From: an uncultured Nitrososphaerales archaeon
Lineage (GTDB): Archaea > Thermoproteota > Nitrososphaeria > Nitrososphaerales > Nitrososphaeraceae
Length of the DNA: 64,000 nucleotides
Direction: 5' to 3'
Assembly (NCBI GenBank): GCA_963713605.1
Contig: CAVQMO010000010.1
Span: forward strand, 96,001-160,000
Of this stretch, positions 1 through 64,000 are shown piece by piece; positions within the stretch are counted from its first letter, which is position 1; every line of letters begins with the position of its first letter. Below the pieces are notes generated by a model. That model made no database searches. It saw only the letters and a list, made by a program, of their open reading frames with translations, and had not been told where the DNA came from. The translations under genes and the position numbers were made by a program.

Positions 1-379
1 AAGCTATTTAGAACCTGCCACAATAGCTAACCACTATAACAGAAAATCAGAATTATTTATTTAGCAAGCTTTCTAATGTGTGATGGATTGATGCTATCTA
101 ATCCATCATAAATCGGTGTATGAATTTGAAATAAAGCAATATAATGATTATATACTTTTATGAATAACTTTTAGAATGAAAGACAGTGTCACGAAGAACA
201 TGGAAGCATACACCACAGTTAACTGGTACATTGGAGAAATTGTATTTCATCTCGCCGGTCAGCTATGTATAATGCATTCAATTTTACGTTAGTTCCGATT
301 TCTACTTCTTCTTTGAGCGTTCCGATTTTTTCATCTACAATCTTTTGAAGCTCGACGAGTTAGTGTTTAGACATACCCA

Positions 380-706
380 ATGAACGCGAGTATTTCCAAT
401 CCATCAGACAGGTACATCAATCAGGCCGAGAAGGGACCATCATTTCACACTGGTGCTTTCATGGATGGATATAATGCTGGCTTCAATGCATGCTCAAGCA
501 GTAGCGGCGGCGGTAATAATGGTGGTAATGACGGAACAAGAGAATCAGGTTATGCGAGAGGAAAGTCAGACTATCAGAACGGCCGTGGGTACGATGATAG
601 ATGTGATCCAAATGTCTCAGATTTTGCATGTGCTTTGTATAAAGCCGGCTACGCAGCCGGATGGGGTGCTACAGGAATTCTGCGTCCTGAAACTCGTAAT
701 GACTAA
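380..706 (+). CDS. Gly/Tyr-rich hypothetical protein, probably secreted (5' end possibly missing)
   Basis: Repeated GY-x-x-G motifs (DGYNAGF, SGYARGK, AGYAAGW), Ser/Gly/Asn linker and Cys residues. Confidence 0.5.
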   Translation: MNASISNPSDRYINQAEKGPSFHTGAFMDGYNAGFNACSSSSGGGNNGGNDGTRESGYARGKSDYQNGRGYDDRCDPNVSDFACALYKAGYAAGWGATGILRPETRND

Positions 707-858
707 AGTGGAGGTTGGTTGTTAAATGCAAATGCCAATTTAACGCAGTTTGTGATTTCCAGATCTGGATAGAATGATGTCTTGAGGTTAAAGTCATATT
801 CAACCTAACACTGGCCGTATTAATTGACGAGTTCGTTAATCTTGATGGAGCGAGGGCC

Positions 859-1474
859 GTGGATGTTGGGGAGGAATTCAGAGTTTGTGTCCGAAATAGA
901 AGAATAGGTATCGAGAATTGTAAGACTGGCTTAAATACAGAAGAGCGGTCTCCTGAGAACTTAGTTTTAGAGGTCCCGTACTCTGAAGCTCCGACATATC
1001 CTCCTAATCAGACTCCGCCAACTTCCGATCAGGGATTACCTGGAGAATCCCAAGTCATTTGGAGAATCCAAAATACATATGGAAGTGAACCGATTACATT
1101 GGCTATTTTTGGGAATGATCGAGGATGGACTTTTCATGAGGTTACCCCTGAGGTATTGCCTCGACCCGCGCTACTTTGATGGTACTCTGATAGCAACCAC
1201 AAAAGAAATAGATAGCTCTCTGCCTAATGGGGAGATATTGCGAATGTGTGTAGTGCCGACCTATCAGGGAGCTGAACCAACATGTCAAGATATAGCGGCA
1301 CAAGACGGCATTGCACAGGGAGTCTTTTATTGGGATTACGATGAAACTAAACCCAATCATATAACTGATCTAGATAATCCTAGACAGGAGAGGATAGACA
1401 GGTATAATGAACGGTTATTACAACAGAACAAGCCATCAACCCCCAAATCTAACTCCGCTGGCCCGTACACTTAG
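859..1474 (+). CDS. Hypothetical protein with two Cys-containing repeat domains, split by a frameshift
   Basis: ORFs 859..1179 and 1079..1474 overlap, and each contains a GE-x-x-x-x-CV...C motif. Confidence 0.45.
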
Positions 1475-1509
1475 CTAATACAAGCTAGACTAGGCCTGGT
1501 CAAAGCTAC

Positions 1510-2850
1510 ATGAAACAATTAAAGTTAATCAGAAATCTGCACTTTGTTGAAATCCTGTCAACGATATCTGTTGGGATTTTACCGCTTCTAGCTGGCATTA
1601 CATTTCAATTACCGATTGATCGCGTCTATTCAACTCCCATTGAAGATGATTTGCCCTCTATAAGAGACCCCAAATTGGATGTTCAACTGATAGTGGATCA
1701 GGGTTTGTCGTCGCCGACGAGTATGGTATTTGTCGATGAAAATAATATTCTAGTCTTGGAAAAAAATAGCGGAAATGTAAAGCTTGTGACTGACGGAGTG
1801 CTAAAAGCCGATCCTGTATTGCATCTTGAGGTTGATAACATAACACTAACTTGTTGTAGAGGGTTATTGGGTATTGAGACCTCGGCTAAAAGCGGAAGCA
1901 GTAGTACAGATGTATTCTTGTATGCAACTGAATCTTCATCTAATGGCAAAACAGATAATGAAGGACAAGAAATAAGAAATAGAGTTTATCGATATCAGTG
2001 GGATGGTCAATCACTCATTAATCCCAAAATGATATTAGATCTTCCAGCTGAACCAGGTCCAAATCATCCTGGTGGTAAATTGAAATTAGGTCTTGATGGC
2101 TACTTGTACACCGTTATCGGAGATCTTAACAATGACGGAATGCTTCAGAATTTCAATGACGGCCCAGCCCCCGACGCAAGCTCAGTTATTCTTAGAGTTG
2201 ATGCATCTAATGGTTCTGGAGTCCCAGATAATCCATTTTTTAATTTCACCGAATATAATGATCTAAGCCAAATGGAAAAATACTATGCATATGGCATACG
2301 AAACAGCTTCGGATTAGCCATTGATCCTGAGAATGGTACATTGTGGCAAACAGAGAATGGAGATGAAGATTATGATGAAATTAATTTGGTTAGTTCCGGA
2401 TTTAACAGCGGTTGGGAGAAGCTTATGGGACCGATTGCCGAGAGTGACGTTGAAATTAAAGATCTTGTATTTTTCCCTGGATCAAATTATTCTGATCCAG
2501 TTTTTAGCTTTACTCCATCACTGGGATTAACCGACATTGAATTTCTGAATTCCTCATTGCTTGGAGATAGATACAAGAACAACATATTTGCTGGGGACAT
2601 AAATCACGGAAACCTCTACTTTTTCGAACTAAATGGTACTAGAAATGGTCTCAAATTTGATCCTGTTACCCAATCTAGATTAGAAGACTTGATTGCTGAC
2701 GGGGAAGAAGAGCTCAATGAGATAGTGTTTGGTACAGGATTTATGGGAATTACAGATATTGAAACTGGTCCAGATGGTTTTCTCTATATTCTGACTTTCA
2801 ATCAAGAATCAGATGGTGATGGTAAAATCTACAGGATTTCCCCCACATGA
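1510..2850 (+). CDS. PQQ-dependent sugar dehydrogenase (glucose/sorbosone dehydrogenase, GSDH family)
   Basis: N-terminal hydrophobic leader; RGLLGI, NHPGG, YAYGIRNSFG, ENG..DEINL and TDIETGPDG beta-propeller motifs. Confidence 0.9.
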   Translation: MKQLKLIRNLHFVEILSTISVGILPLLAGITFQLPIDRVYSTPIEDDLPSIRDPKLDVQLIVDQGLSSPTSMVFVDENNILVLEKNSGNVKLVTDGVLKADPVLHLEVDNITLTCCRGLLGIETSAKSGSSSTDVFLYATESSSNGKTDNEGQEIRNRVYRYQWDGQSLINPKMILDLPAEPGPNHPGGKLKLGLDGYLYTVIGDLNNDGMLQNFNDGPAPDASSVILRVDASNGSGVPDNPFFNFTEYNDLSQMEKYYAYGIRNSFGLAIDPENGTLWQTENGDEDYDEINLVSSGFNSGWEKLMGPIAESDVEIKDLVFFPGSNYSDPVFSFTPSLGLTDIEFLNSSLLGDRYKNNIFAGDINHGNLYFFELNGTRNGLKFDPVTQSRLEDLIADGEEELNEIVFGTGFMGITDIETGPDGFLYILTFNQESDGDGKIYRISPT

Positions 2851-3065
2851 CATGATGGGTGTCACTTGATATCCTATATGTAGAGTATTATGTGTTGTTG
2901 ATACTGAAACCAAGATAAAGCTTGAGCTAGTTATGCCGATGACCCTAGTGGCCTATTTTGGTATTTTTTATGTATCTCGTACTATACTTTGGATATACTT
3001 TATAAGCATAATTGGTTACAGACTAGTGGTAAATACAGTGTGACTAAAGTAGAATCCGATAGTAA

Positions 3066-5072
3066 GTGGTAATATTGATCGAATTGTCGCTAACTAGATT
3101 ACTAATACTTTTAGTTCCAATTATTTTTTTAGAAATCGTGGTCATAAATATACAGCAAACACAGGCTATAACACAATTCTACTTTGACATGCCCGATGAC
3201 TTCGAGTTGAGCAAGTACAGTACGTTTAAAGCTCAATATTTTGACGAGGACGGGGAAGGGACTTGGTTTATGTGGAATTATACAGGCATCCCATACGACT
3301 TCAAAGTGGATTCTGATTGCTGCTCAATTGACAGACACAATGAAACAAAATCTGTACTGCCACTTGGAGAGCCCCTACTGGATATTCGATATGACTTCAG
3401 ATTCGCCATTAGCGATAATTTAACAATAGGTGAAAATATCGAACTTTGTGTTGACTCAACCAATTTCGATGAATGCGAATGGCCACAACCGATCGACCAA
3501 TTCGGCCGTGCATTAGCTGACCTTTCAGTAGATGAAGCTACAAATATGACAACCGAAATTCCCCGATCATTATTCCAACCATTAGGAGCTGAAGCTTTGG
3601 AAAAATCTCCGACCAATAATAATGGCATATTGATCGGAGCGAGAATATTGGATCCAAACTCTGGATTACTTGATGTTGAAGGGCATTTAAAGAATAATGT
3701 GAATTTGGCTGCAAATAATGACTTAGGCTATTCCCGTAATGGAACTATAGCAGATGGAGTTTCTAAACTAATTCTAATATTAAATTCCAGCAATACCTTG
3801 TTATTTTCAATTGCTGATACAAATCCTAATAATTTAACGAAGGGAACATTAACTTCGTTTAGTCAATCACTAAATTCTAATAGTCTGTCTTCTACCACTA
3901 TTGTTCATCCTCAAAGGATTAGTGATGATGATGAAAATAGATCAGTAGCTATTGTTGTATATACCCCACCAAATTTTATAGAATTACCTAAAGATACAAG
4001 CTTTGCAACAATCAATATTCTAGTAAATGATACTCGCTATCAGCCTACTCCAGTTGCATTATATCGAGTTCCTATAGTGCTGGTACATGGCCTTTGGGGT
4101 AACCCTCAAGAAACTTGGATTAATAGCAAATTTAATCAAACATTAGAGGAAAGTGGCTTTGATGTCTTCTTTGCAGATTACAGTGCTCATAATGCCGAAA
4201 CATTTGACCCATATAATATTTCAGAAATTGGCAATCATGGTATAAACTCAATAAGAAAAGCAATTACTCAAGTAAACGAAGAATACTCGAACAAATCCTT
4301 AGCAGCTACGCAGGTGGATGTAATAGCCCATAGCATGGGAGGGCTGATGGCTCGTGGACTGGTACAGCAGCCTGATTACAAAACACCGCAAAATTTTATG
4401 AAGGGTTCAATACACCGATTGATAACTATCGGGACACCACATTTCGGTGGAGATTTATCAAGAATTCTATTTGAACACCGCGATCAAAAGTATTGTGTTT
4501 ATGGCGAGCGATTGTTACCGGTCGATAAAAGTGGTAATTGCAATGAAGGAAAATTGCTAATAGACTTGAAAAAAATTTTCGAGCCATATAGATCAATTGT
4601 CCAAGGCGGTGTTCAATCGTTAATTCCTGAAAGTGATGCCTATGCTCATTTGTGTCAAACAGATGTCAAATCATACGCTATCGCAGGTATTTGGAAACCA
4701 AATGCTACTTTTAGTCAGAACAAACATGAGAATTTCTACAAAGACGTCACTGGTGATACGAATTTTAGTTTGGATAATGATGGGTTTCGTGACCAAAACG
4801 ACTTACTGGTAAGTTTATCGAGTCAGTTAGGTGGTTTAATGCACAATCAATCTCAATCTGTAGAGACTGATTTTGTCCCTCATAATAGTAAAGTATATTC
4901 TAACACTCTTCATACAACCAGTTACATACAAGGTAATGACAAAAATATCTCCTCAGAAATAAATTCAGCAGAGATACAACAAGATGTTGTAAGGTTACTT
5001 GGCTCTTCAAATGAAGATAAGAAGTTTGCAGACGCCATTGGAATAGGTTCTTTATGTGATATTCCTAAATAA
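3066..5072 (+). CDS. Secreted alpha/beta hydrolase (lipase/PGAP1-like) with N-terminal extension
   Basis: Signal peptide; PIVLVHGLWG, nucleophile elbow AHSMGG, LITIGTPHFG, NDLLV. Confidence 0.8.
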   Translation: MVILIELSLTRLLILLVPIIFLEIVVINIQQTQAITQFYFDMPDDFELSKYSTFKAQYFDEDGEGTWFMWNYTGIPYDFKVDSDCCSIDRHNETKSVLPLGEPLLDIRYDFRFAISDNLTIGENIELCVDSTNFDECEWPQPIDQFGRALADLSVDEATNMTTEIPRSLFQPLGAEALEKSPTNNNGILIGARILDPNSGLLDVEGHLKNNVNLAANNDLGYSRNGTIADGVSKLILILNSSNTLLFSIADTNPNNLTKGTLTSFSQSLNSNSLSSTTIVHPQRISDDDENRSVAIVVYTPPNFIELPKDTSFATINILVNDTRYQPTPVALYRVPIVLVHGLWGNPQETWINSKFNQTLEESGFDVFFADYSAHNAETFDPYNISEIGNHGINSIRKAITQVNEEYSNKSLAATQVDVIAHSMGGLMARGLVQQPDYKTPQNFMKGSIHRLITIGTPHFGGDLSRILFEHRDQKYCVYGERLLPVDKSGNCNEGKLLIDLKKIFEPYRSIVQGGVQSLIPESDAYAHLCQTDVKSYAIAGIWKPNATFSQNKHENFYKDVTGDTNFSLDNDGFRDQNDLLVSLSSQLGGLMHNQSQSVETDFVPHNSKVYSNTLHTTSYIQGNDKNISSEINSAEIQQDVVRLLGSSNEDKKFADAIGIGSLCDIPK

Positions 5073-5344
5073 AATATGATTATGTACTAAGCAATCTGAT
5101 GAGTTCGTATTTCTCTACCTATCTCACTCAATAGTATATCGCAAGGAAATGAGATATTATCTATATACGATGTGTCGCTATTGGCTAGTGAAAGACCAAA
5201 AGCCCCTGATCGCGGTATTTGTCCTACAACTGGATATATGTTTGGACCAGGGACTGTTATTTCATCTACTACTAATCCCGCTTTACCTCCTTCTAGTAAA
5301 TTACTGAGAAAATTAGGATTTCTTTTCCAACAGGACAATAATAG

Positions 5345-5650
5345 CTATACTGAAGATAAGGACGCCTGCGATACTGAGAATGGAGCTAGTTCCTCCATTG
5401 CCCAATTATGATTATAATTATAATTATTTCTCAGGCATAGTAACGATAACCTTAGCACACCCAACAAATCGGCCGTACTTGTTTGCTTTTTATCTAGATC
5501 ATATACATCTCCAAATTGTTTAGTAGCTGGTCTTCGTAATGCAGAAATTACACCTTTGAATCTAGGGTCAGTGCTTATTTGTCGTGTGATAACGACCTTG
5601 TGCAATTGTTCAAGCATAAGTTTGTGTTTAGTTCTGGAATTTATTGAATG
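5345..5650 (-). pseudogene. Remnant of terminase large subunit-like C-terminal nuclease region
   Basis: Translates as INSRTKHKLMLEQLH...DPRFKGVISALRR...YDLDKKQTSTADLLGVLRLSLL, resembling the TerL D-x-x-DALR tail of Nitrososphaera-type terminase-like proteins (recalled, not searched). Confidence 0.5.
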
Positions 5651-5933
5651 CTACAAGTAGCTTCTGATAATATTTGAGATCATTTTACTATGCTCTGTCA
5701 TTTTCATCATCTTCTTCGCTTCCATCACCGTCTCCATTTTCATCGTCATTCCCATCGTCTACGATATCAATTATAGTAACCCAAAAGACGAGGATACGTT
5801 CCGCTGGTTCTATCCCGATTGTTAATATGGATTGCCTCAAGAGCCTCTATAGTTTTGCAAGAGGACGAAGCTGAATGAGTATATTTGAGAAAGGTCTGAG
5901 AAGGTAATAATTTGAATGGGAGCTGGTATGTGC

Positions 5934-5981
5934 TAATTGTAGTAACGATAACCTAAGCGCATCGAGTACATCATTTGAACT
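5934..5981 (-). pseudogene. Second short remnant of a terminase-like C-terminus
   Basis: Translates as SSNDVLDALRLSLLQL; DNA near 5940-5961 repeats 5438-5459 (tagtaacgataacctWagcRca). Confidence 0.4.
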
Positions 5982-6078
5982 TAATTGAATCATTTAATAT
6001 GATAGATGACATTCAGGATACCGGTTATGCTCACTTATTCGGATAAATCCCTGTACAAGCAATGAGGCAGCTTCCCGA

Positions 6079-6861
6079 TTATTGGGCATTCGAGCCGCTG
6101 AGGGCTATAAATCGCTCAATCATAGCATTGACCTGATCAGGCACTTCAAGCTGGTGATAGTGCCCTGATCCAACGGTCTGCGCCACCATCAACTGCGGAG
6201 TCAATTCCTTGAAGCGAGACAAATTGGCAAAGCCAAAGCCAGCTCCTATGTAGAGAATCGGGACCTTGCAGGCTGCAGCTGCAGCAACCGTGTCAAAGTT
6301 GACATAGCTTTCCAGTGATGACGCTCCGACGTGCTGGGCAAAACCCAACATATCATTCATGACTTTGGAGCGGCGGGCTGGGTCATCACTGAATCCTATG
6401 AATTGATTGAGAAACTGCACGACAGCCTCCAGGTACATTGGCGTCCGCAACGCATCTGCAAACTTACGCAATCCCTCGACGAACAGCGCAGGTGGCGCTA
6501 CGGGAGTATCCATTACAACGATGCCTACTGGGAAGTCAGGATCGCGCCAACCCATTTCCAAAGCAATCAAGCCGCCCATACTATGCCCAATGACAATCGG
6601 CTTCTTGATGCCGACCTGCTGACATAGCCAATAGATGTCGTCTGAATAGGCGGTCATCGTGTAATCCTGCTGAGGCTTATCACTCTTTCCATGACCTCGC
6701 AAGTCCATGACCAGGACATGGTGATTCTGTTTGAAATAATCGAACTGAGGCGTGAAGTGAGTATGATCGGCGAAACCGCCATGAATGAAGACCAGCGGCG
6801 GATCGCCTTTCCCTGATTCTTCGTAGGCCAATATGACATTATCTCGACGTATTTGCTTCAT
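6079..6861 (-). CDS. Alpha/beta fold hydrolase
   Basis: VFIHGG, DLRGHGKS, GHSMGG, C-terminal GSGH; GGAG SD-like motif upstream; GC-richer than the flanks. Confidence 0.9.
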   Translation of the reverse strand: MKQIRRDNVILAYEESGKGDPPLVFIHGGFADHTHFTPQFDYFKQNHHVLVMDLRGHGKSDKPQQDYTMTAYSDDIYWLCQQVGIKKPIVIGHSMGGLIALEMGWRDPDFPVGIVVMDTPVAPPALFVEGLRKFADALRTPMYLEAVVQFLNQFIGFSDDPARRSKVMNDMLGFAQHVGASSLESYVNFDTVAAAAACKVPILYIGAGFGFANLSRFKELTPQLMVAQTVGSGHYHQLEVPDQVNAMIERFIALSGSNAQ

Positions 6862-7025
6862 CTTTGTTCTCCGTTAGTATTCCTTATTATTTTCTATTGC
6901 GCAGGAAGTGGTGCCTCTAAAGTCCTGCATTTCTAAGAGGTATGACTCTTCCGCTTGATAGTAACACGCGGGCTGGTCGTTAGTCAGCAGTTTCAAAGGC
7001 CGTTGTAAAACCTCGGACAGTCTTG

Positions 7026-10000
7026 TCAGACAGAACTTCGCATTAGCGCCTTGACTTCTTGAAGGTCCGCAGTGGCAAAGCCTTCGGTAAACCAGTCGTA
7101 TATCTCCTCGAGTAGCTGGCGGGCTTCTTCTCGTTTACCGTGTGTCAGCCATAGACGGCTCAAGCTTTTCGATGCCCTCAACTCCAGAGACTTGGCCTTC
7201 TGGCTCCGGGCGATTTCAATTGCCTGAACAAAACATGCCTCAGCCTCATCTTTGTCTCGCGTGAGAGTTAGTTCGCCCTTGAGTCGAAACAACTCAGCCT
7301 GCCACCGACGTTCTCCGGTGCTGTTCGCCGCATCCAATGCCTCAGCCAGCACATTCAAACCTTCATCGATCTGCCCTCTTTTACCATACGCTTCGGCTAG
7401 CAAGGCCAAGTAATCAGTTCGCATGAACTCCGCCCCTGTGGCTTGGTAATCGGCTAGGCCACGGCGAATCTCTGCAACACCCTCATCAGCATCGCCCAGT
7501 TCAACCAATGTCCAGCCGCGTATGATGATTGCCCATGATAGAATGAACGGGAACCCGTGGCTCGTCGAAATGGCAATGGCTGCCTCTGCTTGCTCGCGAG
7601 CTGCGCCCACCTCCCGGCGGAGTTGATGGACAATCGCTGCATAGGTAAGGGTGGCGGCCAAGCTAAATGGATGGGCAAAATCTCGCGCACGAGCGAGGCC
7701 CTGTTGCATGCTGTCGATAGATTGATCAGGATAGCCTAGAATCCAAAGGAGACAGGCCAACTGAGACAAATAGGCTACTCTGGGGTCCTGCCCATAAAGG
7801 TAAGCGTGGGATTTGTGTTTCTGCGGATCAAAGAGTGCAATCCCCCGGTTCAGGTGCTCGCGAGCACGGGTCAGTTCTGCTAGCCCAAATAAGGTGATTC
7901 CTATGGCCCGGTGGGCTTCCAGAAGAAAAGCGGGGTTATCTTGACGCTGCGCTAAGACGAGGAATTGTTCCCCTACTTCGAGTGCATGAATCATATCTGA
8001 TCGCATGTTGTAGAACCCCCAGAGACCTCTCAGGGCTGGGAAGAGTTTTCGAGTTTGCCCGACTTGTATGCATAGCTCTCGGGCACGAGCGTAGGCCTCT
8101 CTTGACTCCGCCGCAGCGTACCCTTTAGCAGCTATTAAAGGGACTCCCAAGGCAAGCTGCAAATCAAGTTCTGTCTGGGCCCGCTCAGGGGTATCTGGCA
8201 GAGCCCTAATGAGTTCGATCCCTTTCCTGAGGTATGCTATAGCCTCCGCATTTGCTGAGCGCTGGATAGCCTTCTCTCCGCCCAGCTGCCAGTAGGAAAC
8301 GGCCTCATCTAAAAGATCTGCTTCAGTATAATGATAGGCCAGAAGTTCAGGTTGAGTTTCAATAATGCGAGGAAGTATTTGTTTCATCGAGTCTGCGACC
8401 TCTCCGTGTAATTTTCGGCGACTAGACTTCAGTAACATCCCATATGCGACATCTCTTGTTAGCACGTGCTTGAAGGTATAACCCGTATCCTTTTGAGTCT
8501 GAGTTAACATGAAACCGGTCCCTGTAAGGATATCTAGTTGCTCCCTAAGCTTAATTCCTTTCAGTTCTGATACATTCTCGAGAACGGGAATTTCCAGCTC
8601 ACATCCAATAACACTTGCTACCTGTAATGTATTCTTAGTTTCGTTATCCAGACGGTCCATACGAGCCGCTAATACTCCTTGGACAGTTTCAGGAATGTTT
8701 AGCTTATCGGGAGACACCGTAAGTGAATACGAGCCGTTGAGTTTGACAGCATGGGTTTCTCGGAGGGCGAGGACAAGTTCTTCAACGAAGAAAGGGTTAC
8801 CTTCTGTACGATTGAGAATAAATTTTTCTAATTCTGATGATACTGGTGCATCAAAAAGGGTTTGAATAAGGCGATGCCCCTCAGCTTTATGAAGGAGGGA
8901 CAACGGTAGAGAAGTATATGAAAGATGTTTTTGCCAAGGGGGTTCGAACTCAGGACGTGATATGAGCACTAAAAGAATTCGACTAAAGCCAATTGCATTC
9001 AAAAAAGAGGTTAGAAATTCACGAGATGTTTCATCAAGCCATTGTAAGTCATCAAGAGCCAAGATCAATGGCTGTACAGCAGCTGCATTTCGAAATAGTA
9101 TTGTGAGCCCTTCAAAAATTTTGTTCCGCCGCATGGGGGGCGAGAGATGAGAGTATTCTGGATCACTAAACGGCAATGAAAGCAAGTCTTCAAAACAAGA
9201 TACATATTCTTTAAGGTCACCACCACCAATTCGCTGAGTGATAGTTTTTCGTACTTCATCGCTAGCTTGTATTGGCAGACCTAAATACTGACGTATTACT
9301 TCAATGAACGGTTGATAAGGTGAGATCCGACCGTGAGGCTTACAATGGCCTTCAAGATACAATACATCAGAATCTAGACGTTGGATGAATTCGTAGAGGA
9401 AACGTGATTTGCCTATTCCTGCCTCTCCGAAAATTCCTACTGCCTGGCCTTCGCCCTTTACAGCTTTTGTAAATAAACTTTTTAATGAAGTCAGTTCATC
9501 TTCACGTCCTATGTAAGGAGTTAACCCTTTTGCCTTTGCCTTACCAAAGCGTGTTTGTTGAGGACGAATACCCAATGGAATGTAAACTCTAATGGGTTTT
9601 TTCTTACCCTTAACTGTGATTTCTCCGACCTCGGCGAAATCAAAAACATCTTTTGTTAGTCTATAAACACTTTCGCCGACGAATATCTGACCTGGTTGTG
9701 CAGCACTTTGGATCCGCGATGCAGTATTGACAGTATCACCTATTACGGTATACTGTTTTCGTAGATCAGAGCCTATACTGCCAGCAACAACTAATCCAGT
9801 GTTAAGTCCTACATGCATCTGAATCGGAAAAGGCAGGATTTCGTTCAATTCGTCCAAAGCCTCAATTATCTCCATGGCTGTCTTGACAGCGCGCTCCGGA
9901 TCATCCTCATGTGCTACTGGTGCACCAAACAATGCAATGATGCAATCCCCCATATACTTGTCAACTGTTCCCTCGTATCTGTAAATTATTTCAGTTAGCC

Positions 10001-10370
10001 TATTGAAGCAAGAATTAATGATATTTATAACCTCCTCCGGATCAAGCTTCTCAGACATCTGAGTAAAGCCGCTAATATCCGTGAACATTATGGTAACGTT
10101 CTTTCTTTCACCTTTCATTTTTATTACATTAGGGGGAATTCTAACTGAACGTAAATCTGGGTGTATTTCATAATCAGCGTGGGATAACGCAAGTCTGGCT
10201 CCACATTCATCGCAAAACTTTGCTGCCGTCCTGACCTTATGTCCACAATCAGTGCATGCAGCTGTTAAATCTGTGCCACATTCCCTACAAGATTTGGAAT
10301 CTATTAGATTTTTAAAATCGCATCTAGGACATTTCAGCCCAGCATCCCTATCTTTGTCGACAAAGTTCAT
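7026..10370 (-). CDS. Double zinc ribbon - class III adenylate/guanylate cyclase - AAA/STAND NTPase - TPR protein
   Basis: Four CxxC; cyclase motifs FTDISGFT, DKYMGDC, YTVIGDTVNTASR; Walker A GEAGIGKS, Walker B LDDLQW; GNPFF; FKHVL; helical TPR C-terminus. Confidence 0.92.
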   Translation of the reverse strand: MNFVDKDRDAGLKCPRCDFKNLIDSKSCRECGTDLTAACTDCGHKVRTAAKFCDECGARLALSHADYEIHPDLRSVRIPPNVIKMKGERKNVTIMFTDISGFTQMSEKLDPEEVINIINSCFNRLTEIIYRYEGTVDKYMGDCIIALFGAPVAHEDDPERAVKTAMEIIEALDELNEILPFPIQMHVGLNTGLVVAGSIGSDLRKQYTVIGDTVNTASRIQSAAQPGQIFVGESVYRLTKDVFDFAEVGEITVKGKKKPIRVYIPLGIRPQQTRFGKAKAKGLTPYIGREDELTSLKSLFTKAVKGEGQAVGIFGEAGIGKSRFLYEFIQRLDSDVLYLEGHCKPHGRISPYQPFIEVIRQYLGLPIQASDEVRKTITQRIGGGDLKEYVSCFEDLLSLPFSDPEYSHLSPPMRRNKIFEGLTILFRNAAAVQPLILALDDLQWLDETSREFLTSFLNAIGFSRILLVLISRPEFEPPWQKHLSYTSLPLSLLHKAEGHRLIQTLFDAPVSSELEKFILNRTEGNPFFVEELVLALRETHAVKLNGSYSLTVSPDKLNIPETVQGVLAARMDRLDNETKNTLQVASVIGCELEIPVLENVSELKGIKLREQLDILTGTGFMLTQTQKDTGYTFKHVLTRDVAYGMLLKSSRRKLHGEVADSMKQILPRIIETQPELLAYHYTEADLLDEAVSYWQLGGEKAIQRSANAEAIAYLRKGIELIRALPDTPERAQTELDLQLALGVPLIAAKGYAAAESREAYARARELCIQVGQTRKLFPALRGLWGFYNMRSDMIHALEVGEQFLVLAQRQDNPAFLLEAHRAIGITLFGLAELTRAREHLNRGIALFDPQKHKSHAYLYGQDPRVAYLSQLACLLWILGYPDQSIDSMQQGLARARDFAHPFSLAATLTYAAIVHQLRREVGAAREQAEAAIAISTSHGFPFILSWAIIIRGWTLVELGDADEGVAEIRRGLADYQATGAEFMRTDYLALLAEAYGKRGQIDEGLNVLAEALDAANSTGERRWQAELFRLKGELTLTRDKDEAEACFVQAIEIARSQKAKSLELRASKSLSRLWLTHGKREEARQLLEEIYDWFTEGFATADLQEVKALMRSSV

Positions 10371-10486
10371 TACTTACTCTATTGCGCCAATTTAATTGAG
10401 ATTGCCATATATTTGTGCCTTGAGATATTATAGCTTGTCTCGTTCTTCATTATTTTCAGCGTGTCAAGAAATCAGTAACTCTAGAA

Positions 10487-10852
10487 TCAACGAATACAAT
10501 GTCTGCAGCATGCTGTATGTGTAAGTTTATGTATAAACATACGCGATAATCGAGGAACTGAAATAGCGCAACTTTTTCTTATAATCATTAGCATTATTTC
10601 AGATAGTGAGCCAGACTCTGCACCTTGGATAAACAAGAACGATACTCCAGTCATATTGTTGCTGCCGGTTGCAGTTGCCGCTGCAGTTAATTTGCTCCAG
10701 AAGTCGGTGTAGCGGATACAATCTTCGTAACAGGAAATAGTAGAGTTGACGATGAAGATGCTACTAACTATTAACAGCATTCCAAATATTGCCAGACATG
10801 TATGATTTTGGTTTGACATACGACAAGAGATGTTATGCGAGTATTTATCCAT
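10487..10852 (-). pseudogene. Truncated secreted hypothetical protein
   Basis: Hydrophobic leader followed by SNNMTGVSFLFIQGAESGSLSE, after which the sequence no longer looks coding. Confidence 0.35.
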
Positions 10853-11535
10853 CTATATGTTCCATACATGAGTTTTTGGAATAGGAATCTCTCTTAAATC
10901 AGATTTGTCTTCAAAAAATATCTAATTCCAGAACGTCAACGACATCCTAAGTGCAGCCCCCTCTTCCCTCTTCCGATGCTATAGTGTTTTTTGACTAGTC
11001 TCCTCATTACTATTTCAATCGATTTGAAACGATGTAGGAATCCAAACCACAAGGAACATGTAGCAAACTTCATCAAGAAATATCCTTCGACAAAAGGAAG
11101 AGTTCCTCAGACTATCATCTTAGTCGACCCAAATGATTGATCTGTTGCATTAGAGAATCCTGATTTGAATACAACGGAATGTTGCTAGGTTTGCGAGCAT
11201 CGCCGAGGACATAACACGGGCTGAAAGCGGCATAGGAATTACGGGTCTAGGACAAGTATGCTTCTGTCAATGGAAGAAAAGGCTTTAGTTAGTGGTAGCG
11301 TCAAAATCAATCAAAAATCTTCTGTATTCATCTTTCATACTATACTAATCTCAAGCCGGAGTAAACACACGTCAGTCTGAGGATTGAAGAGTCTATCGTC
11401 ATAACTTGGGGTTTAGAGCTTTTATCAAGGCTAGAAAATTCGCACATAACACAATGATACGTTGTGTATTCATTTTATGGTCATTCCAACTAAAAGTCTT
11501 TTTGGTAATTTTATAAGATTTACGAAATGAAAAGA

Positions 11536-11883
11536 GGTAGTGCGGCCGAGAATTTGTCCAATTGAAAGGAAAGGACTGGCCAGCCGCTACCCAAGCCATG
11601 CTGATTTACGATATGCTCACATTTCATATTATATTATTATATAATAGACATTATGGAACTTGGTTACTTGTTCTTCCAAATTTGGAAAATCTGATAGGGA
11701 AGTAGACGACTAATAAACGACATGTCGGACGCATTGGTCGCCTACCTCAACTTGAGAGACAGTGAGATTCTTTGAGTGACTTAACGGCCCCAACTGCCGG
11801 CAACTGATACAACATACTATAAAAGCAGATAGAGAAGGACAGCCTACATACAAACATAGGAAGAGGTGTAGCCGTCCTTCTCT
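11536..11883. repeat. Non-coding hairpin-array element, copy A (three hairpin units)
   Basis: About 11536-11800 aligns closely with about 40089-40340; inverted repeats at 11536-11591, 11702-11745 and 11831-11883; 11807-11838 is identical (32/32) to the reverse complement of 50503-50534. Confidence 0.85.
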
Positions 11884-11998
11884 TCACTTATTTGATCAAC
11901 ATCATTAATCAAATTATGCAAAAAGAGTATGGTTATTATAGTATTATATAAAGAAAGAAAATTATAGTTTAGTAGTTGGTATTATTGTTATTTCTCTT

Positions 11999-12133
11999 CT
12001 ATCGTATCAAGTCGTAACTGTATTGGTATCTTTCTTTCGTTGCATAGCGTCTGCGATTACAGTAGGTTGCAATAGTATCTTTCACACTCTGCCAGATCTC
12101 ATGATCCGTTGGTGGTTTACCCTCACTAGTCAA
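11999..12133 (-). CDS. Small hypothetical protein (44 aa)
   Basis: TTG start directly after the upstream stop; MTSEGKPPTDHEIWQSVKDTIATYCNRRRYATKERYQYSYDLIR. Confidence 0.4.
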   Translation of the reverse strand: MTSEGKPPTDHEIWQSVKDTIATYCNRRRYATKERYQYSYDLIR

Positions 12134-12911
12134 CTAGCCATTATTTAGTTGGATTTGTCTATCCAATAGTTCCTTCTTGACTGCTTTTGTAATCCTTTCA
12201 TAGTTGAGTATATGCTTTGCAGATAGTTTTTCGAGTCTGCCCTCAGACCTTAGAGATGCAATTATATCATCTACTGTGTTCTTGTTACCACAATAGATCC
12301 CAACTTGACTCTCGTATTTCCAGTAGGCCTCCATTAGATACATATCTCTTTTATGTTGTTCTTCAGTCATTTCTGCAAGCATACGCATTCGTTTCTGTTT
12401 TCGTTCAAGTCCTTTAATAGCGGCTACTGCATGTTTATGCCAGAATGCATTTACCTCTTCCAGGAGTTTACTATCAGAGCCATCTGACTCTCTTGCCTTT
12501 ATGTTGACCCATCGATACTGCTTTATCTTTCCTTGCTCATTCTTACATGGAACACACGATAACCATCTGAAATCGTCGTCTGTCTTTCGTATGTGTTTTA
12601 TTAGGCTTCTTAGGGTACTCGACATGTATCGGTCGAATGTCATCGAATGACTTGAATGCAGAGAGATCAAGTCCACATTCTTTGGCATATTCATCGATTA
12701 CATCCGAATAGACGCGAGAAAATATTTCCCAGAGTGTAAGGCCTTGCTCTACCGTTGTCCTATCTCTCATCAAGTCTTTGAATGGCTGTGCCCTCTTCCG
12801 TTTGCTCTTTCTTAGTAAAGCATCTAATCTTTCATCCTCACGTTCGATATATTCTAAGTCTTCTTTAGATGGACGATACACTGGAAGTCCATCAGATGAA
12901 TTCTCAGTCAT
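12134..12911 (-). CDS. Hypothetical charged protein of about 260 aa, probably one gene split by a frameshift
   Basis: ORFs 12543..12911 and 12134..12694 overlap; ATG overlaps the stop of the RHH gene (ATGA). Confidence 0.55.
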
Positions 12912-13069
12912 TTCTTACTGGACCTCTTCAAGAAGTCAGATAATGCCTTAACTACCAAGTCCGTAACTGGAACATTATCATCGATTGCCTTATGCTTCAG
13001 TTCCTTAAACAGTTCTGAAGGTATTCGCCAGGTTACTTTTACTTGGTTATTCCATTCCTTAACCAACAT
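12908..13069 (-). CDS. Ribbon-helix-helix (CopG/Arc/MetJ-like) DNA-binding protein, 53 aa
   Basis: Manual translation MLVKEWNNQVKVTWRIPSELFKELKHKAIDDNVPVTDLVVKALSDFLKRSSKK shows a beta-strand (VKVTWRIP) followed by two amphipathic helices; missed by the ORF track. Confidence 0.75.
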   Translation of the reverse strand: MLVKEWNNQVKVTWRIPSELFKELKHKAIDDNVPVTDLVVKALSDFLKRSSKK

Positions 13070-13143
13070 AGTGTCTTTTGATACATGCCATATAAGTCCA
13101 TTGCCTGCTCATATAGTTTGCCCATTTGCCATATACTTATATG

Positions 13144-13167
13144 TACCAGTAACCCAGTATACTGGTA
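13144..13167. promoter_or_regulatory. Candidate operator upstream of the RHH operon
   Basis: TACCAGTA...TACTGGTA inverted pair overlapping the perfect palindrome CCAGTATACTGG (13154-13165). Confidence 0.35.
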
Positions 13168-14356
13168 TGAATCAAGAATTTGAGATTCCAGTAGGCCAGG
13201 ATAATGATCTAAGCACTAGCCAGAGCCAGAGCCAAAACAACAATCAAAATCCATTGTTTACATATGTATACGATATCCAATGATTAAAATCGAGTGTATT
13301 GTAGATTAGTTACTTATAGTATTGCGTTATAATTTACGGACTATATGTTGTAATTATTTAGGTGTCAGGAGCATTATCATACCTTTTCTAGTCCTGCATA
13401 CAAGTTCCAAGAATTTACTTCCTTTAGGAGTTATATTGTAAGTTTATACGTATTGAAACACGTACGAAGGGGGGAGGAGAGCCGGATGCAATCGAGAAAC
13501 CACAACCAGAGGAAGAATAATCATCATTACGATAACTGAGAAGGGCTAAGACCTGTAGACCAGCATCACGCCGTCAGCTCGCTACGAGTCACGACGACTT
13601 GTTCGATAGTTTTAGATAATCTTTACAGTTCTGGTATTGTCACGAATACTTTAAATGGGTAAGTTGTCAGCTAGTCAAACTTGACTTGATTTGAGTGTGG
13701 AAGTTTTAGCAAGGAACAATTGTCCAGAAGGATTTGATATCATGAATAGTGCTAACTTTACAACGGGAGTATGCGTACCACTTTCATCTGAATATGCGAA
13801 ACAAGTGACAAGAGAAAGATGGGGATTAGAGCAGTTATTCTAATAAAGAAAGGATTCGATTGGTGTGACTTATGTCAAATGTCCAAAGATCATAAAAATA
13901 CTGACTACCAATAAGATAGTATTTGTCCGCAACTTAGTCAAGAATAAGTTATGAGTCATTGCATTGATTATCAAAATAGTAATAACATGGAAATGTTTGA
14001 ATGTAAGTACTCGTGATTAACACGTATTATCAGTTAATCTAGCGAATTAAATGAGAACGAAAAGTAGTATAATAATATCCTAAAGGAAATAATGGTCATT
14101 ATTGTGGTATCTGAGCCCGTTTGAGCTTGTACCTGATAGAAAGACTAAGACTATCGCAAATAACGAAACGTATTTGACCTTCATATTGATTTGATATGAT
14201 AATGTGATTATGTAGAGTTAGTGACCTTTCAATCCTAAATATGTCACATTTTTCTTAGAAGAGATTTTAGTGCAGTTTGGGTGCTAGCTTCTCTAATACG
14301 TGAGTTAGGTAATTGGGTAAAGAATACCGAATTGAGTATCATGACATCTCCATGTT

Positions 14357-14760
14357 ATGTTACTCGCTCTGGATTTATTAGAAGTATTCGCGACCACAGA
14401 AGAACCGTTAATTCTGCAACCAGCACAACAAGCAAACCAATCTCAACCACAATGGATTTGGCACATAGGTGGAGGAAATTCATACACCGTGGCATATCCC
14501 TCTAATTGGAAGGTAGAAGAAACGCCGCGTGTGACACCTTTTGATGGCGTCGAGTCTTTGTTTACTACAGAATATGGTAATACGATAAGCATAAGATTAT
14601 CACCTCTAAGGCTAATAGTTATGAACAATTCATCATAAGTGCCGAAGACTATCCAGACTACGTATCAAAGCGCATTCCGAGCGCTACAATTGAAGGATCG
14701 GGCTTTGGCTATTATAGTCTAGGCGATCTCCAAACATATGCATTATTATTATTATCTAAT
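14357..14760 (+). pseudogene. Degraded PsbP-like secreted protein
   Basis: YTVAYPSNWKVEE motif resembles PsbP-related proteins; frame breaks downstream. Confidence 0.4.
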
Positions 14761-15326
14761 CCCGATATTCTCACTATAGATGACAAGATGTTACTAAAAC
14801 GTATTAATGAATCTAACATACGCAATACGACTTATGGGTAGTTCGATGAATCCCATTAGACTAGAATAACCACTACCTGTAGTAGAGAATAAGAGGTATT
14901 TGCTAACTCAAAAAAATTATGGGATACATGATACATTTTCTAAGAAATTTATGCCATTTCTGATTGACTGTACAATATCCTTTGGCGTAAAAATATAAAT
15001 AGTTACTAATTTGGGATATATAATGTCAAAAATAGATGCTTATTAACCTTTCATTGAATAATGCTCTACTAACTATTTCATCAGGCCGCCAGCATCAGTC
15101 ATATTCTCCCTAGTGACTGAACTTAATATTTGAAGTGCTTAGTTACTGACCCACTAAAGGAGCAAAGAAAATAAGGGCGGTTTGACCGGGGTGGACTAGG
15201 GATATTCTAAGTAGACAAACCGGTTTCAATTCGTTCTGTTATGATATCTATCGATCTAAATTTGGATTTGGCCAATATAAGAGCTGGAATAGAAAGGTTC
15301 AAAATGAATGCTAACTAAGAATCGTT

Positions 15327-16136
15327 ATGCCAACCAAGTTCCCATTTATTGCAAACGAGTTTAGTGGAAGGCGCGCTCTTGTCACTGGAGGAACTGCAGG
15401 GATAGGCAAAGCTATAGTAGACCGATTTCTCGACGGAGGAGCCAACGTCATTACGACGGCACGCAAGATGACGCATGATAATGATGATGATAAAAAACGA
15501 GATCTTGTATTTATTCAAGCAGACCTCAGCACATCCGAAGGATGCACAAAAGTGATCAATGATGTCATTTCTCAGTTTGGTAGAGTGGATATTCTTGTGA
15601 ATGTTCTCGGAGCATCGTCTGCCCCAAGCGGAGGCTTTAGCGTCTTAACCGATGAGGAGTGGCAAAAAGAGCTGAACATAAACCTTCTGGCAGCTGTTCG
15701 ATTGGATAAAGGGTTACTACCAGCGATGATCAAGCAAGGGTCAGGTGCGATTATTCATATATCATCGATTCAACGAAGGCTTCCCTTATATGAAGCAACA
15801 TTGGCTTATGCAGCTGCAAAGGCTGCATTAACAACTTACAGCAAGGGATTATCAAACGAAGTAGCTCCTAAAGGAGTTCGTGTCAATACCGTTGCTCCTG
15901 GATTCATTGAAACATCTGCGGCTCAAGGGCTCATAGAACGTTTAGCAAAACAAGCTGGAACTGATATGGAAACCACACGCCAAGAATTAATGAAATCCCT
16001 TGGCGGTATTCCTATCGGTCGTCCTGGGCGTCCTGAAGAGGTAGCCGAACTTGTCGCGTTTCTAGTATCGGATAGAGCTTTGTCAATCAATGGAAGCGAG
16101 TATGTAATCGATGGAGGTACGATTCCAACAGTTTAA
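15327..16136 (+). CDS. Short-chain dehydrogenase/reductase (SDR)
   Basis: TGGTAGIG, YAAAK, IDGG. Confidence 0.93.
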   Translation: MPTKFPFIANEFSGRRALVTGGTAGIGKAIVDRFLDGGANVITTARKMTHDNDDDKKRDLVFIQADLSTSEGCTKVINDVISQFGRVDILVNVLGASSAPSGGFSVLTDEEWQKELNINLLAAVRLDKGLLPAMIKQGSGAIIHISSIQRRLPLYEATLAYAAAKAALTTYSKGLSNEVAPKGVRVNTVAPGFIETSAAQGLIERLAKQAGTDMETTRQELMKSLGGIPIGRPGRPEEVAELVAFLVSDRALSINGSEYVIDGGTIPTV

Positions 16137-16424
16137 TCCTTTGCCAGATTGGAAAATATGATGATGGTCAGCTCATCTAGCATAGCGGTCTTCAAAAATG
16201 GTATCTATAGCGATGTTAGATCGAGAACAGTTGTCACTCATTCCATATTCCATTCTTGTAATTAATGGTATGAGAAGTAACTTTATCTTGCTCATGAATA
16301 GTAAACTATGCCGATGGATGGACAGATTGATCATCATAACCAGTAACACTCGCAAACTAAAGCTATTGATACTTCCGATTCTAGTAAAAAAAACAAAAGG
16401 GGAGAAGTAAACCATCGTAGTGTG

Positions 16425-17530
16425 TTACTGTGATTTGAGAGAAGCCATATCAATTGAGAATCGATACTTCACATCTGCACGGGACAGTCTGTCGTAGGCC
16501 TCATTGACCTTCTGGATTGGAACGATTTCTACATCTGCAGTGATGTTATTCTTGCCGTAAAAGTCAAGCATCTCTTGCGTTTCGGCAATACCCCCGATGA
16601 GAGTGCCAGAGAGGCTGCGACGCTTTAACAGAAGGCTTATGGCCGAGACGGCATAAGGTTTGTTCGGTGAGCCTATGATAGTGATGTTGCCGTCGCGGGC
16701 TAGTAATTGTATGTATGCGTTAATGTCGTGCTCTGCAGAGACTGCGTCGAGGATGAAGTCGAAACTACCTACATGCTTGCTCATCTGATCGGTGTTTCGC
16801 GAAATGGCTACATCGTCGGCGCCGAGCCTAAGCGCGTCTTCTTTCTTGTTAGCAGAAGTAGTAAAGACTACGACATGGGCTCCAAGCCCATGTGCAATCT
16901 TTACCGCCATATGACCCAGCCCACCTAGACCTACTACACCGACCTTCTTATCTTTGGTGACACCCCAATGTCGCATGGGCGAGTAAGTTGTAATTCCGGC
17001 GCATAGGAGAGGTGCGGCTCCTGCTAGATTCAGGTTGGAAGGAACGCGTAGGACAAAATCGTCTTTAACCACAATACTGTCTGAATAGCCACCATAGGTG
17101 ACGCCTCCAAGGTGCAAGTCTGGAGAGTTGTAGGTGAGAGTCATGTGTGGGCAGAACTGCTCGAGACCGGCTCGGCACTCGGTGCAGTTGCCGTCGGAGT
17201 CAACCAAGCGAGCCGACTGCGAGCATGGTCGCCCGGCTTGAACTTGGTGACTGCGGAGCCAACCTTGGTGACACGGCCAACGATCTCATGTCCGGGAACG
17301 CATGGATAGACAGTGGGCGCCGTGCTCCATTCGTTACGGACTTGGTGGAGATCAGAGTGGCATATGCCACAGAAAAGGATTTCAATCTGAACATCGTGCT
17401 CGCCCGGATTGCGTCGCGGGATCGTGAAAGGAACAAGAGGCGATTTAGCATTCGGCAGCAGCGTAAGCCTTTGCTTTATACTGACCACGTAATTCTGGGC
17501 TAAATTCGTGTTGTCATGATAATCTCGCAT
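16425..17530 (-). CDS. NAD(P)-dependent Zn alcohol dehydrogenase (cinnamyl-ADH/YahK-like), frameshifted
   Basis: CGICHSD and GHEIVG in ORF 17141..17530; [16 protein letters not shown] and KYRF in ORF 16425..17207. Confidence 0.88.
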
Positions 17531-17608
17531 ACTTTATTCTCTGAAAATTGATATGCTTCAGTCCCTCGTAAATATCAATTACAACCTTAGACAAGATACA
17601 GTTCCTCT

Positions 17609-18193
17609 CTACTTGATCTGCTCCGTGGCGGCCATCCAATTCTCCACGTGATAGGCCGTCGCTAGCTTGCCGTCCCTGACGGTGAACATGTCAATCGAGA
17701 TCGTCTTGAAGCTCTTCCCGGTGGGCTTAGCGCCGTACAGCTCGCCCGTCGGGGTGCCGGTGGCTTCACCCCGGACCACTATCCGGTTGCCCGACGTCCA
17801 GATATCCTTGATGGTCCAGTGCAGATCTGGGATTATCTTCCCCAAGCCCGTGAATACCCCCGCTAGTTGATCACGTGACAGACAATCCGAGTTGGTCGAA
17901 CAGGATTGGTAGTCCGGGTTGGTTGCATTCGCCAGCAAGGCCGGGACGTCCTTTTTGGTCGGCTCATTGAGCGCCTCATAGAGCGGCGCGACTATCGCAC
18001 GGGCCTGTTCCACGGTCAGCGACGTGGCAATCTCACCCTGCGGTGTCTGAGCGTTCGCGCTCACAAGCGCCATGCCTAACGCCAACGAGGCGAACAATGT
18101 CAGCGACCCGGCGACATACAATGCATTCCGGCTTTTTAGCACGTCGATGAATTGGCTTCCATACGCAGGTTCTTCAGTTGTCTTGGATTTCAT
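17609..18193 (-). CDS. SnoaL-like ester cyclase family protein with N-terminal membrane/leader segment
   Basis: IPDLHWTI, VVRGEATGTPTG, YHVENW; ATG at 18193 preceded by AAGGAG. Confidence 0.82.
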   Translation of the reverse strand: MKSKTTEEPAYGSQFIDVLKSRNALYVAGSLTLFASLALGMALVSANAQTPQGEIATSLTVEQARAIVAPLYEALNEPTKKDVPALLANATNPDYQSCSTNSDCLSRDQLAGVFTGLGKIIPDLHWTIKDIWTSGNRIVVRGEATGTPTGELYGAKPTGKSFKTISIDMFTVRDGKLATAYHVENWMAATEQIK

Positions 18194-18206
18194 AACTAAT
18201 TGCTCC

Positions 18207-18809
18207 TTATTCATTCTCCGAAGGATTCGGAAACTTGTCTCCGAACATTGGAAATCCACCCTTTGACTGTTCTTGGATTGCTTCGTCTTGAATTACATCC
18301 CAGTGTTCAACCAGAAGTCCCGTCCTCGATGCGAACGATGTCGGCTGCAATCCAATTCATAGGCTGGCCCATGCCCGAAAATCGTCCTTGGACGATTACA
18401 AAATCTCCATCAGCCACAATTATACCCGGTTCATACTTTAGTGTTGGTGGACTGTTCTTGACGAGGTTGAACAGGCCGTCGCGACCAGGAGGGACGACAG
18501 CACTATGCTGGATGTATTTGGGTGACCAATAGCGCTCAGCCGTTAAGTAGTCTCGCTGATTGAACAGCGTGTCGAAAGCTTTGAGGACAAGTGCTTTGTT
18601 CTTCTCTTCTAACCCAGTGTAATTATTTGCTGTTGTATTCTGTACTCCCTGTGTGCCTGTACTCCTGGGGGTAGTATTGATGTCTTATTATTCGACTGTG
18701 CGTTAGCAAAATCAGGATGTGCATACAAAGCAAAACTTGCGATAAACATTGCACCTACACCTATACTTAATACAGTTAGGCGTATGGCCTTTTCTTTATA
18801 TGTAGCCAT
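18207..18809 (-). CDS. SnoaL/NTF2-like protein with signal peptide, frameshifted
   Basis: Manual translation EKNKALVLKAFDTLFNQRDY...YIQHSA..PPGRDGL...AADIVRIEDG/LVEHWDVIQDEA...PMFGDKFP; leader in ORF 18609..18809. Confidence 0.75.
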
Positions 18810-18843
18810 ACTACGGGTATGTAATGCGACTATATAACCCAGG

Positions 18844-18878
18844 AAGTTACAATCTGGTAACTTACCTACTGGTAACTT
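18844..18878. promoter_or_regulatory. Tandem palindromic operator in divergent promoter
   Basis: AAGTTAC-N6-GTAACTT (18844-18863) overlapping AACTTAC-N6-GTAACTT (18859-18878). Confidence 0.55.
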
Positions 18879-18914
18879 TCAGATTTAATAACGTGCCTAG
18901 ATTCTATTATACAT

Positions 18915-19778
18915 ATGAGTTCAGTTCAAGCGCCCGCTCATTTGAAGTGGGACGTGTTCATGACGCCTGGCATACCCATAGTCACCAATGATATTCCTCC
19001 GGGCGTGAAAGAGGTGTATTTTCAGGCGATGGCGTCAACCCTAATTCATGGTGTGCGAGATGCCGTCCTGGTGGACGCCTTTATGACCGTCAAGCAGGCA
19101 AATGACCTGGCAGATTGGGTTGCAGCAAGGGCAAGAACCTGACAACCATCTATATTACACATGGTCATGGAGATCATTGGTTTGGAATCGGAACTCTTCT
19201 TGAACGCTTCCCAAATGCTAGAGCAGTAGCGACGCCTGATGTCGTGAAAGTCATGCGCCAGCATGCCTCCCCAGAGGTCCTTGAGAAGGCTTGGAAGGCG
19301 GCGTTTCCTGGTCAGATCCCGGAGCGCCTTGTGATCGCCGAGGAGCTCAAAGGAAACGTAATTGAACTTGAGGGGCATGAATTGGTCGCAGTGGAACTCG
19401 GCCATACCGACACCGATTACACGACCTGTTTAAATGTCCCCTCCGACGGACTAGTGGTCGCCGGTGATGCTGCCTTATAACGACGTTCACCTCTACCTAG
19501 TAGAATCAAATGCTAAGAGTCGCCGGGAATGGATCTCTGCACTCGACAAAATCGAGTCGCTTAATCCACGCGCAGTTATCGCCTCACACAAGCGGCCAGG
19601 TAGCGAAGACAATCCAACGATTATCGAACAGACACGGCAATACATTCGCGAATTCGACCGATTAGTGGAAACCACGACAAACGCTCAAGAGCTCTATGAC
19701 AAGATGTTGGAGCTCTATCCAAATCGAGTCAATCCGGGGTGGGCACTCTGGAGTTCGGCGCGAGCAGTCAAACAGTAA
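18915..19778 (+). CDS. MBL-fold metallo-hydrolase, split into three ORFs by frameshifts
   Basis: AVLVDA, THGHGDHWFG, GHTD, VAGD, VIASH. Confidence 0.85.
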
Positions 19779-19989
19779 TTTGGGAGTTACTAATGTATGT
19801 CCCTCTCAACCTGAATCGATGGTCCTTGCAGATCATTCAGTGGAACAGTATCACAAATGCTGTCCACAATATCCTAACGTCGCAGCGCTTGTCCACATAA
19901 CTACCTTTGCATTTGATCGGGATTAGTCACTGTCGAGTTTCGTTTGAAAATAGCTAACGATATAAGCATATGGTTACCTTTAGATAATA

Positions 19990-20430
19990 TTGTTTAATGA
20001 AGGAATGGGCATAGCATTAACGGACCATCTGCGTAAGTGGGGAATGAAAGTTTGTCCTATCGATAGAAGTTTAAAGATAATGGGTCAACGCTATGCTCTC
20101 CACATAATGAGAAATATGATATTGCTAAAGCAAAATCGGTTTAATCAATTTCTAAATTCTGTTGAAGGCATAAACGCCAAAACTTTGACGATCAGACTAC
20201 AACAGCTTGAGGAATATGGTCTAGTTGAAAGAAAGTTGATTCCCGGCAAGCCAGCGCATACAGAATATTACCCCACCGAAAAAGGTATGGCTGTACAAAG
20301 AATCTTGGTAGAGATCGCTTCGTTCAGTGCAAAGTATGAGCCAGAGATAATTTTCGTAGATAGGAAGCCAAGAAATAATGGGAAGCCACTCTTTGGGACT
20401 AGAAATTTGTCTGAAGTTTATGATTCTTGA
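19990..20430 (+). CDS. HxlR-family winged-helix transcriptional regulator
   Basis: CPIDRSLKIMG, RFNQF, GINAKTLTIRLQQLE, EYYPTEKG. Confidence 0.88.
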   Translation: MFNEGMGIALTDHLRKWGMKVCPIDRSLKIMGQRYALHIMRNMILLKQNRFNQFLNSVEGINAKTLTIRLQQLEEYGLVERKLIPGKPAHTEYYPTEKGMAVQRILVEIASFSAKYEPEIIFVDRKPRNNGKPLFGTRNLSEVYDS

Positions 20431-20570
20431 ACAACACAGGTAATTGGCGGGACATTGGCACGACTTTACGATGTCGGTATACTTGGTGCTGTCAAGCTAT
20501 CGTCGGCTCTAGATATGGTTCCTACTCCCTCACGCTACTTTAAGGTGCTTTTCATTTTGTATTGCACAAA

Positions 20571-20978
20571 TTAGATAGACTCTCTAATGCTTACCTTTGC
20601 TCGTTCCTTAATCTGGTTCAAAATATCGTGTTTATTCGAAGAATCTAAAATCTTACCTATTATATTTACAGGAGAGTATGCCAGTATTTTCCCGTTCTTA
20701 CTAATGGGAGTTGGTCCATAAAATAAACACAATGCATTTCCTTCGGGCCAGTAGGCAACATCCAATTCATTAACTTCTGTCTTTGCATTATCTTCCTGTT
20801 CGACAGTTATTGTAGTTCGGTCAGTATAAAGCTCCTCTCCCCACTTGTTGATGCTAACTTCAATTGGCAAATTGTCAAGTATCGCTTTGAAAGTCTTTGG
20901 GGAAAGTGTATCATCTAATTCTATTCTAACATTTTTATCATCCAAATCCGGAAATACAATATCAATTATCCTTTTCAT
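20571..20978 (-). CDS. Cyclophilin-like fold protein (DUF369/TM1367-like)
   Basis: WGEELY, DVAYWPEGNALCLFYGPTP, SPVNIIG. Confidence 0.85.
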   Translation of the reverse strand: MKRIIDIVFPDLDDKNVRIELDDTLSPKTFKAILDNLPIEVSINKWGEELYTDRTTITVEQEDNAKTEVNELDVAYWPEGNALCLFYGPTPISKNGKILAYSPVNIIGKILDSSNKHDILNQIKERAKVSIRESI

Positions 20979-21081
20979 AACATCAAATTGATCAATGGTA
21001 ACTTATATACCTAAATGCATTATGAAATATATACCAAATGCATTTTGTATTATTTCGATGTTATGATAATCATCGTTATTA

Positions 21082-21542
21082 TTATTCCCATGCAGCTATA
21101 TCTTTCTCCGCTATTATTTTTGTAGGCTTAACACGTACGAGAATAACACCTTCAGTAGTATTTCTTTTCCCATACGCTTTTGCATTACTCTTACCCATAT
21201 ATCGTTCTGCTATTCTGGTATTCCACTTTAATAATTCGTTATATTTCTGAGGAACTATTTTTGCGGTACCATGAATAGTTACAAACGAAAACTGGGGTTT
21301 CTGATCATCTACACAAATGCTCACCCGATTATCGCGTTGAATATTTGTTGCCTTAAGTGAATCTTCATATGTAGTAAAAACAATATCTTCTATTTTCCTG
21401 GCTGTTCGATTTTTTTGCTCATCTAATACGAACCAAACTGGAACAACATGTGGACTTCCATCTTTATTGACTGTGGTAAGTTTTGCTGTAAAAGTACCTT
21501 GCATAAGAAATTATTTGTTCCATTTTTGGACATGTATGTCAT
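21082..21542 (-). CDS. PPOX-class F420-dependent oxidoreductase (5' frameshift)
   Basis: LTTVNKDGSPHVVPVWF, K..NIQRDNRVSICVDD; likely start at 21542 is out of frame with ORF 21082..21504. Confidence 0.85.
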
Positions 21543-21695
21543 TGTAGATACATCGTCTAACTTTCTAAAAAGGAATTACAGCGATATTTTTAGTAAACAG
21601 TGGAGATATTTTTGGCACTCTGTCAGTTCACTTAAGATAGCGGCCCTTTTGTGGTGAGTTATCTATATTAGTTGGCGATATACATCTGACATATA

Positions 21696-22190
21696 ATGAT
21701 GTTCATACATAAGGGAGACATATTTAATGGGTATCATGTTTCAATTTCGGGCCCCGAAGTTGCTGATTGTCTGGCAATACGTGAACTTGTGGATGCATAT
21801 GCACATTGTGCGGATAGACGTGACTCGAAAGGACAAATGTCACTTTTTGCTAATGACACACACTTCGTTGTATTCATGGATGCTAGATCAGAGAAACCGT
21901 CGATGGAATTCAAACGACGAGAAAATTTGGCGCCCGTATTCGACGAACTAAATAAATACGAAACTACAACCCATTTCATGGGGCAAAGCACCATTGTACT
22001 AGATGGAGATCGTGCCACTGGAGAAACATACTGCATTGCCCATCATGTGTTGGCATCGGAGGGGAAACGGACTCTTTTTATTGCCTCTCTTCGTTATTAT
22101 GATGTCTTCACAAAAGTCGAGGGAAGGTGGCTTTTTGCTGAACGCAAGCTCATGGTTGATTGGACTGACACTCGCCCCATAAATATCTGA
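21696..22190 (+). CDS. SnoaL/NTF2-like family protein
   Basis: AIRELVDAYAHCADRRD, TTHFMGQ, ATGETYC, RYYD, WLFAER. Confidence 0.85.
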   Translation: MMFIHKGDIFNGYHVSISGPEVADCLAIRELVDAYAHCADRRDSKGQMSLFANDTHFVVFMDARSEKPSMEFKRRENLAPVFDELNKYETTTHFMGQSTIVLDGDRATGETYCIAHHVLASEGKRTLFIASLRYYDVFTKVEGRWLFAERKLMVDWTDTRPINI

Positions 22191-22675
22191 TTCACTACGC
22201 ATATTATAAGAAGTTTGCATTTTTACGTGTTCAGGAAAGGTACAAAATAATGGCATCAGAATTATTGAAAGCAATTCCTCACATGAAGCCAAGGACCCAC
22301 CTCACATTTTTAATGAACCAGAAAAATTGACTAGGTGAGATATGTGAAATTTGTACACAGAGGAGTTCTCGATTTGTTTCATTGAAACGGCAAGCTGCAA
22401 TAAGCCTCCAATAACGGTAGTTACTAACTTAGAGATAAGTGATTATCCCTTCTCCTTTCAAGTGCATATCAGCGGTGCACATTAATTCCTAGATGTTCTT
22501 GATTTCTGTTTTTTGAAGTTCAAGGAGCTTGTGTTTTGGCAATAACTAGTGATTGCCAATTTGACATATAATCAATAATACACGGAGAGAGCTGGGAGAG
22601 GGTGTGGATCTATTGATAGTAATGGGTAAGTTTCCTGCCATGTATTCATATAGTACAATGTACCATTTAAATAAT

Positions 22676-23548
22676 ATGGCAAACGTGGCTGTCGTGACAG
22701 GTAGCTCAAGTGGAATAGGATATGAAACGTCGCTTCTGTTGGCAAGAAATCAATTTACAACATATGCAACTATGAGGAATTTGAATAAGAGTGAGGGATT
22801 ACAGGAAATTGCAACGAAGGAAAAGATCCCACTAAAAGTAGCTCAACTAGATGTAAACAATGACTCATCAGTAGATAATGCAGTAGATTCCATAATCAAA
22901 GAAAATGGCAAGATAAATCTCTTGGTCAATAATGCCGGCTATGACTTGTTTGGTTCTCTTGAAGAGGCTAGTATTGAGGAGATAAGGGAGCAGTTTGAAA
23001 CAAATTTCTTTGGTGTAGTAAGAACCACGAAAGCAGTGGTACCAACCATGAGAAAACAAGGGAGTGGTACTATCGTTAATATAAGTTCTGTTGGTGGAAG
23101 ATTAGGGTTAACTCCATTTGGAACTGCATATCACGCAAGCAAGTTTGCCATAGAAGGTTTGACAGAATCATTAAGACATGAGCTTGTTGATTTTAACATA
23201 AACATCATACTAGTTGAACCGGGTGCTATCAGAAGCAACTTTATGGATAACATTAAGACAGTTAAAGGATTTCATTCAAATAAATCCCCATATGCCAAAA
23301 CAGTACAACAGATGTTTCAAGGGCTCGAATCATTTTTTGCTAGTTCATCTCATCCTGTTGATGTAGCACAAGTGATCCTAAATGTAGTAAATTCACCAAG
23401 CCCAGAATTAAGATATCCTGTGGGAAAAGACGCAGAATCAATCTTTAAAGCACGAACAGAACTATCTGACAGAGATCTAGAGAAGTGGGTACGGGAAAGT
23501 TATATGGAAAAGAAGGGTTTCGTACAGTTAATGATCCCGTGTAGATGA
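22676..23548 (+). CDS. SDR family oxidoreductase
   Basis: VTGSSSGIG, NNAG, YHASK, VEPG; start taken at MANVAVV. Confidence 0.92.
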   Translation: MANVAVVTGSSSGIGYETSLLLARNQFTTYATMRNLNKSEGLQEIATKEKIPLKVAQLDVNNDSSVDNAVDSIIKENGKINLLVNNAGYDLFGSLEEASIEEIREQFETNFFGVVRTTKAVVPTMRKQGSGTIVNISSVGGRLGLTPFGTAYHASKFAIEGLTESLRHELVDFNINIILVEPGAIRSNFMDNIKTVKGFHSNKSPYAKTVQQMFQGLESFFASSSHPVDVAQVILNVVNSPSPELRYPVGKDAESIFKARTELSDRDLEKWVRESYMEKKGFVQLMIPCR

Positions 23549-23965
23549 CAGATGAAAAAGTCGCTGTCAGCCGTCGTCGAATATGCTAAATCTGGAGTCA
23601 GAACAAATGCACATATCCTGTAAATCATACTGGTTGTTCATACGTTACTAATATTAGGAGCACCTTTAAATTGATGCACAAAGAATGTTCTTGTTCATAG
23701 TGGCAGTAATGGCTTGAAATTAGGCGCAAATGACGCGCCATAATCTATCTTCAATCTTTGCGAGAACCTGCAGATAGCGGCTTTTAGTGATTTCGTAAAG
23801 GCGATAGGGTCAGAATATTAGCTCGGCAATGTGCCTATCACTTAGATTTATCCTATCAAGGGTTTATTATCGAAAGTTATATTATATATTAGATGATTAC
23901 TAGTAGAATCTACTAGACATTGACGACAGGACAAGACTGGAATAAAACAAACGGACCAGTACGAG

Positions 23966-24166
23966 GTGAATATCGTGAAGACTGATAGAAAGTGCGAGAT
24001 CTGTGGAGCACTTAACATGCTGGTGGACAGTTTTGCTTATGATGCAGAATATAGCTACGATGATTATTATCAAACTGACTCGGTTAAGTTTTGTCCTTAT
24101 AGCTCAAAGCTCGAATGTGTTGATTGTCATAAGAAAGAGCATTCTAACAATAGAGCAAAAGAATGA
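23966..24166 (+). CDS. Small Cys-rich hypothetical protein
   Basis: CEIC...FCP...CVDCH. Confidence 0.4.
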   Translation: MNIVKTDRKCEICGALNMLVDSFAYDAEYSYDDYYQTDSVKFCPYSSKLECVDCHKKEHSNNRAKE

Positions 24167-24490
24167 ATTTGCAAAAGACAAAGCTCCCTAATTTCTTAAT
24201 CTATTAGGGAGATCAATCGTAACAGCTGCAGCTGCATATTCTTTGCAATTATTATTAATTATGCTATAACTACCACACAAAAATATCACTAATATGATAG
24301 TATGATGAATCAAACTCGATAATGGACTATATCTCCTGTTTTCGTCTATTTGAGGTTAAATCTACCCACAGGTCATGTCTAGAACAGTATTAGTGTGTTG
24401 ACAATAAAGTAACGGTGGGCATGATATTATTTCGTTACTATTAGGACTATTCAGTGGAGAATGCATTGTAAGGTTCATTCTTATTCATAG

Positions 24491-24946
24491 TCATTCATTT
24501 TCGTCGCTATTTTCATCTTGATCCTCTCCCTCATTATTATTGTCGCTGTTCCCATTCACCTCATCTTCTGCACCCTCTTCGGCTTCCGCTTCATCTTCAT
24601 CAGTACCTGGGGGAGTAACGATGTCCGGAGACGTAGGGGAAGGAACTCCAGTAGAAGTAGTTTCTTCGCCTGTAGATAATATCCTGTAGAGACTTCCTTG
24701 TCCTTCTGTGCCTCGATCATAAGCGAGAATATACAAATTACCATCAGGACCAGTCTCTATATCATTGATTCCCATGAAACCCGTCTCAAATGTAACAGCT
24801 GATATTTCGTCGTCACTATCTGCGATTAGATCACTTAACAAGGGATCATTTTCCAAATTCAAACCAGTTCTATTAGCATTTGGTTCAAAGTAAAAAAGTG
24901 TGCCAGTGGTTATATCTCCTACAAAAATACCATTTTCATAACGCAT
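24491..24946 (-). pseudogene. 3' fragment of a PQQ/GSDH dehydrogenase with acidic tail
   Basis: IFVGDITTGTLFYF and TGFMGINDIETGPDGNLYIL closely parallel the C-terminus of 1510..2850; the N-terminal two thirds are absent. Confidence 0.8.
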
Positions 24947-26152
24947 AGAAACAAACTAATTTGACTCGACAAAATTCGATTTCGTCATAGGGATCGGTCA
25001 TCGTCATGCTAAATAACTGGATTGAAGTATACATTTCTATAGATACTACGATGGGAAACTTCAGCATACTGTTACGATTGCCTTTTGTTCCTAAACAGGT
25101 TTTAGTAATAAGCCAACTTGCTAAGAGTTTATCAATCGTTACAAATAACACAATCTTACCTTTGACTGAGCCGCTTGCTAGTAATTCATGAGCCTGAGCA
25201 GCCTGATTCAGAGGCATCCTTGCTGCAACAATAGGTTTGATCTTCTCTTGATTTAGTAAATTTAATAATAAAATTAAATCTTCATGGAACCAATCTGGCT
25301 TTAGCCTTTTTAGCGTTTGTATGCTATATAACATAAAATTTTTGTTGTCGGGAACCAGATTCAAGGTAAACATCATCAACCATTCTTGGAGGTCTGTAGT
25401 CGGTGTGCCTCCATAAGCGACTAATCTACCACCACTACGAAGAATCTCATATGAGGACTTTAGCGATTTTCCTCCAATGCCATCGAATACAGCATCTACA
25501 CCTTCCTTACCATTTTGATCATGACTAGTAAGTTTGATAACCTCTTGAACTAAATCGACTGACTTGTAATCTATAGGGATACCACCTAAATTAGATACAA
25601 TACCATTTTTTTCATATGATGTAGTTCCATACATTTTTTTCAGATTAGCAACTTCCCCAATTGGAGTAGTGCTGTGCCAACACCGCCGGCAGCACCGCCA
25701 TTAATTAATATGCTTTCGCCAGGTTGCATGTGGGTACAACGATGGAGCATCTGATAAGCAGTGATATAATTCAACACTAAACTTACAGCCTCAGCATGAT
25801 CAAGTCCAGGTGGGACTGGTACCAGGTCATCTGGTGACAGAAATATATATTCTACATATCCTCCGACTATTGGTAAAGCAGCGACCATCTGACCTGCTTG
25901 CCATGTTGATATTTTGTCTCCTACTTTGTCAACAACGCCGACAACATCCCATCCTGGAGTAAATGGTGTTCTTCCAAGATTCCAAGATTCCGGATGAACC
26001 CCTTTTCGCATAAGAATATCTGCAAAGGACACTCCTGCAGCAAGCACCTTTACACGCACTTCATTAGCTTGTGGTTCAAGAAGCTCATCCTCAGCTAGTA
26101 AGAGATTCTCTGGTCTACCGAATCTAGGTAGTACAATATGCTTATACTTCAT
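24936..26152 (-). CDS. Medium-chain dehydrogenase/reductase (quinone oxidoreductase-like), frameshifted
   Basis: GVSFAD, TPGWDVVG, GAAGGVG, FDGIGG, GKIVL; the natural end is probably near 25140. Confidence 0.85.
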
Positions 26153-26872
26153 TATGATGCAGTGGTAGTAGCCAAACTAGGCTTAAAGGTGTAAAGTGGT
26201 GATAAAATCATCATGGACAGAATTATGAGGCAGCCAATTAAAGTAGTAGAATTAGAAAAAGGCTTAGAATTCAAGATACGGTAAGATACATGCAATACTT
26301 CTAAATAAATATACTATCGCTTGTTTGAATCACCTGTACTTATGTGACTATGATATATGGGAGACGTGGTAAAAATATTGACGTAATTTGGGGATGACAT
26401 ATGACCATCAAAGATTGGCAGTCTTTATTAGGGACAGGCGGTAGACTTTTAACGTGTCTTTTTGAGAATCCTGGTCATGACCTTGTTAGCATGCTCCGAA
26501 GTGGAAAATCTGATTATTATATCAAGAAACATATAATTGAGAATATTTCATTCAATTGCTCTTGAAATTTACTGTAAAGTTCTGTATCCTCTCTCTTATC
26601 GAAACTAACATTTCCTACCTTTTCTACATTTCCTATTGCTTTATCAAGCTCTGATAAACCAATAGTACATTCCGCTAATCTGTTTGTCAAGAAGAACACA
26701 GAAGAAAGAAGATAAATACAATCGTACAGGTGTAGATTATATTTCAGGTATGGTTCAGCCCTATCGAACGAATTAAGAGGCGACACGTACGATATGGTAA
26801 TTTATACTTAAATATGCATGAAGGAGAATTTGATATGTTGAGTGGAATGGAACTATTGAATGGAGGTCGTAA

Positions 26873-27542
26873 ATGACACCTAAAATACTTTCTATCAATG
26901 TTTCTCTCCCTAAAGAAATAGATTTTGAAGGACAGAAGGTAACAACAGGTATTTTCAAGGAGCCTATTGAGGGACGTATAATGTTAAGAACACTTAATCT
27001 AGATGGTGACAAACAAGCAGATTTAACAGTTCATGGTGGTCCAGATAAGGCGGTATATGCATATCCGATAGAACATTATGAATTCTGGCGTAAAGTTTAT
27101 CCTGACATGGAGATGCCAAATGGGATGTTTGGAGAGAACTTTACAATAGAGGGTCTGATGGAAATCGATGTTAATGTAGGTGATATTTTTAGAATAGGAT
27201 CTTCAAAGGTTGTTGCAACTCAACCTAGAATGCCATGTTATAAACTCGGTGTAAAATTTGGACGTATGGATGTCCTCAAAAAGTTTCTAGCAAGTGGTCG
27301 TTCAGGAATTTATTTCAAAGTGTTAAAAGAGGGAGAGGTTGGTGCAGGAGATTGTAATAGTCCGAATAAAGAATGATTCTAATCGAGTCGGCATTGGAGA
27401 CATTGTAAGATTGTACGCAAGTGACAGAGAAGATATCAAGACAATGCGACGTGCTGTCAAAGTTGAAGCTTTGCCTGAAGGATGGAAACACTATTTTTAT
27501 GAACAAATTAGACGAGTAGAAAAAAAGTTAGGTCAAAGGTAA
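26873..27542 (+). CDS. MOSC domain protein with 3-alpha domain (YiiM-like), frameshifted
   Basis: GDKQAD..VHGGPDKAV, FGENFT, QPRMPCYKL, RSGIYF; tail ALPEGW in ORF 27339..27542. Confidence 0.88.
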
Positions 27543-27658
27543 CTCCTGTGAATGAAAATAGAAATGAGAAATAGGATGAATTCAATACGCATGACATAGA
27601 AGAACAACAACCAGATCCGCTGGGATATCATGGATAAAAAAGCTACTCTCACTGATAG

Positions 27659-28310
27659 CTATGGTAGAATTGCACTCTTGTACTTGAGTATGCCCAGCAC
27701 ATAACCAGTAGCCAAAAGAATCCCTCGTTCTGTACCTACGGCACGAACAGGGCTAGAAAATAATGAGCCTACTGCCCATGAAATAGAGCTGATGATCAGT
27801 AAAACGACACCAGTCCAGCTAGATTCCTCTGATTCTAGAGTAGGAAGAACTAAAATGATTAATCCTACAAATCCAGCAGTAATGCCTGCTATGCTTAGTC
27901 TAGTGGGTTTTTTCCCAAGAAACAGCAACATGAATATTGCTACCCAAATTGGTATGGTGGAATTGATTAGAGACTGCGGCTCCTGAAGACAAGTACTGAG
28001 CCCCTAATGCGAGTATTCCCTGTCCCCCCACAATAAAGAATAGGGCTGATAATAACCAGCCTTTCCAGAGTTGTTTATTTTTGATCTGAATACTCTGGTA
28101 GTCTTTTTTATTGGAACGACGATAATCAGTATGAAGCAAGATATAATGAGTGGCTACTAACAATACACCTGCGATGAAAAAACGCATTCCAAATGAAGCC
28201 AGTGGTTCAACTTCATCAACGATAATCTTGATCGCGATAAAGCTCGATCCCCACAGAAGTGATAACATCATGATAGCTACTAACACTACGGTTAATTGCG
28301 AGTGATGCAT
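27659..28310 (-). pseudogene. EamA/DMT transporter, frameshifted and truncated
   Basis: LWGSSFIAIK, MRFFIAG, SWAVGS; second EamA repeat incomplete. Confidence 0.75.
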
Positions 28311-28719
28311 CAGAGTGCTATCGAATCCTTCATTATATTTGTTTTATTGATGAATTATATAGTTGCAAATTTGCTAATTTGACTTTTTGTTGGATCGGTG
28401 AACATAGCTAATAAATTACCTAAGATTTAATGATAGAAAATAATTAGTAGACCAATTGTGCTACTTGGAATTAAAATGTACGATCAATTGGTCATTTACA
28501 AACTATAAGAGTAGGGATATTAGACCAGTTGGGATCCAAAAAATGTATATCGAACCGCAGGTAGTACATTTTAAAATCTGGCAACTGCTAGTCAACATAA
28601 CGTAGCGACTAGATCGACTTAGATGGTTGGCAGGTAGGAAAACGTCAACTAGATGGATATACATTTTAATGTAGTCACCGTCAAAATTTTTATAGTGTAG
28701 AAAAAAGGTATATTATAAA

Positions 28720-28962
28720 TTGAATCCACAATTATCCAAGGCTATTTTTGGGATAGGGTTTGCGTTGTCTGTCGCATCAGTAGCAACTGTCTATGTCATG
28801 ATGCTGGCTACACAGAATCAGAACTTAAATACGCAGGCTAATCCCACCTCTCAACAACCTGCGCCAACGAATTCTAATACTGGCATAAATACCTCAACAA
28901 CAATTGCAATACCTAATGGAGCGGCGGTAGGTATTTATCAAATACCTAATTTTGTACTATAG
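28720..28962 (+). pseudogene. Possible N-terminal fragment of a membrane-anchored cupredoxin-like protein
   Basis: TM helix, Thr/Asn/Gln linker, then TIAIPNGAA, similar to VTIAEGAA at the start of the cupredoxin domain of 62123..62593. Confidence 0.4.
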
Positions 28963-29349
28963 TGACTATGATTATGATATTTCCACCAGAACACTACAAT
29001 ACTGTTATTTCAGTATTGCTCTAGTCTTAATAAAGAGAGACATCCTTAAAGTATTTCTAAAAAGCCTTAGACGCAAAAAAGAGAATTACGTTTAGTACAT
29101 TAAACAGGTTCAGACTCATAAAAATCTGATATGTACTCTGTTAGAACTCCTAGAGAGAATTTAACGCATTGTCTAGCACTCATCATCGGACCACACTCGT
29201 CTAACTGTCATGAGCGTTTTCGTACTTACAGAGATTTGTGAGAGCCATCTCTTTAGGACAGCATGTCGGATATAAATCAGAACCTCAGGCAGCCTCAGCT
29301 ATTTATTATTAGTACTACACTTATCACGGCGTATTTGAAACAGCCATAA

Positions 29350-31566
29350 CTATTTTGAAGCTTGTTGTAAGGAGTACGCTTTCTTCAATTCGTCAGAGGT
29401 ATAGATCCTTGCTTCTTTTTGTTTCCTATCTCCAAACTTTGGCTTGTATCTTCCAAGCAGTATTGAGTTTCCTACCACTGTCACTGAGCTCATTGCCATT
29501 GCTACTCCAGCTAACATAGGAAGCCATCCAAATATCCCAACACCTAGAAAAGGTACCAAGACACCTCCAGCTATCGGAATTAATCCAGCATTATATGCAA
29601 ATGCCCAGAATAGATTTTGCTTTATCTTGGATACAGTCTTCTTTCCAAGATCAAGGGCTGTAACTACATCCCTAATATCATCTTTGATCAAGATAATACC
29701 TCCAGTCTCCTTGGCAACATCCGTTCCAGAACCTATTGCAATGCCCAAATCAGCTCTTGCCAGTGCTGGTGCATCATTAATTCCATCACCTACCATCGCC
29801 ACCACTTTTCCTTCACTTTTTAGTTTAGAGATTACTCGTTCTTTTTCTTGGGGTAATACTTGAGCAATAACTCTATCAATTCCAAGCTTGGATGCAACAG
29901 CATTAGCAGTTCTTTCATTATCTCCTGTAAGCATTACCACTTCTATTCCCATTGATTTTAGTTCATCAATTGCTTCCTTAGCATTCTCTTTTATAGTATC
30001 TGCAATACCAATAATTCCTGCAAGTTTATTGTCAATTGCCACGAGTACCGCTGTTTTTCCCTGATTTTCAAGATCTTTGAGTTTCGAATCTGTAGTTGCA
30101 GTAACTTGGATATTGTTATCATCCATTAACTTTCTATTTCCGACAAGTATTGCATGATCAGCGTATCTGGCCTGAAGACCATGTCCTGATACCGCTTTAA
30201 AAATGTCGGGATTTGACACCATGATGCCTTTTTCTTTTGCATAACTAACGACTGCCTGACCTAAAGGGTGTTCAGAACCTGACTCTGCAATTGCAGCAAG
30301 TCTGAGTAGTTCTGTCTCGCCTATAGTATTAGTAAGATCTATAATATCGGTTACAGATGGTTTGCCCTTTGTCAATGTTCCAGTTTTGTCAAATACTATT
30401 GTTTTGACTTTGCGTGCTATTTCCAGATGTTCTCCTCCCTTGAATAATATACCATATTCAGCTCCCTTTCCTACACCCATCATCAACGCAGCGGGTGTTG
30501 CAATACCAAGAGCACATGGGCATGCAATAATTATCACAGATACAAATGCTAAAAGTGAAAAAGTAATGCCTATACCGCCAATAAAATACCATCCAAGGCC
30601 TACACCTATTGCAACTACTAATACTGCTGGTACGAAATATTTGGCTACCTGATCTACCAATCTCTGCATCTGTGCTTTTCCTGTTTTAGCTTCTTCTACA
30701 AGTTTGATAATTTGGGAAAGTACTGTATCCTGTCCCACTTTAGTGGCTTTGATTTTTAGCAAACCACTCTTATTTATTGTAGCACCAATAACCTCATCAT
30801 CTTTTTTCTTATCTACAGGTATGCTTTCACCTGTTACTGCAGATTCATCGACAGATGATAAGCCATATGTTACAACTCCGTCGGTTGGTATCCTCTCCCC
30901 TGGTCTTATGACCATAACATCTCCCCCTTTCACCTGTTCTATCGGAATCTCAAGTTCGACCTCTTCATTTCCTTTTCTTCTTATGACCTTGGCCATCTTT
31001 GGTTGAAGGTCTAACAATTTCCTTACAGCATCAGAGGCCTTCTCCTTTGTTCTCGTTTCAAGCAGTCTTCCAATTAGTATCAAGGTGATAATAATTGCTG
31101 CAGTTTCAAAGTATACGGACTCAAATGGGAAGTAGCCAGGAGCTATTGTTACTACTGCGCTGTATAAATAAGCGGCAGTAGTACCTATTGCAATAAGCGT
31201 ATCCATATTCGACGCTTTAGCCTTGATACCATCCCATAACCCTCTATAGAACCGCCATCCGATCCAGAATTGTAACGGTGTTGCTAATGCTAACATCACA
31301 TAATTAGTATAATTCATAATCTCCATTGGAAGTAGGTGACCAAACTGTCCAGGAAACATGTGAGGTAAACTTAAGATTACTATGGGTATTGTAAGTGCAA
31401 TACTTATAGCAACACATATCTTGAGCTTTCGTAGTTCTTTCTCGGGCTGAGCGAACTCATTTAAGCATTGATTACTGCAAAAGTAGTATATTCTGCCATC
31501 TTTGTTATACTGTATTGTATGGGGTTTTTCCTCAACAAACATGCCGCATACGGGATCTTTTGCCAT
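29350..31566 (-). CDS. copA: Copper-translocating P1B-type ATPase with N-terminal YHS/TRASH domain
   Basis: KDPVCGM...YYFCS..C, TGES, CPCALG, DKTGT, SEHP, GDGIND, YN, MAMSS. Confidence 0.95.
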   Translation of the reverse strand: MAKDPVCGMFVEEKPHTIQYNKDGRIYYFCSNQCLNEFAQPEKELRKLKICVAISIALTIPIVILSLPHMFPGQFGHLLPMEIMNYTNYVMLALATPLQFWIGWRFYRGLWDGIKAKASNMDTLIAIGTTAAYLYSAVVTIAPGYFPFESVYFETAAIIITLILIGRLLETRTKEKASDAVRKLLDLQPKMAKVIRRKGNEEVELEIPIEQVKGGDVMVIRPGERIPTDGVVTYGLSSVDESAVTGESIPVDKKKDDEVIGATINKSGLLKIKATKVGQDTVLSQIIKLVEEAKTGKAQMQRLVDQVAKYFVPAVLVVAIGVGLGWYFIGGIGITFSLLAFVSVIIIACPCALGIATPAALMMGVGKGAEYGILFKGGEHLEIARKVKTIVFDKTGTLTKGKPSVTDIIDLTNTIGETELLRLAAIAESGSEHPLGQAVVSYAKEKGIMVSNPDIFKAVSGHGLQARYADHAILVGNRKLMDDNNIQVTATTDSKLKDLENQGKTAVLVAIDNKLAGIIGIADTIKENAKEAIDELKSMGIEVVMLTGDNERTANAVASKLGIDRVIAQVLPQEKERVISKLKSEGKVVAMVGDGINDAPALARADLGIAIGSGTDVAKETGGIILIKDDIRDVVTALDLGKKTVSKIKQNLFWAFAYNAGLIPIAGGVLVPFLGVGIFGWLPMLAGVAMAMSSVTVVGNSILLGRYKPKFGDRKQKEARIYTSDELKKAYSLQQASK

Positions 31567-31611
31567 TCTTTCTACCTTGTATATGCACCGACAGATGTAT
31601 AAGTATAGGCC

Positions 31612-31625
31612 TTTACATTTGTAAA
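31612..31625. promoter_or_regulatory. Palindromic candidate operator in the copA promoter
   Basis: TTTACA-TT-TGTAAA between copA and a divergent regulator. Confidence 0.4.
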
Positions 31626-31670
31626 AATATAATAGACTGAAGCAACTGTGTGAAATTCACATAGATACAG

Positions 31671-31975
31671 ATGCCTTATGAATTAGATGATTATGATGTA
31701 GCTATATACTACATGCTCTGATGAAAGATGGCCGTAAATCATTCCGTGAGATTTCTCGGGAAACTGGTATAACAACACCAACTGTTAAAGCAAGGTTTGA
31801 GCGGCTGATCAATGTAATGTAAGATCTGTCTCTCCGATTTTTGATTTTGGGGCAGTAGGAGATGATATAATGAAATCAGAATTATATGATGATGAGATCA
31901 GAAATAACAAGCCAGCAGAAAATGAAATTAAAAATAGGAAGATCTACAGCGGCACGTTGCAGAGCCAAGGAAAAC
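31671..31975 (+). pseudogene. Lrp/AsnC-type HTH regulator (CopR/CopT-like), disrupted
   Basis: Manual translation MPYELDDYDVAI/LHALMKDGRKSFREISRETGITTPTVKARFERL; frame breaks follow and no C-terminal TRASH cysteines are seen. Confidence 0.7.
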
Positions 31976-33312
31976 TATTGCTTCAAGAAGGGATTGCTTT
32001 TCATCATTATCATATCTATTAAAAGAGCTGCCGTCCACGAAAAGTTCTTACCTCCGAGGCCTGCTCCTGTAGTAGGGTCATAATACTCTCTGAATCCCTG
32101 ATCTGCCACAAGTCTGCATATCCCTTGCCGTATACGTTCTGCCCTATCAATAAATCCATATCGCAATAGGCCTAACCTTAGAGCCCAATTTGTGTTGATC
32201 CAGATCGGCCCTCTCCAATAAGTAACTGGCTTGAAGTATGATTCATTTTCATCGGTGCTAGCGATAGTATCATACTCAGCGCAGAAATCAGCATTACTTA
32301 TCCATTTTACTATTGACTCAGCATCTTGATTTGATATTAGACCTGTATAGATAGGTGAAAGAGATGAAACAGTTCTTTTGATTATCCGATCACTAATTAC
32401 AATATCATAGTCATAAAAGAGACCATCAGACACATTGGATTTTCCATCTAATGGCATTGTAAAGTATTTGTAAAAATTCTGTTCTGTCCTTGATATCCAT
32501 TCCGAAATCTCTTGTGAATTTTCTCCTAATATGTTTGCAATATGTACGAGAATCTTGTTGGCAACGTATAGCATGCCACTAAATGATACATCCTTGATCT
32601 TGAAAGGGAACTTTTTGTACATCTCTCTCTCATCGTAATTATACATCTTCATCAAATCTATAAGAAAGATGAATTTATTATATTCCGCATCCGAAGGAAT
32701 AGTATCTATTGCACCGTCTACAGCTATGACATCCAGCCTTTCGAATTTTGAAAGCTTGGTAATGCTCACTCTTGCCAATGCATCATCCCAAATAGGAGAA
32801 TCATCACGGCCTGATTCCCATGGGTGAAAAATTGTCACCAAGCCTGACTTTTCGGGATCACGTTCAGTCATAAGGTATCTGTGAAATTTCAAGAGGTTTG
32901 GATAGACTTTTGCCAAGAACTCTTTAGTTTTTGTTTTATCTTTACTGTTGTAATGAATATAGAAACATGCGAGAGCATGCACGGGGGGCTGAGTCATTCC
33001 GGATGTCCCAATATGCATTGGTGCATTAGGAGAACGCGTAATCTCATAATATTCAGCAGTGGGGAAATAAGTTTTTTCCTTCTCATTAAATACTATATGA
33101 GGGATCATCCCGTTCTTCCACTGAGCATCTAATAAATATTCAAGTTCCTTCATTGCCCGATCTGTATCAAAGTATGAGTTCCCAATTGCGATAAAGCATG
33201 AATCCCAACTCCATTGATGAGGGTATAATGTTGCAGAGGGTATCGTAAATTTACCAGTCCAATTGCCATCTAGTACTTTTTTTGCAGCTTCTACAAGCTC
33301 TGACGCATCCAA
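31975..33312 (-). CDS. GH63-like glycoside hydrolase (mannosyl-/glucosylglycerate hydrolase-like)
   Basis: YPHQWSWDS, TQPP, HPWESGRDDSP.WD, YWRGPIW.N, FREYY, FSWTAA. Confidence 0.88.
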   Translation of the reverse strand: MDASELVEAAKKVLDGNWTGKFTIPSATLYPHQWSWDSCFIAIGNSYFDTDRAMKELEYLLDAQWKNGMIPHIVFNEKEKTYFPTAEYYEITRSPNAPMHIGTSGMTQPPVHALACFYIHYNSKDKTKTKEFLAKVYPNLLKFHRYLMTERDPEKSGLVTIFHPWESGRDDSPIWDDALARVSITKLSKFERLDVIAVDGAIDTIPSDAEYNKFIFLIDLMKMYNYDEREMYKKFPFKIKDVSFSGMLYVANKILVHIANILGENSQEISEWISRTEQNFYKYFTMPLDGKSNVSDGLFYDYDIVISDRIIKRTVSSLSPIYTGLISNQDAESIVKWISNADFCAEYDTIASTDENESYFKPVTYWRGPIWINTNWALRLGLLRYGFIDRAERIRQGICRLVADQGFREYYDPTTGAGLGGKNFSWTAALLIDMIMMKSNPFLKQ

Positions 33313-33506
33313 CGGGTACCACGTATTAACCTTGCTTAAAATGTTTTATCTAAATTGATAAGGGGAGATCTTACAACCAAAATATCTAAGGATATTGATC
33401 TGTAGAAGTCATGAACAGAGGAATCATCAATTTATTTTTGATTGATTTGATCGAATCATGACATACTATATATTAAAAGGGCCATAAATTATATTCAGAC
33501 TAGATA

Positions 33507-34223
33507 ATGGAGTTGTTTCATTTTTACGATTTCATAATTGTTATAGTTTTCATACTACTTGTTGTATTATCACTCAATGAAATAGTACTTGGACAACTGG
33601 AAAGAGATCTGGGCAATCACATGATTTTAGAACATACCCTATTCTTTTCTATTGGTTCACTGTCAGTATGTGTTGCCGAACGCATTCTGAAGTTCATGGT
33701 AAGCAATGAAAGGAATTCTTTTATCAGCAGCAAATCGAAAATCCAGCGTCCTCCTTCGAGAGCAACCGAGAATGCAATCCAGTATTAGAAAGCAACTCTG
33801 CGAACGATCTTCAAATTAAATACACATCCGTGGAGCTGGATAGCTATTGCTGGCTCTCTCATTTTTGTATGGCATATACCTCAAATTTTTGACTATGCCT
33901 CGACTCATGATTATGTCCATTTTATACAACACCTCTCATTTATCATGGTCGGAGCGGCCACGTTTATGATAATAAGACTTCTCGGAGAATCATTTAACCT
34001 GTTTCTAATATTTTCACTTATCGGGATGATGGGTTTTAGTGGATTAATCCTGGTTATTTCAGACAATCCCATTTACCAGGTGTACTCTATAAGAAGCCAT
34101 CATAATGCGGGTATTTACATGATCATATCCTTTATCATACTTTTACTAGTGATCATGCCCACTTATTTGATTCGACGCACCATGTTTCACATAAATACTT
34201 CTACGTCTGGTGGCGATGAATGA
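33507..34223 (+). pseudogene. CtaG/DUF1404-like membrane protein with in-frame TAG at 33786-33788
   Basis: HMILEH, then reading through the TAG gives VWHIPQIFDYASTHDYVHFIQHLSF in frame with ORF 33945..34223. Confidence 0.72.
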
Positions 34224-34284
34224 TACTTGCTAATGAAATATTAAGAAAGTTATATGTACAAGTGTTGCAAAGTAGACGAAGGGT

Positions 34285-34593
34285 ATGGCAAAGATTAACG
34301 TAGGAAATGTTTCTGAAATTCCAGAAGGGAAAATGACACACGTTGTAGCTGGCGATAAAGATATTCTAGTAGCAAATGTTCAAGGAAAGTATTATGCAAC
34401 AAGCAATACTTGTCCCCATCAAGGAGCAGAGCTTCATGAGGGCGAGCTTAATGGTAGCGAGCTAACATGTCCATGGCACGGCTCGAAGTGGGAGGTTACA
34501 ACAGGAAATTTGAACTGGTTTCCTCAGAAACTAGAGCCGCTAGGATCATACAGGGTTACAGTAGAAAATGATTTTATCTATGTAGAAGTCTAA
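34285..34593 (+). CDS. Rieske [2Fe-2S] ferredoxin
   Basis: CPHQG...CPWHG. Confidence 0.92.
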   Translation: MAKINVGNVSEIPEGKMTHVVAGDKDILVANVQGKYYATSNTCPHQGAELHEGELNGSELTCPWHGSKWEVTTGNLNWFPQKLEPLGSYRVTVENDFIYVEV

Positions 34594-34698
34594 GTTTCCC
34601 ATTTAGATTTTATTAATGAGCAAGCAAATGAGAGCTATTGTGGATTTGAGATATTAGCATGGATGATGTGGTTATGATTAGGCTAGTGATATCACATA

Positions 34699-35517
34699 TT
34701 GACGAGGAATGGTAAAGTAAACGTGTCTATTAGACCATCAAAGTTTCAACTAAAATTGTTAGAGATAACGTCACATCCAGGTACTGATATAATGTCATTT
34801 AAACTAGGCCGTAATGATATTCAACAGGCGAATCATTATTTGGATTATAAACCTGGACAGTATGCCGCTATGGATCTTGAAACTAAGGAGGATGCAGAGG
34901 GACCTGTGCGGTCCTTTACGATTGCTTCATCTCCGACGGAGGAGGAATTCATCTTGATTAGTACAAGGATAAGGGATACGCCGTTCAAAAAGAAGCTTGC
35001 AAATTTAGAAATTGGGACTCCAATTAAGATTACAGCTCCAGTAGGGCGCTTCGTACTACCTGAGGACGACAATTCTAAATGTGTTGTATTTTTGTCCGGT
35101 AGTATAGGAGTTACTCCGTTTAGAAGTATGGTAAAATATGCGACGGACAATCGCTTACCAATAAGAATTGTAATGTTTGATTCGAACAGAAATGAGGAAA
35201 ATATCCTTTATAGAACAGATTTTGATCAATGTGTAAGAGCAAATAACAATCTAAAGATCATCTATACAATAGCGGGTGAAGGACAGGAAGAATCTTCTTC
35301 AAACATTGCTACGGCGGCAGGAGATGATTGGAAAGGCGAAATTGGTTTCATAAATAGGGAAATGCTATTTAAATATGTGACCAGCAATGAATTTGAGGAT
35401 TCAATATTCTTCATTTGTGGACCGCCTAGTATGCTAAAAGCGATGCAAAGGTTGTTACAAGATGATTTACGAATTCCAGATGAAAGAATAAAGATTGAAG
35501 AGTTTACTGGGTACTAG
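34699..35517 (+). CDS. FAD/NAD(P)-binding oxidoreductase (ferredoxin-NADP reductase family)
   Basis: KPGQY, RSFTIASSP, GSIGVTPF, ICGPP, EEFTGY. Confidence 0.9.
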   Translation: MTRNGKVNVSIRPSKFQLKLLEITSHPGTDIMSFKLGRNDIQQANHYLDYKPGQYAAMDLETKEDAEGPVRSFTIASSPTEEEFILISTRIRDTPFKKKLANLEIGTPIKITAPVGRFVLPEDDNSKCVVFLSGSIGVTPFRSMVKYATDNRLPIRIVMFDSNRNEENILYRTDFDQCVRANNNLKIIYTIAGEGQEESSSNIATAAGDDWKGEIGFINREMLFKYVTSNEFEDSIFFICGPPSMLKAMQRLLQDDLRIPDERIKIEEFTGY

Positions 35518-35794
35518 CATATTATACTAGCATACTATTTGCTCCTTTTTCAAATGACCGCTGTTTGCGGTGAGTTAAGTCAAATCTTGGTTTACACTTG
35601 TAAGTTTTTATAGTGCCATTTTTGGATATATGCCAGTATTGCATAAAATACTAATGTTGTGAAATACCCTGAAACGACCACAATAATAAGGGCTTTGATT
35701 CGACTCATTTTTAGTCAAATGTATCTACCACATTTCTTATTGTTTTGAACATGTTCGCAAACAACTTCTAAATGTTGAGGGAGGTTTTCGATAT

Positions 35795-36692
35795 TTATTT
35801 ATTCAAGAACGTAGACATCATTTTCTGTCTGTCTTCATGAGCAAAACATAAAGCCCATCCATAAATCTCTAACCGTAACCCTGTATCTAGATCTGTGTCC
35901 AGTGCCTTGTTAATCAGCGTCTTGCTTACCTTAATAGCTGTAAAGCCATTCTTTGTAATTTCCTTGGCAAGGGTAATACACTCATTTATCAATTTTCTAT
36001 TGAGAATCTTTGCTATTTCAGCTGCACGTTCCTTCCCTTTCTTGGGATCTGACTTATCATCTACTTCTGGAGGTAATTGATCTTCATCACCCAAGCTTAC
36101 TACTTTGTTAACCAAGCCAATTTCATATGCCTCTTGTGCAGAAATCATCTTTCCAGTAAAGATTAGTTCTTTAGCCTTCGCCGGTCCCACCAATCTTACT
36201 AGACGCTGAGTACCTCCCCAACCTGGTGGTATGCCTATTCGTACTTCCGTCTGACCAAGCTTTGCATTGCTTGAGGCAATGATAAAATCACATGCCATTG
36301 CCAATTCACACCCTCCCCCTAAAGCGAACCCGTTGACAGCCGCTATGACAGGTTTGTCAAGTTGTTCAATTCTGTTAAGTAGTGAGTGCACTCGTGAGGC
36401 ATAATTTTGAGCTTCGATAGGACTAATATTGACTACATAGGTAACATCAGCACCTGCACAAAATGATCTCTCGCCAGAACCCGTAACAATAACAATTTTT
36501 ATATCATCATCTGCTGCCTCCAATAGAGAAAGCACTCTCCAATTCCTTCATGGTTTCTCTATTCAATGCATTTAGTACCTCTGGTCTATGAATTCTAAAA
36601 ATCACAATACTTTGTTCCTTTTGTATAGTGATGTATCTCAAGTGCTGATCCGCATCTCTATCTCTTCCTTCATCCAGTCCAAAGCTAGTCAT
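35795..36692 (-). CDS. Enoyl-CoA hydratase/crotonase family protein, 5' frameshift
   Basis: RPEVLNAL in ORF 36507..36692; FCAGAD, ALGGGCELA, GQTE, PGWGGTQRL. Confidence 0.88.
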
Positions 36693-37115
36693 ATTATGAT
36701 AGGTTACCGTGGTAATTCTTTATCATAATATTTAATTGTTGTACAAGCAAGACAACAAATAGAATCGTTTGAAATTAGTTTTGGTATTGAGGTAAGATTC
36801 GCTGCATTCCATAATAATCCCAACTATGAACTTATGATGAGCTCCATTTGACAATAGTAAAATCCATCGCCATTTGGAGATGGATCAAGTCAATAAAATT
36901 GTCAATAAACAAGAGCTTACTAGACATACGCCGACACATGCCTATCATTCCTTTTAATTGTATCATGTAATCCAGAGGATTGTGCCCGACGACGGATAAC
37001 CCAGAGCCGTTTTCAAATTTTATACAATATCTTCTAGATCGAGAGAGTCAGGCATACAGCATATGCCGATCAATTGAAGACATGTCTGACAGGAAATGGA
37101 TAAGTCTTTTTCAGA

Positions 37116-37136
37116 GCGCAAAGCTAAGCTTTGCGC
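37116..37136. repeat. Perfect inverted repeat
   Basis: GCGCAAAGCT-A-AGCTTTGCGC. Confidence 0.7.
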
Positions 37137-37728
37137 CTCACTATTCTTGAAGGTGCATTATTCATCTGTAATAGTATTACTGGAAGAAATTATACATGAA
37201 CAAGTAGCTACAGTGCAGCGAAAGTACTTTGGAGTTGTCAGATCTAGTTGATATGATTTCTGTGTGGTAGGCGTACGAATGGAGGCATTTGGAGCAGAAG
37301 CGCTGGGAATACAATCATTAGCTGTGTGGACTGTATTATATATATGTGGTACTGCATTTCATAAGCAGTAACAATAATTATTCAAAAAACCAGAATGTGG
37401 AAACTATATTTAGACAAAAGAAACCGTCCGCCCTTGGATAGTCCAGGATCAGTTTAACGGTCACCTGTAATTTTTGACTGTTGCCAGCCATAAGATGCGC
37501 CAAATGATCACGTATGAAAAACCAAAAAGAACACATGTAAATAAACCCTTTGTTATGAAAGTGACTTATAAAGAGTAATTATATAGAATGTACAAGTTCT
37601 CATTACGCCAGGTTGATCTCCCACGATTTCAGAATATCTGATCAAACTCGGGCCATAATTATAACTAAATTCTCAGAACATGTTAAATTACATAAAAGGT
37701 TAAAGGTTCTGCTACGTAGCCATACTCT

Positions 37729-39129
37729 ATGGATAATAATGGAATATATAGCGAGATCAAAAATTTTGCATTGGCGACCGATCTTTATCAAATAATAATG
37801 GCTGCAGCGTATTATTCAAGTCCCTATCATAGAAAAAGGAAAACTATAGGGATTTTTGAAATGTTTCTAAGGAAACTGCCGAAGAACAGATCTTTTATAG
37901 TAGTTGCAGGAGTTGAGCAAGTAGTACAGTATGTCTTGAATTTACGTTATGATGACAACCAAATTGCATACTTACAATCTTTAGAAGTGTTTAAGGATGT
38001 AAATAAGGGATTTTTTGTTTATCTGCGACGATTCAAGTTTAGCGGATCATTATGGTCGGTACCCGAAGGTACAGTATTATTTCCCAATGAACCAATCATG
38101 AGGATAGAAGCTCCGATCATTGAAGCACAGCTATTGGAAACTTGCATTTTATCGATAATTAATTTTCAGAGTTTGATTGCCACTAAAGCAGCTAGAATTG
38201 TATCAACAGCTAGCCACAAACCAATTGTAGAATTTGGCTCAAGAAGAGCACATGGACCACAAGCGGGCGTTCTTGCAGCTAGAGGGGCATTCATCGGTGG
38301 CTGTGTTGGAACTTCCAATACACTTGCTGGAAAGGCCTTTGGCATACCGGTATTTGGTACTATGGCTCATTCTTTTATTTTAAGTCATGAGAATGAACTT
38401 GATGCCCTTAGAGAATTCAACAATATGTTTCCGACTGGATTTCTACTTGTTGACACTTACGATACGTTGAACGCGGTCAATAGACTGCTAAGAGCAGGAA
38501 TTAGACCTTATGGCGTCCGACTTGATAGTGGAGATCTCTGCATGCTCAGTATAGAGACAAGAAGATTACTAGACGATGCAGGATGTAAAGACACAAAAAT
38601 TATGGTTAGCGGAGACCTAAACGAGCATTCCATTTCTAAACTCCTAGCGAATGGCGCTCCGATAGATTGTTTTGGAGTTGGCACGGAGCTGAGCACCTCC
38701 CGGGATAGTCCTACAATGAATGGTATATACAAATTGGTTGGAGTTAAGGTCCGCAATCCTGACAACAATAGTGGTAAATACGAAATATTGTACAAATCAA
38801 AGACTAGCGTGGACAAAGAAACATACCCAGGACCTAAGCAGGTAGCTAGATTCATTAAAGATAATGTTTTAGAAAAGGATTGCTTAATCTTAGAGAACGA
38901 AAAGCCCCCTGACAAATGTATTTTGTTACTAAAAAAGTATCTGGAGGATGGTAACAAAATAATTGAAATGCCGTCGATATCTGAGATACAGAATTACTCT
39001 TCGAAACAACTAGAACTCCTTCCAACAGCCTTGAAATCCCTGGATGAAAAACCAGTTTTATTTCCTGTTGTGCTAAGCCAAATACTAGAGTCACTAGGTT
39101 ATCCACGTGATCCATCAACTTTCAGCTAA
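37729..39129 (+). CDS. pncB: Nicotinate phosphoribosyltransferase
   Basis: TDLYQ, EFGSRRAHG, GTSN, GTMAHS, LVDTYD, VRLDSGD, FGVGT, YKLV. Confidence 0.95.
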   Translation: MDNNGIYSEIKNFALATDLYQIIMAAAYYSSPYHRKRKTIGIFEMFLRKLPKNRSFIVVAGVEQVVQYVLNLRYDDNQIAYLQSLEVFKDVNKGFFVYLRRFKFSGSLWSVPEGTVLFPNEPIMRIEAPIIEAQLLETCILSIINFQSLIATKAARIVSTASHKPIVEFGSRRAHGPQAGVLAARGAFIGGCVGTSNTLAGKAFGIPVFGTMAHSFILSHENELDALREFNNMFPTGFLLVDTYDTLNAVNRLLRAGIRPYGVRLDSGDLCMLSIETRRLLDDAGCKDTKIMVSGDLNEHSISKLLANGAPIDCFGVGTELSTSRDSPTMNGIYKLVGVKVRNPDNNSGKYEILYKSKTSVDKETYPGPKQVARFIKDNVLEKDCLILENEKPPDKCILLLKKYLEDGNKIIEMPSISEIQNYSSKQLELLPTALKSLDEKPVLFPVVLSQILESLGYPRDPSTFS

Positions 39130-39148
39130 TTACATAAGCTTATGTAAT
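39129..39148. repeat. Perfect 20-bp palindrome at the pncB stop
   Basis: ATTACATAAGCTTATGTAAT is its own reverse complement. Confidence 0.75.
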
Positions 39149-39520
39149 GTAGAAAAAAACTATGTGTAGTGACCTTGATTTATTTCTCGATCGGTCTTAA
39201 TAGACGACTAAAGTACACATAGATACAACCTTTTTATTTCTGCTAATGGAGTTATTGCAACCTCAGGTACCATTTTCATCTATCATGACTTTCAGATTCT
39301 TATTATATCTTTCTTGCAAACTAGGGAGTAGATAGTTTTGATAGAAGAGAGATTCTACCCCCAATAACGAATATGAAAAACTTCCCTATGTATGCTAAAT
39401 ATAAGGAGCGGATTTGAGTGAGTGAGAGGAATTTCGGCACTCTCAAGAGACACAGGAACTAGAGGAGGGTAAACTTCTACTGGAACCTATATATGTAGTA
39501 GGACTAAACCGTCAATGTCA

Positions 39521-39718
39521 TTAGGATAACAAAAAGATTGACCTTCTTTCGGGTACTTTCACTCCAACAATTGCGTCCTTACAACTTGGGCAAATCTGAT
39601 AGTAAACGTATATTTGTTTATTGTCCTTGTTCAGGCCTATTGGGAAGTTCCACATTTGAGGGTGAAAACTGATCTTACAACTTGGACATTTCATGGAAGT
39701 ACATATAGCAAATCGCAT
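39521..39718 (-). CDS. Small zinc-ribbon protein (possibly truncated)
   Basis: MKCPSC...ICPSC. Confidence 0.5.
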   Translation of the reverse strand: MRFAICTSMKCPSCKISFHPQMWNFPIGLNKDNKQIYVYYQICPSCKDAIVGVKVPERRSIFLLS

Positions 39719-39776
39719 ATATAATATATGAAGCGCCTATAGTGGCAGTGGCAGTTTAGTTAATAACCAGACAGAA

Positions 39777-40411
39777 GATAGACGACCATTATAGAATAGT
39801 GCCAATAGATATATGGCCGTCTACCCTGGATTTTGCTATCGGTTTGTATTATCGTTATTCAAAACTAAAAGTCTTTTGGTATAATAAAAAGGTAGGACGA
39901 CCATACTTATTGAGACAAGAACATGGCCGCGCTATCTTCGGATATTGCTTTCAGACGGTATAGAATATAATGACCATTCGGGGTAAAAGTTTTTTGGTAT
40001 AATAAAAAGGTAGAACAACCGAGGTTGACCCGATATCTGATTGCCTACCCTTTGCGCGACATATTATAAAAAACAGACAATTAGAAAAGGTAGCGCGCGG
40101 CCGAGAATTTGTCCAATTGAAAGGAAAGGACTGGCCGCCACTACCAAACCATGCCGATTTACGATATGCTCACATTTCATATTATATTATTATATAATAG
40201 GCATTATGGAACTTAGTTACTTGGTCTTCTAAATTTGGAAAATCTGATAAAGTAGACGACCAATAACCGACATGTCAGACGCATTGATCGCCTACTGCCA
40301 GTTGGTTCTTTAAGAGTGATTTAAAGGCCTCAACTGCCCGACAGAGGTATTAAACTACATAATATAAAAAAGATCTAAGGAACCGACCTGCAAAAAAGGT
40401 GGGTTCATCTT
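39777..40411 (-). repeat. Array of about six related hairpin units (putative structured ncRNA array), copy B
   Basis: Inverted repeats at 39777-39825, 39889-39938, 40006-40053, 40089-40145, 40251-40296 and about 40380-40406; the first five share GRTAG/CTAYC-type stem ends; spacer aaaagtYttttggtataataaaaa occurs twice. Confidence 0.75.
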
Positions 40412-40424
40412 GACTGTCACCCAA

Positions 40425-41382
40425 CTATTGGGTGACCAACTGTGCTGGAAGGTTCTCGACTACATAATGCAGATCAGCAGTTTCTCCGGGAGCAACATCA
40501 CAAAGGAATACGAATCCCCCAGTATTGGCGTCTGCTACCTGGCAACCTTGACCTTGGTTAGTAGGGAATACACGCGCAGTTACATAAGTGGTATCTCTAC
40601 CACTGACGGCTGGTTCTGATATTTGAAAGGATACATCCACTCCATCAGGATCCCATCCTACTGCATGTCCGACAGCATCGTCAAACACAGTGACTCTCTT
40701 CATAAAACTCTTGGCCGGTTTTGTAGAGGTTATACTCTTATCTGCAATAGCATTAACGCCTACCTGTTTCATTGTATAAGCCGTAGATTGTGTAGGACCA
40801 TCAATAATAGTATTAGCGGCATTTCTAGTTGTAACTGTTACCTTGTAGTTTGCACTGGGATTTAATGGATTATTGATATTGGAGAATTCTAGCCTTATCT
40901 TTGTACTAGCATGTATATTCACGGCATTAGTAACAGTATATGTGAGCGTTTGACCAGATTTGCTAACTGTACCTACACCTATTCCCTGGGCTTCATTGAA
41001 ACTAGCACTGGAAGGTACCGTGGTGCCTGCTGGAAGAGTTACCTGTATTTTTTTTATCGCACCTGAAGATGCTGTTAGAAATACAACATCATAGAAGGAA
41101 TTAGTATTAACAATGTTATTGGTAGGTCTTGCTGTAACAGAAGAAAGTGCTCCTTGGGTGGTGAAATCCCCCTCTTTTCCATCTTGACCTATTGTTGAAG
41201 GTGCAGACGGAATTGTATTAATGGTAGGAAGGGGTTCTACTGAAGCCGTCGTTGCCAATGCTGAATTAATAATGATGATAGGCGAAGATACAGATCATAA
41301 GTGCAGTAATCAATAGTAACCCAAGTCCTGGCCCTGAGTTAGCCAGTTGCTCGGACAATTTTCCTGACGAGAACAGTTTCAT
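40425..41382 (-). CDS. Secreted/surface Thr-rich beta-strand protein (leader frameshifted)
   Basis: ORF 40425..41258; upstream MKLFSSG...LGLLLITALM leader lies in another frame. Confidence 0.65.
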
Positions 41383-42032
41383 CACGTGCTACGGGTTAAA
41401 TTTGGCTAATTCAACTTATCTACGGTTAGAAGACTGACTTGCTTGTACCTTCAATAGAGTCAAGAAATTGACTAAACCGTGTCTGTTTTAACAATATCGC
41501 ATTTCATACCATATTTCTGTAGACGAGCTGTTAGCATTATCATAACGCTTAGTACTGCTCTACACTAGGTTTAAGTTAATAAGATTTATGATAATACAGT
41601 TTATGTAAGAAGGTAATAAAGTTCCTATTTTCATGGGAAACAAGATAGTCGTTGATTAAGACATGGCTACATTTAACTTGTAACATTAAGTATAAGCAAG
41701 TTTACAAAGATAGAGACACTACAAACTTCGATCCTTTTCCCCCTCAAAAATACCATTACGATCTAGGTTTACTGAAGGCAATGCTCGATAACCACTTGGA
41801 AATTACAACGTATTTAATAATGATAAGTCGAACATACATATACATCCTTAGAGCATGTGATAATAATACCTTCAGTTATCCCTTTTTATTGTTATAGAAT
41901 ATAATCCGTGAAAAACTCTTATCACACTTTGCCGCGTCTCTGTCTTGCTCGATGGATTAAGCAAGGGATGCTCAATTGATTGTGCCGATGCAGCTATGAC
42001 CCTAGGACACTACAACTGCTTCAGCTGAACAG

Positions 42033-43211
42033 CTACCACAATCTAAAGATTCTATGATGAGGATGATCTCTCAGATCAAGAACTATCTGAAGAGCACATA
42101 TAAATGCCAAAATAAGCATCAGAGTGACTGGAAATAACTCCAGATTTAGAATTGCTATAGAAATTATAATAATACCCGAGACAATCCTATATGTTGCCCA
42201 TTTTCTCCTTGTCTTGGGTTTATTATCCGAATCTTCAACTGCTACAAGATGAAGAAGAGCTTGAACGAACAGGCAGCTTGATACCGAACCGCAAATAAGC
42301 CAAAGGTCTGAAGATGGTAAGGACATTTCTTGGTTACTTGAGGCTACTTGTTTTATACCAATTCCAATCGCAGTGATCCCAACTACCAATGGGAAGTGGA
42401 TGTACAGCCAAATATAGTATATACTTCTTTTACCTTTTTCAGTAGCCGCCCTTATAGCAGAGCCACTTATATTATCGAAGTATATCCACCACAGACTGAA
42501 TGGAATACTTAGTCCTAAACCAACCGACAATGATGAATAAATGTTCCATTCATGACCTGCAAGACCCACAACTATTCCTAAAATTGATTCCCCTAGTACA
42601 ATAATAACAAAAAGTCCCATCCGTTCTGGTAAATGAGATACATGAGGTGCAAACTTGATGGCTAATTGTCCAAGCAAAAATGGTGTTACGAAATCAATAG
42701 TCAAGCCCACTCCCCATAAGATGAATCGTAGGGGCGCTGGTACAAATGCTGATACTGTCCAGATTGCGGCCGATATTGCAAAACCAATCGAGTACCTTTT
42801 TGTCAATGGCCTAGTAGAAGGAATGCGATTCCCAACGCGGATATACTCAATAACTAGAAGGAATCTAATTGCAGCATAAGAGAGAGCAAAACCAGCTGAA
42901 GTTTCACCAAGTCCATGAGTAACATTTACTGCCATAGCAGCTGCCCCCATCATCTGAAGCAAAGTCAGTACTCTATGCGCTAGGTCGTCAGAGCCAAATC
43001 TCGTAGCAAAAAAAGCAGCCCCAACCCATGCAAACCATACAGGAATGAAAAGAGCGATAAAGCTTAGTAAACCTGCCAAAGAAATATCGTGACTTAGGTT
43101 TTCTGATAATTGGGAGACTACTGCTACAAAGACTAAATCATAGAATAGCTCAAGCCAAGTAGCATGGCGTTCCTTTCCTTCTTTCCTTTCTTCTCTATTA
43201 GATTTATTCAT
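42033..43211 (-). CDS. ltrA: Low temperature requirement protein A family membrane protein
   Basis: ATWLELFYDLVFV, HLPERMGLFVIIVLGES, LWWIYFD, WLYIHFP. Confidence 0.92.
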   Translation of the reverse strand: MNKSNREERKEGKERHATWLELFYDLVFVAVVSQLSENLSHDISLAGLLSFIALFIPVWFAWVGAAFFATRFGSDDLAHRVLTLLQMMGAAAMAVNVTHGLGETSAGFALSYAAIRFLLVIEYIRVGNRIPSTRPLTKRYSIGFAISAAIWTVSAFVPAPLRFILWGVGLTIDFVTPFLLGQLAIKFAPHVSHLPERMGLFVIIVLGESILGIVVGLAGHEWNIYSSLSVGLGLSIPFSLWWIYFDNISGSAIRAATEKGKRSIYYIWLYIHFPLVVGITAIGIGIKQVASSNQEMSLPSSDLWLICGSVSSCLFVQALLHLVAVEDSDNKPKTRRKWATYRIVSGIIIISIAILNLELFPVTLMLILAFICALQIVLDLRDHPHHRIFRLW

Positions 43212-43305
43212 TTAGTGAATATTTAAAATCTATTTTTGAAAGATCCGAACCATAATTGCTTCTGGAACAGAAAGAAAATGCGATTTATGCAATGTGAATA
43301 TTGGA

Positions 43306-43662
43306 TTACGACAAAGGCACTTCAACTATTGTATCAAACTTTGAGTAGTATTTTTTGACATCGTTTGGTCCATACTTGAACCTAAAAGTATCTACAATTT
43401 GTTTAACTTTATTCGAATCAGTAATTGGTCTTGCATTGGCAGATATTTTCGTATTATCTACGGAAATCTTTATAGCAGGGTTTTTGAGTACGTTCTTGTA
43501 CCAGTTCGTTTCAGATCCATTCAGTGGCATTAGATACAACATATTGGATTTATATACAAACCATACTGGCCTTTCGATGCTCGCCCCTGAGCTTCTACCG
43601 ATGACAGAAAGTTCAATCTCACTGGACCTGTCTAAGGCTTCCTTAAATGCAGATGTTGACAT
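43306..43662 (-). CDS. Deazaflavin (F420)-dependent nitroreductase-like / split-barrel protein
   Basis: LSVIGRSSG..RPVWFV, NWYKNVLKNP, FRFKYG. Confidence 0.75.
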   Translation of the reverse strand: MSTSAFKEALDRSSEIELSVIGRSSGASIERPVWFVYKSNMLYLMPLNGSETNWYKNVLKNPAIKISVDNTKISANARPITDSNKVKQIVDTFRFKYGPNDVKKYYSKFDTIVEVPLS

Positions 43663-44171
43663 TGAATTATTATGTGATTTATGCTACTTATTTTTTTGCC
43701 ACGAATCAGGAGTAATGTCTTGTTTGGTAGGTGTTAAATAGCGTCATAAGGTTGAAGTCCATATTGTTCAAATTGTCCCGGGACGAGAATCTGATAACTT
43801 ATTCCTGAACCTAATATACAACTTGCATGTAACCGATCCGAGCATTGTGAAGAATGGAAGTAAAGCAAGTATAAGCTACACATGTGAAAATATGTATTCA
43901 TTCCTGACCTATTTCCTCCTAAATAACTTTCAACTTCTTGAACTCTCTTTCTTTGCGATGGAGTATTATACATAGAACCCTAGAGAGAGCAAGTTATTAA
44001 TCAAAACAGATATCTGCATTTGTGGGCTGCATCGATGTCTAGAGTATGAAACATGTTACCAAATTTTCTCCCGGTACTTGAGATTTTCTATCACATGAAT
44101 AGGGAATTAGGCCGCTATCACAAACAAACTGAAAATGGTCAATCCCTCATTTATTTGGAATTCTCATTTCT

Positions 44172-45500
44172 TTAGTGCGTCCGTTCTGGTTCCTTGCATT
44201 TCTGATTAAAAGAATTGCAAATGCAATTGATGATACTGCGATCAAGGGGAGCAGTCAAAAAGGTTAGATCATATGATTCTGGAGATGGGAATGAGGCCGA
44301 AATATTATTTGATTCAGATTCTATAACTACCTGGTTTGCTTGCATAAACGTTCCAGCGATTACCGGTCCCACAGAGGACCCTATAAGATATATTAGTAGA
44401 TTCATCCCCAATGACACTCCACTGAATTGCTTTGGGGTTGACGTCAGCACGACATTCACTGAACCGATCTGCATCAAGGCTAATCCAATAGCCACCAAGA
44501 TAAGCACAGTCAGCTATTGAGGCTTCTGTGGAATGAAACATAAAAAGGATGAAAAAACCTACTGAAGTAATAATGGTTCCTATTGTAGTAGGTTTAAGAT
44601 TTCCAAATTTAGATACTATAAAACCAGATGCTACAGAGAATATCAATGACACTATCATATATGGCAGTTGAACTTGTGCAATACTTGATGCATCTCCTCC
44701 AAACCCTGCTGGCGGTGGACTTCGTATTAAAATAGGTAGGGTCACGCAGTGAGCCCCACAATCATATTAATTATGTTTGCAGAAAGTATGCTCTTATTTT
44801 TAAGTAGCTTGAAATCAATCAATGGAAAAGGTGTTTTCTTTTCTGTTTTTACAAACAGAATTAGAGAGATAACCGATACGCTTGAAAATACGATAATTTG
44901 TATTAAATTGTTTGATGAGGCATGATTTTCAAAAAGTTGAAGCGTGACAAGAAACAGGACTATTGTAACCGATAACGTTAGTGCTCCTTTTATGTCTAGA
45001 CTCTTGCTTGGTATTGTGTCTTCGTTATTAATAACTGCAACAGTATATGCGTTAGTATTCTCTGATAGTAGTATATCTTTTCGGACATGGGTAAATGTAC
45101 AACAAAATTCGGAGCCCTTATTTGAAACCAACTGTTGTCGTTCTATTTCCTTTACGTGTACAAATTTTGAGATTACTGCAAAGAGTATTGCAGCAACTGG
45201 CAGCATGAATAAGAATATTGCACGCCATCCGTAGCTCTCAACGATTCCTCCACCTATTATCAGGCCTATCACAGCACCACCAGATAAGGTGGAGCTAAAT
45301 ATGCCCTGACCTATTGCCAGCTTCTCCGGGGGAAATTTATCTCTTATGATGCTAAAAGTTATAGGAAATATCGATATGCCAATTCCGAACATCACCCTGG
45401 CAGCAACAAGGGTAAGAAAATTGGTTGATAGAGCTCCTACCAAAAGGCCTAATATAAAAATCCCCAAAATGATCAGCAGTATCTTCTTTTTACCAAGCAA
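44172..45500 (-). pseudogene. MFS transporter (DHA2-like), fragmented and lacking the N-terminus
   Basis: GKKKILL, ARVMFGIG, GWRAIF, LDIKGA, PLIDF, GSSVGPVIAG across three ORFs. Confidence 0.8.
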
Positions 45501-45813
45501 TTAATTATTAATATTGTCGTGAATTATACTATACTACAAAGTACTTATGAGGCAGCCGCAACAAGTGCCAACTGAAATAGACATGCATTGGAACGCCAAT
45601 TTACTTATCCATAATTCTAACCATTATATAGGAACATCTATGTTTGATCACTGATTGTGGTATCGGATCAGCCAAATCTATGGATATGGATTTATGGATA
45701 TAAAAATCGGATGTCTATTTGCTTCAACTTACTAAGTAATTCACATAGGACTAACTTTGCAGTTGGTTACTACTATATTTAATTACTTTGGGATATAGTA
45801 TATAAAATGAAAT

Positions 45814-46278
45814 ATGACTTTGGGAAAAGAGGTTGATGTTGGGAATAGAGAACGGCAAGATGGGCGACAATTTCTTGAAGTTGGAAAGGTAGACGAAGTA
45901 CCCACTGGAAAGATGAAGCATGTTGAAGTACTAGGTAAGGAGATTGTAATTTTGAATATAGATGGTAAATTCTATGCTATGGATGATAGATGTGCGCATA
46001 TGAATGCACGACTTTCAATGGGTAATGTTTCCAATGATGGCATTGTAACATGTCCTTTTCATGGAGCAAGATTCGATGCTACTACAGGAAAAAAGGTAAA
46101 GGAGCCCGTTCTATCGCCTTCACAACAGATGGAACAGCTGCCAAAAACATGGCAAAATTATCTGGAACACGCAGGCCAATTAATGTCTTATATCAAGACA
46201 TATGATCAACAAATATATGAGATCCGGTTAGAAGGCGACAGGATAAGAATCAGGAAGAACGGCATTGTCACAAGTTGA
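45814..46278 (+). CDS. Rieske [2Fe-2S] domain protein with C-terminal insertion
   Basis: CAHM...CPFHG. Confidence 0.88.
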   Translation: MTLGKEVDVGNRERQDGRQFLEVGKVDEVPTGKMKHVEVLGKEIVILNIDGKFYAMDDRCAHMNARLSMGNVSNDGIVTCPFHGARFDATTGKKVKEPVLSPSQQMEQLPKTWQNYLEHAGQLMSYIKTYDQQIYEIRLEGDRIRIRKNGIVTS

Positions 46279-46675
46279 AACCAATAAGGCAATTATTCAA
46301 CGATATTTTGAAGCCTACAATACCAAAAATGAAACTATATTTGATGAAATAATAGCCCCAGATTATATCGACCATGGCCAAACCGCTTTTATGGGCTCTC
46401 CTGGAAGAGGAGTTACTGGAGCAAAGAATGACCTTAAGAATTCTTTAGATAAATTTGATGACCTGAATCATGTGGTAGAGGCAATGATTGCATCACCAGC
46501 TTATCCGGATCTTGTCGGTGCATACTGGAAAGGATCATTGAGACCAAAATCGACCTCTGACACTCCTCAAAGTAATGAAATAATTAGCGTAAGAGGTGTA
46601 AGTATATACCGCATTCAGAATGGAAAAATGGTTGAAACCTGGAATGTAGTTGATTTTCCAGTAAAGCAAACTTAG
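46265..46675 (+). CDS. SnoaL-like ester cyclase
   Basis: NKAIIQRYFE, IAPDYIDH, IYRIQNGKMVETW. Confidence 0.82.
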   Translation: MSQVETNKAIIQRYFEAYNTKNETIFDEIIAPDYIDHGQTAFMGSPGRGVTGAKNDLKNSLDKFDDLNHVVEAMIASPAYPDLVGAYWKGSLRPKSTSDTPQSNEIISVRGVSIYRIQNGKMVETWNVVDFPVKQT

Positions 46676-46885
46676 CTTCATTACATTCCTACAAATAGCT
46701 ATAGGGCCAGCAATTTTTTCCTTGACTATGAGACGAATTCCTTGGTTCCAGTCTCCATATTTGTATAAACTCCAAGCTTCTCGTCTAATCTCATCCATCC
46801 TTATAGCAAGCTCCCTCTTGCTATAATGGCATTTCATAGAGGATGCGAGCTATGAGTTGCCGTGGAGCACAGATAGCATATTCGT

Positions 46886-47422
46886 ATGCTGCAGCCTCAC
46901 CCAAACAATGTAAGTAAATTAGTGCTCATGGATTTCCCGTTCCCTGGCTTTCTACCTCCAGAGTTTGGTCCGAATGGACCTTGGTGGTTTGGCTTTTATC
47001 AAACCCCCGATGTACCAGAGTATCTTATAGAAGGTAAAGAGAAAGAATATTTATCATGGTTTATTAGAGGATTAGAATACAATCCATTTGCGATTACTGA
47101 TGCAGACATAGACGTATTTGTGCGCCATGCCAAGACACCTGGTGGACTGAGATCGCAATTTGAACACTTTAGAGCTTTCCCCACTGATGCAAAATAGAAC
47201 AAAGAAGCAGCCAAGAACAAGGTATCAATGCCTGTACTAGTGTTGGGTGGCGATATATATCCAGCCTTGGGTGGTGATTATCCAGGTAATTTTGCGTTAT
47301 CTTCGACACAACATTTGGCTACAAATGTAACGGGTATCACAGTCCCACTTTCAGGACACTGGATTCCAGAGGAACAACCGAAATTTGTCATTGAACAACT
47401 TGCAAAGTTCTTTAACGAGTAA
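46886..47422 (+). pseudogene. C-terminal half of an alpha/beta hydrolase (epoxide hydrolase-like) with in-frame TAG at 47195-47197
   Basis: WWFGFY, GKEKEYL, MPVLVLGG, SGHWIPEEQP; the two ORFs are in the same frame; the N-terminus is missing. Confidence 0.78.
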
Positions 47423-47610
47423 TTTTTTTGTCTAGCAACAAGGCATTTAGGCGTAAATAATGTCTAGTTTCGAATTTATGGGATCGAACTTATTAAAGAT
47501 GTTGAACACGGTTTAATGCTCTAGTCCAGTTCTCTCAACACGGAGATTAAAGAATAAATAGTTTAGAGTTGGATATATGGACTGAACTTGACCAGTAATG
47601 GCGACTAATA

Positions 47611-49230
47611 TTGAAGGACGGCCCTAAGGTGTTAAGGCCAATACGGTCTAAAATAGGCTTAAAAATAGGATTTCTAGTGGTAATTCAAATTGCCTTTGTT
47701 ATCTGTAGCTTTGCTATACTTTCCTATTATGAATCACAAGGTACACATTTTAGGAAACTCGATAAATATTGCGGGGAAAAATCGATTTCTAACTTCTAAC
47801 CTTCTATTACAGATTTCAGAATATTTTTCCCAAGAAGGTAATAACAGTGACCAATCTAAAATACAATCCGCAATGAACCAACTTGAATCTAACATCTTGG
47901 CATTAAAACAAGGAGGAATGATATCAGATATTGATTTAAGATCCTTGCCACCAATGTTCGTGGAAGACTGGAATACAATCTACCAGGAATGGGTTTCTCT
48001 AAAAGAGATCTTGACAAATAATGTAATGCAAACTACTGAAAGTAACAATTTGGCTGCTGCCAACAACATTGACATATAATCAAGCTCTAAAAACAACAAT
48101 TGAAACCGGTTCATCATCGTTACTGAATTCTTCTAATGCGTTAGTTACAGGACTAGGAGAATACGCAAGACTCAGTTCACAGAATTCAATGATTCTACAG
48201 GGGTTATTTGCGGTTCTAAACATTGCAGTTGCCACTGTAGTACTCTATCTTGTTTTGAGAATCCTAAGACCAATATTTGATTTAACCTCTGCTACATCTG
48301 AGGTAAGTAAAGGAAATTTAGAAGTATCAGTTAAAAACAAAGGAAATGATGAGCTTTCAATTCTAAGTAACTCATTTAATTCAATGGTAAAATCTCTAAA
48401 GAGCTATATGAAGAAACAGAATGAATTAACAAAGCAATTAGAAGATGCAAATGAGCAATTAAAATATAAAGACAAGTTAAAAGATGAATTCATAAACGTA
48501 GCAGCACATGAGCTTCGAACACCTATGCAGCCAATCCTTGGGCTTGCAGAATTTCTGCACTTCTCAAAGGTGGGACCTAATGAGGGCAGTGGCAGCAGCT
48601 CTCCAATGACCGTACGGCAGGAAGAATTGGTACTGGATATTATTCTTAGAAATTCTAAAAGATTAATGCAACTTACTGAAGATATATTAGATGTTACGAA
48701 AATTGAGAGCGGATCTTTTCATTTAAAGAAAGAAAAATTTGACTTCAACACGATGATCTTGGAACTCTTGGATGAGTATCGTCAAACAATTAATGATAAT
48801 AACGACAACGTATCTCTATACAATGAGGATAACAGAAGTGGACCAATAATTATAGAAGGGGACAGAAATAAGCTTTGCCAAGCAGTTAATAACCTGCTAA
48901 ATAATGCAATCAAGTTTACAACCAAGGGAAGCATAAGAGTTTTTATTGATAGATATGTTAACAGCAGACAAGATTATTGTTAAAATAAAGGATACAGGAA
49001 TTGGAATACATCCAGATATATTGCCAAAGCTTTTTACAAAATTCGCAACAAAATCTGATACAGGAGGGACTGGGTTAGGTCTATTTATCTCTAAAAGTAT
49101 AATTGAAAAACATGGCGGCAGGATATGGGCTGAAAACAATAATTTCAACGGAGAAACGGGAGCTACTTTCGCATTTAGTTTGCCAATCAACATGGATTAT
49201 TCAATCGGGACAAAAAAGATACAAGGTTAA
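47611..49230 (+). CDS. Membrane sensor histidine kinase (PilJ/NarX-like sensor, HAMP, HisKA, HATPase), multiple frameshifts
   Basis: INIAGKNRFL, HAMP DEL..LSNSFNSM, AAHELRTP, NLLNNAIKF, DTGIGI, GTGLGL across four ORFs. Confidence 0.85.
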
Positions 49231-49248
49231 TTCTTATTAGATGTAAAA

Positions 49249-49728
49249 ATGAATAACAAGCTGAAACAAAACCTTTGGACATCCATACATTTTAAGATAT
49301 TCATCTCGTTACTAACATTAGGCTTTATCACTACAATGGTCTTAAGTTCATCCTATCAAATTAAAACTACGGAAGCAGAAAATACAGTAGAAGTTATAAA
49401 TTTTGACTTCCCCCTCAACAATACTTTCTTTATTAAACATACTAGCAATTCTTCAGGAATCTATGTCACGAATCATGATGGGACTGTCTATCAAAAAGGG
49501 ATAATGGAATTAAAAGCGGAAGAAGGAAATGATACTGCAAAAGCAGAATATGAATCCATTGGGTATCAAGCAGGTGAAGACACAGTATTAGACAGTGGCG
49601 TAATATTCTTCAACTCATCTACTCCTCCTGACGGTAAACTCTCATTTCTAAATAACACAATGGCTATCTATAAGGATATGATACAAAAAGGTCAAAATAT
49701 TACTACAATTGCATGGGCGTGGAAGTAA
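49249..49728 (+). CDS. Hypothetical secreted protein
   Basis: Hydrophobic leader; GVIFFNSS..GKLSFLNNTMAIYK...WAWK. Confidence 0.6.
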   Translation: MNNKLKQNLWTSIHFKIFISLLTLGFITTMVLSSSYQIKTTEAENTVEVINFDFPLNNTFFIKHTSNSSGIYVTNHDGTVYQKGIMELKAEEGNDTAKAEYESIGYQAGEDTVLDSGVIFFNSSTPPDGKLSFLNNTMAIYKDMIQKGQNITTIAWAWK

Positions 49729-50347
49729 AATCAAAAGAACATCGTTTAGTAGATAGCGATCTTGGCCCCAAATTGGATTGTTCAACCGATACTGTTGGTG
49801 TATTAATGGTTCCTACGCAAGACATTCAGATGCATACTACTGATCTTGAGGGTAGAGGTTTCAATATAGACAGTACGCATAATTTCAAGGATCTTAGAGG
49901 AGGTCAGAGTGGAACGGGTGATGAACAAACATTGATTGTATGGACAACTAGTGGCATTGATTTGTCTACCATACCATCAAATCTACAGGAATTCTCTTCG
50001 GACTTCCGTATAGCTAGTAGTTTTTCTAGCTTTTGGCTACACACTCAGATTACGGTCCATTACCTTTAACTTTTTTATAGTTTATCGCAAATTATACGGC
50101 AACGAATATACAGAACGAGAGTTCCAGAAGGTATGCGACCAATACTTCTGTCGTGACTAAATCTTCAAGGTTGTCTTACCATTGTTTAAGGATTGATAGA
50201 TAACCTTGTTCCGGAATATCTTAAGCGTTGCGAGGGAACATGACATATAATACATTTACATGAGAATGTCAGTTGTCAACTTTTACAAGATTAAGTAGAA
50301 ATATACTAAACAGGCAGAGTTAAGTAAAAATATAATTGAAGTAGTCC

Positions 50348-50534
50348 AAGATAGGGATTTGGAAACCTATTCCCGGACCTGCACATATGTTAACCTATAG
50401 GTTATCCTTCCCTATCTTTCACTTTGAAATGCATGTTAGGTATCATATGATTATGAGAAGGGCGCCTACGGCTCTCTGCATTGACAACCAACCGTGGGCA
50501 CACCTTCTCTATCTGCTTTTATAGTATGTTGTAT
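50348..50534 (+). repeat. Hairpin-family element, copy C (two units, opposite orientation to A and B)
   Basis: Hairpins at 50348-50418 (AAGATAG...CTATCTT) and 50455-50509; 50503-50534 is the reverse complement of 11807-11838. Confidence 0.7.
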
Positions 50535-51239
50535 AAGCCGCCTAGCATCTCTGGCCTTAACGATTTCAAATATGTATGAATAATAATGAAGATACTTTAT
50601 ACTGCTTTTGCTTCAGGCTGATTGGATCGGACTTCATAAATACCCTCGATGATTCAAAAAAAGCATACCCATAGGACTCAACCGTTCAGCGATTGTAAAG
50701 AATCTTCATAGGGATAAATATGAAGTAAAGTAGATAGCAATAGTGGATCGCAGACAGCGACAACCGATACCCCATAGCAAGCGACCTCCAAGGCCCCATC
50801 GCCAGAGGACACCGATGCGTCGCGCAACGGATCTTCTACGCGCCGACCAACTTGGTACCAACACTTACGAAGATGGGCGAAATCACATCTGATTTGAGTG
50901 TATTTGAGAATCTTCCTGAGAAAGTAGAGCTGAGGATCGAGTTAAGCTCAATAATGTCACGAAAGGATAAATATGAAAAGTAAAACATGATAATTGTAAT
51001 CTTAGCAAATGTAGAAAGGAAGTAATTGATTATATTAACCAAAAGTGATATGATAAGAGATAATATATATTAAAACATGTAATGTATAAAATGACTTGTA
51101 TGTTTTTCAGGGGCAGTCATCATGAATGTGATGTTTACTCTTCGTTCTCTCCGAGGTTTCAAAGAAAAATAGCTGAAAAAAATAAGGAGAAATTCCTACG
51201 ATATTCTATTGGATCTATTCAGAGGATGGACAGTTAGGT

Positions 51240-52848
51240 GTGCGGATGATTAAGGCAGACGTCAATGCAAAAGTCAAGGCTTCAGAAGATAGAAGATCTG
51301 ACAGGGGCTCACCTGCAATTGAGCATCTGAAATTCCCATTTAATCTAAAAAAAGATCAAGAGGAGGCTGTAGAAGCGTGGATAAGAAATGATTTTAGGGG
51401 CTCAATTGTATACAGTACCTGGTACTGGTAAGACGGAAATTGCGTTTGAGTGCGCAAGACAGGCGGCGAGAGCAAGAGCGGACATCTTATCAGATATTGC
51501 GATAAATACTAACCTTAAGCATAATGCCAGCGATGATGATTCAGACCAGAATAAAGTAGTTAACAACGACAGCCTTATCTCCAACACCGATAATTTCGGT
51601 TCTACAATCAAAAAAGATTTAGATGAAAGAACATCCAACAAATCTATTTCACAATTTAAGATCCTACTTTTGGTTCCACGGATCGTTCTTATTGAACAGA
51701 ATGTAAAGAGATTACTAAAATATGGTATATCTAAGAAACAGATAGGAGTATATTTCGGAGAAAAAAAAGATGTACGCGAAATAACAGTAAGTACGTATCA
51801 AAGTATCAATAACAATTTAAATATTCTCCGCAATTCTCAAATGATCATATTTGATGAAGTTCATTTGATAGGAGAAAGTGCAAGGTCGTTTAGCCAGATT
51901 TTTGATGTTGTCGTAGAGGATCGTAGTAAGGCAATTTTGGGACTAACTGCTACAATAGATGAAAATGATCCCAATTTCAATACCATACTAAGTATCCTTC
52001 CACCTGTAAGAAAATACCAGGTAAAAGATGCGGTAAGGGATGGCAGATTAGCAAGACCGGTGATACTCCCTATTAAAGTCAGATTAACTGAAGCTGAGAG
52101 AAGGATCTATCATGATTGTTCGTCAAGCATAACCAACATCTCCAACCGGCTTAATCGGTATGATGCCCAATCTATCTCTTTGCTACTACGAAGAGGAGGC
52201 CCTCCAGCATTTATGGCAAAAACTTGGTTTGCAAGTGTGAGAAAGCGGAAAGCTCTTTTGAATTGTGCTGATAATAAGATATTAGCCGCCGCAGATATAA
52301 TATCAAAAAAACATCCGAAACAGCGTATAATGGTATTTAGTGAGACGTTGGAGTCGGTTTATAAGCTCAGGGAAGAACTTCAATCCAAAAGGAGAATAAA
52401 ATCATACGTCATCGAAAGCAAGCTCAAGGCTAATGAAAGGCAAGAAATATTATCAAAGTGGGGAGTTGAATTTTATCCCCTTCTGTCAGTTCACACCTTA
52501 GAAATAGGTTATGATGTCCCTGAGGTAGGATTCGCGATAATTTTGGCAAATACTTCGAACATAAATCAAACCATCCAAAGAATTGGAAGAGTAATTAGAA
52601 AATATGATGGGAAGGAAGCTGCTTTCATTTATGCAATTTATCTTACAGGAACCACGGATCATCAAACTTTAAGAACTGTCAAACGTGCGACGGGTATGGC
52701 TCAAGATAGCTATGATGATGCTGACAACGAGAAAATGAAAGAGATATCATTTTCTAAAAGAGGAAGGAGCAAAACACACCAGCTGGACTTGAAACGAGTT
52801 CAGAAAGAACCCATGACTCTAGATAATTACTTTGGAGAATTGAGGTGA
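51240..52848 (+). CDS. SF2 DEAD/DEAH-box helicase (XPB/Rad25-like), 5' frameshift
   Basis: Q-motif LKKDQEEAV, GTGKT, VPR, DEVH, GLTAT, QRIGR. Confidence 0.88.
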
Positions 52849-52931
52849 TCGGATGTTCTCGGTTCGGTACAATTAGACAGAAGTTAGTGAAGAAGATATT
52901 AGTAAGTGGCAACATATAGATATTTGTATAA

Positions 52932-55061
52932 TTGAAGAGCAAGGGTAAGGAACCATCATCTTCATATTCCCAGTCTAAGACCTCATCTTCTAATCTTAGG
53001 ACTAGTTCTCGCTTTTCCTCTTTTATTTCTATCCTTCGTAACCGTACTTTTATCATTTACACTCTCATACCTGCGATAATTCTTTCCATAATTACAATTT
53101 TCTCAACTGATCTTAATGTCTGGAAACTGTCAGAAATTCACCATTTCTACATAGAACTCTTCGCTGTAATACTAGGATCGATTCTCGCATTCTACTATAT
53201 TGCCCGTGCCCATACACTGAACGATAATTTTAGCCGCTTTGTAGGCTTTGGATTTCTTGTCGCCGTTTTAATCGATTTGCTTCATGTTGTTATATCATAT
53301 GCCTATATGGACAATGTGATGTTTCTAAAATATTTCATACCACAGACGTGGTTTGCCGGTAGAATCTTCCTTAGTGCAATGTTAGTTATTGCGATTGCAA
53401 AATATCCTACCTTTTCAGGTGAAGAGAAGAGGAGAAACGATGAAATATTAGAATCTACAGCAAAAGCAGAATTAACAAAAGAAGATGAGGGTAAAGAGGA
53501 ACTGGGGTTTGAAGTAGAAAAAAAGAGCGTTCATGACACTAGGAAAGCAGCAGTTACCCTGCATGATGCGAATGGATCCGATAGAACCTTTGCAGTCTAT
53601 TTAACAATCCTTTCAATATTGGCAGGGAGCGTAGCGCTTAGTTCACTGTATCTTGTATTACCTTTTTCAGTAATCGATGAAATTCTATTGCATAGACCAT
53701 ATGAGATTCCTTCGCTAATTTTATTCATAATTGCTCTCATCCTGTTCTACAAAAACCAATTGTACAAAAAGACTGATATATTCTATAAGGGAATACTAGC
53801 ATATCTTATCATCGATATTTATGCACAGATTATAATGTCTTATTCTGCGCTGTCATTTGACGCTCCTCACAATATAGCTCATATCTTAAAAGACGCAGGA
53901 TACTTTGTGAATATTATTGCACTAGCACTTTCAAGTATTCAATATAACGTACGGTTAAGAGATAGCAATCAGAGTCTAATTGATAGTAACGTTAGACTAA
54001 AGGAAAGAGAGGAAGTGATCCGTATCCAATATGAACGGCTGAAAGAATCAGAAAAAATTAAAGACGAATTTATCAATACAGCTGCGCACGAACTTAGAAC
54101 TCCCATACAACCGATATTAGGATTGGCTGATATCGTGAGATCTAGGATAATAACATTAGATGAATCAAGTGGCAGAGTTGTCAGAGACGGTAATAATGTC
54201 AGAGCAGAGGGAGTACTTCTGTTACTTGATGTGATCATCAGAAATGCTAAACGGCTAAAACAACTCACAGATAATATACTTGATGTAACAAAGATTGAAA
54301 GTCATTCATTTAAACTCAATAAAGAACGATTTAATATTGAACAATTAATTGAAGAGACTGCAGAGGAACAGAATATCACAATTAGCGATACAACAATCAC
54401 AAATACAGAGGTTAAGATTCTATTAGCGGTGAGTAATAAAGAGATAGAAGACATTGCGAATATTGATACGGCTGTAGCCGTTGTGCCCGCTGTTAATGTT
54501 AAATCATCCACTATTGCTACTTCCAATAAAGATGAAAATAAGATATCAACCATGAGGGGTGCCAACAAAAAAGATAGTGGCAATGCCAATGCGGTTCTCG
54601 AATCATTTATGATAGAGGCAGACAAGACAAAGATTTCTCAGGTTTTGTCCAATTTATTGCGTAACGCGCTATCATCTATCAGGTTAAAGACTGGAATAGA
54701 AGAAGGCAAAATAACCATTTCAGTTAGTAGGACAGAGAAAAGGATGGGAGAGAACAAATTCAGAGTGGCCAATAAGAGCCATGATCCTAGTAGCACTTCT
54801 GATAGTAATGATGAGATTATCGTAAGCATAACAGACAATGGACAAGGAATACCTACAGATGTAGCTCGGAATCTTTTCACAAAGTTTGTTTCTGGTTCTG
54901 ATTCAGGTACAGGATTAGGTCTGTATATATCTAAAAATATAATTGAAGCTCATGGAGGAAGAATATGGGCCAGGAATAATGATGCAATAGCGACAGATGA
55001 TGGAACGAATGCTATGACTTCTACGGGTGCTACCTTTAGTTTTGCCCTACCCATCTTATAG
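52932..55061 (+). CDS. Membrane sensor histidine kinase (MASE3-like domain)
   Basis: HHFYIELF, IDLLH, TWFAGR, AHILK; AAHELRTP; NLLRNA; DNGQG; GTGLGL. Confidence 0.88.
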   Translation: MKSKGKEPSSSYSQSKTSSSNLRTSSRFSSFISILRNRTFIIYTLIPAIILSIITIFSTDLNVWKLSEIHHFYIELFAVILGSILAFYYIARAHTLNDNFSRFVGFGFLVAVLIDLLHVVISYAYMDNVMFLKYFIPQTWFAGRIFLSAMLVIAIAKYPTFSGEEKRRNDEILESTAKAELTKEDEGKEELGFEVEKKSVHDTRKAAVTLHDANGSDRTFAVYLTILSILAGSVALSSLYLVLPFSVIDEILLHRPYEIPSLILFIIALILFYKNQLYKKTDIFYKGILAYLIIDIYAQIIMSYSALSFDAPHNIAHILKDAGYFVNIIALALSSIQYNVRLRDSNQSLIDSNVRLKEREEVIRIQYERLKESEKIKDEFINTAAHELRTPIQPILGLADIVRSRIITLDESSGRVVRDGNNVRAEGVLLLLDVIIRNAKRLKQLTDNILDVTKIESHSFKLNKERFNIEQLIEETAEEQNITISDTTITNTEVKILLAVSNKEIEDIANIDTAVAVVPAVNVKSSTIATSNKDENKISTMRGANKKDSGNANAVLESFMIEADKTKISQVLSNLLRNALSSIRLKTGIEEGKITISVSRTEKRMGENKFRVANKSHDPSSTSDSNDEIIVSITDNGQGIPTDVARNLFTKFVSGSDSGTGLGLYISKNIIEAHGGRIWARNNDAIATDDGTNAMTSTGATFSFALPIL

Positions 55062-55135
55062 GTTGTTACAACGTCTGAATAGTCAATACTAACTTAAAAT
55101 TCAGATCTTCAGTCATGGTACCTGAGAGAATGATT

Positions 55136-55162
55136 TTGTTGTTGTTGTTGTTGTTGTTGTTG
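55136..55162. repeat. (TTG)9 microsatellite
   Basis: Nine perfect TTG units, intergenic. Confidence 0.9.
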
Positions 55163-55736
55163 CAAACCTCGTCTTTTAGTTTTTGCTACAATTCTGATAT
55201 GGTTGAAAAATCTAGTTATCTAGATTAGGTAACTGTCATATGGCAGACTCAATAATCACCGCAAATCCAATTGACTTTCTTAACTATTTCTGTTTGCAGA
55301 CATGGAATTATATATCGCATATTGTTCAACTGCAGTAGTTTTCAGAAAAGTTGTTCTTAAATATTGTACTGTTTATGTGCACAAAGGTTGTCAGGATGAT
55401 TGATAATCCTAGGTCATAGCACAAGTGCCGATCAAAAATTCTAAAGGGTATTGCGTCATGACAAACAAATGGATTATTGATTGTTTTTTTTGTGAACAAC
55501 TACTTATTGAGTCTCTTATAGAAGATTTTACTTGAACTTAATTTACTTTTTTCACTACAGAAAGTTGAGTCACTAGTTACATGAGTTCGAAAAAACAGCT
55601 AGCATCCAAGATGAGTCTTAAAATAGACTAAATTGGATACGATAAGTAGTACGGGTATGACTAGCGTACAATATGACTTATTCACCCATATCTTATTACT
55701 TGTGTCGCGAAGAAGACTGGTTATCTGTCTCATTCC

Positions 55737-55982
55737 TTATTCCTTTATCACTTCGAATGTTGAGAGCGTTCCGTGTATAGATTCCGCTATCAGTCTGTGC
55801 GCTTCTGCTCCGCCCAAATCCTTCTCCTTGGCAAACTTCTCTGCAATCTGTATATGCCTATCGAACTCTTGTGATAACTGACTCATCATACCGGCCTTAT
55901 CTCGTCGGTTATTATTGTCGTCGAGGGTTTGACTGAGACTTGTGAGTCTATCAATTCTGTCATCTGTTGATGATCCCGACAT
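55737..55982 (-). CDS. Small helical hypothetical protein
   Basis: 81 aa ATG-started ORF with natural composition. Confidence 0.5.
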   Translation of the reverse strand: MSGSSTDDRIDRLTSLSQTLDDNNNRRDKAGMMSQLSQEFDRHIQIAEKFAKEKDLGGAEAHRLIAESIHGTLSTFEVIKE

Positions 55983-56300
55983 AATGTTAGCAGTAATGCT
56001 TTAATGTATTTAGCGGTTGGGCCATTCGAAGGGTATCAAATGGCTCTGAATGGCAGGCAGCACTTAACACAGTGGTATTTTATTGAATTAACAAGGTAAA
56101 AACAAGCCGGCGAATACATTCATGATGGCCATACTCTACTTTTCTCTATAGATTCATACAACGTTTGGACTCCTGACTCTGGGCTTTTGAATCTTCACTT
56201 TTTAATATAATATAACTCCATCGACACATGCATATGCTTTGTTAATGTCAGAACTGTATGGATATCCGGCTCGCAATTAGTACCTTCAGGATTATCTGGT

Positions 56301-56528
56301 CTATCTATCCGTCTCACTGCGCGGAGTGACATGACCGTTGCTGCAGATATACCACGGAAGTTTAATCTCAGCATTGAATTCAACGAAATCCCCATCCTCA
56401 TCCCAATATCCATCAGTAAACTTCATCTTTGGTACAGTTTGACCTGGATAAAGAATAACCTTACTCCTCTTACCTTCGGTCTGACACTGCGGACAGACTA
56501 CTTTTTCTTCATCTTCTTTTCCACTCAT
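56301..56528 (-). CDS. Small zinc-ribbon protein
   Basis: CPQC...CSNGH. Confidence 0.6.
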   Translation of the reverse strand: MSGKEDEEKVVCPQCQTEGKRSKVILYPGQTVPKMKFTDGYWDEDGDFVEFNAEIKLPWYICSNGHVTPRSETDR

Positions 56529-56972
56529 ATATCTAATTCTTAAATTGTCGACAATAGATTTAAATCAACTAGCCTGACCCACATCAGACCAGGTATAATG
56601 CCAGAACAACAGAGATACGAAATACAATTAGTAAATCGTCATGTGAAGTCCCTTCCTTTATCCAACTTCCTTTATCATTATCCATCTCAGTTTGTGGGGC
56701 ATAAGTTTGTTCCCCAACGCTGTGTTTGGTAAATGAAACGGGCGAAAGCAGTGTAGAGGTTAGCTGGTAAAAAATGACAGAGATCTTTAGTGTGGCTCCT
56801 ACTTTATAAATAAATGCGTCAAAACTAACGTAAGCCACGCTCATTATGTCACGCTTATATGACAAAACGAACTGAAAGTAATTATCTTATCAGACAAGAT
56901 ATTAGTAATAATACAATTCAATATATTTAGGATTCAAATTATTTCCAAAGTTTGTGAAAGCATAGCTATGAC

Positions 56973-58661
56973 TTGAAGACAAATCAATTCATATCTCATA
57001 GAAAACTAATTAAATATTACAATAGTATGCATAGCATGCCAAAAAACTCAACCCCTCAAAGAGCATTAGTCTTTCAAGGAGGTGGTTCATTGGGAGCATA
57101 TGAAGCAGGTGTATTTCATGTTTTATATCATTGGATTAAGAAAGACCTGCCAGAAAATGAGAATATATTCGATATAATTGCAGGTACTTCAATAGGTGCA
57201 ATTAACGCTTCTATAATTATAAATTATTTTCTAGAACAAAAACCGGAAAGTACTACTTTAAAAGAAGGGGTACCAATTAAAGTCTTAAAATATTGGAAAG
57301 GTTCTCCAGAAAAATTATTACGCTTTTGGAAAGAGATTTCTTCATATTCTATCTTAGATTATTCATTATTATTATTTAAAAATACATGGGATTTTTATAA
57401 AAATACAACTAGTCAAATGTTTCCATACTATAAGGATCTCATAGATTCAATTATTTCTGGCGAGTCATTAAGAAGATATTATTCTACAAAGAAAAGAATA
57501 GTATCTGGGGAACATCATGTCTTTAGTCCACTATTTTTTCCTCCCTTCCCCACACCTTTGTTTAATAAATTCTTTGATTACTCTCCATCAGCGGGGTGGT
57601 ATCAATATAGCAATCAACCGTTAAAGGAATTTATTCTAAATTTTGCACCTAAACTAAAATATGATTATAATTGTAAAGAGGGAGGCATAACAACAGATAT
57701 TGGACTTAATGAACCAAGATTCCTTTTAGTTGCGGCAAATATTGAAAATGCCAAACCAGTAACATTTGATAGTTATGATAAAAGTGGTATCTCCATAGAA
57801 CATGTTCTTGCTAGTGCTGCAATACCTATTAACTATCCATATGTCGAAATTAATGGGAATAAATATTGGGATGGAGGAATATTGAGTAATACTCCAGTGA
57901 GAGAACTTATTAGTAGGCATAATACATTCTGGAAAAAGAATGATTCTGAAGGTACGCTAACTTTCGATAAATGGGATGATTTTTATGAAATACAAAAAGA
58001 AAATAGTATTCCAGATCTTTTGTTATCTATAGTCAATTTGCATCCTGAATCAGAAGAAGGAGATCACATACCAACATTATACGATTATGATATGACAAAA
58101 GATAGAGAAAACGATATACGTTTTCATGACAAAACCGACTATGACATAAAGCTAGCGCAAGATGTGTCTGATTACCATGATTTTGCAAGAGATATGGCAC
58201 AATTAGCAAGTGATGCTATTAAAGTGATTGAAGATAAAAATGATATTGTTGATGGTCTTAAAAAAAGATTCGAAAATATACTAAATACTAAACAAAGAGC
58301 CCTGACAAGAACAACTAAAGAAAGATATTTTTCAGATTTAATATACAAGAGATTTGATATTTGTGATGTCATAAAAATACAGAGAAAAGATGACATTCAT
58401 ACAATTTCAAATAAGATATTCGATTTCTCTTCAAATACTATCTTAAACCTAATAGAAGAAGGAGAAAGAGATGCATTAAGTGAGATTGTAGTACATGAAC
58501 TAGAAAAAATGAAAAAAGAAGGTGTACAAGAGCAAACTGTTAGAAATGACAGAATTAATAACCAATTGAGAAAGTTTATTAAAGATGTAGAAATGGAAAC
58601 TACAGAAGACGATGAATATATTATCCAATGTGCTAAAAACAAACTAATGGAAAAAAAATAA
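56973..58661 (+). CDS. Patatin-like phospholipase (DUF3734-like C-terminus)
   Basis: QGGGSLG, GTSIG, ASAAIP, WDGG, NTP, FDFS; true start may be slightly downstream. Confidence 0.9.
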   Translation: MKTNQFISHRKLIKYYNSMHSMPKNSTPQRALVFQGGGSLGAYEAGVFHVLYHWIKKDLPENENIFDIIAGTSIGAINASIIINYFLEQKPESTTLKEGVPIKVLKYWKGSPEKLLRFWKEISSYSILDYSLLLFKNTWDFYKNTTSQMFPYYKDLIDSIISGESLRRYYSTKKRIVSGEHHVFSPLFFPPFPTPLFNKFFDYSPSAGWYQYSNQPLKEFILNFAPKLKYDYNCKEGGITTDIGLNEPRFLLVAANIENAKPVTFDSYDKSGISIEHVLASAAIPINYPYVEINGNKYWDGGILSNTPVRELISRHNTFWKKNDSEGTLTFDKWDDFYEIQKENSIPDLLLSIVNLHPESEEGDHIPTLYDYDMTKDRENDIRFHDKTDYDIKLAQDVSDYHDFARDMAQLASDAIKVIEDKNDIVDGLKKRFENILNTKQRALTRTTKERYFSDLIYKRFDICDVIKIQRKDDIHTISNKIFDFSSNTILNLIEEGERDALSEIVVHELEKMKKEGVQEQTVRNDRINNQLRKFIKDVEMETTEDDEYIIQCAKNKLMEKK

Positions 58662-58813
58662 TATACATCAAAATATGTTGATTCTGCTATCTGTTGCAAT
58701 AGACAGTATTATACTGACTCTTTGAAAGAAAGTAAATCAGCTGGGAATAGTAATGATGCCCCTCACAGTAGGGTATTGCACTACTTTTATGATCAAATTT
58801 AAATTATTGTGTA

Positions 58814-59010
58814 TTGTGCTCTATAGTGCCCTCTCGAAATATATGTACAAGAATAGGTTCAATTTTTGGATATTATAGTGCAGGAATAAAGTATTGCGGC
58901 AGATGTGAAGTATATCTATTCCATGAGGGATATGCCTGTCTGTGTTGTAAATGCCCTTTACGCACTTCGCCAAATAATAGAAGAGGTAAGGAAAAATTAC
59001 GTACGTTACC
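58814..59010 (+). CDS. Small Cys-rich zinc-finger protein of thaumarchaeal type (boundaries uncertain)
   Basis: YSAGIKYCGRCEVYL..EGYACLCCKCPLRTSP. Confidence 0.5.
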
Positions 59011-59429
59011 ACTCGATGATGCGGTTGGGTTGGATGCCCAAGATAATCAGTATCAATATCCACAAATTGTTTTCATCCCGGACGATCCCGAATTTTGTAG
59101 AATATATAATGGGGGACAACCCAAAGTTGATTGTTCTCCCACCACTGCACGGTTGGTTGAGTTTCGTCATAATTCTGAAAATATCCTAAACACCTTACGT
59201 CAAATACCGGCTCCATGGGGGGCCATTATCTGTTCGCTTTTAGAACCTAGTTCATGTTGTCAGCAATTTATTGCAATTTTTGTCCTTTCTAATTCTAAGA
59301 CCATGTAATACGTTTGAATTGTTGGGACACCCACATCTTATTCATCATCAGAGTCAGAATCAGAATGATTGCATCTTCGGGAACAGGATTAATACCCTAT
59401 ATAGTCATTTACTTATACCACTGCTGCTG

Positions 59430-59822
59430 CTAATTGCCTCTGTTTCTACTTTTGTTACTCTTCCTACTATATTTCTCAAGAAAATGTTCGATGAGTTGAT
59501 GTTGAAGAGTAACGAAGTAATTACGGCGACCAAAACCATTATCATTGTAAACAAGAAGTCTTTTAGACTTAGGCAAATGACACATGGGCCTAAGAATTAA
59601 CTCCATCTCTTTTATCGAAGGCCTAAACCTCAAAAGTTTTCTCAGGTTGTCATCTGTAGACCAATACATGTTGTCGGTGATGCCTTGTTCCTTGCTGCTG
59701 CTAGTTTTGAGTTCTCCGATCGTAAGTCTTAGTCTTTCTCGATATTGTCTTTCTTTCCTTGAAATGGTAGCATCATTTTTATCATCTATATCTTCATCCT
59801 TTTCATGCAGATAGTCATTCAC
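59430..59822 (-). CDS. Hypothetical protein
   Basis: 130 aa ATG-started ORF, charged. Confidence 0.4.
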   Translation of the reverse strand: MNDYLHEKDEDIDDKNDATISRKERQYRERLRLTIGELKTSSSKEQGITDNMYWSTDDNLRKLLRFRPSIKEMELILRPMCHLPKSKRLLVYNDNGFGRRNYFVTLQHQLIEHFLEKYSRKSNKSRNRGN

Positions 59823-59886
59823 TTCTTTAGGCTATAAGGTATGCTTCTCTTATTTAGCAATACGTTTTGTTGCCATCATAGGAAAG

Positions 59887-60298
59887 CTAACCAGTAAGGC
59901 GATCAAATTCTCCCAGTATGAAGACCGCCCCCGGAGTAAGCAATTCCAAGGACTGATTGTAAGATCGTTCACACCTTTCATCTTTTTCCATATTTGCAAT
60001 TACCTCCTTCATATGCTGGCGATCCTTGAAGTGGAGCAATTCCATCCAGACTTCCTCATCCTTATTGGCAGAAATTATACTGGCTATGCTAGCAAACCCT
60101 CCCATTGGTACATCAGTATTGCTGAGTTGAAAAACTTCATGATGTAGGCCACCATTCTCCTTAAACATGTCATTAGCTTCCTCGCAGAGACACAACATAG
60201 AGTCGTGGTTCCTTTTCGGGTACTCGGTAGACAATGTGTTGGACTACGCTGCTACCCCTTTTCTGGATCTCACCTGTATCTGATTTGTTCATGGTCAT
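59887..60298 (-). CDS. DUF1428 (YbaA)-like protein, 5' frameshift
   Basis: IVYRVP/KRNHD, EEVWMELL.FKDRQH, GEF. Confidence 0.7.
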
Positions 60299-60889
60299 AA
60301 CCAGACGAGTTATGGCTTATAAATATACAACGGATCAAAAGTATAGTTGACGCAAATCAAATGTACTGTGAAATCAGTTGTCATTGGAGTATGCTACTCC
60401 ATCACAATCTGAATCATCAATAACGGGACTAGGGTGTATCACACACATCACCTTGCTTTTCGACATCTGCATGTTACTGATCCTCATTCATAATGCTCGA
60501 ACAACAATTCCCCCAGCTAGCTATGAATCATTAGCAACATTCCATATGAATTTCTTGTCACATGCCTGCCAACATCATGTACCACTATGCTTAACCATTG
60601 TAAATGGACGCTATCTCAGGATTCACCAGTACGGAGTATATTTAAATGAATATATGATCGAGTATGTTATCCTAGAAAGTGATCGAAACTGTTCATGTAC
60701 GTGTGTATCGTAGTTGGCCGACTGCCTTGGGCTACAGAATAATGCCTTCTGTTATCCTGCTTCTGTTATCCTCACTGAATTTATCCCTGGTTAAAAATGC
60801 TTTTTGTTTCTGCTGCTACTCTCCATCGGCACGGATCGCAGCTATATGTATATAAGCCACTATTTATTCACACTATAATTAGTGAACAT

Positions 60890-61090
60890 ATGGGTTTATT
60901 CACTGTCCTATTAGTGGTAGTAGTAGTCCTTGCAATCGTCGGTATGGGATGGAAGACATTTTCAATAGGTGTGATCAATGGTTTTGATAGGGCCTTAGAC
61001 GTGGGTACACCTTTGGTTAAGGACTTGACCCAGCAGGCAACTGAGTATATTCAGGATCCTAGTTTAATTGAAACAAACCTTCATAATTAG
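60890..61090 (+). CDS. Small membrane-anchored hypothetical protein
   Basis: MGLFTVLLVVVVVLAIVGMGWKTF..GV..G. Confidence 0.65.
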   Translation: MGLFTVLLVVVVVLAIVGMGWKTFSIGVINGFDRALDVGTPLVKDLTQQATEYIQDPSLIETNLHN

Positions 61091-61252
61091 ATAACAATCG
61101 TTGAATGACTCTTGATTGCTCCGCATGTCTTGAAGAATTGATATTTGAATATCTTTAAGATTTAGGGCACGTAATACAATGGAGACTTGAAGCTATTATT
61201 GCAAGACAGTTTTACCTTTTTTAGTACACTTCAGGGCGATCAAGATTTATTC

Positions 61253-61943
61253 TTAGCTAACGCTTCTAGCAATTGTGTTTAATTCCTCTGGAGCAGTGAT
61301 CATTAAGTCATGCCCTTTCATTAATTTTTGATCCCAATCTGCCGGAGACTTTTGAGTATTAAATTGAGAATCGCCGAATCCACTACAGCAGACGTAACTT
61401 TTGGGTAACCCCTTTGCGAGTGGATTAATTATTCTTATGGGTTGATCGTGAGTGTGACAAGGCATTGGACACAGTCTAGTCCTCATCCGATTAATGTCAA
61501 CACTTTTAGCTACGCCAAACTTTTCTGGTTCGTATTTCGCGATGAATCATTCTTTGCCTTGTTCACTCATAGCTCTTTCCGTGTTGACGGTTTCTAAACC
61601 GATCCAAATCAAATGCACTCTTATTGTCTTGTGGTATATTTTAATCAAGATAACCAAGACGTCTGATTTTCTTAGGAATTATTTCTGCAACTCAACTCCT
61701 CTAATAACCAGCTTACCATAACTATGACGAACTAAGATAAATTCATCAAGGTCCCCATACTCAAGAACCTGGATTATATCGAGGATGTGAGTATACAATC
61801 CAATATATAGTTACCAAATAAACTTCTAGGCCAGCAGGGGTTAGTGTATACACACAAAATATCCGTGATTGTTCATATACGGGTTACTTTCTTCCAACTT
61901 CGTCCTCCATAATACTGATCTGAACAAGTACAAAGGTCTGCAT
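61253..61943 (-). pseudogene. Degraded alpha/beta hydrolase (esterase)
   Basis: Across frames: MQTFVLV, THILDIIQVLEY, RHSYG (for GHSYG), RRLGYLD, GHDLMITAPEEL; stops and shifts present. Confidence 0.7.
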
Positions 61944-62122
61944 TTTCAATGATAACAACTGAGACTATTTGAATATCTTTCGGAGTTTTTTTAAATGACT
62001 TTCATGTATTGCACAATTAATACTGGAAAATGATTGGGAATTGGGACAGCATAATTGCTGATACGTCCAGACTAGAACTACGGTGATAAAACAGTATTCC
62101 TAGCTATCTCATAACTCATGTA

Positions 62123-62593
62123 TCATGTTTGATCTATTGTAATTGTTCCTGTCATTGCAGGATGTATCTGACAGAAATAAGTTAAATCTGTTCCAGCAAG
62201 TGATTCATTGTTGAAGACGTGTGAAAATTTTTCACCTGGTGATAAAGCTTCGGAATCGAATTCATTTGCCACATTTGGATCATCAGGACCTGTACCAGAA
62301 GTTACCGTATGAAATTGAGAATCACCATTAGTCCAAGTCACGTTCTGCCCTAACTTGACATTTGTGGATGCAGGGGAAAATGCCTTATTTCCTAAGGCTG
62401 CTGCACCTTCCGCAATTGTAACTTCAGCTGTATTCATTTTAAGATTCTGTACTTGTGAGTTCAAGCCATTCGAGCTAGTTTCATTGTCTGAATAGCCTTG
62501 TGCCCTAACAATAGGTTCCTTCGTCACACAGATTAGGGACGTTCCAGTGAGCAACACGATTGTCACTAGAACCAAACTACGTGTAATCATCAT
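62123..62593 (-). CDS. Blue (type 1) copper protein, plastocyanin/cupredoxin family
   Basis: Signal peptide; VTWTN.D..FHTVT; YFCQIHPAM ligand loop. Confidence 0.92.
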   Translation of the reverse strand: MMITRSLVLVTIVLLTGTSLICVTKEPIVRAQGYSDNETSSNGLNSQVQNLKMNTAEVTIAEGAAALGNKAFSPASTNVKLGQNVTWTNGDSQFHTVTSGTGPDDPNVANEFDSEALSPGEKFSHVFNNESLAGTDLTYFCQIHPAMTGTITIDQT

Positions 62594-63330
62594 CTTCAGG
62601 TACTATAAACATCGGAGGATATGAACTAAACATAAATTAAAAACTTTACTTTATTAGGACAATAATTGTCATGACTATATTCTAACGTGGAAATCGGTTG
62701 AATTAACTAGTAGTTAAATTCGAGAATAGTAATGCCAAAAGAGGAATACGACTGAAAATATTCTTCCTGTTAGACAATTGGCAATAGATGAGAATAGGAA
62801 GGAGTATAGTAATCTTAAGCGATGTCACGATCGAATTAGAGTCGAACGGAAGCAGTATGATATTGGATTATTGCGTAAGACCAATAAATTCAAACTAGAG
62901 TGTTTTGGTTATTGGATATGAGATACGAGTATGGTTGAAAGTAGCGGAAAAGAGACTAGAGAGGAGAATTTAGGCGGAGAAAATACGGACATTGAAAATA
63001 AGGGTGAATACTTTGAATGGATTTGTATTAGATGTAAGTGGGGAGCAAGAGGCCATGATAAAGGTGCCATCCTGAAAATTAACAGAAGACATAATGAACT
63101 TGGTTGTAGACAGTTTGCCTCTGAAGTAGAGTCAAAAGGTCTAAGGATAGACAATTAAACATCCAGACTATTCTTGACAGATTAACCTACTTCCCAAATA
63201 CAAATTGAGTAAAAGTAAGTCCTCATACTCTTACGACCTTAGAAGACTTAAGATTCGAATTATGTTATCAAATCGAATAGCACTTACATTATTTAAGAGG
63301 CTAAATGATCAAATCGGTAGGACAATTATT

Positions 63331-63877
63331 ATGAAAATTGGTCTAACTCTACGGGGAGTTAACGAACTTATTCAAGCCCTAAAGAGAATTGGACAGACAA
63401 TATAGTCGAACATAAGGGCGAGTATTACAAAATTCCTCCATCAATAATTGGACCCAAGCCAGTTCAGAAACCACGTATACAGATTTATCTAGGTGGTTTT
63501 AGTCCAAATATGTTCAATAGGATTGTAAGATCTGATGCAAATGGCTGGTTAGGTATGGTCTGCTGGACCACTAGAACAACTCGAATGTATAGTGACGACG
63601 ATGAATGATCATGCAATTAAAATATGGCAAGAATCTAGATAGGCTCAACCACATTTTGCTATCATATCCACTAATCCCCGAGAGCTCAAGGGCAGGAGGT
63701 ACGAAAGCCCAAAGATTTCCGATGGCAGGAACGATTGATGAAATTGGAATGAATATATAAAGAATTAAAGAGATTGGAATTAGTCATATTATTTTTGGAT
63801 ATAATTTCACACCTATAGGGGAAGATATAGACAACGTGATTAGTATTACAAAGCGACTTTCAAGGTTTGGTAGATAA
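63331..63877 (+). pseudogene. LLM-class (luciferase-like, probably F420-dependent) oxidoreductase, internally deleted and degraded
   Basis: MKIGLTL is joined directly to NELIQALKRI/WTDNIVEHKGEYYKIP...GPKPVQKP..IYLGG...ANGWLG. Confidence 0.72.
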
Positions 63878-64000
63878 AACGGAAGGGAACTACCCAACTT
63901 GGGCACTATTCATCTTCCATGTGAATACCTTTTCTGGACAAATCATTATGCATAGCTGACCCACACTTATTTTCTGGTATTGGGGATATTTTTCTAACAA

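Follow-up and report, generated by a model that had tools for sequence, protein, structure and literature searches.

Tandem hairpin units in an ammonia-oxidising archaeon as members of a genus-wide family of probable small-RNA genes

The intergenic DNA described here most likely holds, as judged from its sequence, five tandem, separately promoted small-RNA genes on the minus strand rather than a single processed array. Its five hairpins belong to an uncatalogued family that runs through one genus of ammonia-oxidising archaea and consists of probable small-RNA genes. The reading as five separate genes builds on the folding of the minus strand, a TATA-like motif upstream, a T-run downstream and loops that travel together with their upstream DNA. 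We think it probable that the units are transcribed, and we give a roughly even chance to the reading as a whole, in which separate hairpin RNAs would regulate in trans by short loop pairing, with the stem and the U tail acting as the part of each RNA that a common protein would bind. For ammonia-oxidising archaea, small regulatory RNAs have, to our knowledge, hardly been described. Sibling RNAs usually share a seed and are few; dozens of members per genome, with a constant stem and exchangeable loops under several promoter classes, would turn this design around and suggest that all share one protein partner. As starts, ends and strand are predicted, the family is directly testable.

The array lies in the window (the whole stretch of DNA that was analysed, 64,000 nucleotides) in an intergenic setting, with a nicotinate phosphoribosyltransferase gene (plus strand, ending at 39129) on one side and a 277-aa ORF (41258-40425, minus strand) on the other. 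The original prediction of five related inverted repeats is borne out, with stems at 39777-39825, 39890-39937, 40009-40049, 40089-40145 and 40251-40296 (units 1 to 5), and so are the periodicity of units 1 to 3, at about 112 and 118 bp, and their common spacer, which occurs twice (39866-39902 and 39984-40020, 92% identical). The minus-strand consensus is a 12-bp stem in which GGTAGRCGRCCA pairs with TGGTCGTCTACC, the 3' arm having one bulged base in some copies. The loops had been described as variable, and at 16-28 nt they are indeed dissimilar inside the array, but they are not unique, with every type recurring at other loci. In the same way, the U-tracts expected after each hairpin on the minus strand are clear as T-runs 3' of units 2, 3 and 4 but only short after units 1 and 5. 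A sixth, more divergent hairpin (40380-40406) had been counted with the others and drops out of the family: its arms are different, it folds better on the plus strand (z -3.80 versus -2.19 on the minus strand), and the family model leaves it unmatched even at E ≤ 1 with filters off. It may terminate transcription of the 277-aa ORF, whose end is at 40425. This ORF (40425-41258, minus strand) is rich in Thr, Ser and Val and looks like a surface protein by composition only, with no match in Pfam. On the other side, directly downstream of unit 1, is a small ORF with two CxxC motifs (window 39521-39694, minus strand), for which no Pfam family scored over the cut-off; in comparison with a 68-aa paralogue at C1:566.5-566.7k, its last third appears frame-shifted, and the copy at C12:95.9k is alike in this respect.

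Two features add to what had been described, namely a second conserved hairpin in unit 5 (about 40299-40338) and a promoter-like motif 5' of every unit, the order along the array being P1-unit 5, P2-unit 4, P1-unit 3 (at short spacing), P4-unit 2 and P4-unit 1. The predicted promoter of unit 5 is of class P1, a TATA-like TTTTATA with conserved downstream bases (40359-40369, minus strand), and is conserved in 23 aligned loci. The predicted RNA of about 94 nt (40247-40340, minus strand) would comprise the 5' hairpin (about 40338-40299), the family stem-loop (40296-40251) and a short U tail, its start being set at a distance of 30 nt, counted from the first T in the TATA-like box. Unit 5 matches the covariance model at E 3.4e-06, being itself a training member, and its loop type is the largest loop family (14 of 128 loops). 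Unit 4 follows a somewhat diverged copy of a class P2 predicted promoter, a conserved upstream motif plus a TATA-like box (40192-40218, minus strand), and its predicted RNA of about 87 nt (40084-40170, minus strand) consists of a small 5' hairpin, the family stem-loop (40145-40089) and a U tail; near-identical copies stand at C12:96403 and C10:107534. The class P1 predicted promoter of unit 3 (40061-40071, minus strand) is 22 nt from the stem, a spacing 7 nt shorter than in the C12 paralogue, so that this copy, with its family stem-loop (40049-40009) and U tail (40003-40049 together, minus strand), may be impaired. Units 2 and 1 both have predicted promoters of class P4, an A-rich element plus a TATA-like box (39984-39995 and 39866-39877, minus strand), which recur 5' of related units, the motif alone being weak; that of unit 2 is one half of the spacer common to the units. 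On this reading, the spacer is a T-run followed by the promoter of the next unit. The predicted RNA of unit 2, about 77 nt (39883-39959, minus strand), has a leader, the family stem-loop (39937-39890) and a U tail, and that of unit 1, about 70 nt (39772-39841, minus strand), has a leader, the family stem-loop (39825-39777) and a weak U tail. Unit 2 is absent between the two spacer repeats of a paralogous array at C12:96k and occurs in a different setting at C12:138k; unit 1 has a paralogue at C4:55094. The window contains a second paralogous cluster (11534-11830, minus strand), in which unit-5-like and unit-4-like copies are accompanied by P1 and P2 motifs. Furthermore, a weak family match at 50127-50182 on the plus strand (E 0.012) is followed by a P2-like motif and, farther on, by a P1 motif without a clear stem, and is probably a decayed cluster.

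The strand bias that had been deduced from manual pairing is reproduced by folding. On the minus strand, units 1 to 5 fold with z-scores of -3.45, -2.82, -3.19, -3.49 and -4.88, compared with -1.09, -0.90, -0.77, -3.12 and -1.59 on the plus strand, the minus strand being better in all five cases, and the folded arms of units 1, 2, 3 and 5 contain 10 G-U pairs on the minus strand versus 2 on the plus strand, where the earlier count was 9 versus 1. With the strand set by the promoter motif alone, the stems of the family have 67 G-U versus 25 A-C appositions. Orientation by lowest energy gave the strand of the model in no more than 97 of 142 cases, on account of bulges, and orientation by promoter was therefore taken as the independent test. 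Among the 26 training sequences, two-sided changes occur in 9 of 12 pairs. When 35 distinct sequences of other genomes were aligned to the model as an independent set, 91% of the cells pair and 13 cells are changed on both sides (0 of 500 shuffles), while in two of the five measures of covariation this set did not exceed shuffles (223 and 271 of 500). Rfam gave no matches in the window, the best E in the region being 4.3. Selection of the structure on the minus strand, as originally proposed, is therefore upheld as one-sided, covarying and without an Rfam match, and the small-RNA reading describes it best. A selected structure fits RNA or single-stranded DNA, and the G-T bias likewise fits both.

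The family is dispersed, with copy numbers of up to dozens per genome in one genus. Extra copies were collected by a fuzzy search for the arms and by BLAST, and a covariance model was built from 26 copies of this genome. It recovers 34 distinct sites in this genome at E ≤ 1, most of which are training members, and together with 15 sites added by hand from BLAST and promoter-anchored inspection the catalogue reaches about 49 sites, none of which lies inside a predicted gene of at least 100 aa. All 10 of the same-genus genomes sampled were matched by the model, with 1 to 27 matches each when both strands are counted and 57 candidates scored per genome. Across 90 genomes of other genera there were two weak matches, which we judged spurious, as they look like chance or coding sequence, and an exact pattern found 8 loci in 185,579 species genomes, all titled Nitrososphaeraceae. 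Three exact patterns had no match in viral contigs, and BLAST against phages and plasmids returned chance-level matches only (best E 0.7 and 2). A loose weight-matrix scan was unable to separate true from chance matches (352 versus 301 in shuffled sequence). The literature consulted, mostly open-access and without supplements, yielded no account of the family; the sRNA tables of cultured relatives may bear on it. Elsewhere in the genome, units are missing, swapped or decayed, and they occur singly and in other orders. Contig C1 (1.16 Mb), home of the rRNA operon and of 17 of the 25 tRNAs detected, has none of the 49 catalogued sites, where about 14 would be expected from an even distribution. 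A possible diverged family copy follows a P1 motif at C1:727865.

The signals that flank the stems were analysed over 142 model matches, of which 132 could be anchored, giving 128 distinct loops. At least four T in the 6 nt after the stem are found in 70 of 125 elements, versus 18 of 120 on the other strand, and TATA-like words peak at -90 to -81 (56 versus 3) and at -50 to -41 (53 versus 9), the peak near -45 being partly sequence within the conserved 5' hairpin. Four classes of upstream motif recur, and the P2 pattern is present in 11 of 13 same-genus genomes and in none of 107 other-genus genomes. A stem follows P2 in 26 of 40 and P1 in 34 of 58 cases at loci most of which were picked for holding a stem, compared with 3 of 40 and 5 of 58 when the other side was examined, and with 6 stems in 400 random windows; at loci chosen solely for their P2 motif, 16 of 26 motifs had a detected stem behind them. 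Of thirteen metagenome stems picked by pattern alone, 11 have a T-run and none has one on the opposite side; a promoter class precedes 7 of them, versus 1 for the opposite side. As bare motifs, P1 (17 versus 17), P3 (31 versus 35) and P4 (128 versus 170) are not commoner in the genome than in shuffled DNA. Each copy has promoter and terminator signals of its own at the level of sequence, those of the P4 class being weak. In archaea, transcription starts at about +30 from the TATA box; at one P2 box, the ATG of a 38-aa zinc-finger-like ORF is at +30, which fits a start near this position. P2 also stands 5' of Cys/His micro-ORFs of the 38-aa scale at C4:54442, C12:95867 (minus strand) and locus L125, with the ATG about 28-30 nt past the TATA-like box, and since P2 precedes both stems and micro-ORFs, the RNAs and micro-proteins may share a regulon. 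In P4-class units at loci L052, L016, L014, L061 and L030, the predicted start is separated from the TATA-like box by an inverted repeat that resembles a repressor site. At two further loci (L047 1073-1284 and L063 1113-1324), two units are arranged back to back from a common 90-nt stretch, and their neighbours in several genomes are GNAT-like and amidohydrolase-like ORFs, named by eye.

The loops have a median length of 23 nt and are 61% pyrimidine, and the 128 loops group into 80 or 53 families, depending on the threshold. Out of 41 pairs of close loops, 35 share upstream DNA and 17 downstream DNA, with 21 sharing upstream DNA only and 3 downstream DNA only; loops thus travel with their upstream DNA, which argues that the unit consists of promoter, leader and hairpin and ends after the stem. 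At one locus common to five species, identity is 85% in the loop, 81% in the adjacent coding part and 56% in the DNA that precedes the TATA-like box. Short motifs recur across loop families, among them YYGRCAY (10.2 versus 1.2 expected) and CTTC (32 versus 13), as well as TTCA and GCTT, all counted with one loop per family; anti-Shine-Dalgarno-like CTCC is not enriched in the loops (7.6 versus 9.4 expected). Two small-share sequencing runs were used, and in the RNA run the gap in cover over units 1-4 carries no weight as evidence. One metatranscriptome has a 238-nt contig spanning 40272-40518, which extends into the upstream gene, carries neither ends nor strand and may stem from DNA.

In the mechanism that we propose, each unit would have a TATA-type promoter, a leader of 0-55 nt that sometimes contains its own hairpin, the 12-bp common stem, a family-specific loop and a U-rich end, which amounts to a predicted RNA length of about 50-120 nt. 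The common stem and U tail could be a handle for a protein, e.g. an Lsm ring (the genome has three Lsm genes), and the loops would pair with other RNAs via seeds too short for our target tests. Differing promoter classes might place the siblings under differing signals, and the units may have spread by duplication and by recombination in the common stem and spacer. A further-reaching version, a programmable RNA-guide system of soil archaea in which stem and U tail load an effector protein, dozens of loops are the guides and are exchanged between promoter classes by recombination in the stem, seems to us distinctly unlikely; if true, guide-swapping would rewire which target is hit under which signal.

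The target tests were ungapped, miss seeds of about 10 nt or less, relied on crude gene calls of our own (3796 genes, 55% coding) and compared loops mostly from other genomes with targets from this genome. Pairing antisense to start codons or ribosome-binding sites, an idea prompted by ATG-like text on the plus strand, was unsupported. Start-codon windows were better than internal-ATG controls for 60 of 128 loops and worse for 66, further tests of start-region pairing gave 43 versus 53 of 98 registers and 8.73 versus 9.27, and antisense high scores showed no excess (1296 versus 1347). For rRNA and tRNA, loop pairing scores equal those of shuffles, there was no Rfam match to C/D or H/ACA guides, and their boxes were judged absent by eye; rRNA/tRNA guides were rejected, together with palindromic kissing loops, with no excess (27 versus 31.7 expected). 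Pairing of loops with Cys codons was the same as with out-of-frame sites, and the suggestion of pairing with zinc-finger cysteine codons or TFB genes, of which the genome has about 15 (30 repeat matches), several broken, came down to one post hoc match (z 6.9, TFB at C10:526292) with no general excess. No long genomic loop matches were found outside paralogues in this genome. The unit 2 loop matches the start of a 114-aa gene (C1:700408) over 13 nt, a candidate that was dropped because the gene was not found in genomes G008 and G013, of which G008 has the loop type, and because the start sequence is also present in family-free genera. The best genome-wide match of the unit 4 loop, inside a coding region, was likewise set aside.

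Several other explanations have to be weighed against separate, target-pairing RNAs. The main rival, which we regard as unlikely, is that the small RNAs are transcribed and act through proteins, as decoys or scaffolds to which one or more proteins bind by way of the stem and of short motifs that recur in the loops. The gene-like evidence applies equally to it, short motifs recur across unrelated loop families, and all seven target tests were negative; however, a decoy for one protein would not need as many as 80 families in 128 loops, no candidate protein recurs nearby (the largest cluster of neighbour proteins covers 4 of 89 loci), and no Ro60/TROVE domain was found in any of 14 genus genomes. 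The many copies, altered order, deletions and decayed copies, as well as their restriction to one genus and their absence from C1, could also be explained by selfish or near-neutral promoter-bearing mini-repeats that are copied and shuffled in the chromosome's accessory part, with any RNA incidental or in the service of copying. This is improbable, given the same position and a conserved loop in five species, several distinct conserved promoter classes and the lack of a common mobilising gene nearby; for the miniature mobile hairpins first suggested, a Y1 transposase (PF01797) had no matches in this genome (G000, 87% complete). It is more doubtful still that guide or antitoxin units are cut out of a single long transcript of the minus strand, or that the hairpins are stacked terminators of the upstream gene, both of which had been put forward at the outset. 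The tandem units do share the orientation of the 277-aa ORF and the RNA-library contig runs from this ORF into unit 5, but a promoter-like motif precedes each unit, single copies with the same motifs occur elsewhere, no toxin-like gene or other partner protein recurs in linkage, and there is no credible phage or plasmid match. A terminator stack leaves the upstream motifs and the conservation of loops between species unexplained, and a single processed array is at odds with units that occur singly and reordered. That the array is not a CRISPR, on the other hand, is agreed, since the arms differ, loop types recur across species and no Cas1 was found in this genome (87% complete); nor was a Piwi-domain protein found in the same genome, which is something that precursors of Argonaute guides would call for.

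Sites for recombination or transposition of single-stranded DNA, in which a recombinase shuffles short cassettes, constitute a very improbable alternative. The conserved stem, occasional bulged base, variable tip and G-T bias resemble integron attC sites as portrayed in the relevant part of one source (PMC2727003), and the arms start with GTAG, as in the GTAG-tagged REPs treated in part of another (PMC3733652), the tetranucleotide being at the palindrome foot in the 5' arm of 4 of 5 stems. Both known systems have strand-asymmetric hairpins with variable tips, the units here are reshuffled, and tyrosine recombinases are matched 11 times in the genome, twice by 400-aa genes that are nearly identical. 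Yet only 2 family sites are within 3 kb of a recombinase gene, a fragment match is present at 1 of 89 loci, and no Y1 transposase was found in G000. In place of R and L boxes with a central spacer and constant extrahelical bases there is a continuous 12-bp stem with a bulge in some copies, and no adjacent integron integrase or gene cassettes were found at family loci, where the spacers are without protein genes. Unlike the attC and REP hairpins of these sources (PMC2727003, PMC3733652), moreover, the family has promoter- and terminator-like flanks; its loops are conserved rather than free, and T-runs and upstream motifs are one-sided.

By their defining tests, the family is not CRISPR, REP/RAYT, attC, Y RNA or modification guides. 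Y RNAs and nematode stem-bulge RNAs have their ends paired in a conserved stem, a variable pyrimidine-rich loop and a U tail, and are encoded by tandem genes with their own promoters; this is a likeness of layout only, the hairpin family being without Ro60/TROVE or an Rfam match. By analogy, separate hairpin RNAs of this kind would work most like the bacterial sibling sRNAs of the LhrC type together with archaeal intergenic sRNAs. Several homologous non-coding loci per genome, the mark of sibling sRNAs, are found here. In Listeria monocytogenes, LhrC1-5, Rli22 and Rli33-1 share a UCCC pairing motif, and seven is the highest count of siblings reported in the pertinent part of a 2021 review (PMC8079631). 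As described there, these too are homologous RNA genes on the 100-nt scale, tandem and dispersed, under more than one regulator and with CU-rich single-stranded parts, whereas the archaeal family shares its stem, has differing loops (80 families in 128) and dozens of copies, and is not enriched in CTCC-type motifs (PMC8079631). The multi-hairpin sRNAs SmelA075 and SmelA099 of Rhizobiales, in the part of the source that deals with them, similarly have paralogous hairpins in several copies per genome, but keep an anti-Shine-Dalgarno loop on variable stems, the reverse of the archaeal family (PMC3927594). Closer in lineage are sRNA154 and sRNA41 of Methanosarcina mazei, which the corresponding passages of a review on archaeal sRNAs present as intergenic, 50-500 nt long and with loops proposed to pair with mRNA; transcripts and targets are shown there, and their likeness to the hairpin family by sequence was compared via Rfam only (PMC5867862). 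The term Thaumarchaeota has no occurrences in the main text of this review (PMC5867862).

Two other kinds of hairpin were noticed alongside the family. One has a different stem, with arms that start GAGAAGG, and is often just 5' of P1 units; its sites include 11840-11890 (minus strand) and about 50450-50510 (plus strand) in the window, as well as C3:33.6k, C5:138.6k and C12:252.7k. The other, unrelated to the family, is a long, nearly perfect hairpin present in two copies, at C3:218.5k and C10:77.4k.
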